A stretch of DNA of 64,000 nucleotides. Source: Octopus vulgaris. Its lineage: Eukaryota. Position 1 is the stretch's first letter, and the number at the start of each line of letters is the position of its first letter. Shown here piece by piece: positions 1-64,000 of the stretch. Under the pieces are notes generated by a model. The model made no database searches. It was given only the letters and a program-made list of their open reading frames with translations, and had not been told where the DNA came from. The DNA is taken from contig OX597822.1 in assembly GCA_951406725.2 (NCBI GenBank), forward strand, positions 108,128,001-108,192,000, in the 5' to 3' direction. The position numbers were made by a program, and so were the translations under genes.

Positions 1-1834
1 GACTATATAAATATATATATATACTGTAATCTCGAACCCGAGAACAAGATTTCTGTTTCTTAAGCTTAAACACAAAATATGATATAGATGTGCATTGTAA
101 TTGTTAAAGGATCTGTATAGAATCAGTGTCAAGTAACTTGAAAGTGGAAATGTTATTTCGAACGCTTAATTGAAGAACTGGAAAAATTATTATATCTATT
201 AAATATTCATTTGGGTATAAATCTAAATCTTTAATCTAAAATCGATCGGTCTAATAAAAATAATTGTATTCTGGACAGTGTTATATGACTATATGAAAAT
301 GTATTTTTTAATATTATTATGAAAACATTGCCTTTTGCAATGAAACCAGTCAGAATAGAAAAGAAAGAAAGAAAGAAAGAACCTGTTTCGTCTTTGCAAT
401 TATGGGAAATTAAACGATTTTATAATGGTTGGCTTGTTTTACATTGTGTCTCCAAATACGGTTTCGTTTCTGGTTTGCGATGCCCTCGTGTACAAATATT
501 AAAAAGACAGAAAAGGAGTCCTAGTAAGAGAAGGTAGCATATTAGTGACCTTAAAGTCAAAGAGGTTTAAGGAAGCGTTATATCGCATGATTATTTCCGT
601 TTGAACAACACGAAAAATCGATAAAAACCGTGTTAAACAACTTGGCGGTAATCAATTCATTCAGAATCCACGCACACAGAGAAAACAACCCATAAGAAAT
701 AAAAATAAAAGATTAGAAAGAGACGTTAGCCATTTTAATGAATGGTTCAATGAATATTTTAATTGTTTGAAAGTAGTTCTAAAGCTTTTCAATAAAGGGC
801 TACGTTCTTGTTGGATGCTTCCAACGACTGACTTTGGGGTTGAATTAAAAGACGAAAGTAATGCAAGTCTCTGTGGAGACTTCACTGTAAAACTAACATT
901 TGCGAGAAATTTTCTTTTGACCCAAGTGTAATTTTTTCCAATGTGTAGAAATAATCGATTAAGGCATTACAGAGAGTTGTTAGTTAGGAAACCTCATCAG
1001 TCATTCTCGAGTGATTCACAGAAGCCTTTAAAATATTTAATTTTCTTTCTAAATATCTCGCCAGACAAACGATGCAAAAAATAGGTTTTGTGCTGAGTGA
1101 ACAAAATTAACGATGACATGCTTAAAACTGATATTAACAATCAGGAAAACCACTATAATAATTAGTAGAAATATCGGAACTGCTGCAGTATAACTGAAAG
1201 TAATTAGATGCTTCCAGTAGCACACAAAATACCAGCTACAAAGGTTTTGGCCATAGAGGACATTTACATATTAAACAAGCTAATACTTTGCATAACACTT
1301 CAAGAATAAATTGTAGTTAGGTTGACAATTTATGAATTGTATAACGTCGGAAGTGTTTTCATTATATAATCTTATAATTATTTTGGGTTTGGTATTCAAA
1401 AAATTAAATGTTTAGAACATTATATTTCTAAAAAGTGAAGTAGCAAATAAGATTTCGCTTGTCATAATGCCCAGAGGCAAGATAGGTTTTAAAAGATTAA
1501 GCAAATGGTACGAATAGAGAAGCCGAAATACGTTATGTTAAAAGGTGAATAATTGATCTCTAAGAATAACATCGAGTTGTTTTATACGTAGTAATAATTT
1601 TAAAAAATGTATAAAACAATGAAACTCTAAGACTATATTCTTAAAATTAGTAGAGGACCAGATAAAACGCTTGCCAGCACTTCACAATCTATTTTTCGTG
1701 CTAATCCTGCCAAAACCGCTTTGGCGTTTTGTCATACTAGGGTCGTTGATGTAAATTACAAATTAACAGCTGACCGGATTTAATCGATTTTCACATGATC
1801 GCAAAATTCAGGTTTTGTTTTTGGGCTACAAACA

Positions 1835-2040
1835 ATTATTCGGTGTGTGGCAAATGATGAGCAAAGTCGGACAAAATGCCTTGTGACATTTGTTCCGACT
1901 GCTTCCATTCTAAGTACAAATCTCGTCGGTGACAACTTTGACTTTCAACCCTCTACAGTCGATAAAGATTTAAGAATAAGTGCAATGTTTATGGTATGAA
2001 CTATAAACCTCCACGCAAAATGGCTGAAATTGAGCCTAAG
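1835..2040 (+). mobile_element. Degenerate tRNA-derived SINE (family C, GGCGGCGAGCTGGCAGAA type)
   Basis: Diverged match to the copies at 21221 and 45244 (gtacaaatctcgtcggtgacaactttgactttcaaccc...gtcgataa). Confidence 0.55.
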
Positions 2041-3707
2041 TAAAAAAAAAAGAACGAAAGTACCTATCTGATGTTTGTCGATGGTTATATCTTTATAAAA
2101 GATATAACCATATACTTACATTTTTATTTTATTGTTTCTTTTTACATGGATGGAATTGTACCCATTTAGATGGTTGCATTATCCCGGCTAAGTCACCTAA
2201 ATGTTTTACTTTATTTTAAATTATATTTATTTTAAACTCTAAAATTATAATAGTTCCTTTACATTCAGAAAACGCAACCAAAGAGAATTACATTGAACGG
2301 AAACAGTATATTCTATAGAAATTAAAATCTAAAACAAATATTAATAAAAAAGCTAAATATATATATATACTGCTTAATTCTGAAACGTACCATAAAAGGA
2401 AGCGCCGTGAACAAATGCTTAAAACAAGAACATCAGTACTAATATTTCCTACATTTGTCTAGTCAGATACAAATTAGCAAATTCAAGTTAAATCTTATCG
2501 CATACAAATGCAATCTCCAACAAAGAAATTTTATATAAGAAACATTATGTTGGAAGAACATGTCAGTATTTCGTACAATGCACGTCTAACATCTCGTCGC
2601 ATGCTATGAAACAGAGGCACCTGAGGAGACAGTTAATGTGGATTTCATTATCTGATTTAAGGAAACAGCGGAGACAGCATTCACCCTTAGACAGGTTGAA
2701 TAATATCTCCTTTATTGCTCCAATCTAACAAAGAAAAAAAAGTGGCGTGATGAATAAACATGTTTAAACATTATGATACCTATCTTTCACGAACTAGTCG
2801 CACAAAATTGTGGAGAAGAAATTCCCGTATTGTAAGGTGTTTGATAAAGACTGGCACGGCAGCAAACCAGATGAATAATAGGTATTATTTCATTGTGTAA
2901 ATGTTTTCTAGATATCCCATATAAACACTCTCGCGCACAAAAACATCCAAAGGCTCTTTCCGTGACGATATAACTCACATACTTTGCAACGCAACGTTTG
3001 TTTTATTTCGTAAGGAAATACAGCGACTTATATTTCATAGGTTTTTATTCAGTAAAATAAAAAAAATAACTTGTTTATTATGATGCCCAGTGGATAATAT
3101 TTAGAACTACATATTGCATCTGCTGAAAGAGGATAACGATTTCATCAAAAGAAAACTTATTTAAATGTTAATTCATCTGTAGTAAGAGCATTTATTTCTT
3201 TATACATCGTAAATTGAGTCTGAGGTGTGTAATGATTGTCTACATCAGATAAACTGAAACGAAAACAGAGTTCTGAGCAAATATACATTGATAAGTGGCG
3301 CGGAGAAGCGAATTCGGATATTTCCTGGCTTCATGTGTATGCAAGTTGACTCAAATTTTGGCTTAATACATAACATCCGTTTCTAGAGGTGCTTGTGCGA
3401 CGCAAAATTCCGTTGTCAAATATTACATCAGATACCAAAAAAAGTCTGTTTCTGTAGTAAAAACGTATTTGCTATTATTGTGTGTAATTTATGGGAAGAA
3501 TGAATAAATAGCCTGAGGAATTTTCTGACCGTGAATAACACAATTAAGTCGCCGTCCTCTACTTTTCCTTCCATATGCACGGCACTGCATTATATTCTTT
3601 CCATGCTCTCTGTTATTAAACTATATGTGTGTGTGCATACATATATATATACATATACATATCTATTTCTCTCTCTCTCTGCTTCCGTCTATATCTCTGT
3701 CTGTCTG

Positions 3708-3738
<31 letters not shown>

Positions 3739-3787
3739 TGGAGGGAAGGGGTTTGTGTATATGTGTCTGTGTATGAAGATAATTTGA

Positions 3788-3840
<53 letters not shown>

Positions 3841-3971
3841 CTGTAAAGTTAGGGTGAATACTTTATAAGTGTAAGCACTTGTGTATGCCATTGATCTAAT
3901 AACGGATTGTTTATAAAGCTTGAAAAACGTGTACCACGATATCCTTTGTGTTCTGTTTTTAATCTATATTA

Positions 3972-4373
3972 CTCGTTTACTCGTTTACTTGTTTCAGTCA
4001 TTTGACTGCGGCCATGCTGAAGCACCGCCTTTAATCGAGCAAATCGACCCGGGACTTATTCTTTGTAAGCCCAGTATTTATTCTATCGGTCTCTTTTGCC
4101 GAACCGCTAAGTGACGGGGACGTAAACACACCTGCATCGGTTGTCAAGCAATGCTAGAGGGACAAACACAGACACACAAACATATATATACATATATACG
4201 ACAGGCTTCTTTCAGTTTCCGTCTACCAAATCCACTCACATGGCTTTGGTCGGCCCGAGGCTATAGCAGAAGACACTTGACCAAGATGCCACGCAGTGGG
4301 TCTGAACCCGGAAGCATGTGGTTGGTTAGCAAGCTACTTACCACACAGCCACTCCTGCGCCTATATAGCCACT
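3972..4373 (-). mobile_element. tRNA-derived SINE (family A)
   Basis: Minus strand begins aggcgcaggagtggctgtgtggtaag (A box) and has ggttcagaccc (B box). Near-identical copies at 19316 and 53672. About 20 nt of the 5' end is duplicated at 4367-4386. Confidence 0.9.
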
Positions 4374-4379
4374 CCTGCG

Positions 4380-4440
<61 letters not shown>

Positions 4441-4454
4441 TATTTACATGAACA

Positions 4455-4610
4455 TTTTAAAAGTTCATTCTGTTGGTCATCAATAGACAACTGTTATATT
4501 ATGACGTAATGAATGTTCCTCTTCCCCTTCACAGTTATAATATCATTAACCCGCCATTCCATTTCAAAACACAATGGTTATCACATACTTGAATATTAAT
4601 GAGAAACACT
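4455..4610. repeat. Diverged local duplication (partner at about 6131-6248)
   Basis: tgttggtcatcaata(g/a)acaa(c/t)tgttatattatgacgta(a/g)tga(a/g)tgtt occurs at both sites. Confidence 0.75.
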
Positions 4611-4846
4611 GGATTATTGACGTGAAATTTAAAATCGAAATCAAATAAAACTTACTTTACTTTGGAAAATTTGTGTGCAGCGGGAAGAGTAAAAAAAGTC
4701 GTGATTATGGATTGTACTTTGCATAACATGCTACAATGTAAGAGAAGGCTTATTTTCTTCATTGATTTTACTCTGTATATGTAAGTTGTGATAATCAAAA
4801 ATTGATAACTTTTAGGTATATTTTTCTGTAAAATAATATTAGATTA

Positions 4847-5303
4847 GTATACTAGCCATCTCAATATGGCTAACCACTAAGGGTGGGTGTTACTGTAGCT
4901 TTTAGCCCCAGGAGATCATCGTCTCGTTCAGATATTTATTATTGCTTGCAGGCAGTTTTTCGAAATCAGTGACGGTGGCTCCTGGGAAAACCATTAAATA
5001 GATATTTGCAAACACGTCTCTCTTCATCGAAAACCGGTGATTACCGTACGTTGACAAGAAGCAAATACCTCGAAACTGCAGTCCGTGCGTATCACTTAGG
5101 TTTGTGAGAGAGGGATGACCTCCCTTTGCAAATATCATAAGGGCACAGAATGTGTGCCTACAGCCAGCTGAAGACGATGATCTCCTGGGGCTAAAAGCTA
5201 CAGTAACATCCACCCTTAGTGGTTAGCCATATTGAGATGGCTAGTATACTTTACGTTGTCGAGCAGTTACTGTTTACCCCCCGTTCATAGATTTATTATT
5301 GCT
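4847..5303 (+). mobile_element. Non-autonomous PLE/retrozyme-like element with 79-bp inverted segment, HHR and 13-bp TSD
   Basis: Inverted repeat 4846-4924 / 5172-5250 with one mismatch. Terminal direct repeat cgttca..atttattattgctt at about 4925-4947 and 5282-5303. Flanking taatattagatta at 4834-4846 and 5304-5316. Confidence 0.8.
5045..5089 (+). ncRNA. Type I hammerhead ribozyme, U3-A8 core variant
   Basis: cgtacg TTGACAA gaagcaaatacctc GAAA ctgcag TC cgtgcg: stem I 6 bp, palindromic stem III ACUGCAGU, GUC cleavage triplet. Stem II is imperfect. Confidence 0.75.
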
Positions 5304-5804
5304 TAATATTAGATTAATTTCGACATAATCTTTGCAGCTTCTGTGAATCTTATTAGATTATATATTTGCATCTATGATCTATAACTCTACTGAGTACTTT
5401 AAATTATTTCCATAAAAGATATAATACCGCCAGTTGACGGTAACTATCCCGAGGATTACGGTTTCGTTATCAGATGCATCTGAACGCTTTTTACAGTAGA
5501 ATTTGTTCATTTACTGTTCGGAAGATACTTTCTGATGTAATAGGACACATTTTGCCTTCATAATACGGATTAGAATCTGGCAATTTCTGAGTTTTGTCTC
5601 ACTTTATTTAACCATCTGCAGGTATCTATTATAATATATATATATATATGTATATATGTTGAGCATTTTGTGCTCACGAAACTCACAAATGGTTATTACG
5701 ATGCACACCCACTCACTCATATCTACATATATAGATACAAGAAACATACATGCATACATATATATGTGCATGTGTATGTTTGTGTCTTAATATATATATA
5801 TGTC

Positions 5805-5846
<42 letters not shown>

Positions 5847-5893
5847 TTATATACACAACAGCCCTTATATATATATATATGCATATATATAAT

Positions 5894-5937
<44 letters not shown>

Positions 5938-5942
<5 letters not shown>

Positions 5943-6124
5943 ATTTGGATTTGGTTTGCAAGATTCTTTATGTGAGTTCCTGTGTTGAAGCATATTTTGT
6001 TGTCTGGGGAGACTCAATTCTCTTTTTAGTGCCTTTTAGTTCTTTAATACCCTCACCGGTAAATTTTCCACCTATTTCTTTTTTATGTTTCTAAAAATTT
6101 CGTTACGTCTTGCAACCTTCTCAA
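5938..6124 (-). mobile_element. Short PLE-like repeat ending in (TA)n with truncated HHR-like motif
   Basis: Minus strand 6124-6091 reads TTGAGAA g gttgc aagac gtaac GAAA ttttt ag. The 5' arm of stem I is missing. Confidence 0.45.
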
Positions 6125-6254
6125 AATTTCATTTTGTTGGTCATCAATAAACAATTGTTATATTATGACGTAGTGAGTGTTGCCCTTCGCAGCTATATAA
6201 TCATTAGTTCGTCATTCCTTTTCAAGACTTTGAAACACTAATGAAAACGTTAGT

Positions 6255-6332
6255 GCATAGCGTTTATATATTTCCTAAATGCATAACGTTTATATATTTA
6301 CTAACTGCATAAAGTTTATATATTTACTGAAC
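6255..6332. repeat. 26-bp tandem repeat, 3 copies
   Basis: gcata(g/a)(c/a)gtttatatattt(c/a)ct.. repeated three times. Confidence 0.8.
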
Positions 6333-6381
6333 TTTGTCAACAAAACAACTGTTTAAACTTTGCATACAATAGTTACTATTT

Positions 6382-6545
6382 TAGATTCAAAGACTCAAAT
6401 TTGTGAACGAGGCAACGTCGATAGCTTCAAGCTTTTGAATCTGTATATTTACCAATATTGGAAGCCAATACTGCATCCTAACTAGATTTTATTATGTATG
6501 TGCTAGAATATTTGAAAATAATACTCACCTGATATGGAATCATAT
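6382..6545. repeat. About 160-bp local duplication (partner 7812-7975), each copy followed by (TA)n
   Basis: tcaaag.ctcaaatttgtgaa.gaggcaacgtcgatagcttcaagc...atatggaatcatata at both sites. Confidence 0.85.
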
Positions 6546-6695
6546 ATATATATATATAAGAAATAATGGTGTCATTGAGACCCAATGGTGTCAGGTAATG
6601 CTGAATAAGTGCTATAGACAGAACATACTTAAGTTCCAGATTCGGTAATATTGCGAATAAAGGATTCAACGTTGGTTCTATGTCAGCGTTGGCTC

Positions 6696-6731
6696 TAAGT
6701 CATAGTTAGTTTCGAAACTAACTATGACTTA
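6696..6731. repeat. Perfect 36-bp palindrome
   Basis: taagtcatagttagtttc|gaaactaactatgactta. Confidence 0.95.
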
Positions 6732-6748
6732 ACTTTTCCTCTCGCACC

Positions 6749-6803
6749 GTCTCCGATGAAGGGATATTATTATTTATTAATATTCTAGAAACAGCTGAAA
6801 GAC
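6749..6803 (+). ncRNA. Degenerate type I hammerhead motif
   Basis: gtct CCGATGA ag ggatatta..taatattc ta GAAA cagctg AA agac. U4>C, and the expected U16.1 is A, so probably inactive. Confidence 0.55.
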
Positions 6804-6887
6804 CTATCTATAAATGCTCTAATATCTATACAGCTTTGTTTTTTTTATCTCATTACACAAAAAATTCATATACACACACACACACAC

Positions 6888-6918
<31 letters not shown>

Positions 6919-7084
6919 TGTATATATGAACATTTATGGTGGGCGTGTGAGTGTGTGGGTTTGTATATATATATTTGGCGAATGGTGCCGGTGAGGATGT
7001 GTACGTTTCAAGTGAAGGTGGATCAGTGTATACTTTTAGGTGCATGAAGATGGATGTGCGGGAGCGCATGTGTAGGTATGGACA

Positions 7085-7454
<370 letters not shown>

Positions 7455-7968
7455 TGCACCAACCCACAAGTGTGCGTATGCTTAGATTTTTGTGGATGCT
7501 TGTATGAGCGAATGTATATGCGCCATGCAGTTTGGGCGAGGACTTTTATACATCCATATCTGTTAAAGGTTTTTCTAAATACTTTTCTTGCTGTATTGCT
7601 TGTTCGTTTCTTTTTACCATCTGTGAATTAATGTTTGATTTCCTATATAAACGAAGATAATTCCTTACTTTTGCTTCTTTTCTTTCTACGAAATGAGAAA
7701 ATACATTGCGGGACTATTATTTTAACGAGTTCTATCTATTTATCCCGCGATAAGCACCCACTGATGCTCCTGATCCGATTATTAACTGTGCGACCGTTGT
7801 GGGAACGATACTAGAATCAAAGTCTCAAATTTGTGAATGAGGCAACGTCGATAGCTTCAAGCTTTGGAATCTGTACATTTAACAATATTAGAAGTCAATA
7901 TTGCATCCTAAATAGATTTTACTATGTTTGTGCTAGAATATTTGAAAATAATAATCACCTTATATGGA

Positions 7969-8029
<61 letters not shown>

Positions 8030-8260
8030 TCAAGAAGTTTTTTTGAATAAGTACAATGAATTTTAAAGCTATTATAGTTATTCTCTTTACGTTTGCGCAA
8101 CTGAGATATTTAGGTTGTATCATAGAGTTATCTGTTTTACGCTCCTTTTTATATTCTGTACGTGTCACAATATCGAACCATATTTATCATGGCATCAGCA
8201 CACAATTTACTGATGCTTACAATTTTTATTTTTCCGCGCATTTTTCACGGGTCCAGATAG

Positions 8261-8363
<103 letters not shown>

Positions 8364-9470
8364 CATACATACACACATGCAGGCATATATACATATATAC
8401 ATATATACATATACGCATATATCTGTATATGCAGCTCTCTCTTTCCTCTTCAAATAGCTCATTATACTCTTCCTGCACCGACGTTTGTTTGATATTTCTT
8501 CTCTCCTCCTCCTCTCCTTTTTCTCATCGTTCCTCTATCCCATTCTTTGTCTCCTTCTGTCCTTAATCCCCATCAAATGTTACTGCGTGTACTTCTAAAA
8601 GAAATGATACAGTTAATTTTCGTTTGTTAACAAAAGGATATTGAAATGGTTGTATTCCCTACCCGCTGTAAAAATGAGATATGTTTGCTAAAGTGCAGCA
8701 ACATGTCAACTAGATTTTTTTTTGATTTTTTCGATTTTAGTTTGTAACTTTTGAAGGCCAGATCTACAGAAACTTAATAAAAATCGAATCTCGTCAGATG
8801 TACTTTACGATAGGTGTTCAGTTCCTGCATATTTAGCAAACGGCTACAACCCGTTAACTGATATGCGTAAAGAACATAGTATAGAACATGGTATAGACTT
8901 TATTACGTTCAGCATATATTTACATCAATTTAATTATTTATTTATCTATCTATGTTAAATACTATATCTGCTTACATGAGCCGCTTAACATATTTACATC
9001 CCGTATCTCACCAAGGGAACGCTGTATATCTGAAATTTTCAATCTTTGTCCAATAATTCTTTATGAGATAGATTAATAAAATTAGTCTATCTCATTAATA
9101 ATTTCTTTTAAAAGGTGAAAGGATATAATTTGTAAGTCCTCATTCATTTATTTATTTTTACTCTATTTTTACTTTGTGTTCTATCTATTTTGTTTTATTC
9201 TTGATTTCATTTTAAAAATTTCATGTACACTAGCATTAAGTTAATATATATCTTATAACTATTTGAACCATTTCGATATTTACAATAATAGATTGCCTGG
9301 AATGACTTCCACCTTAATTAAATATTAATAATGACTATACATAATTGAATTAAACTCTACATAATAATTTTGTATTGCTTTAATATAGATGAACATAATA
9401 TCGCAGTATATGTCATTTATACCATAATATCTACTTAGGTTTTTCTTTTGCTAAACACCCGATATGAATA

Positions 9471-10242
9471 TATAGCGGCACAAGTCATGAATAGAATTTA
9501 TGGCGCTAAAATGACGTAACGATCATGTTTGCCCGAACAAGTATAATTCTTAGTTTCCCATTGGTTAAAATTACTTCCCATATTTGAATTCTAAACTTTC
9601 GTCAAAGAGAAATCTATCTCGAAATTCGGTTCTTAGAATTCAAGGATTCGCAGTTATAAAAAGCCTGATTTTGGAGAAATTAATCAGTGTTCGTTGGTTG
9701 TCCCTCATTTCCACGACACTCACTCCTTTGAGATATTGACTATTTTTATACCATGTGTATATCTAATTCCAACGAGACTATTTTGAATTGTTGCGTAAAA
9801 CTCTGGTAGCTTGGTATGAAAGAATTAACTAATATATATTTTATGTCGTAATCCTCTACGACAGTTTTTTTTTTACTTATAAATGAAAGTAAAGATTAAA
9901 TGAAAATAAATAAGCTGATTTAGAAAATATTTTCTCTTTCTTCTTTATTTCAGCCTGTTAATGAAACTTATTTCTTCAACTATGAAACTGTTATTATAAT
10001 GGTGAAAAAGAAGACTACCTTATTCATCTTCAACATACATGTATGTTTCAGCGTCTTGTTGTTTATGCAGCCTGAGTTCAGATTTATGTATAGTGATAAT
10101 ATAATGAAGTTATAAGTGACGGGTTTACCACCATAGATTCCTACTCAAGAAATAAAATATATGTATTATGCATTCCAATTCGAAACCATATAAATATGAT
10201 AATCTCAGTCCGTTATAAACTTGACAAAACCACCGCTTTATA
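9471..10242 (+). repeat. 5' LTR
   Basis: Direct repeat of 13803-14632 (tggcgctaa.atgacgtaa...ctcag.ccgttataaacttga). Confidence 0.9.
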
Positions 10243-10246
10243 AAAC

Positions 10247-10267
10247 TGGTGACCCACCGACGTGATC
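10247..10267 (+). promoter_or_regulatory. Primer-binding site complementary to the tRNA-Trp 3' end
   Basis: tggtgacccaccgacgtgatc versus canonical TGGTGACCCCGACGTGAT (2-nt insertion), directly after the 5' LTR. Confidence 0.8.
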
Positions 10268-10564
10268 AAATAGGTAAATCACCACATTGTAAAAGTGGTG
10301 AGCCTTGTGAAAAATATATAAAATTTTATATAGAAAAGAGACGATAGCTTCGTTGAAAAATTTCATATTAAATGTTGAAAGAAGAAAGATCGCTGAAGAA
10401 AGGTTTTAACTGCACTTTCTTGCAAACTAAATTTATACTTCATAGTTGTTGAGAGCATTACTTCACAAAGTGAAAATTTTTCTTGAAAATTTTAATACGT
10501 TGGAATTGAAGAAAATATTAAAGAGTTCGAAATGTTTTATTTCGATAGAGGATAAATGCAAGCT

Positions 10565-13500
10565 ACTATGGCAGTTTGCCTCCCGTTTGGATGGGTGACA
10601 CCATTATCTGGTTTCCTCAATTATAAACAAGTTTTGCAGCAAACAAAATAACAACAGTGGCACAAAAATATAACATTACGTTAAGCAACGTATCACCACC
10701 TCTGAGCAATGAAATTAGAGACTCATTAATAGATCCTACCGAATCAATTCCGTATTCTTCTCTAAAGGAAGAGGTACGAGGACTTCATGCTCCTTGTTCA
10801 ATAACGAATATCCAGGTGACAGAAAACCTACTCAACGCCTTAGAAGAATGAAAGAACTTCCCGGAAATAGAGGAGTCTTATCGTAAATAATTTTTCTTTG
10901 GCAAGTTGCCTCATAGCAATCAAATTCTACTTTCAACGGTGAAAGAGCAAAACTCTCTAAAACAATTAGCAGATGGTATATTGGAATTATCATCTAGAGA
11001 GTCTTTAAATGCCCTACTATCCATTTCTTCAGAATTACAGATGAAAAAACTTATGAAAAACAAATAAGATTATTAACAGACAAAATTGAAAGTCTTCAAG
11101 ATGGAAGAGATAAGCGTTCCCATAACGGAAATAATGCAAGATGACATGGAGAATCGAAAAGTTCCAGAGGAAACGCTATATGTAGGTACCATTCAACATT
11201 CGGTGACAAATCCTATCATTGTGTTAAACCATGCTCGTTTGATTTTCTAAAGATTAGACGCGACGAAATCTGTGGGTAACTTCATAAAGAAGTCGAATAT
11301 TCTTCATATTTGAGTCTAACTCCAAACAAAGATTCTTAGTTGATACAGGGGCAGCTTGTTCCATTTGGCCGGTTAAACTTTTAAAAGAGAAACCTAAGCC
11401 TGCTTATTTGACTCTACAAACTGTTAATCTGTCTGATATCCAAACATTTTGAGAAATTAGTTTAACTCTAGATTTACATTTAAGAACAGAATATGAGTGA
11501 ATTTTCATTGTAGCAGATTTGCCTTGTCCGATATTGGGGGAAGATTTTCTTTCAGATTACAATTTACTGGTAGTTGTAAAGAAATAAAAATTGATAGGCA
11601 TAGTTACTTCATTTAACATTCAAGTCATGAATTGCAGGAACGCGACAATTAGTCCGTTATATTTTATGGCGTCCTCCGAAAATCGTTATCAGAGGATTTT
11701 GAAGAATTACCCTGAAGTTACAAAACCATTAGCTCCAAACACCAAATGTGTTCATTCAGCCCCTCATCACATTGTAACCCATGGACCACCAAGTTTTTGG
11801 GAACCTCGAAGATTATCTCCAGAGAAATTAAAAATTGCTAAGGCCGAATTTCGTCACATGTTAGACCCCGGAATTATTCGTCCTTCTAGCAGTAACTGGT
11901 CTCAACATTTAGTTTTAGTAAAACAAAATCTCACAGACTGACGTCCATGCGTAACTTTTAGACAGCTTAATGCAAAAACACAAGAAGAAACTCAATTCCA
12001 CATATCCATGATTAGCAACTTCGTTGAGTGATTGTAATATCTTTTCGAAGATAGATTCAGTTAGAGCATACAATCAAATTTCTGTTGAAGAGAGTGATAC
12101 ACCAAAAAATGATATTGCAACTCCATTTGGGTTGTATGTATTCCCTCGTATGCCTTTCGGATTGAGGAACGCAGCAAATTCTTTCCAGAGATTCATCGAT
12201 GACAAGAGATTTACATTTCGTATTTGCTTATATAGACGATATTCTCATTGCTAGTCCGCCAGAAGCAGTTCATGAAAATCACGTAAAACAATTTTTCGAA
12301 AGACTGACTAAATATGGTATAGTGATAAATCCATTAAAGTGTGTTTTCAGTGAACGCACTATATCATTTTTAGGATATCTCATTGATAAAGATGGAATTC
12401 TCTCACTGCCAAAGTTGAAGCTATTAATAAACCCCCAGTACCAAATTCTTTACGAAAGCTTCGGGAATATCCTACAGACTTTTCATTCCACGTTGCACAG
12501 AAAGGTTATTTCTTTTAACTGAATTATTAAAGAATAGAAAAAAGAAAACTTAAGCTATATATTTAAAAGATGAAGAATTACAGGCTTTTCAAAGCATAAA
12601 AGAAGAACCTTGTGAAGCAACACTCTTAAACGATCCGGTTCCTGAAGCAAAGTTATCGTTGATAGTTGATACTTCCGACGTTGGAATCGGTGGAGTTTTA
12701 TAACAGTTTCATTGTGGATTTTGGCAACCATTATCATTCTTTTAAAAAAATTCAAGGCAGCATAAACGAAACACAGCGTTTTCGGCATAGAGTTATTGGT
12801 AGCTTACTTGTAAATTAAATATTTCAGACATCTTCTTGAATGTAGGTTATTTACATCATTTACTGACCATAAACCATTGGCACATGCACTAAAAAATTCT
12901 TCAGAAAAATATTCTTCCAGAGAAATTAGACACCTTGATTATATTTCACAGTATACTGTGGGTATACGGTATGTCAAGGGTGTTGAAAATTCTTCAGCTG
13001 ATACACTTTCTCGAATGAATACTTATGCATTACGTTCATTAAGCACTATCAATTTAAAGAAATGTCCAAAGATCAAACGACTGATAAAGAATTTTCTTTA
13101 TATAAAGTTTCCAGTTCTACCTCTTTGAAATTTGAATTATTGCCATGATTTAATGTGATATTTTTACAGGATTTTCTAGACCATTTGTGCCTGAAAAGCA
13201 TAGAAAAATTGACTTTTGTACTTTACATAAATTATCTGATCCTGGTATTGGAGCTTCATTAAAATTAATATCAAGTCGATTCGTTTGACCTGGTATGAAA
13301 AAGGATATTCGTTCTTCGGTTAAATCGTGTATGCAGTGCTAAAGAACAGAAGTGAATCATCCCATTAAAGTAACATTAGGTAATTTTGCAAATTCTGATG
13401 TTCATTCTTTTACAAGTATATCATAAAATATCAAAAGTTCAGTCCCTTCTGATATTAATTCTTGGAGTCATGTGTTTGTACGTAATGATGCCGGTCATCA

Positions 13501-13612
13501 TTCACTGAATCATAAATACACTGGACCTTTTAAAGTTTTGTCAATCAAAGATAAAACTATGACTTTGGATATGAATGGTAAACAGGAAATTATCAGTTTA
13601 GACAGAATTTAA
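10565..13612 (+). pseudogene. Gypsy gag-pol remnant
   Basis: Gag knuckle CRYHSTFGDKSYHCVKPC (about 11180); protease FLVDTGA (about 11333); RT MPFGLRNAA and YIDD (12229-12240); RNase H TDHKPL; integrase Zn finger and GPF tail. Confidence 0.92.
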
Positions 13613-13802
13613 GAAAAGCTTATTTCGACTAGACCACATACCATGAGAATAAAAATTTGAGCAATACATTTCAAAATAACTTGAAACAAAACAATTCACA
13701 AATAGCGAACGTAAGATTGAGGAAATGATCCACAAGTCTATTTGCATTGATAATATACTTATTTTCGCAAAATTGTAACAATTTTTTCTGGTTACGGCCT
13801 TA

Positions 13803-26654: not shown

Positions 26655-27020
26655 TTAATATTCCTGGCCCAGGGTGTTCAAACTTTGTCTAAATTTTTTG
26701 ATGAAATAAAGTTCTTTATTTTGGCGTTGCGTGAAGGTTACGCTCTCACTGAATTTGTAAAGTGGGTAAGTTGTAAATTTCGGATTTACATTTGCAGAAC
26801 ATCTATCTATGTGTCCGATGACCGGTATTTTCCGGTATTCAGGGTTTCTAATTTGTGATTTATGCACCGCCATCCTGTTACGTAAGCTTTTTTTTGTATG
26901 GCCTATATACTGCCTATTGCAGCCTGCGCATGTTAAGACGTAAATTAAGTTTTCTGATACACAGGTGAAGTTTGCTCTAATGGTGACGACGTGCTTCCAG
27001 TTTCCTTCTACCAAGTCCAT
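26655..27020 (-). pseudogene. PLE GIY-YIG endonuclease domain (5'-truncated)
   Basis: FTCVSENLIYVLTCAGCNRQYIGHTKKSLRNRMAVH...RQNKELYFIKKF..LN has the GIY-YIG signature with CxxC typical of PLEs. Confidence 0.9.
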
Positions 27021-27021
27021 T

Positions 27022-27121
27022 CAAAAAGCTTTGGTCGGCCCAAAGCTATAGTAGAAGGCATTTCCCCAAGGTGTCACGCAGTGGGAGTGAAGCTAAAACC
27101 ATAAAGTCACTCCTGCGCCTA
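27022..27121 (-). mobile_element. SINE family A 5' fragment
   Basis: gctttggtcggcccaaagctatagtagaag...cactcctgcgcct. Confidence 0.75.
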
Positions 27122-27173
27122 TATATGTGTATATATAGGTATATATATATGCATATATATATATTTATATATA

Positions 27174-27215
<42 letters not shown>

Positions 27216-27253
27216 TTTCATATATATATAACTATATATATATATATATTTTC

Positions 27254-27347
<94 letters not shown>

Positions 27348-27360
27348 TCATCTATATGTA

Positions 27361-29935
27361 TATAACTTAGATAACTTAGATATGTTTCAACCAAAGATTG
27401 GTCCAGGCCATGTCTTACTTAATAGCACCACCTGATAGGATTATCTGAATCCTGTTTAAGTCAAGTTTTGTTTATGGTACACTCAAGTAGTGAGTTTGTG
27501 TTGGGTGAGTTGTATCCAATTATGGGTGGCTTATCTGGTATTCCTTGAAGGAATCTATCCAGACTCTGTTTAAAGTTGATGGGATCCTTTTCCTCTTTGA
27601 TCTCCCTCGGGACCATGTTAAATAGGGCAGGGCCTGTTGAGGAAAAGAAATTATGTTGCATTGTACAAGTATGCTGTGATCTTGAATTGGGCAGGGGACG
27701 TATGGTCCGTGGTCCCAGTCTTTGATGAACCTTGAAGCTAATGTTCAGGTCGTTTGGGCAAAGTTGGCGGTATATTCTCCACATCGTGCAAAAGATGTAC
27801 CGCTCACGGCGACGCTGATGAGAGTAGAGTTTCAAGGCTTTAAGGCGATCCCAATAATCGAGAGCAGCCATGCCTTCAATTCGATTAGTGAGTGCCCTCT
27901 GGGGTGATTCAATCCTCGAGATGTTTTGTCTTGTATGGGGAGACAACAGTGGGAGGAGAAAAGTGGTATGATGACACCTTGTTCTCTGGACCGGAAAGTT
28001 CTTAAGATCCAGGAACTCATCCTACGAGCTATATCGACCTTATTGTTGATGTGTGCACTCCAACTGAGATCGTCATCAACAATTACACCCAGGTCTCTGA
28101 TATTGTTAGAGGCTGTGAGCGGTTCCCCTGAAGGAAGAGAGTATGGCTGTTTTAGTGAGGAATTTCTTCCAAAATGTATCAGCTCAAATTTTCCATCGTT
28201 CAGTTGCATTTTGTTTCTGTCTGCCCATTGACTCACAGCATATAGATCAGACTGGAGTTGAGTTCGGTCTGCTTCTTCATTGACTATTTGCTGGAGCTTA
28301 GTGTCATCAGCAAATATTTTCAATTTGCAGTAATGTACGACACTGGAAAGGTCGTTTATGTAAATTATAAAGAGTAGCGGGCCCAAGACAGTCCCCTAGG
28401 GGACACCGCTGGTGACCTTTGCTGGGCTTGAGTGTACTCCATCACCTACAGCATGTTGTGTTATATTCGCCAGGAAATACTTAATTCAGTGTAGAACTTT
28501 TCCACGAATTCCAACATTTGCCAATTTTGAGAGTAGGATATTATGGTCTACCCTGTCGAACGCTTTACTGAAGTCAAGATATATGACATCAGAGTTTGAA
28601 CCTGTTCTCAAGGCTTTGAGTATATATTCAATGTGGTGTAAGAGCTGTATTAGACAGTCCCTGCCACAGCGAAAGCCATGCTGATTTGCATTTAGGAGTT
28701 TGTGGGTCTCCAGGAAGTCAGCTATCCTTGATCTTAACACTCTTTCAAACACTTTAATGATGTGGGAGGTGAGTGAGATTGGGCGATAGTTGAGTGCGAG
28801 GGATCTGTTTCCCTGTTTGAAAACCGGGATGACTGACTGTGATAGAAACTGTTTTGGTATATAACCTGCGTCTAACGAATTTGTCGAGAGGATGGTCAGA
28901 GGGACTGCAAATTGGTGTCTACATTCCTTCAGGAGACTAGCGGGGAATCTATCAGGGCCTACGGCAGAGTAATGTTTGACCTCATTTATTGCTGCTACGA
29001 TGTCGGTGGCAGTGAAGGTTATGTCTGAGATTTTATGTTGGGAATCAACTTCGTTCGCTTCTCTTACGTCGATATCAGTGGGAACACTAAAGACAGAGCA
29101 GTATTGTTTCTGCAGTATTTCTGCCATTTCTTTAGCATCGTGTTGGGGAATGCCGTTATCATCAATCAATGGCCCAATGGGTGAGACAGTGGTTCTATGC
29201 TTATTTGCATAAGAATAGAACACTTTTGGGTTCTGTTTTATGTTTTTGATTATCCACTGTTCCTCCACAGCTGTTTGATTTTCAATGGAGGTTTTCATAT
29301 CGGTCTGCAGATGAAGTTTTTCCAGCTCTAGCCTTTTCATTGTTGTTGAATGTGGATGTTGTATGTGGGAATATTTTAATTGGTTGATTTTTTTTATTGA
29401 GTCTTTTGATGTACCTGATGAGTGTTTGTTTTTCTTTTTAGGGAGCGGGTTTCTGTTTGTGCTAGTAGATTTTGTGGGAGCGTGTTTAGAGCATGTATGG
29501 GTGACACTGTTCACAAAGTTCTGCTATGCGGTCTCAATATGGGTGGAATTGTGAGTAAAAGACCAGTCTATGAAAGACAGATCCTTTCTGATTGCTCTCC
29601 AGTCCGCTTTGTGGACGTTTATGTTATCAAATGAGTGCCATGGAGTGGGATTGGCTGGTATGGTTTTTATATGTCGGGAATTAACATTGCAGAGTACCAT
29701 GTCATGGTCTGAGAGGAGAGTTTTTCCAACTGAAATACTGTGAACGAAGCTAGAGTGATTGGTCAATACCAGATCCAAGACCGTTTTATTCCGTCTCGTT
29801 GGTTCGAGCACTAGCTGACTTAGGAAGAATTCATCCATTAGATTAAAGAGCAGTTCTGCTGCTGCTCTGTCTGATGTAGAGCATTTGCTTAACTTCAGAG
29901 CATTTGTGGGCCAGTTCACATGAGGGAGGTTTAAA
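27361..29935 (-). mobile_element. 5'-truncated CR1-like LINE (APE C-terminus and RT), frameshifted, inserted in (TA)n
   Basis: LDLVLTN, SDH (endonuclease); NYRPISLTS, QHGFR, YLDFSKAFDRVDH, GPLLFIIYIND, FADDTK (RT); 3' tail (TATCTAAGT)n. Confidence 0.95.
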
Positions 29936-29982
29936 TGTATATATATATATATACTTACGTATATATATTTACATATATATGA

Positions 29983-30039
<57 letters not shown>

Positions 30040-30066
30040 CATATATATGTATATATATATATATAT

Positions 30067-30103
<37 letters not shown>

Positions 30104-30144
30104 GTACACACACACACACACATATATATATACATATATATATA

Positions 30145-30201
<57 letters not shown>

Positions 30202-30596
30202 TAGGTGTACGAACGCAAATTTTTTACTGACATTGATAAGAGATGTATGCTGATAGACAAGGAATTCCCAAATCAGTTACTGCTGTGTCAATAGATACTA
30301 CAATTCATGAATGTACTTTAAAAATACTAAGATTTTCTTTAAAGAATTTGAACGTTATGTGGTTTTTGCAAAGATTTGTTTTCAGTATATTTTCCATATT
30401 TACGCTATACACTCTATCTACACACATGAGCAGAAGCGTGAGTTACTGTCTAGGTGTGTATTTAACAGTTTAGAATTGTTATAGAAATTCAGTCTTGAAA
30501 TGGCAGTTATTATTTACTGAACATTTGCTCTTAGTGCAATACAATCGGTCACAGGGTGAAAATGTAAATAGATGTGAAGCAAAGCAGCAGTAGCGC

Positions 30597-30682
<86 letters not shown>

Positions 30683-33589
30683 TGTGTGTATATGTATGTA
30701 TACGCTGTATGATAAATACCAACTTCATTTTATGAAAAATTATTGATTCTTTACAAATACTAAGTTCTACACACTTCGAGTTATAAATACATGACATATT
30801 TACTTTCAATCAAATGGCCAATGAGTATAGACGAGCATATATATATATATATATATACATGCATATATACATCTATATATGTACGCATATGTGCCTACAA
30901 ATATATGCGTATATACATATGCATCCATCCATTCATCTATCTATCACTCCCGGTCTATGAATATCTCTACCCATATACACACACTTCTATATACATATCT
31001 AGAATAAAATAATATTTACATATATTTTCACTACTAAATCAAACCGAATTTGAGAGTCGCTGACTCAGACAGATTTTACTTCATGTTACTTATCATACAA
31101 ATAATATATGTATGTACTTCTGTAAGGAAACATCAAAACCAATGACCTTTTTTTATCTACTGCTATTTATGGAAGAGCAAAGCCAGAAATCATTACAATA
31201 TAGATAGACTTACATTATGCTATGGGTCCTCAAGGAAATATATCAAGGCGAAGTTAATGAAGACGTGTTAGAGATATATATATTTAGATATATTTTGAGT
31301 GATATTGTTCATGGTACATACTTGGACGAGCTCCAAATCTTTATTGTCTCAGGTCTAACCTTGTCTCGTATTTCATTCGTCATTTGTCACTAAAATAATG
31401 GAGGAAAGTGTTCAGCAGTATAATGTTATAAAACATGCTCTATTACAAGTAGAGACTCCCTTACTCGTTCCCAATGTTTATATTAAAGTCTTTGTAATAT
31501 ATCATGAGGTCACTCCCATTTCTCCTGTTCCAGAGAAGACACTTGTGCCCTGTATTTAAATGACCAGTACGTTCGATAGCGATATGCAAAACAACGTTAA
31601 TCTGTAACTACTGCATCATACAATCTACATTAATTACTTAAAATTTCTTTATAGCGTATTTATTAATGTTCATATATCATCCAACAATTTTTCCTGAATT
31701 TCCATTAAGTAGATGCATAAAGACTGAGTTACTTTAAATAGCGTTAATCTAATAAATCCGGAAGGTCAGAGTTCAGAAAATATAATACATAAGTAGTGAA
31801 GGGATTAAGTAGTGTTATTTAGATATAGATGTGTTAATGAAACAACCAGTGTTATTCAAATGATTGATTCTACATTTCTGCGTCTGAAAGTTTATTGATA
31901 TTTTAATGGGTCACTTATGCTATGCCGGGAGATGAAAATTTTTTACTCAGTATCCTCAAACAATTTAAGTATACATATTTTAGTTTTCTGTATGTAAAAC
32001 CATGAAATAAACTTAAGGTGGAATTAAAATATTAATTGTTTTAGCGAAAATATATATAATGTATACATCCCATATCACCCTATTGACAATTTTGTCAGTC
32101 GTAAAGTAAATGCCATTACGCGGGACTGAAACAAGTGTAATTTTAGAAGACCGGTTCAGTGTCCTCTACAAATCTGTCCTAGATAATGGTGTTAAAAACC
32201 GTTCCGTCCTCAAATCTGAAATTGTATATAATTACATAGGCGAAAGTAAATAACTTTAAGTGGGATATGTGCACTCTGGTGTAGCGTGGTTCTCGCTGTT
32301 ATGAACTGCAAATAATTTATATGAGGTCATCTCAGTAGATGACCATACCTTAAAATATCTATTAACTACGTTTACATATCAGAGCGTGAGTTACGCTTTT
32401 CTTTTATTAGGATCACGTATTCAACCATAAGCTCAGTTTTCTTCATAAGGTAATTTATCACTTTTTTTCTTTCTACTTTTCTTCATTTCTTTACCTCAGT
32501 CCTATATTCTTTATAGTTTATCTTTAGATCACAGATTTCTAAAATACATTTTGCACTATCTCTTTTTCACTATCTTTTCAATCAAACTAGTTCATTTATG
32601 TCACACTCAGTGTAATTAAAAGCATTTTTCTATGCAAAACATTTAACCAAGGTTACTTCCCAGACAATTGAGTATGAATTTCCGTCAATTTGATATTTCT
32701 CAACTGTGTTACTTTTCTCCTTATTAATGTAGCATATATACTTAGAAGATATTTTTCTTCCTTGACTTTAACATAATGTTGTTTTCTATATAATATTTTA
32801 TTTTAATATTCTTCGATTTTATCTTACATATATTCTATTTATAACTTTACTTGCATTTTTATATTTGAATATGTACCTTTGCGGTTATATTCTATAGTTT
32901 ACATTGTATAACTGATGAGTTATGTATGCCAATCAATTTCTTTATATTGAATTTGATTTTCATTCAATTTAAAATCGCTTACTTATATTTTACTTTTCTC
33001 TTTATTATAGAATCGTCTATTTATACGATATTTTTTACATTCCCATTCACGTTATTCTGTACTCTATATTTTTAAATATGACATTATTTCTATCCTATTC
33101 AAATTTACTTTAATGTGTCTTATATTTAAATGTTTATCTTCTATTTAAAATATTACTTTTCGCTTTTCATATTTTAAAATGTATACTTATAGGCGCCTTC
33201 TATGTTTAATGCCTTAGAATTGGGTTGGACTGAATAAATATCACAAACTATTAGTAACACTATGATATCTTTATTATATGATAATTGATATTTCTTAATT
33301 GTGTTACTTTTCTCATTATTAATGGTAGATTAATAATTAGGTTTATAGAGAGACACGTTGGTCACTAGTTAAGTATAGAGACAGAAGGATAGTTTGTTAC
33401 AAAGATGTATGTGTCCGTACATATGTGTATGCATAATTTTGCAATAAATTCTTGGGCATACTAGTATATAGTTTAACACTATTCAGCATTTGCCCTATAA
33501 TGTGTGATTCACTGTTCGTGTATATATTTCTCTCGATGTATTTGTGCGTACGAACACAAACACGCGCACGCACAAATTCGTATATAGAT

Positions 33590-33769
33590 TTACAAAATGC
33601 TTGTGGGTATTAAACTGTACATCGAAGACCGGTGTATAATTAAAAAGCAGGTTTATTATTTTGACGATCGGGAAAGTGAGAGAGCCCTTTATGTTTCGAG
33701 CCAAAGTTCTTCAACAAAAAGGAACACGAGGAAGTAGACAGAGAGAATAAAAACATTGTGTATTTAGTG

Positions 33770-33770
<1 letters not shown>
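33590..33770 (-). mobile_element. Short repeat with minimal HHR-like motif (family of 43185-43487)
   Basis: Minus strand 33722-33685 reads ccttt TTGTTGA a gaac tttg gctc GAAA ca TA aaggg. Confidence 0.55.
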
Positions 33771-33816
<46 letters not shown>

Positions 33817-33818
<2 letters not shown>

Positions 33819-34088
33819 CATTTCATCTACTTTCAGCTCACGAGCTGTTGCCATGCTGGGGCACCACCATTCGGTGTTGCTACATGATTTTACTTCACGA
33901 ATGCTTTTTAGCAAATGACATTTAGTGCATGAGAGAGTTTGATGCAGCTGCCCTCATCTGCACCTCCTGCCGTGAAGTTGGTTCATTAGGGACACCTGAC
34001 AGAAAGAGACCCAACTTTATTTTGAAGACATCTGCATCCACCCCATGCAGGTCTCTCGGGTCCTTCGGGAGGATATTGAAGAGCTGAA
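33817..34088 (-). mobile_element. CR1-like LINE 3' end fragment (second family)
   Basis: LQLFNILPKDPRDLHGVDADVFKIKLGLFLSGVPNEP..AASNSL is homologous to the C-terminus of the LINE at 27461. Confidence 0.75.
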
Positions 34089-34094
34089 GAAAGA

Positions 34095-34391
34095 TACTGT
34101 AACGATATGTGCCGTTATCGATATAGCTTGCCCAGGTGATCATTACTTCAATGATAAAGAGAAAATCGTTTGAAAGTGCAGACTCGAGAATATATGTGAA
34201 GGGAATGTGAAATCTAAAGGCAAGAGTAGTGCCATTTGTGATTGTAAAACATGAGTCGGCAACAAAACAAAAAGTCTTCGGAAACATATTTGACACAATT
34301 GGAATCTTCTCCATCATTGCGGCATTGCATTGCAAAAGACATCGGCTTTAGGAACAGAGTTTAAAATGCCGCGGAAATACTGTCTATCTGA
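34095..34391 (+). mobile_element. R4/Dong-like non-LTR remnant (restriction-like endonuclease C-terminus)
   Basis: CAVIDIACPGD..KEK, RVVPFVI, LQKTSALGT. Confidence 0.65.
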
Positions 34392-35488
34392 CATTACATA
34401 AATTGACAGTTCGTAAGTTGAACGATCCAGTCCTGCGTTTACCACATCAACACCATCTTTCAGAAATATCTTTCTATGTATAAAGATGGTGAATTTAGTC
34501 AGAAATATCTATAGATAAAGCCGGTGAGTCCGGTCATAACCGCGTCTCAGATCCTAAGTATTTTCGTGTTCACATCGATTCAAATTCTAGATACTTCTAT
34601 TTTTCACCCAAAAAGCTATTCGACCACCGTGAACTTTCTCCGCCACATACCGAGCTGCATGTACATCTTAAAAATGGCTCTCACAGTTTGCATTTCTTTT
34701 CCTAGAGTGTCTGATACAAGATGATCCACTCGGTATATGAGTAATCGAAATATACATACATATGCATGTATGTACACATACTTACATATACACACACATA
34801 TGTTTGTGTAAGCATAAGAGTGCGCACACGTGATTGTGTGTGCGCCTGTCTGTGAACGTTTATATGAATTTTGGATGTGATTTAAAAATTTCCTTCTATA
34901 GTTCGTAAAAGCAGCTCACACCTCACACACATTCGCTCAAGCAAATGCACATGTACATACATATAACCCTTAAAATGTGTATATGAGAGCGTCTATGTGT
35001 TTATGAAAGTATTTGTATATCTCAGTCGCCCACTTTCCTTTGTATGTTTACACAACACCCTCCTTGCGAGTGGCCTCTCAATCCTACTTAAACGGACTAA
35101 AGTATTCCGACGCTGTCATATTTCAACAATCATTCTGTTGCTCCCTTTAGCTATAATGTTCTCAGCTGCTGACAACGAATTTACTCAAGCTAGACATTAT
35201 TTATTGATTTTCGCCTTATAGAATTACAACGATGTAGTTTCATTTTCGTGGAATACTTAAGCAAAAATATAAAAAAAAAAGATGAAAAAAAAATTTAATA
35301 TTTGGTCACATATTCCTACCACTTTCTGTTATTCTTTATACGTTCGACAGTAAATACTGGCAGTTTACTCTGTAATAGTAAAGCATAGTTATTACATTGC
35401 AATATTTTGTTAATATCTGTGTACATAGATCCGGGCATATTCTGCCTGAACGAGAATCACATAGCAAACAGTTTCGGTACTGACTTAT

Positions 35489-35765
<277 letters not shown>

Positions 35766-36030
35766 TTTTTACTTCATATTGTTTTTAGTGTAATGTTATA
35801 TTACTTGTTTAATATCTGGTTAGATATTCTGAAAACAAAATATCAAATAGAAACCATCTAAGCAGGATTTCCCTATCGCTCTAAAATCCACATGTCATTA
35901 GTCATTAACTCTTGTTTTCCATAATCTTCTCCCAGATATATACAGTCGTATTATTGCCTTTTTCTTTTTTAATTGGTGTTACTGAAATATCACACGCGCG
36001 CACTTACGCAGATACACAGACAAACACATA

Positions 36031-36069
<39 letters not shown>

Positions 36070-37494
36070 TCTGTGTATATATATTTATATATATATATAT
36101 ATATATATCTGTGTGTGTATGCATAAATATATATACAAGGCTATTTTACTTTAAATTGATATGTATAAAGGGAGGGTAAAGTTGGATGTAACTGTTCTCA
36201 TTAAGAAAGCAACTACTCTATAAATATGAAAGGAGAATTTATATCGTGAAAGATTTCATGAGAGACTTAAATTAATCCTACGGACATCGAAACTTCTAGA
36301 TATATATTTTTCTTAGTTTTACTTTTTCCCGTCGTGTTATTTATGGCTTAGTTTGCAACATGTCTGTTGACATTTAGAAGTAAAATTGGAATTGCTAAAA
36401 GCAGTAATATTTTAACTCCCCGTTAGCTCCTTTTTCATATAAAACAAGCATTATTTTCTGTTTGTTTCAAATAGGATCTCCAGGTCCATAGATATTCAGA
36501 ATTTATATGAGCGTTCGTATCTTAGTATACAGTATAATAATCCTTTCAAAATTTAATGCAGCAGTTTCTGTCAACGAGAATAATAATCAAACTGAAAACC
36601 AAAAAACTGATTAAGAACTGAAAACAACAATATTTTGTATCAATTTACATGATGTAATATGAGGATAGCTAAAATATCGTAATGGCTAATACTATTACTA
36701 TCTATCTTCGTTGTATCTCATAATATCAGTTTACTTCTCATTATATCTCTTAGAATGAAAATAATCAGAGAGATTATTTATACAACAACCTTACCAGATA
36801 CCATTTCAAATCCAGCAGCTTTAAAAACATAGATTTACAACCTCAGATATAAAAAGAGTGTGCTCATCGCATTAAATCTCAAGCGTACGTTTTAGGCTTA
36901 ATATTAATGTTATGTGCATTGGGGGAAACTGGAACCTTAACACATGTAAACTATAACCACTGCACCGATGCAAGCTTCAAGATTTTTCAATGCAAGATCA
37001 GTATAGTGTCCACTTATATATACATATATCTAGATTCATGGAATTTTAAAAATAACCTATATATACTTACACAGAGGACTTTGAGAAAAAATTTAACCCT
37101 AAGAAAAATATCAAAAGTAAACCTTAATTTGAGGGAAAACAGAGTATTTCACTACTGCTTGTACACCTCTAAGTATTACTTTAAATATAATATCCTTTTT
37201 TTTCTCATAGTAGACATATGCGTGCATATGTCACTGACATGGCTCGTATTGCTAAACATTGTGTCTATGAATACAAGTAGAATGTCTCTATTCCATTTAT
37301 ATTGTGCTTAAATTATATATATGACTAAAGATTATGTACACGATAAGTGCGAGTACGCACATATCAAACCCCATGCATAAACACACACATATGTTTAGAC
37401 ACACACGCATACACACACACGTGGTTGTGCGAGTGCAGAGAGAGAGATAAGGAAGGGGAGGGGTGGAAGGAGAGAAAGTAAGGCTGATAGTTTG

Positions 37495-37775
37495 TGGTAG
37501 ATTTGGCACGTGGAAACTGAAAAAGCCCCTATTTATATATGTATATATTTCCGTGTGTGTGTGTATATGAGCCTGTGTTACTTCTTCCACCGATTGGCAA
37601 CCTGTGTTCGCGTGTTTACGTCACCTTAATCTAGCCGTGCGGTTAAATATACCAGTAGAATGCGTATTAGGCTTGTAAAACATGTCCTGGGATCGATTTG
37701 TTGCACGAAGGAAACTTCCAAGGCGGTGCCCCAGCATGGTCACAGTCAAATGATTGAAACAAGTAGAAGGTAAAA
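37495..37775 (+). mobile_element. Diverged SINE family A
   Basis: ggaaactgaaaaagccc...aaggcggtgccccagcatggtcacagtcaaatgattgaaacaagta. Confidence 0.75.
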
Positions 37776-38009
37776 AGGTATATATCCATATATACACTTT
37801 CATAAATACATACATACATACATACATACAAACACACATAGATATGTATTTATCGATGTGTACAATATTATATGTCCATAACGGCCGATCTTACCTCTAA
37901 GTGTACTAAGGGTACAACGGAATATTAGATTATATATATCTCTGCCCTTTATAGAAGCCATTATGGAATGAAATATGGTGACTACTCTCGATTGCTGGAG
38001 GTGAATAGA

Positions 38010-38950
38010 CACAGCCGGTTTGTGGTTGCCGTGAAAACGATGATGGAACAAATCGAGCAGGGAATCAAGTTAAGAGTTATGTCCCTTGGTATCAAAACAA
38101 CATCTCTTACGGGAGAGGGGTGTTAGGTTGTTGCCGGTTGGACAAAGTCTTCTGGGAAAGAGTGTGTGGGAAGTGAGGGTATTTTTAAGGTTAGTTTTCT
38201 TATGGAAATGGAATGTGCGTAGCGATACTACATGTATGGTGGTGGTGGTATGTTCGTGAATGTGTTGCCTTTCTTTTGTGTTTTGGTTAAATTCGTGAGG
38301 CATTTATGTATGGATGAGATGTGTGTAGGGGTATAATATGTGCGGGCGCTAATATTGGCAGTCATGGAAAAGTCTATTGCGTAGGTGGCCGTCGTACAGA
38401 GCCGTGTGTGTTTATTTGTGGGAACGTTAGTGTATGATCTGGTCAAACTCTTTGCTGGACTCCATAATACCTGGGTCCCCCACCAATACCTGCAAGTCCG
38501 GCATATATTTGACCAGAACATACACTAACTCACCCAGAAAAACACACACGCTCCAGCACTGCGGACACCCACCCAATAGCATTTTTACCACTACACCTAA
38601 TATAAGGTCGCACAAATATTGTATCCCTACACGCACCGCATGCATATATAAATGACCAAAGCTTTTAAACAAAACTTAAAAGAATGGAAACACACTAAGG
38701 AACATAGATGTATATATCACCGTCCATCACCGCAAAGGCTATACATATCGTACCACTAGATACATTCTATTTCCACAAGAACACTTACCTTAAAGACTCA
38801 CACATGTTGCACACTCTCTTTTCTAGAAAACTCTTGCTGACATGCAACAAAACTACACCCAGAAACGATGTTTTTGATACCAATGGACTTCACTTTTAAC
38901 TTAATCTGCTGCTTGATTCATTTCAACAACATTTTCATAGAAATAGCAGC
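38010..38950. repeat. Long imperfect inverted repeat (about 450-bp arms, about 30-nt loop centred near 38478)
   Basis: gttagtgtatgatctggtcaaa..gctggact pairs with agtccggc..tttgaccagaacatacactaac; ttggtatcaaaa pairs with ttttgataccaa. Confidence 0.8.
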
Positions 38951-39923
38951 CAAAAGTTCCTGAATTCTTAAGAGATTGGTATATGTTTGATCAGCGTGGT
39001 CGTTCATGCGCAAGATCCGAAGACAAGACGGGATATTCACAAATGTAAAAACTGTGGTTACATGCTTACTCAATGAGAGCTGAGCTGTGACAACTAAATA
39101 ACAAGAGATACTACTAATATATAACAAATTCCTTGTCTTTGGTGCATAAATATACATTCTATACACACTTATTGCATACATGGAAGCAACATACAAGTCA
39201 ACTATGAAATATATATTTTAGAAAAAAAGCATCAAATTCAGAAAATTTCTGTCTTACCAAAACATAGCATTGGACAACGACAAAAGTTCGCCAGGTGAAA
39301 TATAATACACAGTTGTTTTAATTTTTATTGTATAAGATCACGAACGTAAAAGATATATGATTTGCTTCAATGAATTTGTTTTTAAAGATTATCATCTAAA
39401 ATAGATTCTGTATAAACTTATTTGGAACCTTCCCAATTTGCCGACAGTTATATGTACTATGAAAATATAGAAATCAAATCCGAAATATATTGAAGTAAAG
39501 CAGCATTGTGTAAATAGATAAAACATTATCAAGAAGAAGTATATTAAAAAGTATATCGTTAGTTCATATTCAGTTCAAAGTAAATAAAGTAAATAAAGTA
39601 AATAAATGATTTATTAGTGAGAGACGTACAGGAAAAATATATGCGGTTTATTATTTAATGTATATTTTCCTGAGTCGCATAAAGAGGAAAATATATAATG
39701 CTATAATCGAGTGAAGAATACAATACACAATAGTGACAATGAAATTTTTTTAAAAAAGTAAATGCTATCGTTTAGTAAAACGTATTCGCAATGAAACGTA
39801 ACATCTTTTGATTCTGACAGAAAAAATAGCCAGTAGCTGGGGCAACGAACATTTCTTCAACGGTTTAAAGAGAAACATTGCAGGAAGCACAAGATTATTT
39901 TCTTCATACATATACAAGGCAGG

Positions 39924-39961
<38 letters not shown>

Positions 39962-40070
39962 AGTCTATCTCGTAAATGTATTGAAAACGTTGTTTGGGTT
40001 CATATTATTATTTAATTATACGTATGCATATATACATATACATATACACATATATATATATGTGTGTGTG

Positions 40071-40118
<48 letters not shown>

Positions 40119-40437
40119 AATATTAATATCATTTCAGAGTGTGTATGTATAAATGTATGTGTATGTATTATACACTCATGTCTGTGTGTGCGTGAGTGCG
40201 TGCGTGTGTATGTGTTAACACGTTTGTATGAATGTATGTGTGTATACTCTATATATAACCATGGACGTTGTACTTTCACACGTTTGCTCTACAACAGCAC
40301 AGTTTTTGTAACTTTATCATAGTTTTGCATTGATATATTGATTGGAACTGGTCTACTGAAACTGTATTGCGTTTAGACACAAACACTTGTATATATATAT
40401 ATATATATACATATATAAATAATTGTATATATATACA

Positions 40438-40492
<55 letters not shown>

Positions 40493-40794
40493 CATATATA
40501 TATATCCATAAGACGTATAGTACCTCCTGCTCTGTGTCTCGTTAAAACGTCGAAAAAATATTCATTGCAGTCGTTACTATTTTGCCGTCTGTATTAAATG
40601 CTGCTGTTATATTTTATTGCAAATATATTTTACTAAACGCTATTACATTTTTTACTTCTTAATATTCCTTTCTGTTTTTTTGCCTTTTAATTTCTCCGTT
40701 CAACTTTTTCTCATGACTTATCGCAGTATAGTTCTTTTATGATGGAAAAAAATCTACATTTATTAATAATAACTCACATATTTTTCGTGTAAGT

Positions 40795-41010
40795 TATATT
40801 GATTTCAAATTTTGGAACACGGCCAATATTTTCAGAGAAGTGGCTCAGCGGATTATATCCACCCCAGTATTCAACTTGCGCTTTTTTTACCGACCCCAAA
40901 AGGGACAGAATTCAAAATCGATCTCGGCAGAATTCAAACTTAGTATTTAAACCTGGGCGAAATGCTGCTAAGCATTTTTCCCGGCGAGCTAATGATTCTG
41001 CCATCTCGTC
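40795..41010 (-). mobile_element. Diverged SINE family C
   Basis: tgctaagcatttttcccggcgagctaatgattctgcca is the reverse complement of the family C head. Confidence 0.7.
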
Positions 41011-41049
41011 CCCTGTATTTCATTGTTAATATTAAAACTTATCCCAACA

Positions 41050-41250
41050 CAGCGAGCTGGCAGAATCGTTACCACTCCGGGCAAAAGTCTTAGCGGCATT
41101 TAGTCTATCTCTGTGTTCTGATCTCGAATGCCGCCGGGGGCGACATTGCCTTTCAGCCCTCGAAGTCGATAGAATAAGTAGCTGTCGAGTACTGGTGTCG
41201 ACGTAATCAAATTTCCGCCTTCCTCAAAATTTCAGGCCTTGTGCCTATGA
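41050..41250 (+). mobile_element. Diverged SINE family C
   Basis: gcgagctggcagaatcgttacc...ttgcctttcagcccttcgaagtcgata...ggccttgtgcc. Confidence 0.75.
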
Positions 41251-41348
41251 AAGTGAAGAATGAGATGGAGCGATGAAGAAAGTACGGATGATAAGGACCA
41301 GTTGATAATACAGAAGTATGTGTTTCAAAATTTTTTTTTAATATTTTT

Positions 41349-41671
41349 GACCCCCTTCGGTCAGACACTGACCATGGGTTTGCACCTAGATAGTTACCCT
41401 CTGAGGCACAAGTCTGGGCAAAGTTGTTTTTTTTTATGGAAGATCAGCAGTCGCCCATTCATACCGGTGTCCTCTCTCCACGTCACCGATGTTGTCCGTC
41501 CAAGGCAAAGGCAAAGGGGCCGATACAGCTTGGCACCTGTGACGTCGCAACTCATTTCTACAGCTGAGTGAACTGGAGCAACGTGAAATAAAGTGTCTTG
41601 CTCAAGAACACAACACGCAGCCCGGTCCGGGATTCGAGCTCACAACCTCACGATCGTAAGCTCGACGCTCT
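41349..41671 (-). mobile_element. tRNA-derived SINE (family B-like)
   Basis: Near-identical to 58816-59148. Confidence 0.85.
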
Positions 41672-41719
41672 CAAAATACAAAATACATTTCAGTTTCGAA
41701 ATATAATAAAATCTACAGA

Positions 41720-42600
41720 CAGAAATGAATTGATTTACGAAAGGTAGTTTTCAAACTTATGACAGTTCTTGCCTAGGCAATGCTGAGGGCCCGAAGCAAT
41801 GGAAACACGATCATCAAATAACATTTCCTTCAGTATTTATCTTTGCTCTCATTCTATGACTGCACTTAATTCATCAACTGTTGCCCGTTGTGTACCTTAA
41901 AGTTTACCTCGTAAATAACTCTCTCAGAAAAATTGCCCAGTGAACTCAGGTGGTATTCTACTGAATCTCTTTAAGCAATCCACTTTTATGGTGAAATCTC
42001 ATCAAGGCAGGACACTCTATATTACATATTACCATGGTAGGATAAGATGTGCCACATCTTGATAGAAATAAGCCCCACATAATCAAAATCTAATTGAATG
42101 TCACGGTAGCAACATCGAGTAAGTAGAATTTCTCACTGTAGCATAGAAAATAAGAATGTTCCAAATAATCTTTTGTTATTTGATAACCAATATACGGCGA
42201 CTCCTGTTAAAATTTAACAAACTGTTCCTTCGTAATATGCATATTCTTAGTTTCCCAATAGATTTAACTAAATCGGTTACTTGACACATTTCATATACAT
42301 GTAGCCTCATCATTCCAAATATTCTTTGTTGAAAAGAGTGCAGCATCTAGATATCTTGCCACAAACACCGGTTTTCTGTTTGGATCATTAATAGCAAGGA
42401 CTATTCTTTGAATGTAGCTCTACAAATGACAACATTTTGAATTTAAAAAATCTCATGCCTCGCTAGGTGCACTGATTTCCCTGACCCATGGCAATACGTT
42501 TCATGTACTTCTTTTAGTATTGTAGGGTTCGTCGAAGTTCTAAGTCATCAGGAACGTTTCATGAGGACGGACATTCTGAACAGTTCCATATTCTCCAAAT
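41720..42600 (-). pseudogene. Decayed Tc1/mariner-superfamily transposase
   Basis: Minus-strand fragments WNDEAT (WSDEA), YW.TKN.H, FYQDVA (FQQDGA) and VEYHLSS (WPPRSPD region) occur in the expected order. Confidence 0.6.
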
Positions 42601-42955
42601 TTTAATTCTAGTTCGACTGATGGTAAGTCGGGTAAATGTATTTGTTTCAAACTCTTCCCTGAAGTATCTTTCCAGTCCAACTACTTTTCCTAACTTCCAG
42701 TCTCTTTGTGTAATAAATTTCCTTTAGTCTCGATCCTTTTAGCTATCACTTGTTAAATAGTGTATATACAAGTTTGAATATCCTGTATTTGTTGAATTAT
42801 ACAGCCAGATATATGTGTTTGATATATATTGATATATAATTCATTCAATGCTTACATAAGTCAATCCACTATGAAATAAATTATTCTCTTTTAATACGAA
42901 ATAATTATTGCACAATGATAACACGCTTCCGTCTAAGTGAGAAAACACTGACACG

Positions 42956-43011
<56 letters not shown>

Positions 43012-43184
43012 CATCTTTCTATCTATCTACATATCTATCTGTCTGTCTGTCAGTCTGTCAGTATGTCTATGTATCTATCTATATATGTATATATATATAT
43101 ATATACATATATATTTATATATATATACACATCACATCATACATACATACACAAGTCCAGACCTCTCATACACACACACACCCT

Positions 43185-43485
43185 TATGTTGGGGCATGGT
43201 CATTTGACCCTGTTATCTCCCCTATTTTCGCTCTTGCGTCTCACGTTTGATCTTTGACTTCTGGCCGGAATCAGATCGCCATGTTGATTCGCTAGCTTCT
43301 GCACGCATTTTTTCTCTCTCCTTGTTTCTCTCCGTGTTTCTTTTCTGTGTATCTTTCTGTTGAAGAACGTAGGCTCGAAACGTAAAAGACTTCTTTTATT
43401 TATATTCCTGAGCGCCATACTAATACAATTGTTTGTTTGTATTCCACCTGCCTTCGTCTTTTGTTTATTTTCATAAAGCTTCCAG

Positions 43486-43487
<2 letters not shown>
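43185..43487 (+). mobile_element. Short repeat carrying a minimal HHR, ending in (TA)n
   Basis: Homologous pieces at 15085, 33590, 51868, 55825 and 56108. Confidence 0.8.
43352..43389 (+). ncRNA. Minimal type I hammerhead motif, CUGUUGA core variant
   Basis: tcttt CTGTTGA a gaac gtag gctc GAAA cg TA aaaga. Stem III is reduced to the palindrome ACGU. The copy at 51980 has a perfect gagc/gctc stem II. Confidence 0.6.
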
Positions 43488-43541
<54 letters not shown>

Positions 43542-43711
43542 CATACACACAATATATATAGATAGATAAACAGACGTATAGATACTCTGCGTTGAATTGG
43601 GATGCGTCTTTCTTCCGTCCAGGGCTTATATACCCCAATTTTGGACTATTATTCTTTGATCAATACAAGGTGACCTCTTAAAGCTTTCAGCTTATAAAAT
43701 ATTATTATTTA

Positions 43712-43762
<51 letters not shown>

Positions 43763-45177
43763 CATATAAGTTCCTGTATGTACATGCGCGCATACAGTTA
43801 CTATTAGATGTACTACAAAATACAAGTATTAGATGAATAATTTTTATAACATAACTGAGGTATTCCTATATGCATATTTCATACCGTACGCACAGGCATA
43901 CATTTACGCGTGTATATGTGTGCCTATGTACAATTATAATTACATATAATTCACAAAATAAAACCTTTGTGCCTGTCAGAGAGGTGAAAATCGGAGTGAA
44001 CATAACCAATGATTGAAAACCCGTAAACTATTTTGTTTATAATCATCTATGTGTGCATACGTTTAGCCACTCGTATATCTGTGCGTTGGTGTGTAGTTGT
44101 AAGAAATAATGATGCTTGTGAACTTGTTTATAGTAAAAACAATACATGAACATAGATTTACTGTTATTGATAAGAAAATAGCGTGCCTTACAAACACCAA
44201 TTTTATTTTATTTGTACTGTTTGTAACATGAAGCGGCAGTATATTATTAACTGGAACTCAGAAAGGAGACAAAGGTGAAAACAATTGAAAATAATTGACT
44301 TAGGATTAACTTCATTTATTGTCGTCTTAAAGATAATTGTTTGTGATTGTCTCACGTTTTAAAGGGAATTGAATTCTTGGAAAGACGAAACGAAAGGTCG
44401 ATTGGTAGAGCAAAATATGAAATGTTGTAAATGATGCATTGCATTGTTGATAAAGACAAACTTTAGCTCTTTTGTACATGATATACTATTGTTATTATCA
44501 GGATATTTTTACTCAGAACCGATTTATCTATGCTCTTATATTAAACTATAATTGATTTAGTTTGATTCTGTATATCTGCAATGCCCTCTAGAGGTACAAT
44601 TTCTTGACGTATTAAACTAAGAATTTATGATTACCCACCTCATAGTATTTGTAGGAACATTATAGAACCTACATGGAGAAAGACAATTGGTATTTAAAAA
44701 TATATCATTGTAAATTATCTAAAAAGAATTTATTCAATGTTAGGCAAAATGAAAGGCAGTTTTATGCTTTTATACGATTTTGATCGGTAAAGATTATATA
44801 CAGTGACGTAGTTCAAGTTACTGTGCTTTCTGTATTTAAGAAGATTTGACGCGTGGTGAATTCATGTCTAGGATCTGATATCAATAGCCACAAAATGCTG
44901 CTTCAATCTCTTCTAACATAAATGTGTTTATAAACCGACTGAAAATCAGACCACCCTCATAACCTGTTGGGTCATTTGCATAACTCTTTATGTTCGTTAT
45001 TGACACTGACCTCGTCATAACATTTCATAATTCACAATTCATTAAAGCTAAATTGTATTTATCGTAATTTTATTTCTTTGCGAGTATCAGTTTCAGTATT
45101 TAACAAGCAGAACACCAAACATTCTCGTTTACAAATCTGTAATCTACTTCATAGTCTGTTTTACATAATGGTTCTAA

Positions 45178-45640
45178 GGTGGTGAGCTCGCAGAAACCTG
45201 AGAACGTCGAGGACAATTATTAACGGTATTTAGTTCGTTTTAAGGCGGCGAGCTGGCAGAAATGTTAGCACGCCGGGCGAAATGCGTAGCCGTATTTCGT
45301 CTATCGTTACGTTGTGAGTAATTTCTAATTCCGCCGAGGTCGACTTTGCCTTTCATCTTTTCGGGGTCGATAAATTAAGTACCAGTTACGCACTGGGGTC
45401 GATGTAATCGACCTAATACCCATGTTTCTCCTTGTTTGTCCCCTCTATGTATAGCCCCTTGTGGGTAATAAAGAAATAGATATTTAGTTCGTTTTCTGAG
45501 TTCAAATACCACTGCGGTAGACTTTGTTTTTCACTTTTTGGGAGCCTATAAAAAAAGTTCCAGGTGAAAAGTAGGGTCGATTCAATGCAGTTAACCCCAC
45601 CCCGAAATTACTAGCCTTGTGACAAAATTCGTAATCATTA
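45178..45640 (+). mobile_element. Old family C SINE interrupted by a younger family C SINE (45244-45480) with 15-bp TSD
   Basis: tatttagttcgtttt at 45227-45241 and 45481-45495. Confidence 0.88.
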
Positions 45641-47978
45641 CATAAAATGGTTGTGCTACTATGTTCAAACCTTTTCTTAATTAGCTTCAAGGAAGGACAC
45701 ACTAACAATAGCAATTTTACTTTATCTCTAAGTGGATATTTATCTCGTTAATTAACCCATAATTCATTATAACATCTTTTCGAAATAACAGCTGAATTTT
45801 AAGCTTAATTTGCAAGTTAATTAGTTTAACAAAAGATACAACCGCAAAAGTGTCTATCTACCTTTATCTGAAGTATATTTATAAACAACTCGTGTATTCT
45901 TATCTAAAAAATGTTAAACCTATTTACTAAGTCATTCTTGAATGCTACAATTTAATAGTATCATAAACGATTATTGCTAAGGCGTAAATTATATTTGCTG
46001 CAAATGCTTTTAGACTGGGAAACTAATAGATGAAATTGGTTACTATGTTCTTGAGATTTTGCTTATAAATGTCATTTTTACTTTTGATTTAATAAACGGT
46101 ATCTTGTTTACGTAGACGAAGGCTGACTTAATTTAATTTGGTAAAAGTACCAAAAATCTAAATAATGCCTGTAGTTTCTCTGTTCAAGATTCGACTAGAC
46201 GTACACTGACCTCAATTCTTTCGCTCTTTATTATATCTGTAGTTTAAAGCACTGGTGTTCGTTCCAATCTCAATCACATTTCGTCTGCGAATTTTGTTGC
46301 ACATAATGCATCTAATAATCAACCACTTTTGCATGTCGGTTTTGCAATTCATTTTACCGAACATTTGAATAGAAATAACCGATACTATGGAGAAATCGCT
46401 CATTATTTCAAAAGACAACCACTAAAGATATATGTAAGGCGTAGCAAACCAATAATTCAATTCGATAGGAAATTTGAGTTCTTGTGAAAGTTTATCTAAC
46501 TTCTAAGGGCTTTCCTGTCGGTAAAACATCACAGACATTAGTATATATTTTCATATATAATTCTAAAATATTCACTTCCCTGTTTTAAGTTGTAAGGAAA
46601 CGTGTTTTTGGTATGTTGGCCAACATCTTTACTATATCAAGAGACCACTATTTTTACATGTAGAATATCGTGGTGTTCACGCATTTCGAATGTGGCGTGA
46701 GTGTGGAGAATTTACAAGAAGGTTAAGTCGGGTACTCAGACAACATTTTTAATTAAAATATTAACAGAATTGTCTGTGATGCTGATGAAACATTCATAAC
46801 TAAGTTCCAGTTCGAAAAAGCTAATTTAAAATAAAAATGTGTATAGAAAACATTTCTGATATAAAATAATTTCAATTAGTCCCAACAGAGATTGATTCCA
46901 GACTGCTCAATCACTGAGAAGCTATGTGACGTCTTAACCTCCGGTTAGTGGCACTCGTAAAGAAAACCAATCCGGACTACGATAAATTTCTTAATACTCA
47001 TATAATCAGTAGAACGCCGGATTCATAAAATAGATTAGTTTAATTAATTAAAATCACGAGTGTTGTCTCAATTGCATTTATTGACTAGAATTAGTCATTA
47101 AGATTGTAATTTCCATTAATTAAATTTCTCGGCTAACTACGTGCAAGTAAAATAGCAATGCGTTTACAATACCGACAATATTTAGCGCTATTCATTCTGA
47201 GTGCAAATTCGAGTTCGGTATTATTTACATTCGTTTTCACTTGGATTATTTAAGGCAAGAAATGGAATGTTGTTACCAGTTTCCTTTCTTGTCCCAACAA
47301 CAAGAACTAATGATCATCACGGAAAAATTAACAACAGCTTACACCTTAATAGTATGAATGTGGATGAAATACACCTTTATAAACACTTTCATGCAATCTG
47401 TAATAATACAAAGGGCAGCAGAAAGTCCTCCTACGATTTACATGTCCATGAATGTAGGCAGGTAGTAAAAATGTCTTCGAGGAGATGCTGGCTTATAGGT
47501 TTTGTTTTTCTAGTAATTATTTTGACTTCTACCGGTGCATAGCACATATTTGCTGTTGAAACATTTGTTATAACGGTGAGACTGATATCTTTTTTTTTTT
47601 TTTGCCAGAACCTGTATGTGTCCCTAGGTAACTGTGTGCTCATAATTTGGAATTAAGTAGACATTTTTTTTCAGTCCCGTTTATATTAATTAATGCAATC
47701 GTATTATTCATTTCTGCTGTTAGTTTTAGGACCTACGCCTCTTATTTTCTATTATGTTTTAGAACATTTAAGTCGTTGCAGACCTAAGTCGTCTGCGCCA
47801 CTAATGAATACAATATAGAGATATTCTTTAATTTCAATTTATATAAACTTTAAACATAGACACATATAGACAGACACAGATGATATATATATATGTGTGT
47901 ATATGTATGTGTAAATATATATATATATGCCCACTGTGTGTGTCCTCACATGTATACATATATATATATATATTGATA

Positions 47979-48507
47979 CCCCAGAGGGCACTCACTAAAC
48001 GAATTGAAGGCATGGCTGCTCTCGATTATTGGGATCTGCTTAAAGCCTTGAAACTTTACTCCCTCCAGCGTCGCCGTGAGCGGTACATCATTTGTACGAT
48101 GTGGAAAATATACCGCCAATTTTGCCCAAACGACCTAAACATTAGCTTCAAGGGTAATCCAAGACTTGAACCACGGGCTATACGTCCCCTGCCCAATTCA
48201 AGATCACAACATACATGTACACTGCAACATAATTTCTTTTCCTCAACAGGCCCTTCCCTATTTAACATTGTCCCGAGGGAGATCAAAGAGGAAAAGGATC
48301 CCATCAACTTTAAACAGAGTCTAGATAGATTCCTTCAAAGAATACCAGATAAGCCACCCATAATTGGATACAACTCACCCAACAAGAACTCCCTACTTGA
48401 ACAAAACTTGACTTAAACAGGACTCGAATAATCCTATCAGGTGGTGCTATTAAGTTAGACATGGCCTGGACCAATCTTTGGTCGAAACATATCTAAGTTT
48501 ATCTAAG

Positions 48508-48510
<3 letters not shown>
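47979..48510 (+). mobile_element. CR1-like LINE 3' fragment (same family as 27361-29935), in (TA)n
   Basis: PQRALTKRIEGMAALDYWD..LKLYSLQRRRERY; same 3' UTR and tatctaagt tail. Confidence 0.93.
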
Positions 48511-48581
<71 letters not shown>

Positions 48582-49194
48582 TATATATATAATATTTATT
48601 TATCACTCTATCTACCTATCTCTATATATTTGAATACGTAATACATTGTAACGGATAATTTTTTATTCCCTGTACTTAGAGTTTCTCCTTTCCTACAACC
48701 AGCTAATAAACCGATGTAGCGCTCGTTTCTTCTAAAACATCCCTTCTGAACTTTTTGTAAATATGGATTGAACACTTCAAGAAGACGCTTATCATTCTTT
48801 CCTTGCTTTTAAAAGCCTTTGAGAACGAGACGTACAAAACGCGATGTTGATTTCATTTTTGGTTCACACGAGAATAATATAACACCGGGTTTTCATTTCT
48901 CTAGCATTTCGTGAGTTCAACACAGTTTTTTCTTTACATAAGTAATGTTTTTAAATACCAGCTATTTTTTTCTCAGAACACCGGAAATTATATCCTAACC
49001 AATTTAATCTTAAATGACACCAGTATAATGTTTTTCATTGTACTACTTCTAGTAAACATCGTAGAATACATTACCCCACTCATGTTATCTTATATTTGTA
49101 TCCATCTTCCTTTAACACGGTTTTAAAGTTTTCTCTAGCATTTGGTGAGTACAATGTAGACTTTTTTTTTTATATATACCTAATATTTTAAGTT

Positions 49195-49567
49195 GGAGGC
49201 GCAATGGCCCAGTGGTTAAAGCAGCGGACTCGCGGTTTCGATTCCCAGACCGGGCGTTGTGAGTGTTTATTGAGCGAAAACACCTAAATGCTCCACGTGG
49301 CTCCGGCAGGGCATGGTGGTCATCCCTGCTGTACTCTTTCGCCACAACTTTCTCTCACTCTTACTTCCTGTTTCTGATGTACGTGTATTTCAAGGGGCCG
49401 GCCTTGTCACTCTCTGTGTCACGTTGAATATCCCCGAGAACTACGTTAAGGGTGCACGTGTCTGTGGAGTGCTCAGCCACTTACACGTTAATTTCACGAG
49501 CAGGCTGTTCTGTTGATTCGGATCAACCGGAACCCTCATCGTCGTAACCGATGGAGTGCTTCCACAC
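49195..49567 (+). mobile_element. tRNA-derived SINE (family B head) with probable 12-bp TSD
   Basis: aatattttaagt (49182-49193) and aatgttttaagt (49568-49579). Confidence 0.85.
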
Positions 49568-50253
49568 AATGTTTTAAGTACAAAATGTTCTTTGTTAGAA
49601 CACCGGAAATTATATCCCAACCATTTTCTTCCTAACTTATACCAACGTTATTCATCCAATCTTTATTTACATTTCTCAATCTAATTCTTTGTATATTACT
49701 GCCCTCATGATAAGATAGATCTGTCTTTCTACTATCACCCTCACATAAACATTTATTAATAAATATATTTACATTTAAATGGAGCTATGGTATATTCTTT
49801 TAAGAACGTAGTAGAGTACAGTGTAAAGTTCGTCCACCTTCAGAGTTAGCCTGTGCTATCCAGCAGTTGTATTTTAAACCTGCAGCCACTCTAACAGTAT
49901 CAGAATCATTAGACCACTACATCTACACATTCAAAGCAGTTTACCAAATGTCATTCAGCATCAACAAACCTTCATAAACTCAGTAACTATTACTAAACTC
50001 AGGCCACGACAGACAGAGTGGATGATCTTGGAGTCGAGAATTTGAACTTACAGAGACAATATTTACACATGACCTACGGAAATACAACTAGATCTCACAA
50101 TGCAGGGAGACTGTAGTGTAATCAAGTACCGGTATGCCTAGAGAACTAAGCTGCACGGAAACAGTTGTAGTATCAAAAATTAAATGTCCAAAGTTACTAC
50201 TTCTTGTTGACTCCAGCATTTTCTATTATATATGTTTGTATATCTATGTTTAG

Positions 50254-50284
<31 letters not shown>

Positions 50285-50321
50285 CAATACGTATATATAT
50301 GTGAATATATATATGTATATT

Positions 50322-50397
<76 letters not shown>

Positions 50398-50446
50398 CAT
50401 GTATATATATATATATATACATATGCATATGTATATGATTTTTTAA

Positions 50447-50477
<31 letters not shown>

Positions 50478-51867
50478 AGCATTAATGAATCTCTGTTATT
50501 CTGTTAGTCTGTTACAAAGAGCTTAGATGATGTTAAACAGACATTTTAATTGCACAAATGAAATTAACTTCTAAATTTAAAAATTGAAATTGTAACGATG
50601 TTTACTAAAGAAATTTACGGATATTTGAAATATAGAATAAATACGAACCAATGAGCCGCTTCATTACTTTATTGAATTTCAATTTTGTTTTTTATAGCAC
50701 CGTTGGATAAATGAATTACTACACTATGTTTGCTCGTGAATAAATATTAACCATTTAAATATCCAATCCACAACATGTATGCATACGCACACACACATAT
50801 ACACACATACACATAGACACACACACATAGACACACACACATACATACACACACATACATATATCCTTGTATAAAATGAACTTTTCCTCCATATGAAACA
50901 GATTAGACGAATAGGTATTTGTGATAATATTAGAACGTAAGCATATGCCGTATGTACAGCATGGGACCAGCCTTTTGTGGGGTGACCCCTAAAATGCGAG
51001 ACGATTAAGGTGATACATATATTTATATATATTTCAATTGTACAGGATTCAAAATATTTCAAATACTACTTCGCAACGTTACTACATTCGAAACTAATAT
51101 GGTTGCATTCCTACAATTTCACATAAACAGTAAGCAAATAAGCAAATAATTTTTTAAACACGATATTGTAAACTTATCTAATTTCCGTAATCAAACATAA
51201 CACTTATATAAGTTTAAAATTTAATAAAAATCTGTGAAAATTGTAAACAATTCTAAAGGTATTGAATAAAAACAAATAGATTACACACGTAAATATTTAT
51301 TCGTAAATAAGATAAACGTTAGTAAAATTGATCTTGTATCAACTCACCTGACACAAAATGCCGAATAGCGAATATGATGTTAAAATAAACACCTAATACC
51401 TGACACTTATATATATTGAACGAAATTTACAAGTATAAATACATTCCAAAGATTAAATCTATAATACTGGGTACATTTTTTGTAAATACAATGTATACAG
51501 TTATTAACATATGTGTTTGAATCATCACACACATATGCGCACACGTGCATATATTTTGCGGGTGTGTCTGTGAGTATGACTGGGAGTGTGTGTGTATGTA
51601 CGTACAACATACATGGATCTCCTTTAAATTAGAAAAAAATAATCTATATATCTGTATTTCATATTATTAGGAACTATATATTTTTGATTATTCTGTACAT
51701 TGCGCGCAGTCCAATGAATGAAGCAAGTAGAAAGTATAAGCTGATAGCTTTTTTTATATGTATGTATGTGTATATATATATGTGTGTGTGTATGTGTGTG
51801 TGTGTGCGTATGTATACGTATGTGAAACGAAGGCATTTCTCTTCCATTATATATATATATATATATA

Positions 51868-51988
51868 CAACGGGAAGGTCTACGAAAATAAACAAAATAC
51901 GAAGGCAGGTGGAGTACAAACAAACAAATGTATTAGTATGGCGCTCAGGAATAGAAATAGAACAAGTCTTTTACGTTTCGAGCCTACG

Positions 51989-51990
<2 letters not shown>
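51868..51990 (-). mobile_element. Truncated copy of the 43185 family (3' half of HHR) between (TA)n tracts
   Basis: Minus strand gagcgtaggctcGAAAcgTAaaagact...cctgagcgccatactaataca. Confidence 0.8.
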
Positions 51991-52043
<53 letters not shown>

Positions 52044-52049
<6 letters not shown>

Positions 52050-52674
52050 TATAAGCAAGGTCTACCGAAAGTTTTTCTAAAGCCAATATACTGAAATCCA
52101 CGTTTAATCCACTTGCTACAGAAAGTTGAACTGAAATTCGGGCAACTATACCTTTGGAACACTTAAATTCCGTTATCTCAATATTGAATCAATTTCGGAA
52201 TTAACACCATAAGTGTCGTTCGTCTTCAGTTAAGCTTACGAGAGAATATAAGTGAGATACTCATATGTGCCCCTGGAAAACAGCGGAAGCGAATAACACA
52301 AGCACATCTGAGTAACCCCGTTATATCCCAAAATAAATGTTCTTAGGTTAAGTCTCAGAACAACCTGTTGACTTGCCGCCGCCACATATTGTAGTGGTTA
52401 CAAGTCCCCCTGCAGCAAGCAGCAATTAGTGTACTGCTATTAAAAGGAATGTAGCCTTTTTCTCTACAGAAAAAAACTCCATCAGGAATTGTGGCAGTAT
52501 ATTAAAAGAACCTTTACGGTTAAATATTATAAATATAAGTATATTGGCTTTAGAAAAATAGCCCTTGCTTATAAGATATTTATAATTTTTAACCGTAAAG
52601 GTTCTTTTAATGTACTGCCACAATTCCTGATGGAGTTTTTTTCTGTAGAGAAAAAGGCTACATCCCTTTTAATA

Positions 52675-52675
<1 letters not shown>
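52044..52675 (-). mobile_element. PLE/retrozyme-like element: about 490-nt monomer plus inverted segment spanning the monomer junction
   Basis: 100-bp inverted arms at 52437-52536 and 52576-52675; the loop is the reverse complement of 52044-52092; (TA)n on both sides. Confidence 0.82.
52177..52234 (-). ncRNA. Type I hammerhead ribozyme motif
   Basis: cttaa CTGAAGA cgaacgacac ttat ggtgttaattcc GAAA ttgattcaa TA ttgag; the closing pair of stem II is C/C. Confidence 0.72.
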
Positions 52676-52717
<42 letters not shown>

Positions 52718-53671
52718 GTGTGTGTGTGTGTGTGTGTGTATATTTGTGTAAATGTGTATAGAAAAATATATCAACTGAATAAAGTTAGCACATGGTCTGA
52801 TTTTCATTTGTTTTATTATTGGACTTAAAACAAAATTTAAAACAAAATACGATACTGAAGTGTGTTAAACATTAAAAAAATATAATGATCATCAAATTCT
52901 TCCTTTTTACCCCTTTTCAAAGACTCCAACTAATTGAATTTTTGTAATACGATTTTGACCAAACAGTATGAAGCTTAAAGCCACGGTTTGCGGGCGCACA
53001 GATATTACTGGCATAGACTCCATTTTTATTTCAACCCATCGGCTTGCGATTTACATGTAATGGTATTATGTGTGAGCAAACTTAGTTGGTTTCGATTGTT
53101 TTATTTCAATCGTTGGGAGTCTTCTATAATTTGTATATTATAATATATTGAAGGTATTTTTTTTTATTCCACATCATCAACTGGGTGTTATATTATTGTT
53201 GTTATTTCCATTCAGAACAGGTTTGAACATTTTAGGAGAAACGTTTTTCTTTTATCTTTCTTCCAATCGCACTTGTGTTATGTAGTATGTGGAAAGGAAA
53301 AATTAGAAACATTTTTCTGATCATATATTTCTATATGTTCACTCAATGGAATTTGGCGAACATTAGCGTTCCAGATCTGTTATCTGTGGACTTGTAAGCG
53401 TTCCGATAAGGCATTCCCTATCTCGCCATATGTAGTTACTCGCAATTAAGGAAATCAAATTTCTGCTTTGGCAGTTTTTCTGCATTTGTGAAAATCTGTT
53501 AATTTCTTTCTTCTTACGGATCTACAAGTATGCAAGTATGGACACGTTCCACATTTGTTATAATTACACTTGAATACTGTAATTGTTTTATCATGTTTGT
53601 TCCTGTTGGATTTTGCCTTTGTTGGTGGTTTTTATAGATTACGTGTTTGCTTCTGGCTTTGGTGTTTGGTT

Positions 53672-54122
53672 CTTTTATTTTTTTATTCTTTTACTTGTTT
53701 CAGTCGTTTTCTTGCGGCCATACTGGAGCACCATCTTTAGTAGAAAAAATCTACCTCAGGACTTATTGTTTGTACGCCTAGTACTTATTTTATCGGTTTT
53801 TTGTCGAACCGGTAAGTTACGATGACGTAAACACACTATCATCGTTTGTCAAGTGATGATGGGTATACAAACATAGACACAAACAACAAATAAGTACATA
53901 CACACACACACACATACACACACATATATATATATATGTATCTATATATATATATACACGAAGGGCTTCTTTTAGTTTCTGTCTACCAAATCCAATCACA
54001 ACGCATTAGTGGGTCCGAGGTTATAGTAGGAGACACTTGCCCAAGGTGCGAAGCAGGGGAATGAACCCGGAACCATGTCGTTGGGAAGCAAGTTTCTTAC
54101 CACGCAACCAATCCTGCGCCTA
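53672..54122 (-). mobile_element. SINE family A
   Basis: Matches 3972-4373. Confidence 0.88.
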
Positions 54123-54533
54123 TTAGTTATGTTTTTGAAATTTTTCACTTTGTTTCATGATTGGCAAATTTGTTTTGATGATGTTTAAAATGCTTTAGTA
54201 ATGTCGGTTATGTGTTACTAAAAATGGTATTGTTTTCCGTTGAGGGGTTCGTCTTTCTCGTGTTCCTGTAAGTTGTTCTATAAGTATCTGTTTTGCTCGT
54301 TGTATGCTATTGTCTATAATTAGGAGAGGGTATTTGGATCATTTACTATAGTAGAAAGTCGATCATCTATTATCGTAAAAATTTTCCTTTGTCGACAGTA
54401 CGGGATATTTCATTTTGTGTGTGTTGCGTGGCATGATTTGAAATGTAGGTACTGATGTGTATCTAAAATTTTTGTAATAAATATCAGTTATGATTCTGGT
54501 GTTGATTTTAATTACCATTATGGTATGAAATGT

Positions 54534-54834
54534 GCAGGCACATGGCCTAGTGGTTAGAGCAGCGGACTCGCGTTCGAGGGATCGCGGGTTCGAACCTCAG
54601 ACCGCCCGATGTGTGTGTTTATGAGCGAGACACCTAAGCTCCACGCGGCTCCGGCGGAAGTTAATGGCGAAGTTCTGCTGACTCTTTCGCCACAACTTTC
54701 TCTCAATCTTTCCTCCTCCATCTTGCAGCTCACCTGTGACGGACTGGTGTCCCACCCAGGTGGGCAACCTATACGCCAACGAAACCGGGAAACCGTCCCT
54801 ATGAGCCAGGCGTGGCTCGAGAAGGAACAAACAA
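54534..54834 (+). mobile_element. tRNA-derived SINE (family B head)
   Basis: gcaggcacatggcctagtggttagagcagcggactcgcgttcgagggatcgcgggttcgaacctc. Confidence 0.85.
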
Positions 54835-55182
54835 TGTTAGAAAATAGTGATTGTGTGTTGCACCTTTCTCTTGTGAATTAGAGACTAGGCTATAGATTGT
54901 TCAGGAGGGGGCTGAATTCTTCCTCATTTTGTAGGGATTTGGTCCAAATTAGAAAATATAAAAAACATCGAGGAATTGTTTTCTATGCGTCCTCTATATG
55001 TCTTCTAAATGTCACACCGTAGTTTACTTCAATTTATTTTATATAGGTTTTGTTCCAATTATCGCAATACTGAATTCGCGAAAATTGGAGCAAATCACGT
55101 ACCCATTGCTCTGCCTCGAATTTGGAGATAGTTTTTTCCGTTGAAAAGAATATATATACACACACAAGCACAAACACATACA

Positions 55183-55231
<49 letters not shown>

Positions 55232-55751
55232 TATATGCATTTATGGCAATTTAGATTCTATTTCTACCTAGTTAAGAATCGTTTAATTTGTAGGTATATA
55301 TCTGTTTCGTTTGTGGATTTGCTGTCGGTCTCTCCTTGTGGAGACAATTTAAGATCAAAGGCATGACCACCGTGAATATCCTGGCACTCTTCCAGGAATA
55401 CTGTATGTTGAATGAGAATCGCATCATCAAATACCATTTTAATAGTATACACGTCATAGGTACACTTATACTGATACACAAACATGCGCCCTTAGACATC
55501 TCTATACGTATGTATATAAATGCATGTGATAGAATAGAGGAGATAAGTAGAGGTATAGATAGACAGATAAAGAAAGACTTAGACAGAGAGCGAGAGAGAG
55601 AGAAATACATAGATTCTGTGAAAGAAGCGTAAAATACAGACTAGCAATAGTGTGTTAGTAGCGGGTAAGGAAGAGGAAGAATCAAATAGAATATTGATGT
55701 CAGATGTACTTTTGTTGCTCGATATTGTTTCAGTGAAAAACGTCGTATATG

Positions 55752-55827
<76 letters not shown>

Positions 55828-55867
55828 GGAGAGTTTACGAAAAAAACAAAAGACGAAGACAGGTGGT

Positions 55868-55995
55868 GTCAGTCATTTGATTGTGGCCATGCTGGAGCAA
55901 CGCCTTTAGTCGAGCAAATCGACCCCAGGACTTATTCTTTGTAAGCCTAGTACTTATTCTATCGGTCTCTTTTGCCGAACAGCTAAGTTTGGGGG
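55868..55995 (-). mobile_element. SINE family A 3' fragment
   Basis: cagtcatttgattgtggccatgctggagc...ttttgccgaacagctaag. Confidence 0.8.
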
Positions 55996-56054
55996 ACCAA
56001 GACAGACGCACAATCTTATGCACACATTTGAATATATACACACACACACACACA

Positions 56055-56098
<44 letters not shown>

Positions 56099-56175
56099 TT
56101 ATATATATACTAATACAACTGTTTGTTTGTATTCCACCTGCCTTCGTCTTTTGTCTATTTTCATAAAGCTACCCG

Positions 56176-56235
<60 letters not shown>

Positions 56236-56258
56236 ATAATATGTTACAGTAATCAATA

Positions 56259-56329
56259 GTCAAGATAAAACTCTGAGTTTCAGATGCCGAAGTGGAAATC
56301 CACAACACCATCTCTTCGGTTATCTGGAC
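56259..56329 (-). ncRNA. Type I hammerhead motif (U4>C), family of 7242
   Basis: gtccagataa CCGAAGA gatg..gtgga tt tccac..catct GAAA ctcagag TT ttatcttgac. Confidence 0.6.
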
Positions 56330-56377
56330 ACATAATATTGAGGTCTCTTTCTTCCTTTTGTTATCTTACCGTTTTTA

Positions 56378-56435
<58 letters not shown>

Positions 56436-56439
<4 letters not shown>

Positions 56440-56965
56440 AAAATATAAGGAATGGCCATAATAGGATATTCGACTCAATAGAAAGAGCAGCCAAACTCAA
56501 ACCGCTAATAGTTGCAATTCTGAAATTGAAAGAGAAATAAAAACGTTTACCCCTTCATCTCTGGACGATGCATAGTTTCGGCAAACCTTAGTAAACAAAT
56601 TAATTAAATTAAATTAAATGTATTTACAACTGGCGTGCCTCGTCAGCAGAGAAGCCAAGGACGAACATATATCCACGAAGCGATGGTAAGGAAGCCTCAA
56701 GTCTATATGCTATAAATTTTCAAAATCTACCGCAATCGCGCGGTCTTCTTAGCAGCAAACACAAACTGCTGATTCAACTTCAAAAGTAGCCAAAAAATCA
56801 TCAACTAACAAATACAAGGGTGGCAAAAAATTCTTGGTCCAGAGATGAAGGGGTAAAAGTTTTTATTTCTCTTTCAATTACAGAATTGCAACTATTAGCG
56901 GTTTGAGTTTGGTTGCTCTTTCTAGTGAGTCGAATGTCCTTTTATGGCCATTCCTTATATTTGTG
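56436..56965 (-). mobile_element. PLE/retrozyme-like element with about 130-bp inverted repeat starting at the HHR cleavage triplet
   Basis: Arms at 56436-56566 and 56837-56965; 3' end abuts (TA)n. Confidence 0.85.
56558..56652 (-). ncRNA. Canonical type I hammerhead ribozyme (predicted cut between 56564 and 56563)
   Basis: tctctg CTGACGA ggca..gtaaata..tgtttac..tgcc GAAA ctatgcatcg TC cagaga. Confidence 0.9.
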
Positions 56966-57064
56966 AATGTATATTATGTAGTCTTTGACTATCTTTTCTT
57001 TCTCACTGGACCGGTGGTGGCGGAGAATGTTTTCTAGAATTTTTTGTTATCCTTGTACTTGTTA

Positions 57065-57127
<63 letters not shown>

Positions 57128-57404
57128 CATATATACATACATACAGACATACATATGTACACATATAGGACTGCATAGGTGAGTGTGCAAATATATTTGC
57201 CTGTCTATTTATACATCTATCTGTACAAAAATGTACACTTCCAAACATATATATATATATATGTATATGTATGTACGTTTCCAAGGTGCGACGGGTTGCT
57301 ATTTTATATTTTTAATTTCGATAATGCGCTTTGTTTGATTTTATTTGGTCGACTACACAGTATAGTAGGGTCAGTTTGGCACCGTGTGTGAGAAAAACAA
57401 CACG

Positions 57405-57793
57405 ATGGCGCAATTCACTTTACCAGACGTTTCGAATTGACGTGCTATAATGCTTGGCATTGGTGCCAGAACCTCGAATACGAACATTTCAGAGTGATTG
57501 TGTGCCAATCTGAGAACAGTGCATAGGATTGCATAGGATTCAGAAAGGGTTGAACGAGTCTAATGGTGATAACGAAGGTACGTCAGCTCGAAAAACTCAC
57601 TCTGATCGTTCTGATAAGAAAAGAATACCTGAAGTTGATGGTGAGATCCAGACCGTGTTTGAAAACGAATCTTCCACGTCAATTAGTTACATTACCAGGT
57701 ATGTGTGAATGTCTGAGTTACTTATAAGGCAGGTTGTGCATAAAAACATTCGGTATTCCTCACTCCAGATGGGAATGGACCAATTTTTATCCC
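57405..57793 (+). pseudogene. Tc1/mariner-like transposase N-terminal (HTH) remnant
   Basis: MAQFTL..NISE*LCANLRTVHRI..RKTHSDRSDKKRIPE..SISYITR..MSELLIRQVVHKNIRYSS, with stops and a frameshift. Confidence 0.6.
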
Positions 57794-57855
57794 AATCCAT
57801 TAGGGACAAGTGGAAAACTACCTAGCGTGTGGCATTTATGTATAGTAATTTCCTC

Positions 57856-57995
<140 letters not shown>

Positions 57996-58380
57996 TAATA
58001 CATAGATATAGATATATACATTGCATACATACATACGTGGGCTCGCAATCGTAGAATCGCGGTTTCGATTCCTAGACCAGCGAAAACACCTATAGCTCCA
58101 CAAGACTCAGGCTTAACCCAACGGAAAAAGAGCAGTAATATATTCTTCTATCAGTTCGCACAGCGGAGACTAGGGATCTTTAAAATCTTGTAGAAATGAT
58201 GAATTGGATGCCGAAACTACTGATCTCAATCTCAAGAAACTCATAACGATGTGTGTATGACATACTGTTATACTTAAATAAATACTCCTCCAATAGGTTC
58301 ATGATTTCGATTCCTCGCCCGTGTGTGCATATGCTTGTGTGTGATTGTGTCACTACACACGATACAGCGTAACACATGTA

Positions 58381-58418
<38 letters not shown>

Positions 58419-58429
58419 CGCATATTTAT

Positions 58430-58780
58430 ATATATATAAAACTGAGAACGTGTGTCTGTCTGTCTGTTTCCCTAAAACGTGAGTACTACTCAACCAATTT
58501 CATTCAAATTTTACACATGCCTTACTTAGAGTCCGAGGAGTGTCATCGGCAAAAAATTGTTTTAACATTTTGCCTGGGGCGATTCTTCTCCACTATGATT
58601 CTTCTCCACTACGATTCCCTAAAACTTGAGAACTACACAACCAATTCCAATCAAATTTTATACATGCCTCACTTAGGGCCCATGCAGTATCATGGGCAAA
58701 AAAGTTCAACTTCTTGCCTAGAGCGAGCCCATAGCGATATCATATCTACACCACTATTTCAGTATTACATGTTGAATGCG
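58430..58780 (+). mobile_element. Helitron-like non-autonomous element, 5' part with internal duplication
   Basis: Matches the reverse complement of 15690-15900; ccctaaaac.tgag.actac.caaccaatt occurs at about 58470 and 58617. Confidence 0.6.
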
Positions 58781-58815
58781 CACCAAATATATATATATAT
58801 ATATATATATATCTG

Positions 58816-59148
58816 GGACCCCCTTCGGTCACGACACTGACCATGGGATTGCACCTAGAAAGTTACACTCCTAGTCACAAGTCTGGGCATGGTTGTTTAT
58901 GGAAGACCAGCAGTTGCCCATCCATACCGGCTACCCTCTCCACGCCACCAGTGTTATCCAAGGGAAAGGCAAAGGCCGATACAGCTTGGCACTCGTGACG
59001 TCGCAACTCATTTCTACAGCTGAGTGAACTGGAGCAACGTGAAATAAAGTGTCTTGCTCAAGAACACAACACGCAGCCTGGTCCGGGATTCGAGCTCACA
59101 ACGTCACGATCGTAAGCTCGACGCTCTAACCACTGAGCCATGCGCCTT
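58816..59148 (-). mobile_element. tRNA-derived SINE (family B-like)
   Basis: Minus head gaaggcgcatggctcagtggttagagcgtcgagcttacgatcgtg...ctcgaatcccgg. Confidence 0.88.
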
Positions 59149-59250
<102 letters not shown>

Positions 59251-59279
59251 GTATATATATATATATTTGGTATATCTGT

Positions 59280-59520
59280 AAATATAATATGTGACAATTA
59301 TTTGGTAGCCAAACTCTGAGTTTCGGTTGCCGATGTGAAAATCCACGCCACCATCTCTTCAGTTATTCGCCCATCGGAAAAACGCTATGAAAAATGACCC
59401 TTTATACAAAGGGAAATGACTGTGTTATTTATCGCTATTTATACAAAAGCGCTATTTGAATGACCGCTAATTAAGGTAAAGCGTAAGTGCGCCTATTCAT
59501 ACGTATACATGTGCGTTTGC
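59280..59520 (-). mobile_element. HHR-bearing short repeat (family of 7085-7340); HHR 59311-59368 with stem I 3' arm deleted
   Basis: gaataa CTGAAGA gatg..caacc GAAA ctcagag TT tggc; ends in (TA)n. Confidence 0.7.
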
Positions 59521-59642
59521 ACACCACGTGCGTACGCATACATCACAAGAAAAACGTACACATCTTCACTCGTTCTTTCGCCAAATGAATATGCAAAACC
59601 ATGTATGTATATACATGTATCTCTCTCTCTCTCTCTCTCTCT

Positions 59643-59677
<35 letters not shown>

Positions 59678-60739
59678 ACTATGTATGTGGATATATTAGA
59701 ATCTTACCACCATCTGAGAAATTTGTAACTTAAATCTCCATTGTCCCAAATTTCCTCTTGATAATGTGAAACTACAAACTATTTCATCCATAAATTATAC
59801 AGTTCACTACTTCCGAGATCCATTAAGTTGATATTTCTTTTGCTATCCTTTTTGAAACGCTAAGTTTTTTTTCCTTTTGATTATTTTATATATTTGTTTT
59901 TAAACAGAATTTTAGATTTCAATTAGCTCATTAATTTTATGCCAAAATCATTGCAATTTTATCACCACGATCCTCTAATGATTTATTTTAAAAATCATAA
60001 GAGAATAACAACTGTTTTAATACTTTGCATATTAGTACATTACTCCACGTTTGACACTTATAATATTTATTTTCTTTATGTCTAATACTTCTTCTATTGT
60101 TGATACACTCTATGTTAATAACATATTATTTGAGGTCTGAATAAGAAAGCTGAAAGGAAGCTGATATTTGTATGGGCTACATGAAAGCCTGCGATAATTT
60201 TCTACATTTGTGGATCTTAAAGCAGCTGAGGGTTTGCGAGTTCAGTAAGAAGATATCTTGTTTTTGAAAGAAACGAAATTGTGGTATGTAGAACTATCAT
60301 GCAGAAATAGTGGTTTGAAAATGGGTAGGGATATATTGCAGGGTGTCTTGCTCCGTATATTACTCTTCATAATTGCGTCAATCTCACTTGTAATCATATC
60401 GTAATAGTACGGACGTTTTTTTATGATTTTTCGTCAAATTTTATACAGAAATTGAAAAGAAACTTAAATTCGCAAATCGAAAATATAAGAATACTTAGTG
60501 TAGATATTGGGATTCAGGTTTTGTATCTGATGTTAATTGTGAAGATAATCGTAAATATGAATTCAGATGCTGTATAATTACCACAACATGATGTCATTAT
60601 ATCAAATTTAATTAGCGATTAGTGCACCTCCGAATTCTGCAAGACTATAAGGTAATGGAAGGCAAAATGGAAGAGAAAATGTACCAGAAAATACAAAAAA
60701 AGCTATTAGGTGCACAAAACAAAATTAGTTGGAAAAAGT

Positions 60740-60900
60740 ATTCTTTTCCACTCTAGGCACAACAACGTCCGAAAGTTTGGGGAGGGGATCAGTCGATTAG
60801 ATCGACCCCAGTACGCAACTAGTACTTAAGTTATCGACTCCGAAAGGATGAATGGCAAAGTTGACCTCGGTGGCATTTGAATTCAGAACGTAAAGGCAGG
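60740..60900 (-). mobile_element. SINE family C fragment
   Basis: atcgaccccagtacgcaactagtact...ggcaaagttgacctcggtggcatttgaattcagaacg. Confidence 0.8.
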
Positions 60901-60914
60901 ATTTTATGAGATTA

Positions 60915-61377
60915 CAGGATTTTATGAGATTTCTTCATAAACACTAACCAAACAATTTAAGCAAGACCAGATATAGATGTCGACCCCCCACCAAAAAAAA
61001 AAACTCAAGATCTTAGGTTTCCCTGTACCATATGATAATAGAGAGATCCTAACGAAATTTAGAATTTTGTAAAATATTAGCAGCTATCCAGAAAGATTGG
61101 GAGAGTGGAATTTTACGATGATAATTATGCCTATGGTAATTTGTGCATTTACCACAGCATTGAAACTACTACCTGAGAAGCTCAGGTATTGGAATTGGAA
61201 GATATTGGAATTGAAACTCGCATTGTCGATCTTCAGAACTGTGCAACCCTGTATTCGGTGAGAATCCTAAGAAACATTGCTGTGTCTTGAGTTGACTTTT
61301 CGACACCAAACCTCAGGACATCATTTCTGCTGATATAGCATATGCTATACTTAAATAATAATGATAACAACAACAAC

Positions 61378-61432
<55 letters not shown>

Positions 61433-61500
61433 TGATAATAATAATATTAATGATTATAATAATAATAATAATGATGATAATAATAATAATAATATGATGA
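60915..61500 (+). mobile_element. R4/Dong-like non-LTR 3' remnant followed by (AAT)n
   Basis: ARPDI, FPVPYDNR, IMPMVICAF, IGIETRIVDLQ..LYSVRILRN; (AAT)n at 61350-61495. Confidence 0.7.
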
Positions 61501-62499
61501 TGACGAAATATCGATTAGTATTAAACCATACTTTATAAACATATTCTATTAATAATATTATTACTGTAGAACAACAAAACATGAGATAATACGCAATAAA
61601 TGACAGTACATTTTAATCATTTAGGTTTAATGGAAGGATACCGTAGAGATTATTCTTGACAGCTGATTAAGTAGGCTAATGGCCAGAATGAAACAATACC
61701 AATTAATCACAGGTCTATATTGGTGGAGTTTCGTCTCCATATATGATTAACTCTATATGGTTTATAAATTGATATGCGTTTGTATACTCTAAAATGTTTG
61801 CTCCGGATTTTTTTTCCTGTCAGTTTTCTTGCTGGACCTCTCTCTCTCTCTTTCTCACTTTCTCTCTCCCCACTCTCTCTTAATACGTCTCTCTCTCTCT
61901 CTATATCTCGGGAACCGTTTTTCTATGATCAATTATTTAGATGATAAAAAAAGTGACATGTTGGTGATGTGATCGATCAGATAGTCTGACTTTTGGTATT
62001 ATTTTTTCTATTTAGATATTTTCCTAATTTACGTGTTGTGTTCTGTTTATCTTCACAACATTTAAGTAAAAGTGAAAATACTTTAAATTAATAAGATGTA
62101 GCCTGCTAAGGAATGTAATCTCTAGAGACCGCGGAGAGATAAGGTAAATAAATACGATTTCCCTTTCACTACTGACATATGAATAACACCATAGTATAAT
62201 GATTCGGTTGCTGTGATATATCACTTTTAACAAATATATTATTTTTCTCGTCTAGCTTCACTTTATCAGGTGAAAACTTTACGGTTCTCTAAGAACATAC
62301 TTACACTATTTTGTACAGAATATAAAACGTATTATAATTATTGATTTCTTGACAGTTTTCACGAAATCTCTTCCATTTAATTATATTTTCGGGGAGTTGT
62401 TAGGGCTAATAATCTTTTAACAAAATCTCACAGAAAGTTATTGTCTCACTATAATGAATCAGTTATTATAATGCTGAGGCATGGGTACAATTTCTTATA

Positions 62500-63100
62500 T
62501 TTGAACAGCCTCTTAAAAGATTAGCAAAGAGACACTACACTGACGTTACATATATTTTCGCTAGTTTAGATTTTTGTATTTTACACACAAGGGAGATTAT
62601 ATTTGTTATCACTTAGTCTGATGAAATTACAGAAAGGCTCTGGAGTCAATAAAATCGGCTGTACATTTCTGTTATAAACCCGTGATAAATTTTTAAATTT
62701 TTAACACAAATCTCCAATTATATATTCTTCAGAAAATACTAGCATTGTTAAGATATCAGACCTTTTCTGCTTCATGTGTAAGATTTTAGTTGATGTAAAA
62801 TAAAAGCTCTCCGTATAGCGAAGGCAAAGGTGGTAGTGTAAATTCAAAAGTTTTTGAGAATTGCATAAGCTTCTTCGGAGAAATATATTCTTCGGAATCA
62901 ATATTTGATCTAAGGTTACAATTTCCTTCTCATCTGGATTTGTTAAGGACATTTGCTACTAAAAGGTCAAATAATGGATAAAGCTGTAGCCTGTATAATA
63001 TAGTAGCGTGATAGCTGCTGAAACGTGAAAGATATTTATGAACTTATGAAATGTTGAGTACTCGTCACATTTGTATTTCATATGAGTGAAAGGTAGAAAA
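62500..63100 (-). pseudogene. Possible piggyBac-like transposase remnant
   Basis: LYPLFDLLVAN..EIVTLDQILIP (like VTIDEQLIP) and ESFYFTSTKIL (like DNFFTS). Confidence 0.45.
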
Positions 63101-63189
63101 CATCTGTTTTCAGTTACTTGTGATTCTGACAACATACTGCCAACGAGGATGCTTCTTCGCGACTGTTGACTTATTCCCTCTCACTCTCT

Positions 63190-63275
63190 AACACACACAC
63201 ACGCACACACACACACACGCACACACACACACACACGCACACACACACACACACGCACACACACACACGCACACA
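63190..63275. repeat. (CA)n microsatellite with CG interruptions
   Basis: Seen directly. Confidence 0.97.
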
Positions 63276-64000
63276 CTGACATGACTTTCTACTGGTTGCA
63301 AAGTTTTCAAAATGCATCATACGAACATAAATTGTCTTGCGTGTCTTTTTGGCGGAATCTCAGAGTAAAGACGCGTGAAATACATCTGTATCTAATGCTG
63401 ATTGTTTTTCTTAAGCAACAATGACAAAAGCAGAATTAACATCAGCAGCATTAACAGCAGCAACAGGAACAATAAAAGTAATAACAACCGCTTCTTACGG
63501 TTCTCTCATATACCAAATAGATTTCAACAAAAATATTGCCCTTATTAGTCAACTATGTATGGTAAAGGAGGAGAAGGTAATTAGAGGGGTAGAAATCCGG
63601 TACTCATATACGGCTTATGATGCTTATTCGCCACCGTTGACTCTCTCTCTGTCACGCACTAACTCACACATCGGGTGCTGGAATCAAACATTAACCTTGT
63701 GATATTGAGCACAGTACCGTGAGCCTAGAATCTTCATCATAAGAACGTTATTTATCAAAATACTAAATTTCGGTAAAAAAAAAAAATGCTATGGATAGAA
63801 TCCCATTATGTAGATTTAGATGTATGGTTACATCTATTAACAAATAAGTTATTTAAATGAACAATAACACAGTGTAACAATATTTTTCTCTCTTTGGTCA
63901 GTAAGTGTTATTTTCTGTCTACTTCTATCTAGAAATCAAAGGTATATAAGATCAATTACATTTATTAATTTATATTTGTATTCATACGTTACATCATCAT

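What the first reader, a model, noticed from the sequence alone, without database searches (positions are those of the whole stretch)
4834..5316. Complete insertion with 13-bp TSD, 79-bp 5' inversion, terminal redundancy and a U3-A8 hammerhead
Seen: TSD taatattagatta on both sides; the inverted repeat is not terminal on the right, so this is not a simple MITE; about 22 nt of direct redundancy define an about 357-nt unit. The HHR core is UUGACAA rather than CUGANGA. Known: C3-G8 form a tertiary pair, and U3-A8 is a compensatory swap that strict searches miss. Inference: same architecture as the elements at 52044 and 56436, in a third unrelated family.
Basis: partly seen in the sequence, partly recalled or inferred. 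Interest (0 to 1): 0.75.

Follow-up and report, generated by a model that had tools for sequence, protein, structure and literature searches.

The report
Decayed retrozyme copy, Penelope-type insertion
This is one damaged copy of an abundant 357-base, protein-free jumping repeat that carries a predicted self-cutting RNA with an already published core variant and was likely pasted in by a Penelope-type enzyme, so it is a new member of a known kind.

Summary
In detail: a 13-bp duplication, a 78-79-nt inverted arm, a 357-nt unit and a type I hammerhead with core UUGACAA. The element belongs to a family with at least 844 copies of one 29-mer and arrays of about ten units. It is best filed as an animal non-LTR retrozyme, likely mobilised by a Penelope-like element (PLE). 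The architecture is standard PLE anatomy: two head-to-head arms whose outer ends sit at two fixed points about 47 nt apart (33 of 61 sampled insertions). Autonomous PLEs in this genome show the same two ends. The 23-nt redundancy is only where this arm stopped. U3-A8 is a lineage trait (43 of 47 copies), backed by covariation in helices I-III, and is already published for PLE hammerheads. This copy has a near-private G5060A change that breaks helix II and is probably inactive. What remains of interest is a series of amplified lineages: C3-G8 with C10.1·A11.1, U3-A8 with G10.1-C11.1, and a young U3·G8/GUU lineage. Cleavage, circles, the helper PLE and the empty site are untested. The scan noted such elements, U3-A8 included, many times on other DNA of this genome.

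The parts
4834..4846 (.). Left target-site duplication, 13 bp
   Evidence: Exact repeat of 5304-5316
4847..4924 (-). Short arm: 5'-truncated inverted copy (unit positions 248-325) whose 3' end lies at the family's first fixed end
   Evidence: 78 of 79 identical to 5172-5250; 55 of 115 sampled arms end at unit 325-336
4925..5304 (+). Long arm: 380 nt, 1.06 units, whose 3' end lies at the family's second fixed end
   Evidence: 4441 first-look candidates, many 89-95% identical over the full length; 40 of 115 arms end at unit 17-27
4925..4947 (+). First copy of the 23-nt overlap; marks where this arm was 5'-truncated after slightly more than one unit
   Evidence: Spacing 357 to 5282-5304; 5' ends scatter in other copies
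5036..5096 (+). Predicted type I hammerhead: helix I with an internal loop, 4-bp helix II with CAAAUA loop, palindromic helix III; predicted cut 5083/5084
   Evidence: Pair counts across 21 copies; dimer fold of an intact natural copy
5051..5057 (+). Core UUGACAA (U3 = 5051, A8 = 5056)
   Evidence: 109 exact family matches; 482 with any helix II
5060..5060 (+). Near-private G-to-A change that breaks the third pair of helix II
   Evidence: A in 2 of 47 copies, this one included; A in 1 of 42
5258..5304 (+). About 47-nt 'tail' between the two fixed 3' ends, present on one arm only
   Evidence: End modes at unit 330/333 and 22/23; tail described for PLEs in PMC8557442
5304..5316 (.). Right target-site duplication (1-nt overlap with the element)

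Best explanation
This is a damaged copy of a non-coding 357-nt tandem-repeat family carrying a predicted type I hammerhead (an animal non-LTR retrozyme), likely inserted by the reverse transcriptase and GIY-YIG endonuclease of a Penelope-like element. Shown: the family, its arrays, the two fixed 3' ends, the scattered 5' ends, the AT-rich or (TA)n targets with duplications mostly of 10-15 bp, and hammerhead covariation. Inferred: (1) source arrays are transcribed on the + strand; (2) the hammerhead cuts at GUC, most efficiently as a dimer through the ACUGCAGU palindrome, and monomers may be ligated into circles; (3) the PLE endonuclease makes a staggered cut of about 13 bp; (4) each freed DNA end primes reverse transcription, one at unit position about 333 and one about 47 nt further on; (5) the two truncated cDNAs join head to head. 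The 380-nt arm crosses the cut site, so its template was a circle or an uncut multimer. U3-A8 was inherited from a source lineage whose hammerhead fold stayed under selection; this copy was then probably crippled by G5060A.
For: Family: 4441 first-look candidates and a roughly 10-unit array at C4:13.62 Mb; 844 exact matches to a 29-mer. Of 61 insertions sampled without regard to the hammerhead, 33 are head to head with one end at each fixed point, 12 are other head-to-head forms, 14 are single arms and 2 complex; 40 of 115 arms cross the cut site and 15 exceed one unit. Among those 33, 14 have a TSD of 9 nt or more outside (TA)n and 15 sit in (TA)n (hand count). Autonomous RT plus GIY-YIG elements are abundant and young. 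They show two 3' ends about 30-40 nt apart and head-to-head arms, as PMC8557442 describes. Hammerhead: 95.3% of cells paired against 89.3% shuffled, 5 pairs with two-sided changes, slid controls 19-49% paired. Helix III stays a palindrome in three forms. An intact natural copy folds as a dimer with 8-bp helix III, -44.9 against 2 x -17.6 kcal/mol. Circular monomer z is -2.7 for this copy and -5.5 for an array unit. Mussel retrozymes of 350-390 bp cleave and circularise (PMC7229834).
Against: No cleavage, transcript or circle is shown. 5' ends do not pile up at the cut site (2 of 115 within 5 nt; about 3.5 expected if uniform). No helper PLE shares sequence with the unit: none among 30 GIY-YIG loci or 30 further PLE loci; the two matches among 14 extended loci are separate insertions of 71-77% relatives. 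Only 150 of 6136 GIY-YIG candidates were scored. Lineages with weak-looking hammerheads spread well: C10.1·A11.1 and U4C in many of 370 matches, U3·G8 with GUU in the youngest lineage, so cleavage may be dispensable. Arms of one insertion are only slightly more alike than arms of different insertions (2.4 against 3.2 differences per 60 nt, 22 insertions), and L017 has arms from two subfamilies, so a single-circle template is not shown. In the 2026 preprint 8 of 9 predicted Xenopus dimers did not cleave.
Confidence: 0.8

Rival explanations
1. The copies are simply 5'-truncated ends (pseudo-LTRs) of an autonomous Penelope-like element that was not sampled.
For: Inverted truncated copies, partial tandems and tails are the normal form of PLE insertions; hammerheads, U3-A8 included, lie in PLE terminal repeats; 24 of 57 Xenopus retrozyme families match known transposons, 21 of the 22 being PLEs.
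Against: Long arms run back into the same 357-nt unit rather than into coding sequence; a pure array of about 10 units exists; among 180 family loci only L101 had a non-repeat PLE protein match, about 900 nt from the element.
Confidence: 0.08
2. The family is a PLE-mobilised repeat in which the hammerhead is a weak or regulated passenger; copies come from uncut read-through transcripts of arrays and no circle is needed.
For: No excess of 5' ends at the cut site and 40 of 115 arms cross it; lineages with non-canonical pairs amplified; PLE hammerheads cleave poorly in vitro; Naiad PLEs spread without canonical hammerheads.
Against: Two-sided changes in helices I and II and kept palindromes within the U3-A8 lineages show selection on the fold. 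This rival differs from the best reading only in the cleavage and circle steps.
Confidence: 0.1
3. The element is a MITE or foldback DNA transposon, or a LINE-type insertion with an ordinary twin-priming inversion.
For: A long near-perfect inverted repeat and a 13-bp duplication; in this copy the inverted arm starts only 32 nt before the long arm's 5' end, which twin priming would allow.
Against: Inverted arms start at fixed unit positions wherever the other arm begins, lengths vary from about 30 to over 600 nt, and tandem arrays occur; there is no poly(A) tail and no fixed terminal inverted repeat.
Confidence: 0.02

Closest known systems
Animal non-LTR retrozymes (Cervera and de la Pena 2020, PMC7229834; Li, Clavereau and Pollet 2026, bioRxiv 10.64898/2026.07.22.740005)
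   Same: Non-coding tandem unit of 350-390 bp as in mussel, one type I hammerhead per unit, GC under 50%, TSD longer than 4 bp, monomers to multimers, self-paired circular fold, PLEs in the same genome.
   Different: U3-A8 core rather than C3-G8; two-armed insertions with two fixed ends are not described in the parts of these papers that I read; cleavage and circles are not shown here; no matching PLE terminal repeat was found.
Endonuclease-bearing Penelope-like elements (Neptune, Penelope/Poseidon, Naiad; Craig et al. 2021, PMC8557442)
   Same: 5'-truncated copies in partial tandem, an inverted truncated copy next to them, a tail on one end, bias to (TA)n.
   Different: No ORF; the tail is about 47 nt against 30-40 bp; clear TSDs at many non-microsatellite sites.
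U3-A8 hammerheads (Perreault et al. 2011, PMC3088659; Schistosoma Cercyon PLE min-hammerheads, Cervera and de la Pena 2014, PMC4209133)
   Same: The same compensatory swap of the 3-8 pair, reported natural and active in vitro; about 1,300 hits in one animal genome.
   Different: Here it sits in a canonical-size hammerhead (6-bp helix I, 4-bp helix II, palindromic helix III) of a non-coding repeat, beside sister lineages with C3-G8 and U3·G8.

Membership tests
Animal non-LTR retrozyme | Short tandem unit of 150-450 bp occurring as monomers to multimers | tested here: met
   357-nt unit; array periods 355-357
Animal non-LTR retrozyme | One type I hammerhead per unit | tested here: met
   Motif in each array unit; covariation; helix II damaged in this copy
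Animal non-LTR retrozyme | No protein-coding capacity and no LTRs | tested here: met
   Arms consist of the unit only; no PLE protein match over the element; PBS and PPT were not searched for
Animal non-LTR retrozyme | TSD longer than 4 bp when present | tested here: met
   13 bp here; 10-18 bp in 14 of 33 two-armed insertions
Animal non-LTR retrozyme | Self-cleavage of the transcript | not testable with these tools
   Only folds were computed
Animal non-LTR retrozyme | Accumulation as circular RNA | tested here: inconclusive
   Family contigs occur in four runs only guessed to be RNA; contigs cannot tell circles from tandems
Penelope-like element insertion (works like) | Inverted 5'-truncated copy plus a tail on one end | tested here: met
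   33 of 61 insertions; the same two ends in autonomous PLEs
Autonomous Penelope-like element | RT plus GIY-YIG open reading frame within the element | tested here: not met
   470-nt insertion without ORF homology
Non-autonomous partner of a named PLE family | Sequence shared with that PLE's terminal repeat | tested here: inconclusive
   None found in 74 PLE loci; most PLE candidates were not scored
MITE | Terminal inverted repeats on both ends and uniform length | tested here: not met
   Asymmetric ends, variable arm lengths, tandems
Type I hammerhead ribozyme | Core with paired 3-8 and three helices around an NUH site | tested here: met
   U3-A8, helices I-III and GUC in the family; one helix II pair broken in this copy
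Retro-insertion with TSD | Empty site with a single copy of the duplicated word | tested here: inconclusive
   No contig of four runs joined across the element; the left flank was not covered

The most novel reading that the evidence does not exclude
The family preserves a natural fitness walk of a ribozyme core inside one genome. Source RNAs went from C3-G8 with a C10.1·A11.1 mismatch, to U3-A8 with G10.1-C11.1 (seven hammerhead changes and none in the adjacent 153 nt), to a young U3·G8 lineage with a GUU site. Each amplified as a parasite of Penelope enzymes that prime both cut DNA ends on the RNA. Selection would favour tuned, sub-maximal cleavage that keeps circles or multimers intact for reverse transcription, and hammerhead modules may be swapped between RNAs by template switching.
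Probability: 0.25. Interest if true: 0.6.

Novelty: new member of a known kind. Interest (0 to 1): 0.27.

Why it matters
As a single copy it matters little: it is decayed, and both headline features are published. The family is useful in two ways. Its insertion scars support the proposed but little-shown route by which Penelope-like enzymes move animal retrozymes. Its lineages offer natural variants of the hammerhead 3-8 and 10.1-11.1 pairs, so one can test directly whether cleavage rate governs a retrozyme's success. It also shows that strict CUGANGA searches and Rfam miss hundreds of copies (482 matches; no Rfam hit on this damaged copy).

Tried and rejected
Rfam found no hammerhead in the element; the whole-window scan listed U6 and microsatellite noise among the 150 of 197 rows shown.
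Folding the motif alone gave no signal over shuffles.
Empty site: four DNA or unlabelled runs gave no joint across the element and no cover of 4400-4776; one contig spans 5282-5384 with too few element letters to count as bridging.
Expression: no RNA holder listed; four runs guessed to be RNA hold family contigs. Neither is used as evidence.
Helper PLE: L217 first looked like one (77% match downstream of an RT-GIY-YIG frame), but 39 other copies of that PLE end about 600 nt before the match, so it is a separate insertion.
Cleavage footprint in 5' ends: none.
CpG decay as the origin of A8: rejected, since in the GGGA family CA outnumbers TG about 58 to 2 among the 100 listed of 115 matches (hand count).
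U3·G8 as a surviving intermediate on the way to U3-A8: not supported. The U3·G8 copies are scattered among C3-G8 copies, and the GGGA U3·G8 lineage looks derived from U3-A8.
A body-only tree did not separate U3-A8 from its nearest C3-G8 lineage (31 of 55 branches open).
The lower change rate at core positions was biased by pattern selection; the less biased value (1.1% against 3.1%, 34 copies) is only a hint.
Literature searches without a useful hit; one search listed nothing that I opened.
Lunse 2017 and Przybilski and Hammann 2007 are not held.
Scan look-ups by sequence and by words found nothing.

Full report
Observation. The window lies on contig C9 of a 2.8-Gb animal assembly. Notes of this scan call the host an octopus; I did not test that. 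The 13-mer TAATATTAGATTA flanks the element exactly at 4834-4846 and 5304-5316. Positions 4846-4924 are the reverse complement of 5172-5250 with one difference, and 4925-4947 recurs at 5282-5304 with two differences, 357 nt on. A type I hammerhead can be drawn on + at 5036-5096 with core UUGACAA and a predicted cut at 5083/5084. Rfam does not see it and it folds no better than shuffles. Below, 'unit position' means window position minus 4924.

Family. The long arm has 4441 first-look candidates, of which 40 were scored; many are 89-95% identical over the full length, and they include an array of about ten units. A 29-mer from the 3' part has 844 exact matches. The arms consist of the unit only. 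Among 180 family loci only L101 had a PLE protein match outside simple repeats, about 900 nt away.

Architecture. I took 70 loci from the first 100 listed of the 844 matches (all on C1-C2) and dropped 9 as repeats of the same insertion. Of the 61 left, 33 are two arms joined head to head with one 3' end at unit 325-336 and the other at 17-27, on either side; 12 are other head-to-head forms, 14 single arms and 2 complex. Of 115 arms, 55 end at the first point (modes 330 and 333) and 40 at the second (modes 22 and 23). The 5' ends scatter, with 2 of 115 near the cut site; 40 arms cross the site and 15 exceed one unit. The window copy is therefore typical. Its 'non-terminal' inverted repeat reflects the roughly 47-nt tail on one arm, and its 23-nt redundancy is only where a 380-nt arm stopped. 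Of the 33 two-armed insertions, 14 have a TSD of 9 nt or more outside (TA)n, 15 lie in (TA)n, 2 have 7-8 nt and 2 have none (hand count); mismatched flanks gave 45 of 1056.

Link to Penelope-like elements. PMC8557442 (passages seen) describes partial tandems, an inverted 5'-truncated copy, a 30-40-bp tail on one end and (TA)n bias as hallmarks of PLEs. This genome holds thousands of GIY-YIG candidates (150 of 6136 scored), with RT plus GIY-YIG frames. One family with a 781-residue frame ends at either of two points about 36 nt apart. A second family shows head-to-head arms, and in L217 and L237 one arm carries a tail. I found no PLE whose terminal repeat is homologous to the unit among 74 loci. 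The one candidate proved to be a separate insertion. The helper class is inferred; the helper family is unknown.

Hammerhead. A pattern with positions 3, 4, 7 and 8 free matched 518 times: 109 U3-A8, 370 C3-G8, 20 U3-G8 and 19 others. This pattern misses other U3-A8 lineages; a looser one gives 482. Among 47 copies with G10.1 and C7 that were not picked by any hammerhead pattern (some were picked by likeness to this copy), 43 keep U3-A8, 36 pair helix II fully, 17 keep all tested features and 2 share A5060. The window copy differs from its subfamily majority at 8 of 221 sites, a usual age (median 3.2%), and one of them breaks helix II. On 21 copies that I chose to represent lineages (the window plus two per lineage), 95.3% of cells pair against 89.3% shuffled. 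Five pairs change on both sides: 3-8, two in helix II and two in helix I (one of these in a single copy). Slid controls give 19-49%. Shared descent inflates such counts. Helix III stays self-complementary as ACUGCAGU, ACUAUAGU or ACUAGU. An intact natural copy folds as a dimer with both helices II formed, whereas this copy loses helix II.

Lineages. C3-G8 lineages carry C10.1·A11.1, and U3-A8 lineages carry G10.1-C11.1. The nearest pair differ at 7 of 61 hammerhead sites and 0 of 153 body sites (Fisher p 1.2e-4). The groups were defined by hammerhead letters, so only the zero is free of circularity. A sister family 70-83% identical has U3-A8 with GGGA/UCCC. Its youngest lineage (1.6% from majority) has U3·G8 and GUU in 12 of 12 aligned copies, and about 33 of 100 listed of 115 matches are of this type. 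A body-only tree of 58 rows groups the one outgroup with C3-G8 lineages, weakly (84/77; 31 of 55 branches open), so the order C3-G8, U3-A8, U3·G8 is suggested but not shown.

Mechanism. Shown: the family, the ends, the targets and the covariation. Inferred: transcription of arrays; dimer-assisted cleavage; perhaps circularisation; a staggered cut by a PLE endonuclease; priming of both DNA ends at two fixed sites; head-to-head joining of two truncated cDNAs. Arms that cross the cut site need a circle or an uncut multimer, and my data cannot tell which. Arms within an insertion are slightly more alike than between insertions (2.4 against 3.2 differences per 60 nt; 22 of the 33 could be compared). 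L017 mixes subfamilies, so two templates occur at least sometimes.

Neighbours. The elements at 52044 and 56436 share no significant sequence with this one or with each other. They have inverted arms, belong to families of their own and carry C3-G8 hammerhead motifs.

What is known. Non-LTR retrozymes: PMC7229834 (passages and parts 2-3 of 6 read) and bioRxiv 10.64898/2026.07.22.740005 (parts 1-3 of 5), which argues for a PLE origin and found cleavage in 1 of 9 tested dimers. U3-A8: natural and active in vitro according to PMC3088659 (passages), and about 1,300 hits in Schistosoma PLE hammerheads in PMC4209133 (parts 1-2 of 4). Dimer cleavage: PMC6765202 and PMC7761336 (passages). Lunse 2017 and Przybilski and Hammann 2007 were not available; I saw titles only. 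No supplements were seen, and those of PMC4209133 and PMC7229834 could already list this family. Searches showed no paper on this family or on the C·A pair, in a library that lacks most subscription journals. The hammerhead numbering is recalled. This scan has 249 notes fitting hammerhead/retrozyme/Penelope words in this genome, several on 358-364-nt U3-A8 elements. They are unchecked notes, seen after my first reading was formed, and not independent evidence.

Verdict. A real feature and a new member of a known kind; this copy is probably inactive. Interest 0.27. The boldest reading left open is a natural, testable series of ribozyme cores tuned for retrotransposition (probability 0.25, interest 0.6 if true).

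Noticed in passing
window 52044-52675: Another two-armed element (about 490-nt arm on -, about 1009 first-look candidates) with a CUGAAGA hammerhead-like motif near 52230 on -. It is 69% similar over 118 nt to an inverted repeat beside a PLE copy (L192/L212).
   Followed up: partly
window 56429-56974: A third two-armed element (1650 first-look candidates) with a canonical CUGACGA hammerhead on -, a roughly 50-nt loop II and a palindromic helix III that this copy has broken.
   Followed up: partly
window 26658-27014 (-) and about 53238-54335 (-): 5'-truncated remnants of Penelope-like elements (GIY-YIG region; 82-87% and 33-59% protein identity to PLE frames of this genome).
   Followed up: no
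window 21110-21214 (+): U6 snRNA copy, 101 bits; gene or retrocopy not examined.
   Followed up: no
window about 56319 (-); L215 near 1018 (-): A further CCGAAGA hammerhead-like motif with long helix II, in a repeat seen in both places.
   Followed up: no
L187, L192, L211-L216; L217, L225-L254: Two young autonomous PLE families: one with a 781-residue open frame in many copies, one with copies 99-100% identical. Both end in (TA)n and show an optional 30-40-nt tail. The linker CxxxxCxxC suggests the Neptune clade (recalled, not tested).
   Followed up: partly
L255-L284: A sister family, 70-83% identical to the unit, with the same two fixed ends, helix II GGGA/UCCC and a 6-nt palindrome. Its youngest lineage (1.6% from majority) has U3·G8 and a GUU site in 12 of 12 aligned copies.
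   Followed up: yes
L017, L018, L019: Single insertions whose arms or tandem units come from different subfamilies, suggesting two templates or template switching.
   Followed up: partly
L061-L090 and listing: The most numerous lineages in the pattern count carry a C·A mismatch at the base of helix II and often U4C; a paper search for this pair found nothing relevant.
   Followed up: partly

Follow-up and report, generated by a model that had tools for sequence, protein, structure and literature searches.

The window analysed here, the whole 64-kb stretch of DNA, is AT-rich and of animal type, with many microsatellites, and some of its repeats presumably resemble octopod SINEs. Between a left (TA)n target repeat at 51992 to 52047 and a right one at 52676 to 52714, neither of which has a strand, it harbors an insert made of one exact 489-nt unit and an inverted partial copy. 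The unit, hereafter called the main copy, occupies 52048 to 52536 on the minus strand, which is the sense of its ribozyme. It has a GC content of 0.37 and lacks a long ORF; all six frames are closed and none holds an RT or GIY-YIG ORF, so that the element is no autonomous EN+ PLE. L (52437 to 52536, minus strand) is the start of the unit as well as the left arm of a hairpin, and its sequence is that of the 100-nt tail. X (52048 to 52092, minus strand), delimited by alignment, is the 3' end of the main copy and would hold the first RT start site, after PMC11167929. End A, at 52048 on the minus strand, lies 134 nt 3' of the predicted ribozyme cut. The inverted copy is on the plus strand in its own sense. 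Its inner piece X' (52538 to 52575), which forms the loop of the hairpin, starts about 90 nt past the cut site, and its tail L' (52576 to 52675) is the right arm. The outer end of L' is end B (52675, plus strand), located 234 nt past the cut and a putative second RT start site. The inverted copy thus runs from about 90 nt after the cut, through A, to B, and the distance from A to B (96 to 100 nt) equals L. Read in the ribozyme sense, the insert consists of (TA)n, the inverted copy, the full 489-nt unit and (TA)n, with the two copies head to head.

Both outer ends adjoin (TA)n, which by itself is weak evidence since the window contains 47 (TA)≥10 runs. The last four nucleotides of the left repeat (ATAT, 52044 to 52047) are common to the target repeat and the junction, being also the bases that follow the 3' end of the element in its family, and the first non-TA base is 52048. 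The layout given by the first-pass annotation, made from the letters of the DNA, therefore stands, with the start of the monomer moved from 52044 to 52048 and its length set at 489 nt rather than about 490. The arms (52437 to 52536 and 52576 to 52675) are 100 nt long, 97% complementary and separated by a spacer of 39 nt. The same annotation had described the block at 52538 to 52675 as the reverse complement of L joined directly to X, and this is indeed what we found (97% for L, 52437 to 52536; X from 52048 to 52092). When 52048 to 52536 is repeated head to tail, the reverse complement of this block aligns unbroken over the end-to-start junction, with three mismatches in L and one mismatch plus a 7-nt gap in X, and it scores 245 on the repeated sequence versus 185 on the monomer alone. 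The X' match on its own scores 60, and 1000 shuffles reached 30 at best. Sequence at the L end and the junction is AT-rich and nearly palindromic, and no microhomology is visible at the inner junction. The 64-kb window contains no further copy of the 489-nt family and no tandem with at least two complete hammerheads; the run contigs considered below are too short for two units.

The ribozyme motif is a type I hammerhead on the minus strand, with C3 at 52229, GAAA from 52196 and a predicted cut after 52182. Its presence and strand are those first proposed, and its span is about 52171 to 52240 instead of 52177 to 52234. Stems I, II and III are all present: stem I has 5 bp plus an extension, stem II is long with a C opposite C at its base, and stem III is palindromic. 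An extra C follows A9, and the G10.1-C11.1 pair requires one further unpaired C before GAAA. A strict descriptor, drawn up after the motif had been seen, matched this hammerhead alone in the window and gave one match each in 4 of 100 block-shuffled windows. With Rfam, the window gave no hammerhead that reached the gathering threshold, and 51900 to 52800 gave none even at E values up to 5. The active fold of a 70-nt piece containing the motif has a free energy of -4.5 kcal/mol, 3.4 kcal/mol above the best fold (-7.9). The hammerhead variants described in PLEs (PMC4209133) are similar in that they are of type I and have a long helix II, an extra nucleotide past A9 and a palindromic helix III. 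Unlike in these variants, helix III can here close as a 4-bp monomer hairpin, and the base of helix II is a C opposite C with the G-C pair one step inward.

Other classes of element were considered and rejected. The Rfam miRNA matches at 51900 to 52800 lay far under the thresholds and reflect the hairpin and the TA runs, which speaks against a miRNA precursor. An element that bears a ribozyme and whose inverted repeats do not bound it as a whole does not suit a MITE or DNA transposon, and a plant-type LTR retrozyme is disfavored by a motif of type I and the absence of an LTR pair.

A second element, 4 kb from the first, has the same layout (56436 to 57065). Its main copy (56436 to 56834, minus strand) belongs to an unrelated family, with no detectable similarity to the first (best local score, 20), and carries a hammerhead motif, read by eye, with C3 at 56646 and a cut after 56564. 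This motif fails the strict descriptor at stem III. The inverted copy (56837 to 57065, plus strand) runs from 3 nt before the cut, through end A, which lies 128 nt past the predicted cut, and continues for another 98 to 100 nt until (TA)n. The terminal 31 nt of this inverted copy align with the start of the main copy at a score of 42, the best of 1000 shuffles being 28. The main copy is not of unit length. The total lengths of the two elements are 630 nt (second) and 628 nt (first), which may be due to chance.

The window also contains other decayed sequences. A third hammerhead-like family is represented by three decayed copies (7138 to 7340, plus strand; 59286 to 59476 and 56233 to 56380, both minus strand) that are 78 to 88% alike; each ends about 35 to 50 nt past the motif at a TA repeat, and none of the three matches the strict descriptor. 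At 26655 to 27020 (minus strand) we found a GIY-YIG remnant (Pfam PF01541, E value of 2.8e-7) whose Cys/His spacing, read by eye, is PLE-like. It is followed at 26108 to 26415 by a 102-nt repeat, present three times, whose hammerhead-like boxes are decayed.

Copies of the 489-nt family outside the window were found in contigs of sequencing runs. Among the 24 runs listed, 20 had part of the stretch and none had half of it, and 4 of the 24 had contigs aligned to the monomer. The aligned stretch started at 52046, and recurrence of the outer ends is readable for B and not for A; two of the four aligned runs are presumed to be RNA and were not used as evidence on expression. In the four runs, 182, 203, 16 and 35 contigs aligned, with many variants, showing that the family is multicopy and occurs in two organisms. 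All 29 bins of the monomer were covered in three of the runs, and the fourth, run X12, lacked cover at 52216 to 52436. At positions 52162, 52264, 52338 and 52383 every covering contig differed from the window copy, and at 52170 nearly every one did. Private change in the window copy thus amounts to about 1%, in line with the 3% between its arms. Exact-pattern scans gave no matches in metagenome contigs (two patterns) or in viral contigs (one pattern).

Among the matches listed, L continued into X in one orientation in contigs of three of the four runs. A joint from 52534 to 52046, which goes back 489 nt, was present in two of the four (one contig each, with a short side of 40 and 92 nt), and loose ends past 52536 ran into X in at least four contigs of run X1 and at least two of run X2. 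Furthermore, one contig of run X12 has (TA)12 followed by L and X and extends to 52137, all in a single orientation. End B therefore recurs beside (TA)n, and because the contig includes (TA)12, it represents a genomic copy or its read-through and not a circle. The step from the body to L was bridged, among the matches listed, by one contig (run X14), which lacks the window bases 52436 to 52438. These three bases at the body/L border (no strand) have no counterpart in this sole bridging contig and may be a joining scar of end B (n = 1). Overall, the element is a permuted 489-nt non-coding unit, and the L-X junction is normal family sequence. This is in agreement with the earlier proposal that the template, tandem or circular, was longer than one unit, as L passes directly into X in other copies and one contig bridges body and L.

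The junction does not, for all that, point to a circRNA as first suggested. A circle made by the ribozyme would be ligated at the cut (52182/52181) and not at L-X; the cut site is contiguous in the genomic copy, and the passage from L to X is an ordinary one within the unit. Since L-X stands in contigs of a DNA-type run, neither L-X junction reads nor divergent RT-PCR can prove a circRNA: such reads could equally come from genomic tandems or read-through. Two further observations were made on the contigs. A joint from 52109 to 52473 (two of four runs, short side of 20 to 22 nt) weakly suggests a short variant without the ribozyme. At 52165 to 52204, contigs of other families with very high summed depth have the same stem III/stem I part and a different stem II, from which related hammerhead families appear to be abundant in those organisms.

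We then considered the predicted folds. The arm hairpin of the 489-nt element folds at -158 kcal/mol (z of -29) and would, if the locus is transcribed, certainly form a very stable dsRNA hairpin. The minus strand of the unit is strongly self-paired (z of -5.9 to -6.1 as a linear and -8.5 as a circular molecule), compared to -3.8 and -2.6 for the plus strand; in a background of 41 of 73 clean windows, 4 of the 41 fell below a z of -5. The main copy of the second element folds weakly (z of -1.6). The folds of the two inverted arms had no structure in common at either A or B (z of -1.7 and -2.2).

The layout matches the insertion signature described for PLEs (PMC8557442, PMC3846280, PMC11167929), which the first-pass annotation had not recognised. 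PLE insertions are partial tandems, often with a 5'-truncated inverted copy at their 5' end, and they show a tail of 30 to 40 bp at one end and a bias toward microsatellites such as (TA)n (PMC8557442). Their head-to-head junctions are palindromic, for which self-priming has been proposed, and pLTRs by themselves suffice for trans-mobilisation of cargo (PMC3846280). Inverted pLTRs and 3' extensions are routine PLE features (PMC8969392), and motif pairs on opposite strands had been noted earlier (PMC4209133). The PLE protein PAc cuts and extends both target strands, with uncleaved RNA as its main substrate in vitro; RT starts internally, at two sites 3' of the ribozyme, and the tail is the stretch between them, with which the next unit begins (PMC11167929). 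Our element shares with EN+ PLEs (Penelope/Poseidon, Neptune; PMC8557442, PMC3846280) a 5'-truncated inverted copy joined head to head at its 5' end, as oriented by the ribozyme strand, with a palindromic junction and a microsatellite target in which no TSD is readable. As in those elements, the ends lie downstream of a hammerhead and a one-ended tail corresponds to the start of the next unit (PMC11167929); indeed, L' follows X' and stops at (TA)n both here and in the run X12 contig. It differs in lacking an RT/EN ORF and a direct upstream pLTR, and in having a tail of about 100 nt (96 to 100) that fails the published length of 30 to 40 bp. The non-autonomous Chlamys PLEs such as MRC1 (PMC8557442) are likewise short derivatives with a head-to-tail structure; however, these are algal, and most Chlamys elements have no canonical hammerheads.

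Similarly, the element resembles metazoan non-LTR retrozymes (PMC7229834; bioRxiv 10.64898/2026.07.22.740005), which are short, non-coding and multicopy, carry a type I hammerhead and have a GC content below 45% (37% here), with permuted or tandem copies, a self-paired fold and dispersed solo monomers. Its 489 nt exceed the 170 to 400 nt given in PMC7229834 and lie inside the 51 to 972 bp of the preprint (10.64898/2026.07.22.740005). In contrast to these retrozymes, it stands alone in (TA)n with an inverted arm joined head to head to the unit. In the available text, the word "inverted" does not occur in PMC7229834, and the preprint (10.64898/2026.07.22.740005) has it once, in the title of a reference. 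We found no description of a tail of about 100 nt or of a head-to-head layout in a retrozyme or non-autonomous PLE in the open literature; subscription papers (including the 2005 and 2006 PLE reviews), Repbase/Dfam and supplements may describe the family. The tail of about 100 nt is thus possibly a new length (n = 2 families). The surprise is nevertheless limited, since the architecture and the idea of a circle have both been published.

We consider it very probable that the element is a short non-autonomous PLE derivative of the non-LTR retrozyme type, with a unit of about 489 nt. That it was, in addition, copied from a linear template longer than one unit is the reading we prefer, with a probability of about 0.58. 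The GIY-YIG remnant in the window, to whose region the element shows no similarity, counts in favor of a PLE derivative. Against it, there is no autonomous partner linked to the 489-nt family, and the tail is not 30 to 40 bp long. The C opposite C at the base of stem II, the energy cost of the active fold and the lack of microhomology at the inner junction also argue against this reading.

In the mechanism that we propose, a PLE RT/GIY-YIG protein would move the 489-nt unit in trans. Read-through of a tandem locus would yield a linear RNA exceeding one unit in length. The endonuclease would cut a (TA)n target on both strands. One target end would prime at A, 134 nt past the ribozyme cut, and the other at B (234 nt past the cut) in the unit upstream, after which the two cDNAs would be joined head to head. 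Two target ends that prime one RNA, resulting in a head-to-head inversion, are also said to underlie the twin priming of L1, which Ostertag and Kazazian reportedly proposed in 2001. In contrast to L1, poly(A) and TSD are absent here, and the second site is apparently fixed, with an overlap of 100 nt. The doubled 100-nt arm would arise either because the A-primed cDNA reads on through L or because the B-primed cDNA folds back; the three extra bases at B hint at the latter (n = 1). On a linear read-through RNA, no displacement would be needed where the B-primed cDNA crosses A. The second element also favors a linear RNA, as its inverted arm starts within 3 nt of the cut, where a self-cleaved RNA is expected to start. 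However, these 3 nt lie upstream of the cut and would be absent from such an RNA.

The same element and PLE machinery could instead have used a closed 489-nt circRNA generated by ribozyme cleavage and ligation, a template that we regard as rather unlikely. RT primed at A would then go once round and stop at its own start, and a second priming at B would give the inverted arm. A main copy of one unit, exact to within the 4-nt ATAT overlap, is in good agreement with a circle and is not predicted by a linear template. The strong self-pairing of the minus strand is consistent with a circle as well, metazoan retrozymes produce circRNAs (PMC7229834), and circular templates were proposed in 2014 for PLE tandems and copies of more than one unit (PMC4209133). 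On the other hand, the second element has a main copy that is not of unit length and folds weakly, and both cDNAs would have to copy L and X', for which strand displacement or two templates would be needed. The L-X pairing that lowers the energy is equally possible in a linear read-through RNA, and PAc acts on uncleaved RNA in vitro (PMC11167929), the ribozyme being here predicted only. A more general form of this idea appears doubtful to us, namely, that short PLE-dependent ribozyme units would form a class in which RT starts at two fixed sites separated by about 100 nt (some 130 and 230 nt past the cut). Both ends of a single (TA)n break would then prime on ribozyme-processed RNA, here a 489-nt circle copied exactly once round.

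Explanations that dispense with this machinery fare worse. A tandem or partial tandem might have undergone a later inverted duplication by fold-back repair near an AT-rich junction, without any special RT step, and the AT-rich, near-palindromic L end and junction and the tandem-type junctions of the family would suit such an event. We nevertheless judge it improbable, as (TA)n stands exactly at both outer ends, end B lies beside (TA)n again in another copy, the same offsets recur in a second family and no tandem remnant is nearby. Even less credit goes to a one-off internal deletion of a long autonomous PLE, in which L would be the start of an ORF-bearing body and the adjacency of body and L would be private. 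In PLEs, the next unit does begin with the tail (PMC11167929), 255 letters ahead of 52457 are unlike in one diverged contig, and summed contig depth, which is no measure of copy number, is lowest just before L; yet the run X14 contig bridges body and L, all 29 bins are covered in three of four runs, and no frame holds an ORF. Least probable of all is a fold-back chimera or repeat mis-join of the library or assembly. No contig of the four runs spans the whole stretch and no change-of-strand joint is found among the joints listed, the flanks are microsatellites, and assemblies have known difficulties with such structures (PMC8557442). An artefact is disfavored by the 3 differences in 100 nt between the arms, by the substitution and 7 nt that separate X from X', and by an independent second element of the same layout. 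Folding back the monomer could not create the L-X junction. Furthermore, at one site in L and one in X, the inverted copy and not the main copy has the base of the other copies, which indicates that it was not copied from the assembled monomer.

Earlier arguments that animal retrozymes are mobilised by PLE proteins relied on co-occurrence, on ribozymes in common and on pLTR phylogeny (PMC7229834; 10.64898/2026.07.22.740005). The PLE insertion signature on a short non-coding ribozyme unit provides direct structural support for this movement, and it allows the choice between circular and linear templates to be addressed by counting in an assembly. With a tail of 100 nt in two unrelated families, the two-start-site model of PAc would be extended. 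If two fixed sites on a circle copied once round were the correct reading, every such event would result in a ready-made hairpin of long dsRNA, and genome-wide insert lengths would separate circular from linear templates for retrozyme movement.

Several other repeats were observed in the window. At 4846 to 5304, inverted arms of 79 nt (99%) lie 247 nt apart together with a 23-nt direct repeat, with no (TA)n flanks and no clear ribozyme, and 38032 to 38937 is an old palindrome of 900 nt with 67% self-complementarity. A near-identical direct duplication with a period of 535 nt occupies 24266 to 25130. A broken LINE-type RT element is located at 27461 to 30276 (minus strand), and a 93% identical 3' fragment at 47847 to 48416 (plus strand). 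Finally, a U6 snRNA match (101 bits) at 21110 to 21214 on the plus strand is directly followed at 21221 by a SINE-like repeat and may be a retrocopy.

Follow-up and report, generated by a model that had tools for sequence, protein, structure and literature searches.

Penelope-like insertions are described as carrying an inverted pLTR and a one-sided tail and as favoring microsatellites (PMC8557442, PMC3846280), a layout that has been attributed to reverse transcription beginning at either of two sites (PMC11167929). In the portions of these accounts considered here, the function of the hammerhead ribozyme in Penelope-like elements is called unclear (PMC8557442), in vitro insertion is reported not to require its cleavage, and for an Anolis element RNA-seq is reported to have yielded no reads that stop at the cut (both PMC11167929). 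A Penelope origin has been proposed for the animal non-LTR retrozymes (PMC7229834; bioRxiv 10.64898/2026.07.22.740005), where, as far as the main text of PMC7229834 goes, the word “inverted” is absent. In the R2 retrotransposon an HDV-like ribozyme cleaves at the precise 5′ junction in Drosophila (PMC3774820). For Penelope-like elements, the parts of the literature that our search covered did not reveal any study that places the 5′ ends of genomic copies relative to the hammerhead cut.

The locus analyzed here lies in a window of 64,000 nucleotides of Octopus vulgaris, by which we mean the whole stretch of DNA analyzed, and it is a non-autonomous insertion of the Penelope or retrozyme type, made of a 467-nt monomer arranged as two head-to-head arms, one of them tailed, within (TA)n. 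The target (TA)n tracts occupy 56381-56435 at the left end and 57066-57105 at the right. The short, tail-less arm (56436-56836, minus strand) covers the monomer from about -272 (-266 as scored in the junction analysis) to +128 relative to the cut, agrees with the family reference in 378 of 413 columns and reads through an intact cut site. The tail-bearing arm (56837-57065, plus strand, 229 nt) runs from -3 to about +227 with 214 of 246 columns matching, and can be aligned to other genomic copies up to 57064, with (TA)n beginning at 57066. The two arms meet at 56836/56837 with neither spacer nor microhomology. A reading made from the sequence alone had reported an inverted copy at 56837-56965; the 129-nt repeat is indeed there on the plus strand, mirroring 56438-56566 in 122 of 129 columns, but the piece really continues to 57065. 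The inverted repeat stops at 56965 because the short arm ends there, and what follows (56966-57065, plus strand) is a tail of about 100 nt that separates the two fixed 3′ ends, the distribution of 3′ ends in the family being bimodal. Two variants are common to both arms and co-occur in only these 2 of 157 arms, from which it follows that both arms come from one source lineage.

Several other features were noted in the window. Minus-strand 56268-56323 and 59311-59366 are two decayed copies of another hammerhead family, the former sitting between (TA)n tracts immediately to the left of the two-armed insertion. A 100-nt inverted repeat (52437-52536 and 52576-52675, 97% complementary, 39-nt spacer) ends in (TA)n and may be another two-armed insertion. 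A U6 snRNA copy (101 bits) lies at 21110-21214 on the plus strand, and a 345-aa open frame at 28489-29523 on the minus strand.

The minus-strand hammerhead at 56558-56652, which the sequence-only reading had called canonical, is borne out at the stated position and has an intact core. By its core and stems it is a type I hammerhead, for which cleavage after C17 is predicted. On the minus strand, stem I is formed by 56652-56647 with 56563-56558, CUGACGA occupies 56646-56640 and GAAA begins at 56579; stem II is long and AU-rich, and stem III contains one mismatch. From the numbering of the hammerhead core we take the scissile bond to lie at 56564/56563, such that C17 is 56564 and +1 is 56563. 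The core (CUGANGA, GAAA and UH) is intact at the locus and in 83 of the 105 arms that span the motif. Around it are three stems, stem I being open, whose pairs are retained in 77-83 of the 83 parsed arms, with stem III a palindromic 4-bp hairpin in 78 of them. The U.C mismatch in stem III of the locus copy occurs in 1 of the 83, and because of it the active fold costs more here, lying 7.3 kcal/mol above the minimum as opposed to 2.1 in a family-typical copy. Folding of the locus hammerhead gave z = -3.1, with 1 of 200 shuffles equally good. Since the copies are young, covariation is slight: double changes are few (five from G-C to A-U in stem II). A search of Rfam reported no hammerhead at the locus at either threshold. 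Among the data sets listed as containing the monomer, none is recorded as RNA. Contigs of four presumed-RNA runs cover the monomer piecewise, contigs being unable to reveal RNA ends. Across the genome the type I core pattern has 786 matches versus 102 for a control, and at least six hammerhead families occur among the first 30 loci of these matches; the other families that this search brought up were too diverged or too thinly sampled for 5′-end mapping.

Copies of the 467-nt family were sought genome-wide (2.8 Gb) by an exact 17-nt anchor situated 105 nt downstream of the cut. This gave 321 matches, of which 307 were mapped, and removal of seven duplicate junctions left 300 arms in 230 insertions; two of the seven (+17 and +22) may be independent recurrences, so that dropping them lowered the excess of ends described below. 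Addition of 37 arms found with a fuzzy anchor (3 of 40 candidates were dropped) brought the total to 337. The partition passed over a few arms, the older ones of 2130 candidate copies were left out, and 3 of the 14 matches of one copy search were not the element. Arms were followed upstream from the anchor to their 5′ ends, which are ambiguous by a few bases, and density was expressed as ends per 1000 nt at risk; three subfamilies were tagged independently of arm length. The monomer, as derived from tandem copies, is 467 nt long and non-coding, has one hammerhead per unit and is spanned entirely by 20 of the 300 arms. The 3′ ends of the arms fall into two groups about 100 nt apart, and of the 280 that are terminal 262 adjoin (TA)n. 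Where an inverted pair has two anchors, a tail arm is combined with a short arm in 51 of 53 cases, meaning that the tail is carried by one arm only. The 121 inverted junctions join arms head to head with variable 5′ truncation. A similar CCTTATATTT motif precedes both family 3′ ends (56438-56460, minus; about 57040-57065, plus) and is a candidate recognition signal for priming.

Plotting the breakpoints of genomic copies against the cut, as the sequence-only reading had suggested, yielded a non-uniform profile whose sharpest drop is at the cut, with 5′ ends present along the whole monomer (300 arms). Among the 337 arms, 39 ends lie in +1..+20 and 9 in -20..-1 (p 6e-5). The density is 4.4 ends per 1000 nt at risk at +41..+100, 9.5 at +21..+40 and 10.2 at +1..+20, compared with 2.7 at -20..-1 and 3.8 over -100..-1; the interval +1..+40 contains 83 ends where 35 are expected, which for 253 arms at risk is an excess of about 19%. 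Boundary +1 is the strongest drop of the 403, 383 and 363 boundaries scanned with windows of 20, 30 and 40 nt, respectively. The cut is nonetheless read through by 170 of the 175 arms that reach it. When one arm was taken per insertion (60 draws, 230 insertions) the median p was 1e-4 and the best boundary was +1 or -1 in 53 of 60 draws. Flank-joined arms alone gave 13 ends versus 1 across the cut, and the three subfamilies gave 21/4, 10/2 and 5/1 ends downstream/upstream of it. Base composition as a cause of the step is ruled out by a G+C content of 45% on either side.

At single-nucleotide resolution the picture is less sharp. Exactly at +1 end 5 of the 157 arms reaching this position (p 0.002 for an expectation of 0.9, and p 0.018 when the local rate is taken as reference; 300 arms), with two further exact +1 ends outside the anchor set (L035 and L045), and several single positions in the 300 arms are more extreme, namely +9 (7 ends), -250, -71 and -277. 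The window -3..+3 showed no enrichment (8 versus 5.1 expected, p 0.15; 300 arms), and the excess is spread across the 40 nt downstream of the cut. There are other steps, as at -41 (p 5e-4), implying that the assumption of a locally flat rate is not a perfect null. Taken on their own, the 37 fuzzy-anchor arms gave no step at 20 nt (3 versus 2), and boundary +1 falls to rank 9, 37 and 44 when junctions whose partner ends in +1..+50 are removed.

Sorting the 121 inverted junctions by symmetry shows where these ends are found. Near-symmetric junctions, with ends within 45 nt of each other, number 48 as opposed to 31 obtained by shuffling, and their deepest end falls in +1..+20 in 17 cases (7.7 expected) and in -20..-1 in 2. 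Across the cut the 73 asymmetric junctions, including that of the locus, do not show a step (7 ends in +1..+20 versus 6 in -20..-1). In 14 junctions, the locus again among them, the short arm ends at about -250..-284 and the end of the tail arm varies freely between -118 and +194; simple arithmetic puts at about 0.3 the chance that one of 14 such junctions falls within 3 nt of the cut. Family-wide, a second cluster of 5′ ends is seen at monomer -231..-290, shortly beyond the site at which the tail of the preceding monomer starts. Short-arm ends number 20 in 1260 nt at risk there versus 17 in 4824 at -101..-230, and tail-arm ends 11 in 1331 versus 25 in 5155; the short arm of the locus, with its end at 56836, falls within the cluster. 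Two primers acting on one multimeric or circular RNA would fit this distribution.

A second, unrelated hammerhead family with a monomer of about 535-545 nt served as a replicate, 96 of its 175 anchored arms being analyzed. It has 12 ends downstream and 4 upstream of the cut, the same direction as in the 467-nt family (p 0.079). The steepest fall occurs at boundary -2 (14 versus 2, p 0.005), which was picked after the fact. What places two ends at -1 and -2 is agreement with a TA flank or with a single base, and their real position may be +1 or beyond; an end exactly at +1 is seen in none of 41 arms. A hand tally of 124 rows overlapping the 96-arm sample, which left out three rows breaking at +18 and two duplicates, counted 19 ends in +1..+17, 7 in -4..-17 and 4 spanning the cut, with p ranging from 0.009 to 0.19 according to where the 4 ambiguous ends are placed, and 9 of the 19 downstream ends are at +15..+17, adjoining the anchor. 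From one listing of this family 12 of 112 rows were left out. Its subfamilies (L306, L312, L332-L421) swap stem I in step, GCTACA/TGTGGC in place of ATTATA/TATAAT, which suggests a maintained fold, and their cut triplet is GTC or GTA.

How is the junction of the locus itself to be understood? The homology between 56438-56566 and 56837-56965 begins abruptly at G56837, so the start at a GTC triplet that the sequence-only reading had remarked upon stands. That triplet, however, begins at -3, whereas the cleaved RNA begins at +1, which in the tail arm is C56840. The three extra bases were not accounted for by the partner arm when the two were compared, and base composition gives their chance match a likelihood of about 1%. 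It is conceivable, if improbable, that the tail arm was copied from cleaved RNA and gained GTC by chance or when synthesis jumped the nick to a 5′ product that was still bound. Five ends at -3..-5 genome-wide (the locus, C14 twice, and the copies designated C17 and L034), versus four at -6..-15 in the 337 arms, would agree with such an origin, as would the second rank of boundary -5 with the 40-nt window. Nevertheless, the density at -5..-1 equals the baseline (3 ends in 757 nt at risk in the 300 arms; 4 in 846, or 4.7 per 1000, in the 337), the short arm, which shares the source lineage, continues across a cut site that is intact, and the analysis offers no instance of a jump across the nick. 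A cleaved end is a weak reading of this junction because the arm holds three bases that the cleaved RNA lacks and because its class, the asymmetric one, shows no step. Ordinary truncation is the likelier origin. Hence the proposal that a self-cleaved end set the boundary is, taken strictly, not supported for the locus, which breaks 3 nt upstream of the bond in a class with 7 ends versus 6, and finds its counterpart in the step that the family as a whole displays at the cut.

With respect to this family-wide step, the main rival is an explanation that dispenses with cleavage. In it, stalling of the polymerase or fold-back of the cDNA, both at the 3′ foot of the folded ribozyme (stem I) and at purine-rich, self-complementary stretches within +1..+45, would make ends accumulate immediately 3′ of the motif. 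The 467-nt family does have peaks at +8/+9 and from +17 to +29, and the second family at +14..+18, all of them close to where stem I is predicted to have its foot; with the 30-nt window the scores of boundaries +5..+8 come near that of +1, and the excess resides mostly in near-symmetric junctions, many of which have 1-3 nt of microhomology. We nevertheless consider it less likely than cleavage, given that self-complementary four-base pairs number 38 at -60..-41, where ends are rarest, versus 13 in +1..+20, that the drop is present in flank-joined arms (13 versus 1), which need no partner, that seven ends in the 467-nt family lie exactly at +1 and none at -1 or -2, and that among the rows listed no +1..+20 end has the 5′ strand of stem I as its junction partner. 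Very improbable, in our opinion, is an artefact of mapping or sampling, in which AT-rich stretches displace the inferred ends and one family happens to present one lucky edge. Artefact-like steps do accompany the AT-rich stem II (-41), +1 is not significant in the second family and inferred ends are ambiguous by a few bases; the cut site, however, was named in advance, both of its flanks have 45% G+C and map cleanly, the arms were selected through an anchor that lies 105 nt away on the downstream side, and the step holds per insertion as well as per subfamily. We infer that cleavage, rather than the fold of the ribozyme, causes the family-wide drop, and the best reading of the excess is that about one template in five is cleaved RNA.

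On balance we therefore favor, with slightly better than even confidence, a two-armed insertion of a 467-nt hammerhead repeat into (TA)n, likely by a Penelope-type reverse transcriptase, with a junction at this locus that is likely an ordinary truncation and a family-wide crowding of ends shortly downstream of the cut that likely stems from a minority of self-cleaved templates. According to this model, the reverse transcriptase would write the insertion from two fixed start sites, with both target strands priming cDNA, one per site. Most templates, being multimers or circles, would be intact at the cut and would be read through; roughly one in five would end at +1, where the cDNA would run off. 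The run-off cDNA would then lose 0-40 nt before being joined to the other arm or to the flank. More generally, and as a tentative proposition that we rate somewhat short of even, Penelope-type hammerheads may cut in the germ line during mobilization, with about one-fifth of the templates being cut-ended and copied from both start sites and the run-off cDNAs being joined as near-perfect palindromes.

If this were true, the 5′-end profile of genomic copies would represent a fossil assay of in vivo ribozyme activity, applicable to any hammerhead family in an assembly. A 5′-end step at the scissile bond would constitute in vivo evidence that cleaved RNA serves as a template, albeit a minority one, and the role of the hammerhead in Penelope-like elements would become testable from assemblies alone. 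A single locus carries little weight in this respect; it is the family-level signal that matters.

We also looked for an autonomous partner of the family. GIY-YIG matches number 148 in the genome, several of them inside 781-aa frames with RT motifs. None of the 30 GIY-YIG loci examined has the 467-nt monomer as its own terminal repeat, and the autonomous partner was not found among them; at one of the 30 a 74-nt family end lies about 1.1 kb upstream. Shared internal sequence sought upstream of flank-joined arms amounted to 12 pairwise matches among a few loci, and this search did not find an ORF-bearing partner. L428 and L433 (1-1791 in each) are part of 781-aa frames that have RT motifs, a C-terminal GIY-YIG and many near-identical copies, and their 3′ flanks contain tandem repeats with no hammerhead pattern within 900 nt. 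In L429 about 800 nt separate a GIY-YIG match and an inverted pair that resembles copies of the second family.

Taken together, the 467-nt family shares with endonuclease-bearing Penelope-like elements, as they are portrayed in the parts compared (PMC8557442, PMC3846280, PMC11167929), the inverted 5′-truncated copy, the tail at one end and the two fixed start sites, and likewise the AT-rich or (TA)n target and the hammerhead within the repeat. It differs from the published elements in being devoid of an ORF and in having a tail of about 100 nt instead of 30-40 bp, and those accounts, in the same parts, do not relate the positions of 5′ ends to the cut. With animal non-LTR retrozymes it has in common, on the evidence of the portions compared, tandem non-coding units that each carry a single type I hammerhead, the monomer being 467 nt here as against about 170-400 there (PMC7229834; bioRxiv 10.64898/2026.07.22.740005); the family consists mostly of short two-armed or single truncated insertions, whereas retrozymes are arrays. 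For a ribozyme cut that sets a genomic 5′ junction, R2 provides the precedent in the part of that study considered (PMC3774820), yet the hammerhead cut would here shape at most a minority of the ends, with a spread of 40 nt. As far as the compared parts of the literature go, the element thus belongs to a class that is already known, the retrozymes or Penelope pLTR derivatives (PMC7229834, bioRxiv 10.64898/2026.07.22.740005, PMC4209133).
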